64,000 nt of DNA from an uncultured Sutterella sp. (GCA_905213905.1 CAJMKD010000007.1:4388-68387), one strand, 5' to 3'. Counted from the first letter of the stretch, positions 1 through 64,000 are shown. Notes: generated by a model not told the origin, from the sequence alone. A program made the numbers and translations.

Positions 1-244
1 TCTTTCCGCGAAGCAACGCGGCATTCGAAGAAATGCGCTTTCCGCGCGGCTTCGGTGCCGCGTTTTCTATTGCGGCGTGCAGCTGGGAGCCTGCCGCGAG
101 ACGCCGCAGTCGCCGCATTCGCCTCCCTTCAGACGCCTGCGGCAGGAGAGGCCGCCGTTCGTTGCTAGAATCCAAGCAGCGACGTGCGGCTTTTGACTGC
201 CGGCGCCAGACGCACAACTTTATTTTTTCAATAAGGGTCCATTC

Positions 245-841
245 ATGTTTGACTTCAAGACCGCTGCTCTTTGCGCCGCGCTCGGACTCGCGCTTGCCGC
301 GCCCGCCGCGTGGGCGGCGCCCGCCGGCGCCGCTACTGCTTCCGCCCAGCGAGGCGTCGTTGAAAAGGTCGAGCCCGCTCTAGGCGCGCCGCTCAAGATC
401 GGCGTCGTCAACATGGAACGCATCCTTCGCGAAGCGAAGCTCGCCATTCAGGCGAGCGACCGTCTCAACGCCGAAGGACAGCGCCGGCAGGAGGAGATCG
501 AGGCGCTTTCGCGCCGCTTCAAGTCCCGTCTTGAGCGCTTTGAGAAAAACGCGGCCGACATGGACGAGTCTTCGCGCGTGCAGGAGCGTCGTGCGCTTGC
601 CGAAATGGAGCGCGACGTCACCCGCCGCACGCGTGAGGCGCGCGAGGAATTCAATCAGCGCCGCAACGAAGAAGTGCTCCTTTTGCAGAGCCGCGCGGCG
701 CGCATCGTGCAGGACATCGCGAAAAAGGACCGGTTCGACCTTGTTCTTTACGAGTATTTCTACGCGAGCGATCGCGTTGACCTCACAAAGCGCGTGATCG
801 AGGAGCTCGATCGCGGCGTGAAGGATGCGCCCAAGAAGTAG
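245..841 (+). CDS. skp: Periplasmic chaperone Skp (OmpH family)
   Basis: 198 aa with N-terminal signal peptide (AAPAAWAAP), coiled-coil K/E/R-rich body; sits immediately upstream of lpxD-fabZ as in the conserved bamA-skp-lpxD-fabZ-lpxA-lpxB cluster. Confidence 0.75.
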   Translation: MFDFKTAALCAALGLALAAPAAWAAPAGAATASAQRGVVEKVEPALGAPLKIGVVNMERILREAKLAIQASDRLNAEGQRRQEEIEALSRRFKSRLERFEKNAADMDESSRVQERRALAEMERDVTRRTREAREEFNQRRNEEVLLLQSRAARIVQDIAKKDRFDLVLYEYFYASDRVDLTKRVIEELDRGVKDAPKK

Positions 842-922
842 TCTGCGCAGGCCGCATCCTTTCAGGGCGGCGCTGATGCAGATGCCTGTCCGCACCGAAT
901 TCAAAATTTTCGAGAGTTAAGA

Positions 923-2017
923 ATGTCTGAAAACCGCTTCGCCATTGCCGAGCTCGCGGCGCTTGTCGCCGAGCGTTCGAAAAATCGTCTTGCCATGCGC
1001 ATTGAGGGCGACGCCTCGGTCGAGGTCTGCCGCTTCATGCCCCCGCAGCATGCGGGCGAGGGCGACATGAGCTTTCTGTCGGACCTCGCATATGCAGAAG
1101 CCATGAAGGCGAGCGCCGCATCGGTGCTCGTGATGCGCGAAAAGGACGTGCGCGCCGTTTTCGGCGATGAATTGCCCGAACGCACGATTCTCATCTGCGA
1201 CAATCCCTACGCATTCTTTGCCTTTGCTTCGCAGATCTTCTATCCCGTTGCTCGAAAGGGCGGCATTCACCCGATGGCATACGTCGAAGAGGGCGCCGAA
1301 GTGGATCCGAGCGCGACAGTCGATGTTTTCGCCGTCGTTCGCAAGGGCGCAAAGATCGGTGCGAACGTGCTTGTGTCTGCGGGCGTTTATGTGGGTGAAA
1401 ACGCCGTTGTCGGCAAGGATACGGTCATCTACCCCAACGCTGTTCTTTACCACGATACGGTTGTGGGCGAAGGCTGCTGCATTCAGTCGGGCGCCGTTCT
1501 CGGCGGAGACGGCTTCGGCTTTGCGCCCTTCTTGGGCGAGTGGGTGAAGATTCCGCAGCGCGGCCGCACGGTGATCGGCAACGATGTTGAGGTGGGCGCC
1601 AACACCACGATCGACCGCGGCGCCATCGACGACACGACGGTGGGCGACGGCACGAAGATCGACAACCAGATTCAGCTCGGCCACAACGACCGCATCGGCA
1701 AGCACTGCGTCATGGCGTCGTGCGTCGGGATCGCCGGTTCGACGACCGTGGGCGACCACGTGATGATCGGGGGCGCCGCGATGATCAACGGCCACATCAC
1801 GATTCCCTCGGGCTCGGCCATCGGGCCGGCGACTGCAATCACGGGCTGGGGCAAGGAGCCGCAGCAGCTCGCAGGCTTCTTCCCGGCGCTCGGCATGCGC
1901 GAATTCAAGCTCGCGGCGGCTATTACGTCGCGCCTTCCTGAAATGCGAAAGGAACTGAAATCGCTCCAAAAGGAGGTCGAGACGTTGAAGGCGCTAATCC
2001 GAAAGGAAGAAGCGTAG
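923..2017 (+). CDS. lpxD: UDP-3-O-(3-hydroxyacyl)glucosamine N-acyltransferase
   Basis: 364 aa; left-handed beta-helix hexapeptide repeats ([31 protein letters not shown]...), C-terminal coiled coil; position between skp and fabZ. Confidence 0.9.
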
Positions 2018-2180
2018 AAGCTTCAAACGCGCGAAAATCAATAACTTGAAGCGGTCTCGGGCGTGCATGCGCCCGATCGGGCCGCGGCGAAGCGCGCTAC
2101 CGCGCCGCTCCTGAGGCGCGGACCCCAGCGCAAAGCCAACAGAATCTTCATTATTTTTTGCCGGAACTCCCAAAAAGCAA

Positions 2181-2651
2181 ATGCCCAAGAGCCTTAACAT
2201 CGAAGAGATCATGGAACAGCTGCCGCATCGGTATCCGTTCCTTTTGATCGACCGCGTCCTCGAACTTTCCGACGACCTGACCCGCGTCGTCGCCATCAAG
2301 AACGTGACGATGAACGAACCGCAGTTCACGGGTCATTTCCCGCAGGTGCCGGTGATGCCGGGCGTTCTGATCGTGGAAGCGATGGCTCAGGCCTGCGCGA
2401 TCATCGCGCTGGCGCGGCTCCCGGAAGACGTGGACCGCAAGAAGTGCCTTTACTACTTCGCCGGCATCGACAAGGCCCGCTTCAAGCGCGTTGTGCAGCC
2501 TGGGGATCAGCTTGTGATCGAAGGCCAGTTCCTGCGCTCCAAGATGGGCCTCGGCGTATTCGAAGCCGTGGCGAAGGTCGACGGCAAGGTGGCCGCGCAG
2601 GCGACCATGATGTGCGCTTATCGGCCGGCCCCTGGCGCCGCAGGGAAGTAA
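2181..2651 (+). CDS. fabZ: 3-hydroxyacyl-ACP dehydratase FabZ
   Basis: 156 aa; hot-dog fold motifs [21 protein letters not shown]; conserved position after lpxD. Confidence 0.92.
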
Positions 2652-2765
2652 CGCCGCGACGCCTTCCCTGAGGTGAAGCGTCCTTGCGGCGCAGCAGAAA
2701 AGTCCCCGAACCGGCATGCCGGAACGGGGATTTTCTTTATGTCCGCCGAGCCGTGAGCGGCTGCG

Positions 2766-3233
2766 TTATTCGACGACGTAGGTTGCGGTGAGCTTGGCCT
2801 TCCCAATGGCTTTTGCGTTCAGCATGAAGCCTGCGGTCGGGCAATTGGCGTCTGCAGCAAGGCCGAGCTTTTCCTCCGGCAGCGCCCAGACGGTGAAAAC
2901 ATAGCGGTGCATGCCGTCGCCCGCGGGCGGCGCCGCGCCGCCGAAAGCGGCTTCGCCGTAGTCGTTGCGAAGCATCACGGCGCCGAGCTCGGAGAGCGAT
3001 TCGGGCGAAACGCCTTCGGGAAGCGACGAAACGCTGCACGGAATGTCAAGAACGCACCAGTGCCACCAGCCCGATCCGGTCGGCGCATCTGGATCAAAGC
3101 AGGTGACGGCAAAGCTTTTCGTGCCCGCCGGCGCATCGCGCCAAAGGAGCGCAGGCGAGAGGTTGCCGCCCGCATAGCTTTGTGCGGCCGGCATGCGCGA
3201 GCCTTCCTCAATCGTGGTGCTCAGAAGCTTCAT
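2766..3233 (-). CDS. YbhB/YbcL family (PEBP / Raf-kinase-inhibitor-like) protein
   Basis: 155 aa; PEBP-like motifs (DPDAPTGSGWWHWCVLDIP, C-terminal TATYVVE); part of the insertion between fabZ and lpxA. Confidence 0.7.
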   Translation of the reverse strand: MKLLSTTIEEGSRMPAAQSYAGGNLSPALLWRDAPAGTKSFAVTCFDPDAPTGSGWWHWCVLDIPCSVSSLPEGVSPESLSELGAVMLRNDYGEAAFGGAAPPAGDGMHRYVFTVWALPEEKLGLAADANCPTAGFMLNAKAIGKAKLTATYVVE

Positions 3234-3397
3234 GTGAGGATTTCCTTTCCGATGGAATGAACAAGAAACAGATTTTCAAAAGAACGGCCTGGGCCGTGAA
3301 GTTGAAGAAATTCTATCGGAAGCTCGCTTTCGATTGAGTCTGCTGAGGGCTTGAAATGTTGCGAAGGCTCTTTTCGCTTTCGGCGAAGGCACGCGGC

Positions 3398-4345
3398 TTA
3401 GCTGCCGCCGAGGCCTAGAGCGCCTGGAATGACGGGCGTGAAAGGCGAGCGGGCAGCTTCCTGAAGGTGCGAGAGGAGCTTCCTCGCAGCGTCTGTGAGC
3501 CGGCTCTCGTCGGCAGGCACTGCGATGCGCAGCGTGCGGCGCGCCCAGTCGTCTTCGAGCCGCACGAGCGCGAGCGACGGGTCGCGGTCGAAGAAGGTCT
3601 CGTAGGTTGAGGCCGTTGCGAAGCCGATGCCCACGCCCGCACGAACATACCGAGCCATGATGCCGATGCTTGGCACGCGGATGCGCGGCACGATCGGGCG
3701 GCTGAGCTCAACGGCCTTCTCAAGCATGTAGGCCTGCATGACGGAATCGTTTGAAAGCGCAACAAAATCCTCTTCGAGCGCGTCCTGAAAATTGCAGCGG
3801 CCTGCCGCGGCAAGCGGATGCGCTTTGGCGGCAAAGAGCGCGAGCGTGTCTTCTCGATAGGGATGAAAGGCAAGGCCGCCGTAAAACTCCGTGTGTGCCG
3901 TGATGCCGATGTCGGCTTCGCCGAGCGCAATGGCTTCGGCCACGCCTCGGCTCGTGAGGAGCTTCTGCTCGATGCGGATTTCCGGGTGCGCCAGAAGGAA
4001 GCGGCTCAGATCGTCGGGCAGAAAAGCCACGGCTGCGTTGTAGTTTGCTGCGAGCCGCACAACGAGGCGCTCGTCGCCGCGAAAGACCGACATGGCTTCG
4101 GTCATGCTGGCGACCTGCCGAAAGACTTTCCGAGTTTCCGCAGCAAGCCGCTCGCCAGCGAGCGTGAGCGCAAGCCCGCGCGGCAGGCGCGTCACAAGCT
4201 CGCAGCCCGCTTCTGCTTCCAGGTGCTTGAGCCGAACGCTCGCTGCCGATGGCGTAATGCAGCACTGCGCAGCCGCACGCGTAAGGTTGCCCGTGTCGGC
4301 AATGGCAAGAAAGACGCGGAGGTCCGTAAAGTTGATATGTTTCAT
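3398..4345 (-). CDS. LysR-family transcriptional regulator
   Basis: Start moved to the internal Met (MKHINFTDLRVFLAIADTGNLTRAAAQ...), which begins a canonical LysR wHTH; the upstream part of the ORF is a low-complexity in-frame read-through. Divergent from the flavocytochrome gene. Confidence 0.8.
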   Translation of the reverse strand: MKHINFTDLRVFLAIADTGNLTRAAAQCCITPSAASVRLKHLEAEAGCELVTRLPRGLALTLAGERLAAETRKVFRQVASMTEAMSVFRGDERLVVRLAANYNAAVAFLPDDLSRFLLAHPEIRIEQKLLTSRGVAEAIALGEADIGITAHTEFYGGLAFHPYREDTLALFAAKAHPLAAAGRCNFQDALEEDFVALSNDSVMQAYMLEKAVELSRPIVPRIRVPSIGIMARYVRAGVGIGFATASTYETFFDRDPSLALVRLEDDWARRTLRIAVPADESRLTDAARKLLSHLQEAARSPFTPVIPGALGLGGS

Positions 4346-4714
4346 CGGGAATCGGATATTCGCTGCGGAATGCTGGAAGAGGCTTGATAAGCAAAGAAAA
4401 GCAACCCGACCGTTCGCGGAATGCGAACGATTGGTTAGCGAAATAGAAATTTTAAATGGAGGCGGGGCTCCATAAACTTGTGGACTGAAGTAAAGCTCGC
4501 TCGAGCGCTTTGTTCGGATCAATCGAACAGGTGGCGCATCGAGAGAAAAAGCCTCAGGCGGCCCCAATTCAGGCGGCACGCGGGCAAAAGAAAAGGAGCG
4601 CTTCGTCGCCGGAATTTTTGCCGGAACCTCGGCCCCCAAAGCGGCTGGACGCATGGGGCCGGGCGCGTTTTAGGGAGAAAGGCCGAGCGGCAGACCTCGG
4701 AAGGAGAGAAAAAT

Positions 4715-6499
4715 ATGATGCTTCGTCAATCCGCAACGGCCGCGATCCTTGCGGCGCTATTCGCTTCCTTTTCAGCTCAGGCGGCAGAGAAGGACTTCAA
4801 TGCCCAGCTTGCGGGCGCACACATGAAGAAGGGCTTTGACTGCGCGACCTGCCATGTCGACGGCATGAAAGTGAGCGACTCGGAAAAAGAAATCAACAAG
4901 CAGTGCGTGAGCTGCCACGGCGGGCTTGAAAAGCTTGCTGACCCGAAAAAGACACCCGATCCGCATGCGAGCCACATCGGCACGATCCAGTGCACGGCTT
5001 GCCATGCCGGGCATGTCGAGTCGCAGTCTTACTGCCTCAGCTGCCACGACTTCCCGGCGATGAAGATTCCCTTCGGCAGCGCCAAGCCGCTCGAGTGGAA
5101 GTGGAAGGATCTCGCGTCCTACAAGGATGCGGCGCCTGTGCGAACCGAAGAAGCTGACCTCGTTGTTGTGGGTTCGGGCGCAGCGGGCTTCGTCGCAGCG
5201 ATGGAGGCGCACGAAAAGGGCGTTCGCAACATCGTCATTCTTGAAAAGATGCCGATTCCGGGCGGCAACTCGCAGTTTGCCGCGGGCGGCATGAACGCAG
5301 CGGGCTCCGTCTATCAGAAGGCCAAGGGCATCGAGGATTCGGCCGAGCTGATGGCCGCCGACACAATGAAGGGCGGCAAGAACACGAGCAACCCCGAGCT
5401 CGTGGAAATCTTTGCGAGAAACTCTGCCGAATCGATTGCCTGGCTCAAGGCGCGCGGCGCAGAACTTGAAAACGTGGCTGCGGGCGGCGGCGCCTCAGCG
5501 CCCCGCATGCACGGTCCGAAGGGCGGCAAGGCGGTCGGGCCCTATCTGTCGGCGTTCTTCCGCGATCAGGCCGAAAAGATGGAAGGCGTTGACCTGCGCC
5601 TCAACAGCCGCCTGGTGCGCCTCATGACGGACAAGACGGGCGCAGTGACCGGCGTGCTCGTGGAAGGCAAGCACAACGGCATCTACGAGATCAAGGCCAA
5701 GGCGGTCGTGCTCGCCACGGGCGGCCTCGGCGCCAACAAGTCGCTCGTCAAGAAGTATCTGCCGAATCTGGATCCGGCCACGAAGACTTCGAACCAGCCG
5801 GGCACGACGGGCGACGGCATGTACCTCGGCGAACAGATCGGCGCGGCGCTCGTCGACATGAAGGAAATTCAGCTCAATCCGACGCTCCTTGTCGGGTCGC
5901 CCGTCATTATTTCGGAGACGGTGCGCGGGCAAGGCGCAGTTTTCGTCAACCGCGAAGGCAAGCGCTTCATTTCCGAGATGACCACGCGCGACGTCACGAG
6001 CGCGGCCGTCTCTGCGCAGACGGGCGGCACCGCCTTTGAAATTTTTGACGACGGCACGGTGAGCCGCGTCGCGCAGCTCAAGGCCTGCTTCAAGCTCGGA
6101 CTTGTGAAGGAAGGCAATACGCTCGAAGAGCTCGCGAAGAACGCCGGCATCGATCCGAAGGCGCTCGTCGAAACGATCTGCGTCTACAACGGCTACGTGG
6201 ATGCCGGGAAGGATCCCGACTTCAATCGTCCGAAGCCCCCCTTCAAGATCGAAGGCCCGAAGTTCTATGCGATTGAAATCACGCCTGCCATTCACTACGC
6301 CATGGGCGGCCTGAAGTTCAACGCAAAGACCCAGGTGATCAACACGGAAGGCAAGCCCATTGAAGGCCTCTTCGCAGCCGGCGAAACGACGGGCGGCCTG
6401 CACGGCAAGAACCGTCTCGGCGGCAACTCCGTCTCCGAAACGATCACGTTCGACCGCATTGCAGGCGAGGAAGCCGCCAAGCGCGTGCTTGGCGAATAA
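4715..6499 (+). CDS. Periplasmic flavocytochrome c: tetraheme cytochrome c domain fused to FAD-dependent fumarate-reductase-family flavoprotein
   Basis: Start at ATG 4715 with RBS AAGGAGAG; signal peptide MMLRQSATAAILAALFASFSAQA; four CxxCH motifs (CATCH, CVSCH, CTACH, CLSCH) followed by Rossmann FAD motif VVVGSGAAGFVAAMEA and a fumarate reductase/succinate dehydrogenase flavoprotein-like C-terminus. Confidence 0.85.
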   Translation: MMLRQSATAAILAALFASFSAQAAEKDFNAQLAGAHMKKGFDCATCHVDGMKVSDSEKEINKQCVSCHGGLEKLADPKKTPDPHASHIGTIQCTACHAGHVESQSYCLSCHDFPAMKIPFGSAKPLEWKWKDLASYKDAAPVRTEEADLVVVGSGAAGFVAAMEAHEKGVRNIVILEKMPIPGGNSQFAAGGMNAAGSVYQKAKGIEDSAELMAADTMKGGKNTSNPELVEIFARNSAESIAWLKARGAELENVAAGGGASAPRMHGPKGGKAVGPYLSAFFRDQAEKMEGVDLRLNSRLVRLMTDKTGAVTGVLVEGKHNGIYEIKAKAVVLATGGLGANKSLVKKYLPNLDPATKTSNQPGTTGDGMYLGEQIGAALVDMKEIQLNPTLLVGSPVIISETVRGQGAVFVNREGKRFISEMTTRDVTSAAVSAQTGGTAFEIFDDGTVSRVAQLKACFKLGLVKEGNTLEELAKNAGIDPKALVETICVYNGYVDAGKDPDFNRPKPPFKIEGPKFYAIEITPAIHYAMGGLKFNAKTQVINTEGKPIEGLFAAGETTGGLHGKNRLGGNSVSETITFDRIAGEEAAKRVLGE

Positions 6500-6646
6500 C
6501 CGGCTGCGTTCGTCCGGTTCCGCACGGGGCATCGCCCTGATGCGGCGCCCGACGGCGCCGGCGTGAAAACCGGTGATTTTTTAGAGCCGCTTCTTCCGAA
6601 AGGAAGAAGCGGTTTCCGTCTGCGCGGCGCGCACACGTCAAAATTA

Positions 6647-6674
6647 TTCAAAAAGGCGCTTCGCTCCGTATAAT
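6647..6674 (+). promoter_or_regulatory. Candidate sigma70 promoter for lpxA-lpxB-rnhB-trmH (TTCAAA-N16-TATAAT)
   Basis: TTCAAA at 6647-6652 and perfect TATAAT at 6669-6674, about 140 nt upstream of the lpxA start, downstream of a hairpin terminator for the flavocytochrome gene. Confidence 0.4.
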
Positions 6675-6814
6675 CAAAGGTTGATCGGCGGCTGAGGCTA
6701 ATACCTTCGACTGAAGTGCCAAGCGTTCAGCGCGCCCCTCCAGCACAACAGGAGGCTCGGTCCTGCGCTCTCGGGCGCGGTTGAAGCGGCCTCAACCAAG
6801 GAACAGCTATCGGC

Positions 6815-7582
6815 ATGGCACAAATTCACCCGAGCGCGGTCGTCGACCCGCATGCTGAACTTGCCGACGACGTCGTCGTCGGTCCCTTCTGCCTCATCGG
6901 CCCCCGGGTTCGAATCGGCGCAGGCACGGTTCTGAGGAGCCACGTCGTCGTCGACGGCACCACGGAGATCGGCTGTCGAAACCTCGTTTACGCGGGCGCG
7001 AGCATCGGCTGCGCGCCGCAGGACAAGAAATACGCCGGCGAAGACACGCGCCTTGTCGTGGGCGACGACAACGTCATCCGCGAAAACTGCACGCTTTCGA
7101 TCGGCACCGTGCAGGACCACGGCATTACGACTGTCGGAAGCCGCAATCTCTTGATGGCCAACGCGCACGTCGCGCACGACTGCGTGGTTGGCAACGACAC
7201 CATCCTGGCCAACAACGTGGCCCTGGGCGGCCATGTTCACGTCGATGATCACGCCATCATCGGCGGCCAGACTGGTGTTCATCAGTTCGTCAGGATTGGC
7301 GCTTCGGGCGTGCTGCAGGACGTGCCGCCCTACCTCATCTGCCATCTGAATCCCTGCACGCCCGCTGGCCTCAACATTGTGGGGCTTCGCCGCGCGGGCT
7401 TCACGGACGAGCAGGTGAGGGCGCTTCGCCGCGCCTACGGGGCTTTCTACCGTGAGAATCTCACAGCGAAGGCCGCGTGCGAGAAGATCGAAGCGATGCA
7501 GGCGGAATTCCCGGGCGCCGCGAATGAGCTCGCGCGCTTTGTCGAATTCATCCGCGCCTCGACCCGCGGCGTCATCCGCTGA
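6815..7582 (+). CDS. lpxA: Acyl-ACP--UDP-N-acetylglucosamine O-acyltransferase
   Basis: 255 aa; hexapeptide-repeat beta-helix (MAQIHPSAVVDPHAELADDVVVGPFCLIGPRVRIGAGTVL) and LpxA-specific C-terminal helical domain. Confidence 0.92.
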   Translation: MAQIHPSAVVDPHAELADDVVVGPFCLIGPRVRIGAGTVLRSHVVVDGTTEIGCRNLVYAGASIGCAPQDKKYAGEDTRLVVGDDNVIRENCTLSIGTVQDHGITTVGSRNLLMANAHVAHDCVVGNDTILANNVALGGHVHVDDHAIIGGQTGVHQFVRIGASGVLQDVPPYLICHLNPCTPAGLNIVGLRRAGFTDEQVRALRRAYGAFYRENLTAKAACEKIEAMQAEFPGAANELARFVEFIRASTRGVIR

Positions 7583-7710
7583 GCACTGCTAATTTATGAC
7601 TGTTCGGTCCGGCCTAGTGGCTTCGGCCGGCCGAAAAAGCCGAGCCGCATCCGCCAAGGCGGACTGGCTCGCACGACCCCAAAGAACAACGACGCTAACC
7701 TGGAGAGCCC

Positions 7711-8901
7711 ATGGGTACCCATCAACCGATTGCAACCCCGGAAAAGAACGGCGCAGTATGGCTTGCCGGCGAAGCGAGCGGCGACTTCATCGCCTCGCTC
7801 GTCCTGCCCGAAGTCGAACGCCGCATGAACGGCGCTCCGCAGTACGGCGTCGGCGGCCCGCGCATGCGCGAAGCGGGCTTTCATGCCTGGCACGACATCC
7901 GCGAACTGTCGGTGCGCGGCTACGTCGAGGTGCTCTCGCATCTGCCGCGGCTGCTGCGCCTGCGCAGCCAGCTCGTGCAGTCCTTTGCCGCTTCCAATCC
8001 CCGCGTCTTCGTGGGCGTGGACGCCCCGGACTTCAACCTCGACATTGAAGCGAAGCTGCGCCGCCGCGGCGTGCCCGTCGTGCACTTCGTGAGCCCGGCG
8101 ATCTGGGCTTGGCGCCCCGAGCGCATCCACAAGATCCGCGCCGCGGTCGACCACATGCTCCTCGTCTTCCCCTTCGAGCAGGAAATCTATAAGCGCGCCG
8201 GCATTCCGGCGACCTATGTCGGCCATCCGCTTGCTTCGGTCATTCCGATGACGCCGGACACGGCCGGCGCCCGCGCCGATTTTGGGCTCAATGAGGATTC
8301 GCTGCCGGTCGTCACGGTGCTTCCGGGCTCGCGCATCGATGAAGTGAAGGGCTGTGCGCCCGCCTTCTTCGGCGCAGTGGAAAAGCTCCTGCACCGCTAC
8401 GGCGACATGCATGTGCTCATTCCCGCTGCGGACGAGCGCGCTCGTGAAAACATCATCTTCCTCGCGGGCCAGTACGCCCGCCTTGCGCAGCGCATGATCG
8501 TGCGCGTCGGCACGAGCCACCGCATGCTCGAAGCGGCCGACGCGGTGCTCGTCGCTTCGGGCACGGCCGCGCTCGAAGCGGCGCTCTACAAGAAGCCGAT
8601 GGTGGTGGGCTACAAGATGCCGGCGCTCACCGGCATGATCATGCAGAAGAAGGGCCTCATCCGCCACGTGTCGCTGCCCAACATCCTGCTTGGCGAAAAC
8701 GTCGTGCCGGAGTTTCTGCAGTATTTCTGCGAGGCCGATCAGATCTCGTACGCGCTCGAAGATGCGCTCTCGAACGACGCCAAGCGCGCGAATCTGGTTG
8801 AGCGCTTCACGATGCTGCATGAAAGCCTGCGCGCCGACACCGCGAATCTCGCGGCCGAAGCGATCACGGCGATTGCCGCCCGCAAGCCCGCGGGCCTCTG
8901 A
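7711..8901 (+). CDS. lpxB: Lipid-A-disaccharide synthase
   Basis: 396 aa; GT-B glycosyltransferase, conserved N-terminus (VWLAGEASGD...YGVGGPRM); conserved position after lpxA. Confidence 0.88.
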   Translation: MGTHQPIATPEKNGAVWLAGEASGDFIASLVLPEVERRMNGAPQYGVGGPRMREAGFHAWHDIRELSVRGYVEVLSHLPRLLRLRSQLVQSFAASNPRVFVGVDAPDFNLDIEAKLRRRGVPVVHFVSPAIWAWRPERIHKIRAAVDHMLLVFPFEQEIYKRAGIPATYVGHPLASVIPMTPDTAGARADFGLNEDSLPVVTVLPGSRIDEVKGCAPAFFGAVEKLLHRYGDMHVLIPAADERARENIIFLAGQYARLAQRMIVRVGTSHRMLEAADAVLVASGTAALEAALYKKPMVVGYKMPALTGMIMQKKGLIRHVSLPNILLGENVVPEFLQYFCEADQISYALEDALSNDAKRANLVERFTMLHESLRADTANLAAEAITAIAARKPAGL

Positions 8902-8991
8902 GCCCCTGAAGCCGGCAGGCTTTGAAGAAAGCCTGCCCATGCTGCGCCTCGCCGTCCCGCGGAACGGACTGCGAGGCGCTTCTGATTTTGG

Positions 8992-9663
8992 ATGACTGGA
9001 TTCATGGTGACGAAGACCGAACAGGCGCCTTCGGGCGATCTCTTTGCCGAGACGGGTTTTTGGCCCGATGCCGAGATCATTGCAGGGGTCGATGAGGCCG
9101 GCCGCGGTCCGCTCGCGGGGCCCGTTTGCGCTGCAGCGGTGGTGCTCGATCCCGAGCAGCCGATCGCGGGGCTCGCTGACTCAAAGAAGCTTTCTGCGAA
9201 AAAGCGCGAAGCGCTCGAGCCCGTCATCAAGGCGAAGGCGCGCGCCTGGGCGGTTGCCTGGGGGAGCGTGGCGGAAATTGACGAGATCAATATCCTGCAG
9301 GCGACGCTTCTAGCCATGCGCCGCGCCGTCGAGGGGCTCGGCGTCAAGCCGGACCTTGTTCTTGTCGACGGCAACCGCGCCCCGCACCTGAACGTCCCTG
9401 TCGAAACGATCGTCAAGGGCGACGCAAAGGTGCCCGCCATTTCGGCGGCTTCGATACTTGCCAAGACGGCGCGCGACCGTCTGATGAAGGAAGCTGCTGA
9501 AAAATATCCGGGCTACGGGTTTGAGGTTCATGCGGGCTACGGCACCAAGCGCCACCTCGAAGCCATTGCGGCGCTCGGGATCACGCCCATCCACCGCCGC
9601 TCCTTTGAGCCCATCAAGCACATGGCGGCTGCGGACGCTGAGAAGAAGGAAGCACACGAATGA
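8992..9663 (+). CDS. rnhB: Ribonuclease HII
   Basis: 223 aa; RNase HII motifs ([21 protein letters not shown]); conserved position after lpxB. Confidence 0.88.
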
Positions 9664-10493
9664 CGAGCGAAAACATTGTCGCCGTGGAAAGCGACGCCAA
9701 TCCCCGCTTCAAGCGCTGGAAGCGCCTTGCGCTCGAACCCCGCGCCGTGAAGCGCGAGCGCGCAACGCTCTTGGAAGGCCTTCATCTCCTTGGCGTTGTT
9801 CATGACGACCCCGAAGCGAAAGTTGAGGCGCTCATGATCTCCGAGGCGGCGAACGCCGAAGCGCGCGCGCTCGCTGAAGCGCTTGCCCAAAAGCGGGGGC
9901 TGCGCCTTTATCGGCTGGCGAAGCGCCTCTACGATCAGATTTCGCCAGTGGAAAACGGCGTCGGCTGCATGTGCGAGCTCGCGATCCCTGAGGCGCCAGA
10001 GGCCGCCCAATGGGCGGAGGACGACGTTCTTTATCTTGACGGCGTGCAGGATGCAGGGAACGTGGGCACGCTGATCCGCACTGCTGCTGCGGCCGGCTTT
10101 CCTACGATCGTCTGCAACATCGGCACGGCAAGCGTTTGGTCGCCCAAAGTGATGCGCGCCGGCATGGGCGCCCATTTTTCGGTTCGGATCGTTGAAAACT
10201 TCCCGCCCGAAAAGCTTCGTCAGTCGTATCGTGGCCGCATTTTTGCCGCAGATGCGCGCGGCGGCCGCGATCTTTTTGCTTCGCCCGACTATGCCGACGG
10301 TCCTTGCTGCTGGGTGATGGGTGCGGAAGGGCCGGGCGTTTCCGCCGCCGCGCTTGCCGTGACGGATGCGCGCTTTTACATTCCGATCGAGCCTGGCGTT
10401 GAGTCGCTCAATGTGGGGGCGGCGGCCGCTGTTTGTCTTTTTGATGCAAGAAGAAGGCGTCTTCAGAAGACGCGGCACGTTTTTGACCAATAG
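9660..10493 (+). CDS. SpoU/TrmH-family RNA 2'-O-methyltransferase
   Basis: 277 aa; SPOUT-class C-terminal motifs ([10 protein letters not shown]...[18 protein letters not shown]); 4-nt overlap with the rnhB stop. Confidence 0.75.
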
Positions 10494-10580
10494 AATTGCG
10501 CCTTCGGGATTGGCTGCGGCGGAAGCTTCTTTTGCTCTCGGCCTTTCCGAAGCAGCCTTTTTCTATTTGATGCCTTCATC

Positions 10581-11756
10581 ATGCTCAACTTCAGCTACCA
10601 CAATCCCACGCGACTCGTTTTCGGGCGCGGCGCAGAAGAGCGCACAGGCGAAGTCGTTCGCGAATCGCTCGGCTGTGCCGGAAAAGTTCTTGTCCTCTAC
10701 GGCGGCGGCAGCGCCCGCCGCACGGGGCTGCTCGACCGGGTGCTGAAGAGCCTCGAGCGAGAAGGCTTCATGGCGATTAAAAAGGGCGGCGTGCAGCCCA
10801 ATCCGCGCATGAACTTCGTTCGCGACACCATCGACTGGATCCGCGATCAGGGCGTGAAAGCCATCATCGCCGTGGGCGGCGGCTCCGTCATCGACACCGC
10901 CAAGGCCGTGGCCGTCGGCGTTGAGTACGAGGGCGACGCCTGGGATTTCTTCGAAGGCAAGGCGAGCCCCAAACAGGCGCTTCCTGTTTTCGCCGTGCTT
11001 TCGATTCCGGGGGCGGGCTCCGAGCAGTCCGCCCGCGCCGTGCTCACGCATCACGGCGACAAGGTTGGGATCGGCTCGGGTCTGATTCGGCCGCGCGCAG
11101 CCATCATCAACCCCCAGTGGTTCTCGTCTGTGCCCCCCAATCACATTGCAGCGGGCGTTGTCGACATGCTTTCGCATATTCTTGAGCGCTACTTCTCGAA
11201 GACGCCCCACACCGAATTCGTCGACGGCCAGGCTGAGGCGGCCATGCGCACCATTCTCGACTTCGGCCCCAAGGTGCTCGCCGATCGCCAGGATTACGAC
11301 GCCTGGAGCCAGATCGCGATGGCAGGGAGCTTTGCGCACAACGGCTACTTTGGCCTCGGGCGGGAAGAGGATTGGGCCTGCCACGGCATTGAGCACGAAA
11401 TTTCCGGCTGGAACGAGGCCGTCGTGCACGGTGCGGGACTTGCCGTCGTCATCCCTGCCTGGATGCGCTATGTGTCCGGCTTTGCGCCAGAGCGCTTCCT
11501 TCAGTTCTCGCGCAACGTGATGAACATCACTGCCGACGATGCCGATGAAGCTGTCATTCGGCAGGGGATTGGGAAGCTCGTCGCGTGGCTCGAAAAGATG
11601 GGACTCTCCACGTCGCTCGACGCACTCGGCATCGGCGACTGCCCGATTGCATCGCTCGCGCGCCATGCGGCAAGAGGCGGCAAATTGGGCGCTTTGAAGC
11701 CGCTCGACAGCAATGACGTGCTCGCGATTCTTGAGCTGGCAAAAAGCAGCAATTAA
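10581..11756 (+). CDS. Iron-containing (group III) alcohol dehydrogenase
   Basis: 391 aa; Fe-ADH family signature (GGGSVIDTAK, metal-binding His cluster HGIEHEISGW...HGAGLAVV). Confidence 0.85.
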   Translation: MLNFSYHNPTRLVFGRGAEERTGEVVRESLGCAGKVLVLYGGGSARRTGLLDRVLKSLEREGFMAIKKGGVQPNPRMNFVRDTIDWIRDQGVKAIIAVGGGSVIDTAKAVAVGVEYEGDAWDFFEGKASPKQALPVFAVLSIPGAGSEQSARAVLTHHGDKVGIGSGLIRPRAAIINPQWFSSVPPNHIAAGVVDMLSHILERYFSKTPHTEFVDGQAEAAMRTILDFGPKVLADRQDYDAWSQIAMAGSFAHNGYFGLGREEDWACHGIEHEISGWNEAVVHGAGLAVVIPAWMRYVSGFAPERFLQFSRNVMNITADDADEAVIRQGIGKLVAWLEKMGLSTSLDALGIGDCPIASLARHAARGGKLGALKPLDSNDVLAILELAKSSN

Positions 11757-11908
11757 TCGCAAAATTCAGCCAATCCCGGAGAGCAGCCGTCCGATATAGT
11801 CGAAATTGCGCCGTCGGGCTCTGGCTCCGGCGCGATTCCGGGCGCTTCAGCGCCCGCCGTCCGATCTCAGCATGAATTTGCCCAAAAGCGCAGAAGGAGA
11901 GTCGCATC

Positions 11909-13075
11909 GTGCCGCGAGAGCTGCATTTCTACGAGAAAAAGACGCCGCGCCGCGGCCTTTTGCGCGGCGCCGGCCTCTGCGCGCTCGGCCTCGCGGTGAC
12001 AGGGGGCACGGGCGGCGCGTACGTCAACGAAGAAATGGGTGCGGCTCCTTCAGGCGAGCGTCTTCGCCGAATCGAGGCTTCGCCCCATTGGCGCGACGGC
12101 GCCTTCCGCAATTTGCTCGACGTGCCGGACTTCTCCGGCAAGCGCCGCTCGAGCTGGCGCGCGATGCTCGACTTTCTCACGGACCGAACGGTTGGGCTTG
12201 AACCCACGGTGCCCGGGCCGTTGATGAAAACGCCCCCCGGTGTTGCGGGCGTGGGCGATCCCCCCCGGCCGGGGCACTCCGGCTTCTTCCTGCGGGAGGC
12301 GGGCTTAAGCATTCTCGTTGATCCTGCGCTTGGCGCCGCGTCGCCAGTGCCCTTCGCCTTCAAGCCCTTTAGCGGCGCGGACGTGTACCAGCCGGCGGAT
12401 TTGCCGGCCGCGGATCTGCTCCTCATTACGCACGATCACTACGATCATCTCGACTACCTGACCATTCGCGCGATAAAGGACCGCGTCCGTCGCGTTGTCT
12501 GCCCGCTCGGCGTCGGCGCGCATTTTGAATACTGGGGGTGGCCTGCCGAGCGCATCACCGAACTCGACTGGTTTGAGTCGACGCGCGCGGGCGAACGCCT
12601 TCTGGTGACGCTCGTGCCCTCGCAGCATTTCTCCGGGCGCACGCTCAAGCGCAACACGACGCTCTGGGGCGGATTCGTGCTTGAATTTGCCGCTAGCGGG
12701 GACGCAGCGGCCAAGACGCTCTATCTTTCGGGCGACGGCGGGTACGGGCCGCATTTTTCAACGATCGCGCGGCGCTGGCCGACAATCGATCTGGCCGTGC
12801 TTGAGGACGGCCAGTACAACACCGACTGGTCGACCATCCATCTGATGCCTGCGCACTGGCGGCAGGCGCTTCAGGATCTTTCGCCCAAGCGCGTGATGCC
12901 CTGCCACAACGCCAAGTATGCGCTTTCGCGCCACGTCTGGACGGAGCCGCTCGAGACGGCGCTCGAATCCGCCCGCGTGCTCGGCGTGCCGGCGGCGCTG
13001 CCGAAAATCGGCCAAGCTTTCGACTGGGCTTCAGGGGCGGACATGTCGGCCGCCTGGTGGCCGAAGCAGCCGTAG
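11909..13075 (+). CDS. MBL-fold metallo-hydrolase (NAPE-PLD-like), likely Tat-exported
   Basis: 388 aa; twin-arginine-like N-terminus (RRGLLRGAGLCALGLAV), HxHxDH motif (ITHDHYDHLD). Confidence 0.75.
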   Translation: MPRELHFYEKKTPRRGLLRGAGLCALGLAVTGGTGGAYVNEEMGAAPSGERLRRIEASPHWRDGAFRNLLDVPDFSGKRRSSWRAMLDFLTDRTVGLEPTVPGPLMKTPPGVAGVGDPPRPGHSGFFLREAGLSILVDPALGAASPVPFAFKPFSGADVYQPADLPAADLLLITHDHYDHLDYLTIRAIKDRVRRVVCPLGVGAHFEYWGWPAERITELDWFESTRAGERLLVTLVPSQHFSGRTLKRNTTLWGGFVLEFAASGDAAAKTLYLSGDGGYGPHFSTIARRWPTIDLAVLEDGQYNTDWSTIHLMPAHWRQALQDLSPKRVMPCHNAKYALSRHVWTEPLETALESARVLGVPAALPKIGQAFDWASGADMSAAWWPKQP

Positions 13076-13326
13076 GCCTCGCCTGGGCGGCACTGGCTCG
13101 CTGGGCCGCTTGGCCGCTTGGACGATGCGGCACATGGCGCTTTGGTGCTTTTTGGCTTTGCGCTTTCCGCCATTTCTTTTCTCTTGGGGCGCGCCTTCGA
13201 TAAAATGCGCTTTTGAGCGCTGCAGCGCTCCTTTTGGGGCGTTGCGCGGCAGTTTTCTTTTTTCTTGAAGCGCTCGAGCGCCGGTCGTCATTCTTTTTCG
13301 ACTGAGCGGCGGGCGCATGGTGAATC

Positions 13327-13641
13327 ATGGGCAAAGGATCGGTTCGTACGGCGAGGGGCGCGCAATCAGCAGGACGTCGCGGCAGAGGGCGCAGCGCTCA
13401 AGCGCCGCTGCAGCATCCGGGCGCCGTCCTTGCTGAAGTCCTCGCCGATACGCCGCTTGCTGTGGCAGCAAAGTGGTTCGGCATGACGCCTGAGGCGCTC
13501 GAAGCTGTTTTGCGCGCAGAAGCGCCGCTCACTGCGGCCATGGCTGCGCAGGCAGGCGCCATTTTCGGCACGGGCGCTGCGCCTTGGCTCGAGATGCAGG
13601 CCGCTTGGGATGAAGCGCAGGCGCCGGCGGAACAGCATTGA
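13327..13641 (+). CDS. Hypothetical small protein (104 aa), possible HTH-like / antitoxin-like fold
   Basis: Isolated ORF between the MBL hydrolase and the convergent cupin gene; Arg-rich N-terminus then Ala-rich helical segment (AAKWFGMTPEALEAVLRAE). No recognisable partner gene; could be spurious in high-GC DNA. Confidence 0.25.
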   Translation: MGKGSVRTARGAQSAGRRGRGRSAQAPLQHPGAVLAEVLADTPLAVAAKWFGMTPEALEAVLRAEAPLTAAMAAQAGAIFGTGAAPWLEMQAAWDEAQAPAEQH

Positions 13642-13803
13642 ATGGGCGCCGGCTTGGCGCCATTGTTCCTGATAGAAAGAAGGTCCGGATTCCGCAACGG
13701 AATTCCGGACCTTCGAACTTCCGGCCTACTGGCGGCCGATGCCGCTGCATCTTTGAGGAAGTCGGGCTGGAAGTCTTTTCGCGACGCTCTGGACCAGCGC
13801 GGT

Positions 13804-14223
13804 TCAGGGGAGCTTGTCGTATTCTGCGCGGTCAACGGGCTCGAGCCATTTGGCCGGTCCCTTTTCGGCGTCAACCTCAACCGAGAAATGCGAGAACCAG
13901 CTGTCCGTCGCAGCGCCGTGCCAGTGCTTGACATGTGCAGGAATGTCCACCACGTCGCCCGGCTTCAGCTCGCGGGCGGGCTTCCCCCATTCTTGATACC
14001 AGCCGCGGCCGGCCGTGACGAGAAGCGTCTGGCCGCCTTCGTGCTCATGCCAGTTGTTGATGCAGCCGGGTTCGAACGTCACGTTGCCGATCGGGCAGGC
14101 CGGCGTGAGCGAGAGCATTTTGAGCCAGACGCGGCCCGAGAAATTCTGCTTGAAGAAATCGCTCGTCATCTGTTCGCCCGGATCGAAGGTGAGCGAATCA
14201 AGGAATTCGGTTTCTGTCGTCAT
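13804..14223 (-). CDS. Cupin-domain protein
   Basis: Start moved to MTTETEF (ATG 14223); cupin motifs (NNWHEHEGGQTLLVTAGRGW...GDVVDIPAHVKHWHGA). Confidence 0.75.
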   Translation of the reverse strand: MTTETEFLDSLTFDPGEQMTSDFFKQNFSGRVWLKMLSLTPACPIGNVTFEPGCINNWHEHEGGQTLLVTAGRGWYQEWGKPARELKPGDVVDIPAHVKHWHGAATDSWFSHFSVEVDAEKGPAKWLEPVDRAEYDKLP

Positions 14224-14371
14224 CAGTAAGCCTCTGTGAAAAACCCTCAATTGGCGGGCGAAGAACTTCGCCAGTCGTCAGTGAAGGAGCTTAACGGGGC
14301 GCAAATGATGCAGCTTTACGGAACCGATACGTTTTTTGTTCGTTTTTCTCAGGCGCAAGGAAAAGCGCTGC

Positions 14372-14818
14372 CTACGGGCGCAGCAGGTCGGTGATCGTGA
14401 GCGAAAGAATGGGACTCGCGCGCTTGGCGGTCTCGTCCTTCACGAGCTTGACGGCGAGGCTGCCGAGCGTGTCCTGAAGGCCGTTTTTCGGATCCTTCAA
14501 AAGAAGCTTCATGGCGGGCTTGGCGCAGCGCTTCATCACAAGGTTTGTGAGCACTTTCTGGGCGTTGGCTTCGACGGCTTTCGTTTTTTCGCTCGGGATT
14601 GCTTGAACGGCTTTTGCCGCGCTTGTTTTGCCGATCGTGACGTACGCCCACTGCACCATGGCATCACGGTCGGCGGACGTCGTGTTTTCAAAAAGGCAGT
14701 CGGCAAGCGCATCGCTCTCGGCGGTGGCTGCCGAAGCATACGGCGCACAAGTGCCCGCTAGTAGAATGATGGCGGCAAAAAGTCCCGCGCGGGCGGGACG
14801 AAGAAGTGCGTGGGACAT
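14372..14818 (-). CDS. Hypothetical secreted protein
   Basis: 148 aa; N-terminal signal peptide (AIILLAGTCAPYASAATA), helical body; no family confidently recognised. Confidence 0.5.
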   Translation of the reverse strand: MSHALLRPARAGLFAAIILLAGTCAPYASAATAESDALADCLFENTTSADRDAMVQWAYVTIGKTSAAKAVQAIPSEKTKAVEANAQKVLTNLVMKRCAKPAMKLLLKDPKNGLQDTLGSLAVKLVKDETAKRASPILSLTITDLLRP

Positions 14819-14973
14819 GGGAGCCTCCCGAAAGAATCCGTCGATGGAAAAAGGGCAGGGCAGCCCGCTCGGACGGAAGCATCAGCGCCGATCGAGGCAG
14901 CCTGCGCCGCAAAAAACCTTACGAATTCTATCGCTGCTGTCGCGCCCTCAGTCGCGCTGGGACATCTGGAAAA

Positions 14974-16014
14974 ATGTACGCAATGGTTGAAGCCGATTAT
15001 TCGCTTGCCGATATAGAACGCTTTGTCGAGCTCTCGATACGCCGCGGCATCGGCTTCTCGTCGCTTGCGCGTCTCGATGCCGGAGCGGGCGACGTGCGGG
15101 TCGCCGCCGGCGCTGCGCTTTTGGGAGTTGCCGCGGATGCGCCGATAGCGCGCGCCGCGCTTCGCCGCGCATTGGCCGCTTTTCTTTCGGGTCCTGGCGA
15201 CTGGCTTGCCGAGAGCGTTGAGGCGCTCGAGGCGAAGCTTTTTGAGATTGGTCTGCTCGCGCTCGATGCCGCTATGCCGGCCGATCCCGATGATTCCCCC
15301 GTTCGCTCGAGGCTTTTGCCGCGCCCGGGCGTCACGGCGCGCCGCCTGGTCGACGAGCTCGAGGCTGCCCGCGAGGTGCTCGCGCGCCGGCGCGCGCTTC
15401 GCCGCACGGCCCTTCAGACAAAAAACCGCGAAGTCAACAGTGCTGCGCCCGAAGTCGACCAGGAAGCCGACCTGCGCTTCATGCGAATGGCGCTCGACGC
15501 AGCGCGCGAAGCGGCCGCCGCTGATGAGGTGCCTGTCGGAGCGGTGCTCACGCAGGGCGATGCCGTGCTCGCAGTCACGAACAACCGCACGCTTCGCGAT
15601 CGGGATCCGAGCGCGCATGCCGAGATGCTTGCGCTTCGCGAAGGCGCCCGAAAGCTCGGCAACCATCGCCTCACCGAAACGACGCTTTACGTCACGCTCG
15701 AACCCTGCCCGATGTGCGCGGGCGCCATTGCGGAAGCGCGCTGCCGGCGGGTTGTGTTCGGCGCGGCGGACGAGCGCCGCGGCGCCATACAGAGCGCGCT
15801 GCGGCTTTTTGAGCTTCCGGGCGTCAATCACCGCCCCTTTGTTGCTTCGGGCCTTCTCGAAGAAGAGGCCTCGGCGCTTCTGCGCGACTTTTTCGCTGCA
15901 AAGCGAAAAGCGGGCGCTGCCGAAATTATTTCGAACACGAAGAGCGAAGCGGCCGTGCCGGCTGAGCCGATTCGCGCCGTTTCCGCTCCATCGTCAGGAA
16001 AAAGCCATGCGTGA
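14974..16014 (+). CDS. tadA: tRNA-specific adenosine deaminase TadA, with possible about 170-aa Ala/Arg-rich N-terminal extension
   Basis: C-terminal 177 aa (from Met at 15481) is a canonical TadA with zinc-binding HAEMLAL...PCPMCAGA motifs. The upstream in-frame region has no stop, so the true start is ambiguous: 14974 or 15481. Confidence 0.7.
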   Translation: MYAMVEADYSLADIERFVELSIRRGIGFSSLARLDAGAGDVRVAAGAALLGVAADAPIARAALRRALAAFLSGPGDWLAESVEALEAKLFEIGLLALDAAMPADPDDSPVRSRLLPRPGVTARRLVDELEAAREVLARRRALRRTALQTKNREVNSAAPEVDQEADLRFMRMALDAAREAAAADEVPVGAVLTQGDAVLAVTNNRTLRDRDPSAHAEMLALREGARKLGNHRLTETTLYVTLEPCPMCAGAIAEARCRRVVFGAADERRGAIQSALRLFELPGVNHRPFVASGLLEEEASALLRDFFAAKRKAGAAEIISNTKSEAAVPAEPIRAVSAPSSGKSHA

Positions 16015-17098
16015 GAAAACGACATTGACCGATCGGGAAAGAGCGGCGCTCGATGCGACGCTGCCGCTCGTTGTGCGGCTCCCTGAGCGCGATCCGGTGT
16101 CTGCTCAGGCGCTCGATGAATTGCGGGAATCGGGCGCGTTTGACCGATGGATCGGGAAGCGAATCGCTGTGCCCGCGCCTTCCTACCAGTTTCTCACGAG
16201 AACAGGCGAAATCGATGAGAGCCGCCGCTCGCTCGCGCTTGATCATCTGCGCCGCTGCGGTCCGGTTCCGATGCTGATGCCTGGCGTTTTTGAGCAGGAG
16301 GGGCGCTTCGCCGGCAGCGACCGCCGACGCGCTGAAGATCTGATGCGAGCCATGACGATGCCGGACGCGGACCTCGTGATGCCGATCCGGGGCGGCTACG
16401 GCATGACGCGGCTTCTGCCGCTCCTAAGCTGGCCGCAGCTCGCCGATGCGGCGGCGCCCGCCGTGGGGTTCTCGGACTTCACAGCATTCAATCTCGCGCT
16501 TCTCGCCAAAACAGGGCATCCCTCCTGGCAGGGGCCGATGCTCGGAAGCTTCGACCGCCCGGACCGCTATGCGCTCACGCGCTGCGGCGTCGTTTTCGGC
16601 GACGAGCCCGGCCCCGTCGGCTTTTCGCCCGGACCCGTGCCGGCGGTGCCCTCTTTTTTGCCGCCGCTCACGATCGAAGGCACGCTCTGGGGCGGCAATC
16701 TTGCGCTCGTCTCGAGTCTTGTGGGCAGCGAATGGATGCCAGACGTGAAGAACGGCATTCTTTTTCTCGAAGATGTCGACGAAGCGGCTTATCGAGTCGA
16801 GCGCATGCTGCTCACGCTTCTTGATGCCGGGATTCTCGGTCGGCAGCGCGCCGTGCTGCTCGGGGACTTCGCCGGCGCAAACGACGCCTGGCGCTTCCCC
16901 GGCGACGCAACGCTCGCGCGGGTTTTCGCCTACATTCGCTCGCGGCTTCCTGCGACGGTCTTCATGGTGTCGGGGCTGCCCTTCGGGCATGTGGCGCATC
17001 AGGCAACGCTTCCCGTCGGCGTTGCGGCGAGGCTCACGATTGAGTACGGCCGCGCGTCGCTCGACTGGGCGAAGGACCCGCGGCTCATGCCGAAGTAG
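16007..17098 (+). CDS. ldcA: LD-carboxypeptidase (muramoyltetrapeptide carboxypeptidase, peptidase S66)
   Basis: Start at ATG 16007 (MREKTTLTDRE...), 8-nt overlap with the tadA stop; S66 motifs (MPIRGGYGMTRLLPLL, GFSDFTAFNLAL). Confidence 0.8.
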   Translation: MREKTTLTDRERAALDATLPLVVRLPERDPVSAQALDELRESGAFDRWIGKRIAVPAPSYQFLTRTGEIDESRRSLALDHLRRCGPVPMLMPGVFEQEGRFAGSDRRRAEDLMRAMTMPDADLVMPIRGGYGMTRLLPLLSWPQLADAAAPAVGFSDFTAFNLALLAKTGHPSWQGPMLGSFDRPDRYALTRCGVVFGDEPGPVGFSPGPVPAVPSFLPPLTIEGTLWGGNLALVSSLVGSEWMPDVKNGILFLEDVDEAAYRVERMLLTLLDAGILGRQRAVLLGDFAGANDAWRFPGDATLARVFAYIRSRLPATVFMVSGLPFGHVAHQATLPVGVAARLTIEYGRASLDWAKDPRLMPK

Positions 17099-17215
17099 CC
17101 GATCGTCGGCACAATAGAGAAAGCGGTCGAACCGCGCCGGCGGGCGGCAAGTGCCGCACCCGCCCGCCTTCGGCATCGACCATTGATCAACATTTCCGCC
17201 AAAGAAGAAGGCTCA

Positions 17216-19225
17216 ATGCCCGCCACACGCCGATCCGCCATTGCATTCCTCAAGGCTTTTCTGATGCTGCCGGCATCAAGAAGCGTCACCGCCCGAACGC
17301 TCGCGAAGCTCGTGCTCGCCTCGATGAAGCTCCTGCCTGTTGCGCTTGCCGCACAGTTCACGGGACTCGTTTCCCTCCTCGCTACGTTCTGGCATTCCGA
17401 CGTTTCGCGCGTATTTCTCTGCATATGGGCGGGCTTTGGCTTCGTGCAGATCTATTTTGCGCTTCACTTCGTGCGGGGCTTCTGGCGCGACCGCGACCGC
17501 GTGGCGCGGGTGCGCCTCTGGATCCGGCGCTGGACGGTGCTCGCCACGTGCGCGGGCATCATCTGGGGCGTGGCGGGCGCAGCCTTTCTCGTTCCAGTCT
17601 CGGGCATTCTGCAGGTTGTCACGGTGGCCGTCATCGTTGCGGTGACGTTTGCAAGCTGGCCCGTCTATTCGTGCTGGATGCCGTCCCTCACCTTCTTCAC
17701 GCTCCTCTCGCTCGCGCCCATGACGATTTCGGTGGCGGTGCAGTATGGCGTGAGCCAGACGATCATGGCGCTGGTGCTCCTCGTCGTCACGGTCTTCATT
17801 CTCTATTCGGGGCGGCGCCTCAATGAAATGATCCTGTCGTCGATTCTGATGGACGACGAAAACCGCCGCCTGGTCGAGCGCCTCAAGCGGGAAGTGAGCC
17901 GCACCGAAGCGGCGCGGCGCGCTACGCAGGCCGAAAGCGAGCGGCGCGCTCGGTTTTTTGCGGCGGCCAACCACGATCTGCGCCAGCCGCTTCAGGCGAT
18001 GGGGATCTATCTCAACATTCTCAAGCGGCGTGCGACGCCGCAGACGGCGCCCGTGATCGAGCAGGTGTCGACGACGATGAGCGTCATTTCAACGCTTGTT
18101 GAGCAGGTGCTTGAGGTGACGCGCATGGAGTTCGGGCGGCTTGAAATGCATCCGGAAGTGATCTCGATTCCTGCGCTTCTGACGGAAGTCGACCGGGAAT
18201 TCCGGCCTGTTGCCGAGGAGAAGGGGCTTCGCTTTCGCGTGCGGCCGATCAATGCGGCCGTGCGCACCGATCCGGTGATGCTTCGCCGCGCGCTCAAGAA
18301 TCTCATCACGAATGCCATCCGCTACACCGACAAGCCCGGCGGCGAAATCGTCGTGGCTGCGCGCCTTCTCGGCGGCGCCCGCGTTTCAATCGGCGTCTAC
18401 GATTCGGGTCCCGGCCTCACGAAGAACGACATTGAGAAGATCTTCGATACGTTCTATCGGGGCGACGCCGCGAAGGATTCCTCCGCATCGGGCTTCGGGC
18501 TCGGACTTTCCATTGTGAAGGGCCTCTGCCGGCAGCTCGGCATCGAACTTTCGGTCGGCTCGCGTCTCGGACGCGGCAGCGTCTTTCGTCTGGTGCTCGA
18601 TCTGAGCGAAGCCGAGCAGGTGCGCCTTTTTGAGCACGCCCCCGAGGGACGCGGCGATGTGCGCCGCTTCGAAGGCACGGCGGCGCTCATTGAAGACAAT
18701 GCCTTCGTGCAGACGGCGATGCGCGACGTGCTCGAGAGCTGGGGCGCGAGCGTCGTGAGCGACGCGGCGCCGAGCGAGGCCTTCTGGCGCGCGGTCGACG
18801 CTGCCGCGAAAAAGCATCCGCCCCTGGTGCTCATTTCCGACTACAACCTCGGCGAAGGCGTGCCGACGGGGCTCAATGCGGCGGGCATGCTTGAAAAGCG
18901 GCTCGGCCGGCCGGTGCCTGCCGTGCTGATCACAGCCGTTGCGCGCGACCTGATCGAAGGCGACTTCGAGCGAGAGCATTCGGGCGAGGCGGGCGCGGGC
19001 GGACCGGCGCCCGAGCATCTGCCCGTCATTCTTCAGAAGCCCTGTTCGGCCGAGGCGCTCAATGAGGCGGTTTTCGAGGCGCTGAAGCGCTTTGATGGCG
19101 AGGCGTCAAATGCCTTGGCGCAAGAGCAGGAAAAAGAGGCCGTGCGCGCTGCTGCTGAACCGATATCCGAAGGCCGGCCGGCTTCGGCTGCTGCGCGGGA
19201 AGCCGCCGCTGGAGAGAATCGATGA
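17216..19225 (+). CDS. Hybrid sensor histidine kinase (multi-TM sensor, HisKA, HATPase_c, C-terminal receiver)
   Basis: ATG 17216 with RBS GAAGAAGG; the track ORF starts at TTG 17183. About 6 TM helices, H-box FFAAANHDLRQPLQAM, G-boxes (DSGPGL, GFGLGLSIV), then receiver with conserved Asp (LVLISDYNLGEG). Confidence 0.85.
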   Translation: MPATRRSAIAFLKAFLMLPASRSVTARTLAKLVLASMKLLPVALAAQFTGLVSLLATFWHSDVSRVFLCIWAGFGFVQIYFALHFVRGFWRDRDRVARVRLWIRRWTVLATCAGIIWGVAGAAFLVPVSGILQVVTVAVIVAVTFASWPVYSCWMPSLTFFTLLSLAPMTISVAVQYGVSQTIMALVLLVVTVFILYSGRRLNEMILSSILMDDENRRLVERLKREVSRTEAARRATQAESERRARFFAAANHDLRQPLQAMGIYLNILKRRATPQTAPVIEQVSTTMSVISTLVEQVLEVTRMEFGRLEMHPEVISIPALLTEVDREFRPVAEEKGLRFRVRPINAAVRTDPVMLRRALKNLITNAIRYTDKPGGEIVVAARLLGGARVSIGVYDSGPGLTKNDIEKIFDTFYRGDAAKDSSASGFGLGLSIVKGLCRQLGIELSVGSRLGRGSVFRLVLDLSEAEQVRLFEHAPEGRGDVRRFEGTAALIEDNAFVQTAMRDVLESWGASVVSDAAPSEAFWRAVDAAAKKHPPLVLISDYNLGEGVPTGLNAAGMLEKRLGRPVPAVLITAVARDLIEGDFEREHSGEAGAGGPAPEHLPVILQKPCSAEALNEAVFEALKRFDGEASNALAQEQEKEAVRAAAEPISEGRPASAAAREAAAGENR

Positions 19226-19908
19226 GCCACCTTTTCGCGCTTTTTCTCGTGACGTCGCTTGCCAACATTGTGACGCCCGGGCTCGGCGTAGCGATCATTG
19301 TGATCATGGCGGCCGAATACGGCTGGCGGCGCATGTTCTGGGGGTCGCTCGGGGTGGCGCTCGGCATTACGGCGCTCTTCACGATCGCGCTTTCGGGCGT
19401 CGGCGTCGTCATTGCGGCGAGCCCGGCGCTTTTTGCCGCCATCAAGCTCGCGGGCGCCGTTTTTATTTTCTACATGGCCTGGCAGACGTGGCGCAAGCCC
19501 GTCGTCGACTTCGGTCGACTCGAGCGAAGCCGGACGAATCCGGGCGGAGCGGATTGCGCGCAGGCCGAGCAGGCAAAGCCCCGCACGGATTTCGACCGCG
19601 GACTCTTCGGCAAGTGCTTCATCATTTCGCTCACGAATCCGCAGCCCATCGTCTTCGGCGTATCGGTGCTGCCGCAGTTCATTGATCCGACGAAGCCTTA
19701 TGTCGAGCAGGCCGCACTCATGATTGCGGTCTATACGGTGCTTGTCTTCGTCGTGATGGAGATTTACGCGATGGCGGCTTCGCGCGCCCGCGTTTTCCTT
19801 CTCAAAGGCAAAGGTCCGCTCATCATGAAGCGCGTGAGCGCGGGCGTCTTTGTGCTGATTGGGCTAGCCGTGCTTGCGTCGACGGTGAAGGGGCTCGCCG
19901 GCGCCTGA
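19222..19908 (+). CDS. LysE/RhtB-family amino-acid exporter
   Basis: 228 aa; 6-TM LysE-type translocator; ATGA overlap with the kinase stop suggests co-transcription. Confidence 0.8.
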   Translation: MSHLFALFLVTSLANIVTPGLGVAIIVIMAAEYGWRRMFWGSLGVALGITALFTIALSGVGVVIAASPALFAAIKLAGAVFIFYMAWQTWRKPVVDFGRLERSRTNPGGADCAQAEQAKPRTDFDRGLFGKCFIISLTNPQPIVFGVSVLPQFIDPTKPYVEQAALMIAVYTVLVFVVMEIYAMAASRARVFLLKGKGPLIMKRVSAGVFVLIGLAVLASTVKGLAGA

Positions 19909-19973
19909 AGCGTGCGAGCCGGAAGCGAAGGCGCCTCATTTTCAGATTTTGAGCCTCTTGGCGGCAAAAGTCT

Positions 19974-20636
19974 TTAAAGATCGATGTCAAAGCCCGCGCG
20001 GCGCGCAGCGAGAAGCGCTTCCGTGCGGTTCGAGGCGCCGAAAGCGCGGTAGATGGCCGCGACATGCGTCTTCACGGTGCCTTCCGAAAGATTAAGATCG
20101 CGGCAGATCCGCTTGATGGGCGCGCCCTGCGCGAGGAGCATCAGGACGTCCTTCTGGCGCTCGGTAAGGTGAACGGGTTCTTCGGCGTTGGTGGTCTTGA
20201 GGGACGCCGCCTGATTGAAAAAGCCCGCACGCTGGCTTTCCGCGAGGAGCTTCGACGGAATGAAGACGCCGCCCTTGAGCACAAAGTCGATGGCGGCCGT
20301 GAGCATGTCGGTGTCGAGCGACTTCGGCACGAAGCCCGCAGCGCCAAGCTGCAGAACGCGCATGATGCTCTGCTGGTCGACGAGGCCCGAGACGACGAGA
20401 ATCTTGAGCATCGGCTGGATGCGCACGATCTCTTCCATCAGCTCCGTGCCGGTGACGCCCGGCATGGAGAGATCGAGAATCAGGAGGTCCGTGTTGTCGC
20501 CCTCGCGGCGCACGAGTTCGACCGCATCCTGCGCGCTGCCGGCCGTATGAATTTCGGCATCGGGCTCGCGGTCAAGAATCATCATCGAAAGGGCGCCCGT
20601 CACGAGCGCATGATCGTCGACTATCAGGTACTTCAT
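19974..20636 (-). CDS. LuxR/NarL-family two-component response regulator
   Basis: 220 aa; receiver (MKYLIVDDHALV..., conserved D) plus C-terminal LuxR HTH (LTERQKDVLMLLAQGAPIKRICRDLNLSEGTVKTHV). Confidence 0.88.
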   Translation of the reverse strand: MKYLIVDDHALVTGALSMMILDREPDAEIHTAGSAQDAVELVRREGDNTDLLILDLSMPGVTGTELMEEIVRIQPMLKILVVSGLVDQQSIMRVLQLGAAGFVPKSLDTDMLTAAIDFVLKGGVFIPSKLLAESQRAGFFNQAASLKTTNAEEPVHLTERQKDVLMLLAQGAPIKRICRDLNLSEGTVKTHVAAIYRAFGASNRTEALLAARRAGFDIDL

Positions 20637-39514: not shown

Positions 39515-42500
39515 TCAATAGCGGGCGTTGATGAGGCGCTCGAAAAAGGGCTTTTCTGCCGATTGAATCGGGCGGCCGGCGGCGTCAAGGAGTCCGGCCA
39601 GAAGGCAGCGCCCCTCTGCGCAGCGAAGCGCTGCAAAGCGAGCCTTGTCCCAAAGGGGCGCTTCGCCCGAGCTGAAGAACCAGCGCGACGGAAGCTTCGC
39701 GAGACGCGTTGTTGGATCGTAAGCGAGTTCGAGGCGCGTGCCTTCCGGGGGCGCATCGCCTTCGGGCTTCACAGCAAGGAGCCGAAGCAATTCGCCGGAC
39801 GCGGTTTCTTCAACGCCGAAGCAGGCTTTGTACCGAATGTGCCGATCTTCGGGACTCGCGCCTTCGGCTTCTCGGGCTTTTCGAAGCGCTGCGGCCGAAG
39901 GCGCTTCACGAAGCGCGTCGTAGCCGAGCGCCATGAAGTCCCCCATCAGCAGGTCGCGCGGATCGACTGGCGCGAGCGCGGCCGTGAAGGCTTCGCCCGT
40001 CTGGAGAATCCGTTCATCGCGAAGAATGCCGAGCGCAACGAAAGCGGCCGTGAGAAGCAGGAGCGCCGAGCGGGCGGGGCGATCAAATCTGCGAAGGCCC
40101 TGCGGCTTGGCAAGCAGGCTTTGTTCGCAGCAGCCCTCATGCAAGGCATGGGCCGAGGAAGCGCCTTGCCGCTTCGCTTCGAGCCCCGAGAGCAAAAAGA
40201 GTGCGCCGAAGAGGGCGGCGAAGAAGAACTGGTCGAGGGCGGCAGAGAGAAGCAGATTCGCGCCGTCCTCGGCGGGAAGAAGCCAGTAGGCCGCGTGCGC
40301 CGAAGACCAGAAGAGGATAAGAAAGAGCCAGGGACTGAGCGAGCGCCGGCCGGCTTCGTCCCCGCGGATCGGCGTCATGCCCGCGAGCGCAAGGAGGAGC
40401 GGCGCGGCGTCCGGACCGAAGCGCGCCATGACGGCAGCGCCGAGCGCGAGAAAGCCGAAGGAAAAGAGCTGGCCGAAGCCCGCGCGAAGGAGCGCGGCAA
40501 AGCCCCCCAAAGCAGCAAGCAGAGCGCCGGCGCAGAGAAGAAGGCCTTCGACGGAAGCCCAATCAGGAAGCATTTGGCCTTCAATCCAGGGCAAAACGCC
40601 CGAACCGAACCAGCTCATCCAGATAAAGGCAGGCAGACACTTTGCGGCTGCATTGGCAAGGCGCGGCTTGCGGTCAGCATAGGGCGTGCGCAGGAGCACA
40701 ACGAGAAGGCCCGCGGCTGCCGCAGCAGCGCCGGTCAGCCAAGGTGAGCAAGCGGCGGACGCAGCAGCCGGCAGCGCCATGGCAGCCCAAAGGGCAAAAG
40801 ACGAGCGGAAGACAAGGGACGCAGCAAGCGGGAGAATCGACGAGAGGATCGTTGCCGACCAGCTGCTGCCGCCAGTTGCTTCAATGAAGACCATGGCGAT
40901 GCCCGCAGCAGCGAGAAGCGCTGCGGCAAGCATCGCCGGCGTCCGGCGTTTCGTCTGGCGGCTGCGGCTGAAGAAAGCCGCAGCAGAGAGCGCTGCCACA
41001 GCAAGCACGAGTCCTGTCTCGAATGTCGGAAGCTCGAAGATGCTCTGCGCGAGAAGCAGAAGGAGCAGCACCGCCAAAGCAGCGAGGAGGGCGCTTGCAG
41101 CCCTGGGGACAAAGGAAAGCCGCAAGCGCAACGCCGGCATCGGGAAGGCCGGATCGCCCTCCTTGGATTCGGGACGCTCGGCCGCTGCTGCGCTTTGGTT
41201 CTTACGATGGCTGAAATCTGCGCTCCGCCCGATTCGCCAGAGCGCAATGAGCGCAGCAAAGGCAATGAGGATGCCCGGAACGTAGGCGAGCGGATTGGAA
41301 GTCATCCGGCCGGCCGTATGGAACCAAACGCCTTCAAGGAGCGCGGCCGCGCCGAAGACGATGAGCGAAAGGAGTTCTGGGCGCTTGGAGAGGGCGAAGC
41401 CCGCAGCGGCGATGCCGAAAGCGATCATGTAGGCCGGCACAAGCGAGAGCGCAGGCGTGTTCCCAGCGGAAGCGAGGAGCATGAACGTCGCAGCGCCCGC
41501 CGATAGCAGCGTGGCGGCGCAGGCGGGGAGCACCGCGGCCGCCCTGCAGGCGCCGCCGCACGCCCGGGCCGCGAGCGAAAGTGCGACAGCTGCCGCGCAG
41601 GCAAAGAGCATGCCGGGCGCAAGCCTTGCGAGCCGCGCTTCACCGGCAAGGATCTCATCGCCCATGAAAAGCAGCGCGAGCAGCGCAGCCGCAAACCAAA
41701 GCGTGAAGAACATCGGACGCCGGACGAAGAAGAGCCAGGGCGTGAGAAGCAGGCTCCAGATGCCGAGGAGCGAGGCCGCGCCTGCGCCGCTCTGATAGGT
41801 TTGTCCGATGACGGCAAGGAGCAGGCAGAGCATCAGTCCGAAGGCCGTTCCGGCAGCGTCTTCGCGCAAGGGCGTCCTCATGCGTGCGGGCAGCAGAAGA
41901 GCGAGGCCTGGCGCGAGCGCAAAGAGCGAGAAGAAGCCGATCCGCAGGGCTGGCGCCCAGCCGGCCCAGTTGGCGGCGGCAAAAAGAAGCGCTGCTGCAG
42001 CGAAAGCTGCGCCGCCAAAGAGCGCGATGCGCCCGAGAAAGCGCCGCCGGGACGCGGCGCCTGCGTCCTCAGTCGAATTGTCGGCAAAGGGCGCCGCGGC
42101 TGCGCAAGGATGAGGCTCGGAAGCAAGGCGTTCTGCGGTTTCTTCAATAGGCGCGCAGGCGCTCTTATTGTCAGTTGATTTAAAGTTAGTGAGCGCTTCC
42201 TTCTCCATGCATGGCAAAGCGCTTTGCCGAGCGTCGCCCGCCTGTTGTTCGGAGGCTGCTGCATTGGCAGAAGGCTCAGCGTTCTCATGCTGAGCTGTGA
42301 CGGCTTTTGCTTGGGGAACTTCAGGCCCAGGAGCAGCGTCCGGGGCCGGCAAAGCTGCGGCCGGCGCAATCGAAGGGGCGGCTGCGGCAGGGCCGCCGCA
42401 AGAGAGCGGGGCGCTCGCGGTTGCGGCGCTCGTCGGCAAGAGAGCGCAGGCATCCGCTCTCGGCGGCATCTCTTCTGCAGCTGCGTCGCCGGCGTGGTCG

Positions 42501-43237
42501 TCTGAAGCGTTGGATTTGAACGTCAGGCGCTCGTGGCCTAAGCGAGCTTTCGCGCAGTCGCCGGAAAGGTCGCTCGTCTCGGCCTCTCCCGTATGGCAGG
42601 CTGCATGGGCGCCTTCGGATGCCGGTTCTGTCTTTGAATTGAGCGGTGATGAGCACGGCGCGGCGGGCAGGGCATCTCGCTCGAACGCCGGCGCACCAGA
42701 GTCGATCGATGCTGGCGCAGCCGCTTCGGAATCGCTGTCGGGCGTGCTTCTATCCGTGCTTTCCGGTGCGCTCTCTGCGCGATTTTCCGATGAATGGACG
42801 AGCGCGCATTCGTCGACGCGTTGCGTGGCGCTGCTCGAAGCAGCCTCAGCCTCAGCCATGGGCATCGTCGCCGCGGCGGCCTCGCGGGGCGCCGGCGCCT
42901 TTGGCTGGCTTTCAGCGGTCTTCGCTGAGTGAGCGCTTCCATTCGTCTCTTTGGCCGCTCCTGCGGTCTCCGAGGAGGCCGATTCAAGGCGCGGCTGCGC
43001 CGCAGTTGCCGAAGCGCTGTGTCCGGCCGCGGCGCTCGGAATCACCGCCGGCGCCTCAATGCTTTTTGCGAGCGTCTTTTCGCCGGCGCGCTGCGCTGCT
43101 TTTTCGGCAGCGGCAGGCTCAAGGACGCCCGCTTCAGGCAAAGCCGCCGTGCGATTGAGCGGGCGGCGCTGCGTGCGGCGGGCATTGCGTTTCTCTGAAC
43201 GTTTTCCGGAACGTTTACCGGCGCGTACTTTCGTCAT
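39515..43237 (-). CDS. Large (1240 aa) membrane protein: about 400-aa Ala/Pro/Ser/Glu-rich low-complexity N-terminus, polytopic membrane core, C-terminal GDYXXLXY-type domain
   Basis: Single uninterrupted ORF; more than 15 predicted TM helices in the middle; C-terminal soluble domain with GDFMALGY motif resembling the GDYXXLXY family that normally occurs as a separate gene alongside DUF2157/DUF4401 membrane proteins. The opposite-strand ORF (39563..40747) is R/E/K-rich noise. Exact start uncertain. Confidence 0.6.
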   Translation of the reverse strand: MTKVRAGKRSGKRSEKRNARRTQRRPLNRTAALPEAGVLEPAAAEKAAQRAGEKTLAKSIEAPAVIPSAAAGHSASATAAQPRLESASSETAGAAKETNGSAHSAKTAESQPKAPAPREAAAATMPMAEAEAASSSATQRVDECALVHSSENRAESAPESTDRSTPDSDSEAAAPASIDSGAPAFERDALPAAPCSSPLNSKTEPASEGAHAACHTGEAETSDLSGDCAKARLGHERLTFKSNASDDHAGDAAAEEMPPRADACALLPTSAATASAPLSCGGPAAAAPSIAPAAALPAPDAAPGPEVPQAKAVTAQHENAEPSANAAASEQQAGDARQSALPCMEKEALTNFKSTDNKSACAPIEETAERLASEPHPCAAAAPFADNSTEDAGAASRRRFLGRIALFGGAAFAAAALLFAAANWAGWAPALRIGFFSLFALAPGLALLLPARMRTPLREDAAGTAFGLMLCLLLAVIGQTYQSGAGAASLLGIWSLLLTPWLFFVRRPMFFTLWFAAALLALLFMGDEILAGEARLARLAPGMLFACAAAVALSLAARACGGACRAAAVLPACAATLLSAGAATFMLLASAGNTPALSLVPAYMIAFGIAAAGFALSKRPELLSLIVFGAAALLEGVWFHTAGRMTSNPLAYVPGILIAFAALIALWRIGRSADFSHRKNQSAAAAERPESKEGDPAFPMPALRLRLSFVPRAASALLAALAVLLLLLLAQSIFELPTFETGLVLAVAALSAAAFFSRSRQTKRRTPAMLAAALLAAAGIAMVFIEATGGSSWSATILSSILPLAASLVFRSSFALWAAMALPAAASAACSPWLTGAAAAAAGLLVVLLRTPYADRKPRLANAAAKCLPAFIWMSWFGSGVLPWIEGQMLPDWASVEGLLLCAGALLAALGGFAALLRAGFGQLFSFGFLALGAAVMARFGPDAAPLLLALAGMTPIRGDEAGRRSLSPWLFLILFWSSAHAAYWLLPAEDGANLLLSAALDQFFFAALFGALFLLSGLEAKRQGASSAHALHEGCCEQSLLAKPQGLRRFDRPARSALLLLTAAFVALGILRDERILQTGEAFTAALAPVDPRDLLMGDFMALGYDALREAPSAAALRKAREAEGASPEDRHIRYKACFGVEETASGELLRLLAVKPEGDAPPEGTRLELAYDPTTRLAKLPSRWFFSSGEAPLWDKARFAALRCAEGRCLLAGLLDAAGRPIQSAEKPFFERLINARY

Positions 43238-43356
43238 GCGTAGGCTGATGTGCTGTTGAAATGCGGCGCAGGAACGATGGATGCCGATACCATGCGCATT
43301 GAGGCACTATAGCGCCTTGCTGCGGTGGGCTTCGGTGAAAACGATTGCTTCAGTTC

Positions 43357-43992
43357 TCAGCGCTCGGCCGAAGGCAGGCCGTTCAGCCGTCTTGCCGCGC
43401 GCATCAGGCGCTTTGCCGCCGGCCGCCGAAGGTAGCTCGGGTCGAGCCCGTCAGGCCCGAAGCGGTACCGGTCAAGCGCGTCGGCATCTTTGAAGATCTG
43501 CGTGAGAAGCCGCATTTTCGGCTCGACCGCAATGCCGCAGCCAAGCATGTCGGGGAGGTCGTGGAAGGCGAGCGCATGACGAACGAGAGGGTCGGGCGAA
43601 AGCCCTTGCGCTTCGGCCCAGGCAGCATAGTGAAGGCTAGCGCGCATGCCGTGTCCGGTGTCGAGGTCGTCGTCCTCTCGGCGAGAATCATGGAATACCG
43701 CTGCGAGCGAGAGCCGCGTCAGATCGGCCTTCTCAAGTGATTCGAGGCCGCCGATCAAAAGCGCAAAAATCAGCACGCGCAGCGCATGCGGCTTTTCGTG
43801 AACGCTGCCGCCGAAGTCGTTGAAGTCGATTTCCGAGAGGAGCGCCGCATGCGTGTCTAGAAGCGGCAGGAGCACCGCATTCAGCGCTTCAATCGCATTC
43901 CGATCTTCGGAGTCGAGCGCATCAAGCGCCTCGCGCCAAAGCGCATCTGCGCTTTGGATGGCGTCATTCGCTGTTTTTGGAAAGGCCTTCAT
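43357..43992 (-). CDS. HD-domain phosphohydrolase
   Basis: 211 aa; HD motif (AAVFHDSRR...DADALDR); 120 nt upstream of the large membrane protein, same strand. Confidence 0.7.
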   Translation of the reverse strand: MKAFPKTANDAIQSADALWREALDALDSEDRNAIEALNAVLLPLLDTHAALLSEIDFNDFGGSVHEKPHALRVLIFALLIGGLESLEKADLTRLSLAAVFHDSRREDDDLDTGHGMRASLHYAAWAEAQGLSPDPLVRHALAFHDLPDMLGCGIAVEPKMRLLTQIFKDADALDRYRFGPDGLDPSYLRRPAAKRLMRAARRLNGLPSAER

Positions 43993-44038
43993 TTCTTCTT
44001 ATGGATGCGCAGTGAGGCATCGATGAAAGCAGGTCCGG

Positions 44039-44686
44039 TCAAGCGTCGGCAGCTTCAGCGGCATGCGCACGCGCTTCCGCGCGCTCCCGGCGAATGGCGC
44101 GGCTTTCATCGAAATAAGGGCCGGCAGCGCGCATGTAGACGTACATCGAGTAAATCGTGAGCAGCGCCGCAATCCAGATGAGAATCGTTCCGATGAAGCC
44201 AACGTTGATGCCGAAGACCGGCTGATACCAGAGCAGGCAGGGAATGGCGACCATCTGCGCGATCGTCTTCGATTTGCCGAACCAGTTGACTTTGACGAGG
44301 CCGGATTCGCCGATCTTCGCCATCCATTCGCGCAGGCCCGTCACGGCAATTTCGCGGCCGATGATGATCATGGCGACGGCCATGTCGCAGCGGTCGAGCT
44401 CAACGAGCGAGACGAGCGCGGCGGCAACGAGGAGCTTGTCTGCGATCGGATCAAGAAAGGCGCCCATGCGCGTGGCCCACCCTTCATAGCGTCTGGCGAG
44501 AAAGCCGTCGAGCGCGTCGGTAACAGCGGCAATCACGAAGATGACGCAGGCAATGATGTTCTGCCACATGATCGGCATCACCGAATGAGGCAGATAGAAG
44601 ACGCCCATCACAAGAGGGATCATCGCAATGCGGGCCCAGGTAAGGACCATCGGGACGTTGAGCTTGAAGGGCGGCTTGAGCTTCAT
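44039..44686 (-). CDS. pgsA: CDP-diacylglycerol--glycerol-3-phosphate 3-phosphatidyltransferase
   Basis: 215 aa; CDP-alcohol phosphotransferase motif DALDGFLARR...GAFLDPIADK; ATGA overlap with the uvrC stop, the same uvrC-pgsA order as in E. coli. Confidence 0.88.
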   Translation of the reverse strand: MKLKPPFKLNVPMVLTWARIAMIPLVMGVFYLPHSVMPIMWQNIIACVIFVIAAVTDALDGFLARRYEGWATRMGAFLDPIADKLLVAAALVSLVELDRCDMAVAMIIIGREIAVTGLREWMAKIGESGLVKVNWFGKSKTIAQMVAIPCLLWYQPVFGINVGFIGTILIWIAALLTIYSMYVYMRAAGPYFDESRAIRRERAEARAHAAEAADA

Positions 44687-46764
44687 GATTCGGAATTGTT
44701 TCGACGTGCTGTGTTGGCGGCGGGAGCAACGGGCGCCGGGCGGTTGTGGAGCTGCGCGTAGATGCGCTCGGCCAAGGCCTTGGAAATGCCCGGCACCTTG
44801 GCGATGTCTTCGGCGGATGCGTTTGAGAGCTGGCGCATGCCGCCGAAATGCGTCAGTAGTTTAGCGCGCCTCTTGGGCCCGATGCCTTCAAAGTCTTCAA
44901 GCTTCGAGGCATTGCGGGTCTTTGCGCGCTTGGCGCGCATGCCGGTGATGGCAAAGCGGTGCGCCTCGTCGCGGATCTCTGCGACGAGCATGAGCGCGCG
45001 AGACATGGTGCCGAGAACGAGCGGCTCGCGCCGCTCATCATCAATTTTGGGAAAAATCAGGGTTTCGAGTCCGGTCTTGCGGCCTTCGCCCTTGGCGACG
45101 CCCACAATGGGGCTCGGGTCAAGCCCGAGCTCGTCGAAGACCTGCCGCGCCATTTCAACCTGGCCGCGGCCGCCGTCGACGAGAACGACGGAAGGCAGCT
45201 TCGCTTCGCCGCGCGTCACCGGCGTGTAGCGGCGCTCGAGCACCTGCTTCATGGCGGCGTAGTCGTCGCCGGGTTCGATCCCGGTGATGTTGAAGCGCCG
45301 ATAAAGCGAGGACTGCATGCGCCCTTCGGCAAAGACGACGCACGAAGCCTGCGTCGCTTCGCCAGCTGTATGCGAAATGTCGAAGCACTCGACCGTAAAC
45401 TTCATCGGGTCCCCGTCTTCGGGCTCAAAGCCGAGAATGTCGATCAGCTCCTTGAGGCGCGCAAACTGCGTGCCTTCCTCCTGAAGGCGGCGCTCAAGCG
45501 CGATGCGCGCATTGGCTTCGCACATTTCGAGCCAGCGGGCGCGCACGTCGCGCGGCTCCGTCACGACCGGCACGCGCCGGCCGGCAATTTCGGTGAGCAT
45601 TTCAGAGAGCCGTTCGGCCGCGTCGGGCGTTTCGGGATCCTTTTCCATGATCACGACGCTCGGAATCGGGAGCTCCGCATAGTGCTGCGAAGCGAAGGCT
45701 TCGAGAATTTCGCCCTTGGTCGGCATGAGCGCCTCGGTTTTGGCGCCCAGACGCGGGAAAAGCGGCCGGTCGCCGAGATGGCGGCCGCCTCGGACCATGG
45801 CAATGTTGACGCAGGCGATGCCGCCCGAAATGACCGCAGCGACGATGTCTGCGTCGACGTCGCCGCCCGTCGTCTCAACGGCCTGCCGGTGCTGCAGCGA
45901 GGTGAGCGCAGCGATGCGGTCGCGAAGCCGCGCTGCGTCCTCGTAGCGCCACTCATCCGAGGCGCGCCACATGGCTTTTTCGAGGTCGTCGAGCACGCCG
46001 CGCGCGCGCCCGCTCAAAAAATCAGCCGCGCGGCTGCAGTCGGCGAGGTAGTCGGCCGGCGTGATGCGCCCGCAGCAGGGGGCGCTGCAGCGGCCGATCT
46101 GCCCGAGCAGGCAGGGCCGGGTCCTGTTCTTGAAGACCGCTTCTTCGCAGGTGCGAAGCCCAAAGGCTTTCTGAAGCGTTTCGATGGCGCTGCGCGCGGC
46201 GCCGGAGTTGGGATAGGGGCCGAAGAACCGCGATCGCTTGTCGACGCCGCCTCTGTAGTAGGAAAGCCGGGGAAATGCTTCGGCGCCGATACGAATGTAG
46301 GGGTAGCTCGCGTCGTCGCGCAGCCGGATGTTGTAGCGCGGATGAAGCGTCTTGATGAGATTGTTCTCAAGCAGCAGCGCCTCGGCTTCCGAGCGCGTCA
46401 CCGTTGTTTCCAGCCGCGCGATCTGGCTCACCATGAGCGCGATGCGGGGCGAAAGGCCCGTCTTTCTGAAGTACGAGGAGACGCGCTTTTTGAGGTCGCG
46501 CGCCTTCCCTACGTAGAGGCACTCGCCCTTGCTGTCGAAATAGCGGTAGCAGCCGGGCAGATTGGGAAGCGTCTTGAGCTCAGCGCTCGGATCGAAGCAG
46601 GGCGCTTCGGCGCTCGCTTCGTCGAAGGCTTCGATGCGTGCCGGCGCGGGCGCAGCCGCTTCTGCGCCTGCGCCGCTCAAGAGATCGTTCTCGGCAGCGG
46701 CCGAGCTTGCGGCAAGCCAGGGCACGGCAGCGTCGGCTGCGCCGGTGTCAGGAGTTTCAGCCAT
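44683..46764 (-). CDS. uvrC: Excinuclease ABC subunit C
   Basis: 693 aa; GIY-YIG N-terminal domain (GCYRYFDSKGECLYVGKARDLKKRVSSYF), UvrBC-interaction, RNase-H-like and C-terminal HhH2 domains. The about 60-aa Ala-rich N-terminal extension relative to E. coli UvrC means the true start may be internal. Confidence 0.85.
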   Translation of the reverse strand: MAETPDTGAADAAVPWLAASSAAAENDLLSGAGAEAAAPAPARIEAFDEASAEAPCFDPSAELKTLPNLPGCYRYFDSKGECLYVGKARDLKKRVSSYFRKTGLSPRIALMVSQIARLETTVTRSEAEALLLENNLIKTLHPRYNIRLRDDASYPYIRIGAEAFPRLSYYRGGVDKRSRFFGPYPNSGAARSAIETLQKAFGLRTCEEAVFKNRTRPCLLGQIGRCSAPCCGRITPADYLADCSRAADFLSGRARGVLDDLEKAMWRASDEWRYEDAARLRDRIAALTSLQHRQAVETTGGDVDADIVAAVISGGIACVNIAMVRGGRHLGDRPLFPRLGAKTEALMPTKGEILEAFASQHYAELPIPSVVIMEKDPETPDAAERLSEMLTEIAGRRVPVVTEPRDVRARWLEMCEANARIALERRLQEEGTQFARLKELIDILGFEPEDGDPMKFTVECFDISHTAGEATQASCVVFAEGRMQSSLYRRFNITGIEPGDDYAAMKQVLERRYTPVTRGEAKLPSVVLVDGGRGQVEMARQVFDELGLDPSPIVGVAKGEGRKTGLETLIFPKIDDERREPLVLGTMSRALMLVAEIRDEAHRFAITGMRAKRAKTRNASKLEDFEGIGPKRRAKLLTHFGGMRQLSNASAEDIAKVPGISKALAERIYAQLHNRPAPVAPAANTARRNNSES

Positions 46765-46791
46765 GCGCGGCTATCCCAAAGCGTTCGAGCA

Positions 46792-47196
46792 TCACTTCTT
46801 GTCTTCGTCCTCAAGGAACTCATCGAGGTGCAGCGTGATGCCCTTGTATTCGCGGTAGACCTTCTGCGGATTTTCGCAGCGGAATTCCAGCCAGGCAGTG
46901 GCGGGTTTGGCTGCGTCGCCGGAGCCGTCCGCGGAGCTGCCCGAAATCGGCATCATGCCCTTGTCGTTTTCGCCGCAGAAGCCGCGTGCGCGCTCGTAGA
47001 TGTATTCGTTGAGGGCCTTCGCGCTTTTGGTGTTGGGCCAGGAGCCCGTGATGCGCCAGATGTTGCCGACGACGTTCACGACGTCAATGCGTCGGTTCAT
47101 GATGTTTTGGTGCTCTTCCTTGAGCGAGGAGCAGCCCGTCGCAAGGACGAGCAGCGCGGCGACGGCGGCGGTGAGTCGAATGCCGGAACGGATCAT
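46792..47196 (-). CDS. Hypothetical lipoprotein
   Basis: 134 aa; lipobox LLVLATGCSS; no family recognised. Confidence 0.6.
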   Translation of the reverse strand: MIRSGIRLTAAVAALLVLATGCSSLKEEHQNIMNRRIDVVNVVGNIWRITGSWPNTKSAKALNEYIYERARGFCGENDKGMMPISGSSADGSGDAAKPATAWLEFRCENPQKVYREYKGITLHLDEFLEDEDKK

Positions 47197-47617
47197 GTTG
47201 AGAAGCTGAAGTTGGGTGTTGCGCCCGGTTCAAGGGCCGGGCAAAGTATGCAAAGAAGTAGCGTCATTCTATCCGCTTCCTAGGCGGCGTCTAGGACGGC
47301 CGGAAAAACTGATTTTTCAGGCATGTCCAGCGGCCCCGCAGCGGCGCATTTCTTAAGAATTGCATAGGATTTCCAGCAGAAAAGTGCTGTTATTTTCATA
47401 AAAATCAATAAATTAAATTCTTAAGGCGGGCGCCTTGCCAATAAGGGAGCGTTAATTTAGCCTCCCTAAACTGCCGCCTACGAAAGAATAGGGGTTCTTT
47501 GCGCCCGCAGCTGCTCGGAAGAAGAACGTGCTGCTCGAGCCCGCAGAGTGCGCCCGAAGCGGAGGTCGGCGGACTGCCGGATCTTCGCGCAACAAAATTA
47601 TTAGAGAGAAGCCCCTC

Positions 47618-48328
47618 ATGACCGAACCGATCCTAGAAGTGAGCGCGCTCACCTGCGAGCGCGGCGAAAGAACGCTCTTTCAGGGGCTCTCTTTTGCCGT
47701 GGAGCCGGGTACGCTTGTTCGGATTGCGGGCTCGAACGGCGCCGGGAAGACGACGCTGCTTCGCCTTATGACAGGGCTCATGCGCCCGGTCGAGGGCGAG
47801 ATCCTCTGGCGCGGCACGCCGATTCTGAAGGCTGCGCAGGACTACTGGCGAGAACTTTGCTACATCGGGCACCGCAACGGCGTGAAGGACGATCTTTCCG
47901 TCATTGAGAACGTGCTCGTCAACGCTCGCGTCGCAAGCCTCAAGGCGACGCAGGCCGAAGCGCTCGACGCGCTCGATGCCGTCGGCCTCACGGACTTCGT
48001 GGAGTCGCCGGCCGGCCAGCTCTCGCAGGGGCAGCGCCGCCGCGTGGCGCTCGCGCGGCTCTGGCTCTCGCGCAGCGTTCCGCTTTGGATTCTCGACGAG
48101 CCCTTCACGGCGCTGGATGTTCGCGGCGTCGCCCGTCTCGCCAAGCTGATCGGCGAACACGTCGCCGAGGGCGGCATCGTGATGCTCGTGACGCACCAGG
48201 AAGTCCCCGTTGAAAAGGCGCGGCTCATGGTGATCGAGCCCGAGAACTGGTCGCCGAGGAAGCGAACCGCCGTCGAGCGCGCGCTCGACGCCGCTGCGGC
48301 GCTCGAAGCGGAAAACGCAGCGAACTGA
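47618..48328 (+). CDS. ccmA: Cytochrome c biogenesis (heme exporter) ATP-binding protein CcmA
   Basis: Start at MTEPILEVSAL (ATG 47618); Walker A GSNGAGKTT, ABC signature LSQGQRRR, Walker B LWILDEP; about 30-aa C-terminal extension relative to typical CcmA. Confidence 0.88.
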   Translation: MTEPILEVSALTCERGERTLFQGLSFAVEPGTLVRIAGSNGAGKTTLLRLMTGLMRPVEGEILWRGTPILKAAQDYWRELCYIGHRNGVKDDLSVIENVLVNARVASLKATQAEALDALDAVGLTDFVESPAGQLSQGQRRRVALARLWLSRSVPLWILDEPFTALDVRGVARLAKLIGEHVAEGGIVMLVTHQEVPVEKARLMVIEPENWSPRKRTAVERALDAAAALEAENAAN

Positions 48329-48345
48329 GTCGGAGGGGGCGCAAA

Positions 48346-49014
48346 ATGTTCAATCTTTTTCTCACGATTCTGCACCGCGACCTCACGCTTTCGCTTCGCC
48401 GCAAGTCCGATCTCGCGCAGGTCATCTTCTTCTTTGCTGTCGTTGTGACGCTCGTGCCGCTCGGCGTCGGCGCCGAAACCAACATCCTGCGCGCCATTGC
48501 GCCGGGCGTCGTCTGGGTGGCGGCCCTTCTTGCCGCGCTTCTTTCGCTGCCGCGCATGTTCGCAACCGACCATGACGACGGCACGCTCGAGCAGATGCTT
48601 GTTGCGGCCGAGCCGCTTCCCATCATTGTGATTGCCAAGGTGGCTGCGCATTGGCTCGTGACCGGCGTGCCGATGACTGTTTTCGCGACGATTTTCGGCG
48701 TCATGTTCGACCTGGAGCTCGACGTGACGATCGTGATGGTGGCGAGCCTTCTGCTCGGCACGCCCGTGCTCTCGCTCGTGGGCGCCGTGGGCGCCGCGCT
48801 GACGCTCGGGCTGCGCTCGGGCGGCGTGCTCACCTCGCTCCTCGTGCTGCCGCTCTACATTCCCGTTCTCATTTTCGGCGCGGGCGCCTCGCAGGCGGTC
48901 GCCGTGGGCCTCACCCCCGCATCGCACTTCATGATCGTGGGCGGCCTGACGCTTTTCTCACTTGCGCTCGCGCCCATGGCCGTTTCGGCGGCGCTTCGCA
49001 TCGCGGAGCAGTAA
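48346..49014 (+). CDS. ccmB: Heme exporter protein CcmB
   Basis: 222 aa, 6-TM CcmB family; position after ccmA. Confidence 0.88.
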   Translation: MFNLFLTILHRDLTLSLRRKSDLAQVIFFFAVVVTLVPLGVGAETNILRAIAPGVVWVAALLAALLSLPRMFATDHDDGTLEQMLVAAEPLPIIVIAKVAAHWLVTGVPMTVFATIFGVMFDLELDVTIVMVASLLLGTPVLSLVGAVGAALTLGLRSGGVLTSLLVLPLYIPVLIFGAGASQAVAVGLTPASHFMIVGGLTLFSLALAPMAVSAALRIAEQ

Positions 49015-49087
49015 GCTCGGTCGGACGCAGAACTGAAAACGGAACAACAAAAGCACTTTCCTCAAGCTATCAGGAGACCAAAGAACC

Positions 49088-49816
49088 ATGACTCAACCGG
49101 GAGACCTGCAGGGCTTTTACCGCAAGGCCGGGAAAATCGCGCCGATCCTCCTGATCGTCGCGCTCGTGCTCTTTGCGATCGGCTTCTACCTGGGCTTCTT
49201 CGTCTGCCCGATCGAAGCGCGTCAAGGAAATTCCTACCGCATCATCTTCATTCACATTCCCGCGGCCTGGCTTTCCATGTCGCTTTACGTGCTGATGGCG
49301 ATCTGCTCGATCGTGGGGCTCCTGCGCAACAGCCAGCTCGCCTACATTCTCGCGCAGGCCATGGCGCCGACGGGCGCCCTCATGGGGTTCGTCGCGCTCT
49401 TCTCGGGCGCCTTCTGGGGAAGGCCGACCTGGGGCACTTACTGGGTCTGGGATGCGCGACTCACGTCGATGCTGATTCTCTTTTTCCTCTACCTCGGCTT
49501 CATTGCGCTTCATTCGGCCATTGACGACAAGCGCCGCGCCGACCGCGCCGCGTCCGTCATTTCAATCGTCGGCGCCGTGAACGTGCCGATCATCTATTTC
49601 TCAGTGCGCTGGTGGAACACGCTTCATCAGGGCGCTTCGATCACGTCGCGCGGCTCTTCGATCGCCGACATCATGCTCTACACGATCTTCGTGATGCTCG
49701 CCGCCGGCACGCTCTACGGCGCCGGCGTGGTTCTCTCGCGCGCACGCACGATGATTCTCGAGCGCGAGCGCCGCAGCGCTTGGATTCAGAAAACCGCTTT
49801 GGAGGGCAAGCTGTGA
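49088..49816 (+). CDS. ccmC: Heme exporter protein CcmC
   Basis: 242 aa; WWD-domain region (WGTYWVWDARLTS). Confidence 0.88.
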   Translation: MTQPGDLQGFYRKAGKIAPILLIVALVLFAIGFYLGFFVCPIEARQGNSYRIIFIHIPAAWLSMSLYVLMAICSIVGLLRNSQLAYILAQAMAPTGALMGFVALFSGAFWGRPTWGTYWVWDARLTSMLILFFLYLGFIALHSAIDDKRRADRAASVISIVGAVNVPIIYFSVRWWNTLHQGASITSRGSSIADIMLYTIFVMLAAGTLYGAGVVLSRARTMILERERRSAWIQKTALEGKL

Positions 49817-50001
49817 GCAACTGGGCTTCCTTTTCCGACTTTATTCACATGAACGGGCACGGCTACTACGTGTGGTGCGCCTATGCCGCCTTTCTGATCG
49901 GCGTGCTTTGGGAGCTCTACTCGCTTGTGACCCGCCGCCGTCAGATCTGCGCGCGCATCCTGCGCGAAGCGCGCGCGGCTCAGTCCACTCTGGAGAAGTA
50001 A
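49813..50001 (+). CDS. ccmD: Heme exporter protein CcmD
   Basis: 62 aa single-TM peptide starting at GTG 49813, overlapping the ccmC stop (GTGA). Confidence 0.65.
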
Positions 50002-50002
50002 C

Positions 50003-50521
50003 ATGAACGCGAAAACCAAGAAACTCGCGCTGATCGGCTGTGCCGTCTGCGTGGTGGGCGCGGGGGTCGCGCTCGCGCTGCAGGCCTTCAGCGAAAACCT
50101 CGTCTTCTTCTTTTCGCCGACGCAGGTCGCGGCGAAGGAAGCGCCTGTCGGGCGTACGTTCCGCTTGGGCGGCGTCGTCGAGGTGGGCTCCGTCGAGCAT
50201 GAAAAGGACGGCGTGACGGTGCGCTTCCGCATCACGGACACGGCGCAGACCGTCCCGGTGCAGTACGAAGGGATCCTCCCTGATCTCTTCAGCGAAGGCC
50301 AGGGCGTCGTTGCGCAGGGCAAGCTCGATGACAAGGGCGTCTTCAACGCCTCGGAAGTTTTGGCCAAGCACGACGAAAACTACATGCCGCCCGAAGCCGC
50401 GAAGGCCCTTGAAGACGCGCACAAGGCCGGCGTCGCGAAGGCGCATGCCGGAGAGGCTGCCGGCGGCCAGCCCGAATGTCCCGTTCTGCCCGCCGACGCT
50501 CAGAAGAGCGCCAAGCAGTAA
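50003..50521 (+). CDS. ccmE: Cytochrome c-type biogenesis heme chaperone CcmE
   Basis: 172 aa; N-terminal TM anchor then OB-fold heme-binding domain. Confidence 0.85.
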
Positions 50522-50720
50522 GACGCAGTTTTTTTCAACTGGGCGCGGCCGTGTGGCGGCCGCGTCCTTCCACCGACGCGGATAAGCCCGCAGACAAGCC
50601 CCTTGAGAATGCATTCTTGGTTCTCTCGGGGCTTGAGGCGTCCGAGGGCGGCGGAGAACTCTCTCGTTGAAGCGGCGAATCCGGCCGCCTCCTTGAATCG
50701 CAACAATCGGAGATACACAA

Positions 50721-52688
50721 GTGATTCCTGAGATCGGACACTTCGCACTGATACTGTGCCTGTGCCTGAGCATCGTGCAGGGCGTGCTGCCGCTCATCGG
50801 CGCCGCGCGGGGCAACCGCGCGCTGATGGCGGTCGCCCGGCCTGCAGCAGCTGCCGGCGCGCTTTTCGGCACCATTGCGTTCTGCTGCCTCGCGTACTCG
50901 TTCTACGTGTCGGACTTCTCGGTCCTCAACGTCGCCAACAACTCCAATTCGCTTCTGCCCTGGTACTACAAGGTGGCCGCGACCTGGGGCTCGCACGAAG
51001 GCTCGATCCTCTTCTGGACCGTGACCCTCGGCTGGTGGGGCGCCGCCGTCGCCTTTTCCGCGAGAAAGCTTCCCGCGGACATGGTCGCGCGCGTCACGGG
51101 CGTGATGGGGCTCGTCGGCATGGGGTTCCTGCTCTTCATGCTCTTTACGTCGAATCCCTTCCTGCGCCTTTTCCCGACGCCTGCGGAAGGCGCGGACCTC
51201 AATCCGCTTCTGCAGGACCCGGGGATGGTCTTCCATCCGCCGCTCCTCTACCTCGGCTACGTCGGCTTCTCCGTGCCCTTCGCCTTCGCGATCGCAGCGC
51301 TTCTTTCGGGCCGTCTTGACGCGGCCTGGGCCCGCTGGATGCGTCCGTGGACGACCGCTGCATGGATCCTGCTCACGCTCGGCATCGCGCTCGGCTCCTA
51401 CTGGGCCTACTACGAGCTCGGCTGGGGCGGCTGGTGGTTCTGGGATCCGGTTGAAAACTCGTCCTTCATGCCCTGGCTTACCGGCACGGCGCTCATTCAT
51501 TCGCTCGCCGTGACGGAAAAGCGCGGCTGCTTCCGCATCTGGACGGTGCTCCTCGCGATCATCACCTTCTCGCTCTCGCTTCTGGGCACCTTCCTCGTCC
51601 GCTCGGGCGTTCTCACGTCGGTGCATGCCTTTGCGACCGATCCGGAGCGCGGCCTCTTCATCCTCGCCTTCCTCATCCTCGTCATCGGCATTTCGTTCCT
51701 GCTCTTTGCCTGGCGCGCCCCGACGGTCGGCATCGGCGGCAACTTCTCGATGATTTCGCGCGAAGCGATGCTCCTCGTCAACAACGTGCTGCTCGTTGTT
51801 GCCATGGGCGCGGTGCTCCTCGGCACGCTCTATCCGCTCTTTCTCGATGCGCTCAACGCCGGAAAGATCTCCGTCGGGCCCCCTTACTTTGACGCCGTCT
51901 TCGGCCCGCTGATGCTGCCGATGGTGTTCCTCATGGGCGTCGGTCCGCTCGCACGCTGGAAGGAAGCCGATCCGAAGGTGCTCGCCAAGCGCCTTGCCTG
52001 GGCCTTCATTGCTGCAATCATTGTGGGCGCTGCCATTCCGCTTCTCATGGGCGCCTGGAGCACCTGGGTCTTCGTTGGCTGCTCGCTTGCTGCGTTCGTG
52101 GTCTTCGGCGCCATTGAAGACATCCGCGGCTCGATCCGCAACGCGCCCGCCGGCATGGGCTTCTTCGCCAAGCTCGCCCGTCAGCCGGCTTCCTACTGGG
52201 GCATGCACATCGCGCACTTCGGCGTTGCTGTCTTCATCATCGGCGTCGCTCTCGTGAAGGGCTACCAGACCGAGCGCGACGTGCGCATGTTCGAAGGCGA
52301 TACGGTGACGATTGCGAACTACGTCTTCACCTTCAACGGCGTTGAGCAGACGCGCGGCCACAACTATTCGGCCGACCGCGGCGACTTCACGCTCGCGACG
52401 AAGGACGGCAAGGAGCTGCAGCACCTCTATCCGGAAAAGCGCAAGTACTTCAGCTCGAACTCCATGCCGATGACCGAAGCTGCGATTCGCCACTCGATCA
52501 CGGGCGACGTCTACGTGAGCCTCGGCGTGCCGAGCTCCGACGGCGGCTGGGTTGTTCGCGCCTACTCGAAGCCCTATGTGACCTGGATTTGGTTCGGCTG
52601 CATCTTCATGGCCGTGGGCGGCTTGGTGGCCGCAACGGACCGCCGCTACCGCAAGAGCAACCGCCGCGCAGCCAAGGCGGCCGCCTGA
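50721..52688 (+). CDS. ccmF: Cytochrome c-type biogenesis heme lyase subunit CcmF
   Basis: 655 aa; GTG start with RBS GGAG; polytopic protein with WWD domain (WWFWDPVENSS). Confidence 0.9.
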   Translation: MIPEIGHFALILCLCLSIVQGVLPLIGAARGNRALMAVARPAAAAGALFGTIAFCCLAYSFYVSDFSVLNVANNSNSLLPWYYKVAATWGSHEGSILFWTVTLGWWGAAVAFSARKLPADMVARVTGVMGLVGMGFLLFMLFTSNPFLRLFPTPAEGADLNPLLQDPGMVFHPPLLYLGYVGFSVPFAFAIAALLSGRLDAAWARWMRPWTTAAWILLTLGIALGSYWAYYELGWGGWWFWDPVENSSFMPWLTGTALIHSLAVTEKRGCFRIWTVLLAIITFSLSLLGTFLVRSGVLTSVHAFATDPERGLFILAFLILVIGISFLLFAWRAPTVGIGGNFSMISREAMLLVNNVLLVVAMGAVLLGTLYPLFLDALNAGKISVGPPYFDAVFGPLMLPMVFLMGVGPLARWKEADPKVLAKRLAWAFIAAIIVGAAIPLLMGAWSTWVFVGCSLAAFVVFGAIEDIRGSIRNAPAGMGFFAKLARQPASYWGMHIAHFGVAVFIIGVALVKGYQTERDVRMFEGDTVTIANYVFTFNGVEQTRGHNYSADRGDFTLATKDGKELQHLYPEKRKYFSSNSMPMTEAAIRHSITGDVYVSLGVPSSDGGWVVRAYSKPYVTWIWFGCIFMAVGGLVAATDRRYRKSNRRAAKAAA

Positions 52689-52708
52689 GCTACTGGGAGA
52701 ATTGACAA

Positions 52709-53245
52709 ATGATGAAAGCTAAGTTTCTCATTCCGTTTGCGATTTTCGTCGTGCTGGCCGGGTTCCTCTTCAAGGGGCTCTACCTCGATCCGCGCACGCT
52801 GCCCTCGGTTCTGATCAACAAGCCGCTGCCGGCCTTTGAAATGTCGACGGTCTTCGATCCGAACGTGAAGTTCAAGAGCGAAGACATGAAGGGCAAGGTC
52901 TGGATGCTCAATGTCTGGTCGAGCTGGTGCGTGCCCTGCAAGCAGGAGCATCCCTACCTTGTCAGCCTCAAGCGCGGCGGCCTCAAGACCCCGATCGTCG
53001 GGTTCCTTTACAAGGACCAGCTCAGCGCCGGCCGTCAGGTGCTCGAAGAGAGCGGCAATCCCTACGACCAGGTGATCTTTGAGGAAAAGAACAAGGTCGG
53101 CATCGATCTCGGCGTTACGGGTGTTCCTGAAACCTTCATCATCGACAAGAAGGGCGTCATCCGCGGCAAGGTGAGCTATCCGATCCTTGACGATCTCTGG
53201 AACGACCAGGTGAAGCCCCTTCTCACGCAGCTGGAGGCCGAATAA
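52709..53245 (+). CDS. ccmG: Thiol:disulfide interchange protein DsbE/CcmG
   Basis: 178 aa; thioredoxin fold with WCVPC active site and GVxGxPETF motif. Confidence 0.88.
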   Translation: MMKAKFLIPFAIFVVLAGFLFKGLYLDPRTLPSVLINKPLPAFEMSTVFDPNVKFKSEDMKGKVWMLNVWSSWCVPCKQEHPYLVSLKRGGLKTPIVGFLYKDQLSAGRQVLEESGNPYDQVIFEEKNKVGIDLGVTGVPETFIIDKKGVIRGKVSYPILDDLWNDQVKPLLTQLEAE

Positions 53246-53736
53246 TGACCGCTTCTCGCATCAGCATGATCCTTGCGGGCGCCGCAGCGGCGCTCTCCAT
53301 CGCGCTTTCTCCCGCCGCGCTCGCCAAAGAGGCTGCGCCGACGGCTTTCGACCCCGTGGCGCACAAGCGCGTCGTCGAGGTTTCCGAGCAGCTTCGCTGC
53401 CTCGTCTGCCAGAACCAGTCGATTGCCGACTCGAACGCGGAGCTTGCCGTCGACCTGCGCAATCAGGTGATCGAGCAGGTGAAGGCCGGCAAGTCGAACG
53501 AAGAAATCGTCAACTACATGGTTGACCGCTACGGCGACTTCGTGCTCTACAACCCGCCCTTCAAGCTTTCGACCGCGATTCTCTGGCTCGGGCCGCTCGG
53601 CCTCTTCGTGGTCGGCCTTGGCGCTTTCTACATCAATCTGCGCCGCAGAAAGCGCATGGTGGCCGCAGCCGCCAAGCCGCTTTCCGCGCAGGACAAGGCG
53701 CTCGCCGACGAGCTCTTGAGCGGACGCAAGGAGTAA
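53245..53736 (+). CDS. ccmH: Cytochrome c-type biogenesis protein CcmH
   Basis: 163 aa; signal peptide, LRCLVCQNQS (CxxC) motif, C-terminal TM. Confidence 0.85.
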   Translation: MTASRISMILAGAAAALSIALSPAALAKEAAPTAFDPVAHKRVVEVSEQLRCLVCQNQSIADSNAELAVDLRNQVIEQVKAGKSNEEIVNYMVDRYGDFVLYNPPFKLSTAILWLGPLGLFVVGLGAFYINLRRRKRMVAAAAKPLSAQDKALADELLSGRKE

Positions 53737-53739
53737 ATC

Positions 53740-55080
53740 GTGACGACATTCATCATCATCTGCGTCGTCATGACGCTCATTGCGGTGCTCGCCGTGGTGC
53801 TGCCGCTCTGGTTCGGCGGCCGCGTCAATCCCGATGCCGACCGCCGTTCGCAGGTGCTTGCCATTTTGCGTCAGCAGGCTGCGGATCTCGAGGCAGAGCG
53901 GGCTGCCGGCCGCATTGATGAGGACGAGTTCGAAGAAAGCCGCATGGAGCTCGAACGGCGCGTTCTCGAAGAGACCCGCCAGGAAGATCAGGCGCGCAGC
54001 GGCAAGAGCACGCTCGTTGCCCGCATTCTCGCCGTGATCTTCCTCATCGTGATCCCGACCGCTTCTTCGCTCGCTTATCTCGCGCTTGGACGCTACACCG
54101 CCATGGATCCGCAGTTCATCGCCATGATGGAAGAGCAGAGCGCGCGCCAGCGCGGCCACTCCGGCATCGAAATGCAGCGGATGCTCGACAAGCTGCGCGC
54201 CGATCTTGAAAAGGATCCGATGAACGCCAACGGCTGGTTCATGCTTGCGCGCACCGCCGCGCAGATGAACCGCTTCGATGAATCCGTCGAAGCCTTCAAG
54301 AAGCTCAATGCGCTCGTGCCGAACAACGCCGACATCATAGCCGACATGGCCGACATGATGGCTGCGGCCAACGGCAAGGTGATTACGCCTGACATTGAGG
54401 CCCTTCTCAAGAAGGCGCTTCGCCTGGATCCGAATCAGTGGAAGGCGCTTGCGCTTCTCGCCATTCAGGCCTGGGACCGCCAGCAGTACGTGAATGCGGC
54501 GCTCTACTGGCAGAAGCTTCTTCAGGTTGTGCCGCCCGACTTCCCCGACCGCGATCAGATCGAATCGAACATCGCTGAAGCCAAGCGCCTCGGCGGCGTG
54601 AACGACTCGATTTCCGCCGTGTCGCCGAAGGCCGCCGATCAAAATGCTGCGGATGCGTCCGCAGCAGCAGAGGACGCGGCCGCAGCAGCGAAGACCGCGC
54701 CCGTGCCGACGGCTTCTCCCGCCGACATGAAGTCGGTGGCGGGCACCGTGATCATTTCCGACGAGCTCCACGCCAAGACGAAGCCCGACGACGTGGTCTT
54801 CATCTATGCGCGTCCTGCCGAAGGCAGCCGCATGCCCGTCGCCTTCATGAAGGTGACCGTGAAGGATCTTCCCTACAACTTCACGCTCGACAGCACCACC
54901 ACGATGGGTATGGGCATGACGCAGACGCTTGAGAACGTGAAGGCCGTCATCGTCGGCGCCCGCATCTCGAAGACCGGCAACTTCATGCCTCAGGCGGGCG
55001 ACCTTGAAGGCGAAATGCCCAATCCGGTTGAAGTGGGCGACCGCGGACTCGTTGTTCAAATTTCAACGGTCCACCAATAG
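53740..55080 (+). CDS. ccmI: Cytochrome c-type biogenesis protein CcmI (TPR-repeat)
   Basis: 446 aa; GTG start; N-terminal TMs then TPR-like repeats; last gene of the ccm operon. Confidence 0.75.
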   Translation: MTTFIIICVVMTLIAVLAVVLPLWFGGRVNPDADRRSQVLAILRQQAADLEAERAAGRIDEDEFEESRMELERRVLEETRQEDQARSGKSTLVARILAVIFLIVIPTASSLAYLALGRYTAMDPQFIAMMEEQSARQRGHSGIEMQRMLDKLRADLEKDPMNANGWFMLARTAAQMNRFDESVEAFKKLNALVPNNADIIADMADMMAAANGKVITPDIEALLKKALRLDPNQWKALALLAIQAWDRQQYVNAALYWQKLLQVVPPDFPDRDQIESNIAEAKRLGGVNDSISAVSPKAADQNAADASAAAEDAAAAAKTAPVPTASPADMKSVAGTVIISDELHAKTKPDDVVFIYARPAEGSRMPVAFMKVTVKDLPYNFTLDSTTTMGMGMTQTLENVKAVIVGARISKTGNFMPQAGDLEGEMPNPVEVGDRGLVVQISTVHQ

Positions 55081-55108
55081 CGGATTTTGCGCTGCTTTTT
55101 TGCGGCAA

Positions 55109-55145
55109 CCCGACCGATCTTCTTCGGAAGCGGTCGGGTTTTTTT
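55109..55145 (+). terminator. Rho-independent terminator of the ccm operon
   Basis: CCCGACCG-atcttcttcggaag-CGGTCGGG followed by T7. Confidence 0.7.
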
Positions 55146-55352
55146 ACGCGCTTTTGACGTCGACAGGCTGAAGCTGCGCCTCTTCAAGCAGGGTCTTCTA
55201 GGTAGTTTCGCCAATGCCGACTGACCGATGAGATATTTTGCGAAATTCCTCGTGCGAAAAAGCTGAACAGCGTGCTAGTTTGAACGAGACGAAGGACGCC
55301 ATCGCGCTTCAAGCGAATGGCCTTCGCAAGAAATACTCTTTTGGAGCAGCAG

Positions 55353-55514
55353 ATGTACAACCACCGCTACGAAGCGACGAACGACAAGGCCCTTCACCAG
55401 GGCATGCTCGCGCGCGTATTTGCTGCGGCTGCTGCCACCATCACTGCGTCTTCTTCCTCCTCTACATCCGTGCAGGCGACATCCTCTCGTCTGCACGCTA
55501 AGTTGCGATCATGA
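55353..55514 (+). CDS. Small ORF (53 aa) with Ala/Thr/Ser-rich tract; candidate leader peptide or small protein
   Basis: ATG 55353 preceded by GGAG at -8; MYNHRYEATNDKALHQGMLARVFAAAAATITASSSSSTSVQATSSRLHAKLRS; lies between two strong intrinsic terminators, upstream of the DUF3100/M20 cassette. Confidence 0.3.
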   Translation: MYNHRYEATNDKALHQGMLARVFAAAAATITASSSSSTSVQATSSRLHAKLRS

Positions 55515-55615
55515 AGACGCTCCACAGGCTGTCGGATGCTTGAATAGCAATAGGTCCCGCGAGGGACGGCGCCTCAAGCAGGAAGCGAACGGCAGCATCA
55601 GAAAGAACATCGAAC

Positions 55616-55649
55616 GGGAGAGCCTTCATGGTTCTCCCGTTTTTTTTTT
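55616..55649 (+). terminator. Strong intrinsic terminator / possible attenuator in the 5' leader of the DUF3100-M20 cassette
   Basis: GGGAGAgcc-ttcat-ggTCTCCC followed by T10, about 240 nt upstream of the DUF3100 start codon and about 100 nt after the small ORF stop. Confidence 0.6.
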
Positions 55650-55887
55650 CAACTTCAACAACCAAAAGCCTTTCCGCAGAATGCGCCTTCGCCTTGAGGC
55701 GGATTTCCGGGAAAGGAAAACGCAGAGAAGACTTCCGGTCCATGAAGAGATTTCGAAGCTTCGACGCACAAAGAGGAAAGAAGGCGCCGCACGAATGCCG
55801 CCCCTCGGACATTCGGAGCGTTGCCTTCACGAGGCGAGCGCCGGACCTCAAGTCCGGAGAAACAAAGACCAAACAGAAGGACAAGTC

Positions 55888-56718
55888 ATGGACCTCATCA
55901 AAAACTGGAAGATTCACGTGCTGGCGCTCATCATCGTCGCCATTGCGGAATTCATCGGCGTGCAGAAGTTCGGCCTCATCGTGCTGCTGCCGCTGCTCTA
56001 TTCGCTCGTGATCGGCGCAATTCTCAGCTTCCCGCGCTGGAATTTCATCAAGCCCGCCCAGATGGAGCGCGCCGGCCAGATGCTTTCGATCGGCATGCTG
56101 CTTCTCTTGACGAAGATCGGCCTCGACATCGGCCCCAACATCTCGATGATCTTCAATTCGGGACTGGCGCTCATCATGCAGGAATTCGGCCACTTCTTCG
56201 GCACGCTCGTCTTCGGCCTGCCGGTGGCGCTCCTCGTCAAGATGAAGCGTGAAGCGATTGGCGCCTGCTACTCGATCGACCGCGAAGCGAACGTGGCGAT
56301 CATTGCCGAGCGCTTCGGCCTTGACTCGCCCGAAGGACGCGGCGTCATGGGCATGTACGTCTGCGGCACGGTCTTCGGCGCGCTCTGGGTGTCGATTCTC
56401 GCGGGCATCATCGCACAGCTCAACATCTTCCATCCGCATTCGCTCGCCATGGGCGCAGGCATCGGCAGCGCCTCGATGATGGCCGCCGCCACGGGCTCGA
56501 TCATCGCAGCGCATCCGGAAGCGGCTGAAACGGTCCGCGCCTACGCCGCTGCGGCGAACCTCCTCACTTCGGTGCTCGGCGTCTACTTCGCGCTCTTTGT
56601 TTCGCTGCCGATCACGATCAAGGTTTATGAGTTCTTCACGAACGACAAGGGCGAAGCGCGCAAGCGCGACCCCCTCGCCGAAGAAGAGGCGCCTGCTGCC
56701 AACGCTCAGAAAGCCTGA
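55888..56718 (+). CDS. DUF3100-type polytopic membrane protein (putative transporter component)
   Basis: Start at MDLIKNWKIH (ATG 55888); 276 aa, about 8 TM helices; length and composition match the uncharacterised DUF3100 family that commonly neighbours amidohydrolases. The family assignment is from memory, not a search. Confidence 0.55.
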   Translation: MDLIKNWKIHVLALIIVAIAEFIGVQKFGLIVLLPLLYSLVIGAILSFPRWNFIKPAQMERAGQMLSIGMLLLLTKIGLDIGPNISMIFNSGLALIMQEFGHFFGTLVFGLPVALLVKMKREAIGACYSIDREANVAIIAERFGLDSPEGRGVMGMYVCGTVFGALWVSILAGIIAQLNIFHPHSLAMGAGIGSASMMAAATGSIIAAHPEAAETVRAYAAAANLLTSVLGVYFALFVSLPITIKVYEFFTNDKGEARKRDPLAEEEAPAANAQKA

Positions 56719-56776
56719 GCGGCCAAGCTGAAAAAGAACGCATTGAACGACTATTGAACGCGAAGGAACAAACATC

Positions 56777-57241
56777 ATGGCTCGCATTCTCAACAAGATG
56801 TACGACGTGCTCTTCATCCTGCTCGTCACGGGCTTTCTCGTCTGGATCGCCAACATTGAAGCTGGGTCGACCGCTTTTTCGAAGAGCGCAATCGGCATCA
56901 TTCTGATGGTCGTCATCACGGCCGTGGGCGTCCTCATTTCGATGCTGCCGGGCTTCAAGCGCCTGCCGATGGTCTTCTGGGTGTCGACCTGCGCCGTCAT
57001 CGTGTCGCTGCCGGCTTTCCCGCTTTCGGCAGATATTCTGAGCTACACGAAGGAAGTGGGCTTCCTGCCGATCACGACCCCGATTCTTGCTTATGCAGGC
57101 CTCTCGCTCGGCAAGGACATGGAAGGCTTCAAGCATCTCTCGTGGCGCATCGTCCCCGTGGCGCTCGCCGTGGCGGCTGGCAGCTTCATCTGCGCAACGG
57201 CGCTCGCTGAAGTGATGCTCCACCTCGAAGGCATCTTCTGA
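56777..57241 (+). CDS. Small hypothetical membrane protein (154 aa, 4 TM)
   Basis: Between the DUF3100 gene and the M20 amidohydrolase, same strand, short gaps; likely a cassette component. Confidence 0.55.
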   Translation: MARILNKMYDVLFILLVTGFLVWIANIEAGSTAFSKSAIGIILMVVITAVGVLISMLPGFKRLPMVFWVSTCAVIVSLPAFPLSADILSYTKEVGFLPITTPILAYAGLSLGKDMEGFKHLSWRIVPVALAVAAGSFICATALAEVMLHLEGIF

Positions 57242-57323
57242 TAAGGCATAGACTTCAGCTTTATTGACCCTGTTATTGCGGCGCGCTCGCGCCGCTTCCC
57301 AAGAAAAGAAGGACTTGGCTCAA

Positions 57324-58652
57324 ATGCAGAAAATGGACAAGGCGGCGCTTAAGGCCCGCGTGTGCGAAATCATCCGCGAACGCAATGCGGAAATCGTCGA
57401 ACTCGGTCACGCTATCTTTGCTGAACCCGAACTCGGCTTCAAGGAAGTGAAGACTGCCGAAAAGGTGAAGCAGGCCTTCGAGAAGCTCGGCATCGCCTAT
57501 GAAACGGGCTGGGGCATCACGGGCGTCAAGGCCCGCATGAAGGGGAAGGCCTCAAAGCGCACGGTTGCCCTTCTCGGCGAACTCGACGCCATCGTCTGCC
57601 GCACGCATCCCAACTGCGACCCTGTCACGGGCGCCGCACACTGCTGCGGGCACAACGTCCAGATTGCCAACGTCATTGCCGTCGCGCAGGCGCTCAAGGA
57701 AGCGGGCGCGATGGATTACCTCGGAGGCGACGTCGTGCTCTTTGCCGTGCCGGCCGAGGAGTACGTTGAAATCGACTACCGCAGCAAGCTTCGCGACGAG
57801 GGCAAGCTCCGCTTCCTCGGCGGCAAGCAGCAGATCATTGCTGAAGGCGGCTTCGACGACTGCGACATCGCCATGCAGATGCACGTGGCCGTCACCGACA
57901 ATCCCGAGGGCGACATGATGTACGCGGGCTCCTGCAACGGCTTCATCGGCAAGCTCATCGAATACCACGGCCGCGCCGCGCACGCGGCGGGCGCGCCGTC
58001 CGAAGGCATCAACGCGCTCAACGCGGCGATGATGGGCATCATGGGCGTCAATGCCATCCGCGAAACCTTCCGCGAGGAAGACTGCGTGCGCTTCCATCCG
58101 ATCATCAACGCGGGCGGCGACCTCGTGAACGTCATTCCCGACTTCGTGAAGATGGAAAGCTACTGCCGCGCGTCGACCGTGAAGGCGCTCTCGAAGTACA
58201 ACAACGCGATCAACCGCGCGCTCAAGGCGGGCGGCGACGCCATCGGCGCGCGCTGCGAAATCAAGGACCTGCCGGGCTATCTGCCGCTCGCGCCCGACGC
58301 GAAGCTCGCGGAAGTGCTCCGCGAAAACGCTGCCGCGACGATGGGCGAAAAGAACATCTTTTCGGGCATGCATTCGGCGGGCTCCACCGACATGGGCGAC
58401 GTCTCGCAGATCATGCCGACGGTTCACCCGTGGGTGGGCTGCGTCAAGGGGACGCTCCACGGCGCCGACTATGTCGTCGACAACGAAGAGGTTGCTTACG
58501 TGAAGTGCCCGCAGGCGCTCGCCGGCATGATCATCGATCTGCTCTGGGATGATGCTGCAAAAGCGGACGAAATCTGCCGCGAATTCAAGCCTGTCTTCAC
58601 GAAGGAAACGTACTGCCAGTTCCTGGAGGATCTGAGCGCAGGGAAGAATTAA
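57324..58652 (+). CDS. M20-family amidohydrolase / peptidase
   Basis: Start at MQKMDKAAL (ATG 57324); 442 aa; metal-binding HCCGHNVQIA and M20 catalytic/dimerisation architecture. Confidence 0.8.
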   Translation: MQKMDKAALKARVCEIIRERNAEIVELGHAIFAEPELGFKEVKTAEKVKQAFEKLGIAYETGWGITGVKARMKGKASKRTVALLGELDAIVCRTHPNCDPVTGAAHCCGHNVQIANVIAVAQALKEAGAMDYLGGDVVLFAVPAEEYVEIDYRSKLRDEGKLRFLGGKQQIIAEGGFDDCDIAMQMHVAVTDNPEGDMMYAGSCNGFIGKLIEYHGRAAHAAGAPSEGINALNAAMMGIMGVNAIRETFREEDCVRFHPIINAGGDLVNVIPDFVKMESYCRASTVKALSKYNNAINRALKAGGDAIGARCEIKDLPGYLPLAPDAKLAEVLRENAAATMGEKNIFSGMHSAGSTDMGDVSQIMPTVHPWVGCVKGTLHGADYVVDNEEVAYVKCPQALAGMIIDLLWDDAAKADEICREFKPVFTKETYCQFLEDLSAGKN

Positions 58653-58684
58653 CCGCGAAGGCTGAACGTCTTTGCCAAGCTCGA

Positions 58685-58719
58685 GCGGGTTGCGAAAGAG
58701 AAGCGCAGCCCGCTTTTTT
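58685..58719 (+). terminator. Rho-independent terminator after the M20 amidohydrolase
   Basis: GCGGGTTGCG-aaagagaa-GCGCAGCCCGC followed by T6. Confidence 0.55.
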
Positions 58720-59235
58720 CTGCGGTCTCGGGCGGATCGGCAATCTGATTTAAATCAGAGAAACTTTGTTTTTTGAACGTCGGAGCGCATCCCTCCGTGT
58801 TTTCCTCAGCTTTGCAAGCTTGCGAAAGGCTAGGATGAGCGTTTCTCCCGAGCCTGAGCTCCGGTCGTTGTCGGTTCACTGTTCCCGTGTCAGCGGGGAG
58901 GCGCCGTCGGCGGGAGCGCAGCGCACTGCATCGGGATGGCTCCTCGCGAGCCGAAGCTTGAAAGGGCGAATGTCGAGCGCTAGAAGCTCGCTTTCGGACG
59001 CTTCCAAGCGGCGGACGAAGATCGTCCGCCAACCAAAAAATCGATCAAGCTGGGTGGAGGCCGTTATGTGTCCGGCACTCATCCAGACGCCAACCTGAGG
59101 AGGGTCCGGCTGATCGGAAAGTCCCCGCGGAGGCGCCGCATTCAATATGCGCGGCAGACCAAAGCATCGTGAACATAAGAAGAGGGAATCCGATGAGCTG
59201 CACAATCCGCCCAATTAGAAAATTGAGGCCCTCTC

Positions 59236-64000: not shown

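Follow-up and report, generated by a model that had tools for sequence, protein, structure and literature searches.

A Ser/Thr-codon leader peptide and probable transcription attenuator upstream of a DUF3100 and M20 amidohydrolase cassette in Sutterella

To our knowledge, the known leader-peptide attenuators sense Trp, His, Phe, Leu, Thr/Ile or Ile/Val/Leu, and they control biosynthesis. The leader described here, which precedes a three-gene cassette of an uncultured Sutterella sp., resembles trpL, hisL and thrL of Escherichia coli in its short, predictably translated ORF, its run of codons for the amino acids that it would sense, and its codon bias; like classical attenuators, it has an intrinsic terminator ahead of the structural genes and a putative antiterminator strand located where a ribosome at the stop codon would mask it. 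The mixture of Ser and Thr codons has a parallel in E. coli thrL, where Thr is combined with Ile. Unlike the classical systems, the Sutterella leader would control a putative transporter and an amidohydrolase and no biosynthetic pathway, its peptide, at 53 aa, is long and reaches the regulatory tract after about 25 codons, its proposed antiterminator strand lies farther from the terminator (about 95 nt), and it has neither sequence nor covariance-model similarity to the leader families of Rfam. No described example of an attenuator with Ser and Thr codons, or of one at this type of operon, was found in Rfam 15 or in a literature search, and the literature search likewise gave none with Ser codons.

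Two other kinds of system invite comparison. In Bacillus subtilis sinR, it is the UCN and not the AGY serine codons that matter, because translation slows selectively at them when serine is scarce (eLife 2013, PMC3862929). The Sutterella tract shows a like preference for UCN over AGY, but in a dedicated leader coupled to a terminator, whereas sinR has its codons within a protein-coding gene, where they affect protein yield (PMC3862929). In the mgtL/mgtP proline-codon leaders, tnaC and Rho-dependent attenuation, as would be the case here, the translation speed of a short ORF sets downstream transcription; the clade of the Sutterella sp. differs from these in its canonical intrinsic terminator, and they may be a better analogy for its sister clades in which no such terminator is recognised.

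The window, i.e., the whole stretch of 64,000 nucleotides that was analysed, contains the leader in an intergenic gap of 807 nt between the end of ccmI (55080) and the start of the DUF3100 gene (Table 1). A first-pass annotation had listed an ORF with its ribosome-binding site, a terminator, three genes and flanking terminators, all of which are present at the positions that it gave, and the second M20 gene that it had paired with an MFS gene at 34041-36781 is equally real. The strong ccm operon terminator, which Rfam-type and terminator searches flag only as a sub-threshold terminator-like or RybB-like hairpin, separates the leader from transcription arriving from upstream.

Table 1. Features of the leader and the cassette, in window coordinates
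Feature	Position	Strand	Description
ccm operon intrinsic terminator	55108..55145	+	8-bp GC stem and T7, read from sequence
Extended -10-like promoter motif TGCTAGTTT	55273..55281	+	80 nt upstream of leader ATG
Leader-peptide ORF, 53 codons, MYNHRYEATNDKALHQGMLARVFAAAAATITASSSSSTSVQATSSRLHAKLRS	55353..55514	+	SD GGAG at 55343-55346
Ser/Thr regulatory-codon tract	55437..55487	+	core 55449-55469, UCU UCU UCC UCC UCU ACA UCC
Region 1 (GCGUCUUC)	55446..55453	+	can pair with region 2 (GAAGACGC)
11-bp hairpin within leader ORF end	55469..55497	+	from folding; nearly invariant in window-like group
Region 2 (UGAAGACGCUCC), proposed antiterminator 5' strand	55512..55523	+	overlaps leader stop UGA 55512-55514
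Attenuator terminator (candidate)	55612..55649	+	5' arm 55612-55624, loop 55625-55629, 3' arm 55630-55642, U-run 55640-55649
DUF3100 polytopic membrane protein, 276 aa	55888..56718	+	PF11299, E 7e-91
154-aa membrane protein	56777..57241	+	homology to fused Megasphaera protein
M20-family amidohydrolase, 442 aa	57324..58652	+	Peptidase_M20 and M20_dimer; TIGR01891
Operon-closing intrinsic terminator	58684..58719	+	read from sequence: GAGCGGGTTGCG...CGCAGCCCGC then T6

The DUF3100 protein scores 304 bits with Pfam profile PF11299 (cut-off 27). The 154-aa protein, whose gene invariably comes after DUF3100 in the loci compared, shares 54% identity (E 9e-50) with residues 284-434 of the fused DUF3100 protein (435 aa) found in Megasphaera hominis; by this homology the two are the N- and C-terminal parts of one split putative transporter, which Megasphaera makes as one fused polypeptide. 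The label of transporter is putative and is based on topology and gene context. A Foldseek search of the PDB with an AlphaFold2 model of the fused protein (pLDDT 67, pTM 0.61) gave no meaningful match (TM about 0.13), and a literature search found no paper mentioning DUF3100. The M20 amidohydrolase scores 186 bits against the TIGR01891 cut-off of 153.75 and exceeds the cut-offs of PF01546 and PF07687; no equivalog-level (substrate-specific) model was reached in the profile search, and the closest relatives with solved structure are HmrA, the PM20D2 Xaa-Arg dipeptidase and YxeP. As in other pairs of DUF3100 (PF11299) and M20D-type (TIGR01891) proteins, family membership is clear and the gene order is the same across Sutterellaceae and Negativicutes (DUF3100, 154-aa protein, M20 in about 80 loci); in the window, the putative transporter is split over two genes. 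Family membership and gene order make an uptake-and-deacylation module plausible. The Negativicutes DUF3100 operons were searched for an upstream T-box or other riboswitch that might hint at the substrate, and none was found. The one link between the M20 enzyme and Ser or Thr would be the leader itself.

Comparison of the window with 40 other Sutterellaceae loci reveals a conserved order of leader elements: an extended -10-like motif, a Shine-Dalgarno (SD) sequence and ATG, about 25 non-conserved codons (21-31), and 10-18 Ser/Thr codons, the stretch rich in these reading ...AAAAATITASSSSSTSVQATSS... in the window. Of 39 close Sutterellaceae (GTDB) loci, 32 have the tract, as do all 8 additional metagenome loci, at a distance of 225-445 nt ahead of DUF3100 and whatever the upstream gene (ccmI is the neighbour in only a few), and the SD and ATG are kept in about 36 of 37 loci, with the reading frame preserved despite indels. 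Because a blastn search of 86 loci with the leader as query aligned S. massiliensis only, homology was traced through the translated tract. About 12 Ser/Thr tracts of comparable density occur elsewhere in the six frames of the window, all in alternative frames of coding regions, so that roughly 0.07 would be expected per 700-nt leader by chance. These comparisons indicate that the leader is a conserved unit and no chance ORF. A metagenome scan with the 15-mer TCCTCCTCTACRTCC for other operons with the leader returned only unrelated environmental matches, none of them near DUF3100.

Between clades, the Ser/Thr codons are the sole conserved part of the leader peptide. Across 31 loci the tract varies with a 3-nt codon periodicity, in which position 1 is confined to U or A, position 2 is C (0.6 bit entropy) and position 3 is free (1.8 bit); Pro (CCN) and Ala codons are rare. 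The Ser codons of the tracts are UCY in 80% of cases, UCG in 4% and AGC in 2.6%, as against 24%, 40% and 28%, respectively, in the genome, and ACA accounts for 45% of Thr codons in the tracts versus 7% in the genome. Attenuators are known for a strong bias to starvation-sensitive codons (PMC1183508), and serine starvation affects UCN codons (PMC3862929). Of the Ser, Thr and Ala codons at which the first-pass annotation had proposed ribosome stalling, those for Ser and Thr are the conserved ones; Ala codons were rejected as a component of the signal, as the Ala run is not conserved across loci.

A Ser/Thr-rich C-terminal 'core' adjoining genes for a peptidase and a membrane protein could also mark a precursor peptide (RiPP-like or secreted) that is processed or exported by the neighbouring membrane protein and M20 peptidase. 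This is extremely improbable: the N-terminal 'leader' of such a precursor is not conserved between clades, a modification enzyme is absent, Negativicutes and a second Sutterella clade have the cassette but no such ORF, and both the rare-codon bias and the antiterminator signal described below favour regulation.

We also consider it highly unlikely that the leader is a riboswitch or protein-binding RNA in which the C/U-rich tract serves as a structural or ligand element or as a Rho utilisation site and the ORF is incidental. The tract is C-rich, G-poor and rut-like, the leader is more stably folded than its shuffled versions (z = -3.4), and some clades with no intrinsic terminator have C-rich stretches after the ORF. 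Mere C-richness, however, needs neither the 3-periodic variation nor a first position of U or A with CCN nearly absent, the SD, ATG and frame survive indels, and the sequence linking the region 2 motif to the terminator is not conserved. Rfam gave no match in the whole window at the gathering threshold, including Thr_leader, His_leader, Trp_leader, Leu_leader, Phe_leader and riboswitches, and a search of 55050-55950 with E up to 10 returned only sub-threshold terminator look-alikes (Xoo2, RybB). The riboswitch expression platform, which had been offered as an alternative to attenuation, is not supported, there being no Rfam match and the conserved positions being codon-like.

The leader terminator is set off from the ORF stop by 98 nt and from the start of DUF3100 by about 238 nt; it has 13 pairs, 7 of them GC (a 10-bp GC core is given for the stem), with T10 at 55640-55649. 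In the Sutterella sensu stricto clade of 19 sequences, an intrinsic terminator comes after the tract and is conserved in 18-19 of them. Alignment of the leader across relatives, which the first-pass annotation had suggested as a check, yielded a consensus hairpin for 18 sequences, in which 4 of 11 pairs show compensatory changes; the loop CUUCA is kept in the window-like group although the 3' arm of the terminator changes. The stable hairpin within the ORF end, which has an analogue in every group compared, is a candidate RNA polymerase pause hairpin. Of 37 loci, 33 have a motif of the form TG[CT]TAnnnT at 53-119 nt before the leader start, with a chance expectation of 0.025 per 100 nt; the motif of the window, which is identical in S. 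massiliensis, would be the leader promoter.

A motif at the leader stop codon suggests that the terminator is conditional. Region 2 pairs at 10 of 12 positions with 55616-55628, and its motif (GAAGAYGC or GGAUGC) is conserved in the 19 sequences; relative to the start of this motif, the leader stop codon is at -1 to +39 nt in 19/19, and the two overlap in 11. With this anchor motif, which was picked post hoc after the alignments had been seen, a 24-nt window pairs better with the terminator 5' arm of its own species than with those of other species (15.0 versus 11.3 kcal/mol, permutation p=4e-5), and the variable apical part by itself gives p=2e-5, whereas windows moved by -48 to +36 nt give no signal (p 0.15-0.67). 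A single compensatory example is provided by two loci: UCGUGG pairs with CACGA in L009, and UCGUAG with UACGA in L092; the changed 5'-arm base lies in the terminator loop and is therefore unconstrained by the hairpin. Region 2 also pairs somewhat better with the terminator 3' arm of its own species than with those of others (p=0.0018). Since the motif at the leader stop co-evolves with the terminator 5' arm, it bears the signature of an antiterminator. The antiterminator is not claimed from thermodynamics alone, because the best unanchored duplex between the 5' arm and the whole upstream region is no better than in dinucleotide shuffles, nor is the own-species duplex better than cross-species ones (p=0.31 and 0.56). 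Hairpins intervene in the 95 nt between region 2 and the terminator. In MFE folds, an 8-bp helix joins region 1 to region 2; their co-evolution test gave no signal (p=0.55), and support for this pairing is hence thermodynamic only.

The same elements could belong to an independent small gene, encoding a Ser/Thr-rich micro-protein or an sRNA, that adjoins the DUF3100 operon or acts on it in trans, while the operon has its own promoter past the terminator. The promoter-like motif and the very strong terminator of the leader fit such a gene, as do the 52-250 nt of variable sequence that separate terminator and DUF3100 across loci, the conserved blocks past the terminator common to the window and S. 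massiliensis, and a TTGACAAT box, resembling a -35 element, in the clades with no terminator. We nevertheless regard it as unlikely, because only the Ser/Thr codons of the peptide are conserved, and rare ones at that; because co-evolution of the stop-codon motif with the terminator 5' arm would be purposeless for a constitutive terminator; and because the interval from the terminator to DUF3100 yielded no sigma-70-like promoter in the window. The TTGACAAT box was rejected as a -35 element, since no -10 element follows at a suitable spacing of 16-18 nt.

On this evidence, the 807-nt gap probably contains a ribosome-mediated transcription attenuator of the trp/his/thr type, with Ser (UCY) and Thr (ACA) as regulatory codons. 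The attenuation by Ser and Thr that the first-pass annotation had read from the locus gains support from the ORF, SD, ATG and tract conserved in about 40 loci, from codon periodicity and rare codons, from the compensatory changes of the terminator and from the stop-codon motif that co-evolves with its 5' arm. Transcription would start at the extended -10 promoter near 55273-55281, and the 53-codon peptide would be translated from 55353, with an outcome set by tRNA charging. With Ser-tRNA and Thr-tRNA well charged, the ribosome would reach the UGA at 55512 and occupy region 2 (55512-55523), the terminator at 55612-55649 would form, and transcription would end. With poor charging, the ribosome would stall at the rare UCY and ACA codons (55449-55487), covering region 1 and leaving region 2 free to pair with the 5' arm and loop of the terminator (55616-55628); the hairpin would be blocked and RNA polymerase would read through into the operon. 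The operon presumably serves to take up and cleave an amide or peptide conjugate from which Ser or Thr is released.

The Ser/Thr leader is restricted to part of the Sutterellaceae. The S. wadsworthensis-type and Aphodousia-type clades retain the ORF and tract with no recognisable intrinsic terminator, and the output mechanism is therefore not uniform. Chances are about even that the window represents the founding member of a family of Ser/Thr-sensing leader-peptide attenuators in Sutterellaceae, in which the same sensor ORF has been kept while the output platform was swapped from one lineage to another (here an intrinsic terminator, in those two clades perhaps a Rho-dependent or some other one), and in which the leader is a functional label marking the DUF3100 and M20 cassette as one that recovers Ser/Thr in the gut from amide or peptide conjugates.

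Gut Sutterellaceae and Negativicutes are reported to live mostly on amino acids. If the proposed mechanism is correct, attenuation would extend to a new signal (Ser/Thr) and to nutrient scavenging, and the predicted starvation-sensitive choice of UCY codons would be at work in a natural attenuator. The leader would also provide the first functional clue for the DUF3100 and M20 cassettes that are widespread in gut Sutterellaceae and Negativicutes.

The window derives from a Sutterella of the human gut, whose DUF3100 protein recurs identically in 329 metagenome blocks; its nearest GTDB species representative is S. massiliensis (94% protein identity). The first-pass annotation had described a terminator-flanked cassette of DUF3100, small membrane protein and M20 genes, preceded by a leader ORF with a good ribosome-binding site and a strong terminator, and all of these genes, the ORF and the terminators were found (see table). 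A second M20 gene paired with an MFS gene (34041-36781), also pointed out there, holds up in Pfam searches (M20 peptidase, 366 aa; MFS transporter, 458 aa), and the sequence preceding it contains no Ser/Thr leader tract. Antisense to ccmH/ccmI is a 627-aa ORF (53176-55059, - strand); since clear CcmH/CcmI matches lie on the + strand, we regard it as a GC-rich shadow ORF and not as a gene.

Features of the leader and cassette, in window coordinates
Feature	Position	Description
ccmI end	55080	
Strong terminator after ccmI	55108-55145	
Leader ORF	55353-55514	53 codons; GGAG Shine-Dalgarno
Ser/Thr codon tract	55437-55487	
Region 1	55446-55453	within the tract
Region 2	55512-55523	proposed antiterminator 5' strand
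Leader terminator	55612-55649	13-pair hairpin, then T10; 98 nt 3' of leader ORF stop
DUF3100 gene	55888-56718	starts 807 nt past ccmI end; PF11299, E 7e-91
154-aa membrane protein gene	56777-57241	
M20 amidohydrolase gene	57324-58652	TIGR01891, score exceeds cut-off
Intrinsic terminator ending operon	58684-58719	

Essentially all 80 related loci, drawn from Sutterellaceae, Pectinatus, Megasphaera and Veillonella, carry the DUF3100, small membrane protein and M20 genes in this order. The first two are separate genes in Sutterellaceae and are fused, giving a protein of ~435 aa, in Megasphaera (loci P0082 and L044-L054) and some Veillonella; the 154-aa protein of the window aligns with residues 284-434 of the Megasphaera 435-aa protein (54% identity, E 9e-50), so that the gene pair at 55888-57241 encodes the split form of a single membrane protein. 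The solved structures closest to the M20 enzyme are HmrA, the Xaa-Arg dipeptidase PM20D2 and YxeP. The AlphaFold2 model of the fused DUF3100 protein reached a pLDDT of only 67 and gave no Foldseek match in the PDB, and a literature search found no paper mentioning DUF3100; we thus infer the label 'transporter plus amidohydrolase' from topology, family and gene order. Rfam matches in the Negativicutes loci (L054, 7933-8185; L073, 819-917; L044 and L047, ~6750-6975) are a T-box leader (Megasphaera cerevisiae, downstream of M20), a purine riboswitch (Veillonella caviae) and SRP RNA genes, with none upstream of DUF3100.

At the nucleotide level the window leader aligns with S. massiliensis only. 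On translation, 32 Sutterellaceae species representatives and 8/8 extra metagenome relatives show a tract rich in Ser and Thr (9 or more of 12 residues) at 225-445 nt upstream of DUF3100, even though just a few of these loci have ccmI as upstream neighbour; the tract is missing in Negativicutes and in a second, more distant Sutterella/Duodenibacillus clade. With both strands of the window counted, tracts this dense arise by chance about once in 5 kb, each time in an alternative frame within a gene. A Shine-Dalgarno-preceded ATG (GTG once) opens the reading frame of the tract in 36 of 37 loci; the codons between ATG and tract are near-constant in number (21-31, mostly 25, across ~37 loci; 55353-55436 in the window), yet unconserved in sequence across clades. 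An extended -10-like motif, TG[CT]TAnnnT, stands 53-119 nt upstream of the ORF start in 33/37 loci (expected, 0.025 per 100 nt). Between the ccm terminator and this promoter motif the window shares with S. massiliensis a partly conserved block, TTCTAGG.A.TTTC.CCAA.GC...CTGACCGA (55190-55250), which could be an operator or UP-like element.

Codon choice within the tracts is extremely skewed. Among serine codons, UCY makes up 80% in tracts against 24% in the genes of the window, UCG 4% against 40% and AGC 2.6% against 28%; the threonine codon ACA makes up 45% against 7%. Position 1 is U or A, position 2 is nearly always C (entropy 0.6 bit) and position 3 is the most variable (1.8 bit), with Pro and Ala codons rare, a three-position pattern such as selection on codon identity produces. 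A strong bias towards starvation-sensitive codons is recognised in attenuator leaders (PMC1183508), and serine limitation slows translation of UCN serine codons (PMC3862929). Riboswitch, rut-site and precursor-peptide readings of the leader fit poorly: a rut site or other C-rich RNA motif would not need this codon pattern, and the riboswitch expression platform offered as an alternative in the first-pass annotation sits badly with the data. In a covariance-model scan the leader belongs to no Rfam leader family.

In Sutterella sensu stricto (a clade of 19 sequences in 9 groups) a terminator follows the ORF, with a conserved stem base AACGGGAG...CUCCCGUU and U-run and a variable apical part; RNAalifold gives 11 pairs, with compensatory changes in four. 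When the terminator 5' arm is matched against the entire upstream sequence, its best duplex is no better than those of shuffled sequences or cross-species pairings. In the alignments the last part of the leader ORF carries a conserved motif (GAAGAYGC or GGAUGC), and when a 24-nt window anchored on it is paired with terminator 5' arms, own arms yield on average 15.0 kcal/mol and those of other species 11.3 (permutation p=4e-5, the anchor having been picked after the data were inspected, which is the main caveat of the test). The variable apical part alone gives p=2e-5; moving the 24-nt stretch by -48 to +36 nt gives p of 0.15-0.67, and this control speaks against a generic artefact. Individual cases point the same way. 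In the window, UGAAGACGCUCC (55512-55523) pairs at 10/12 positions with GGGAGAGCCUUCA (55616-55628). The terminator loop CUUCA is kept in five species despite a differing 3' arm, and when loci L009 and L092 are compared, a G-to-A substitution in the motif goes with a C-to-U substitution in the loop, at a position free of constraint from the hairpin itself. For the terminator 3' arm (e.g. 55630-55642), too, region 2 pairs better with that of its own species than with those of others (p=0.0018), a signal weaker than that with the 5' arm across the 19 leaders and probably due to partly palindromic apical stems. Measured from the start of the motif, the leader stop codon falls at -1 to +39 nt in 19/19 leaders, and it overlaps the motif in 11; in the window, region 2 opens with the stop UGA. 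That the leader is instead an independent small gene adjoining the operon is improbable, as this would leave unexplained both the co-evolution of the stop-codon motif with the terminator arm and the conservation of rare Ser/Thr codons alone. Beyond the terminator, blocks such as CGCAGAGAAGACTTCCGGTCCATG and GAAGCTTCGACGCACAA..AGGAAAGAAGGCG (55735-55830) are near-identical in S. massiliensis and missing in the next-closest relatives (L087-L089).

We propose that the Sutterella leader is functionally a classical leader-peptide attenuator with trp-type logic: when Ser-tRNA and Thr-tRNA are charged, the ribosome would reach UGA and mask region 2, so that the terminator forms; a ribosome stalled on the UCY/ACA run (55449-55487) would cover region 1 and leave region 2 free to capture the terminator 5' arm, letting polymerase enter the operon; and without translation, region 1 could pair with region 2, again favouring termination. 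This last pairing is an 8-bp helix in minimum-free-energy folds and has no comparative support in the co-evolution test. A stable hairpin (55469-55497), which keeps its position in all groups, may be a pause site.

In sister clades, including the S. wadsworthensis-type (L018, L042, L043, L045) and Aphodousia-type (L014-L040) loci, the promoter motif, ORF and tract are kept, as is a hairpin within which the stop codon lies, and no canonical intrinsic terminator is recognisable; some 190 nt before DUF3100 there is C-rich sequence together with a conserved TTGACAAT / TTAACAATTTGA box. Such loci may use another output mechanism, possibly Rho-dependent, and the sensor seems to predate the output platform.

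The nearest analogue is thrL, which likewise mixes two amino acids; a literature search brought up no description of a Ser-codon attenuator. Unlike classical attenuators, the Sutterella leader has a long peptide and a proposed antiterminator strand far from the terminator, and it would act on a transporter-hydrolase cassette instead of a biosynthetic pathway. If it behaves as other attenuators do, the operon should counter a shortage of Ser/Thr, perhaps through import and hydrolysis of an N-acyl or peptidyl conjugate, which would release Ser or Thr. The main interest of the leader is as a functional clue to an uncharacterised cassette that is widespread in gut bacteria.
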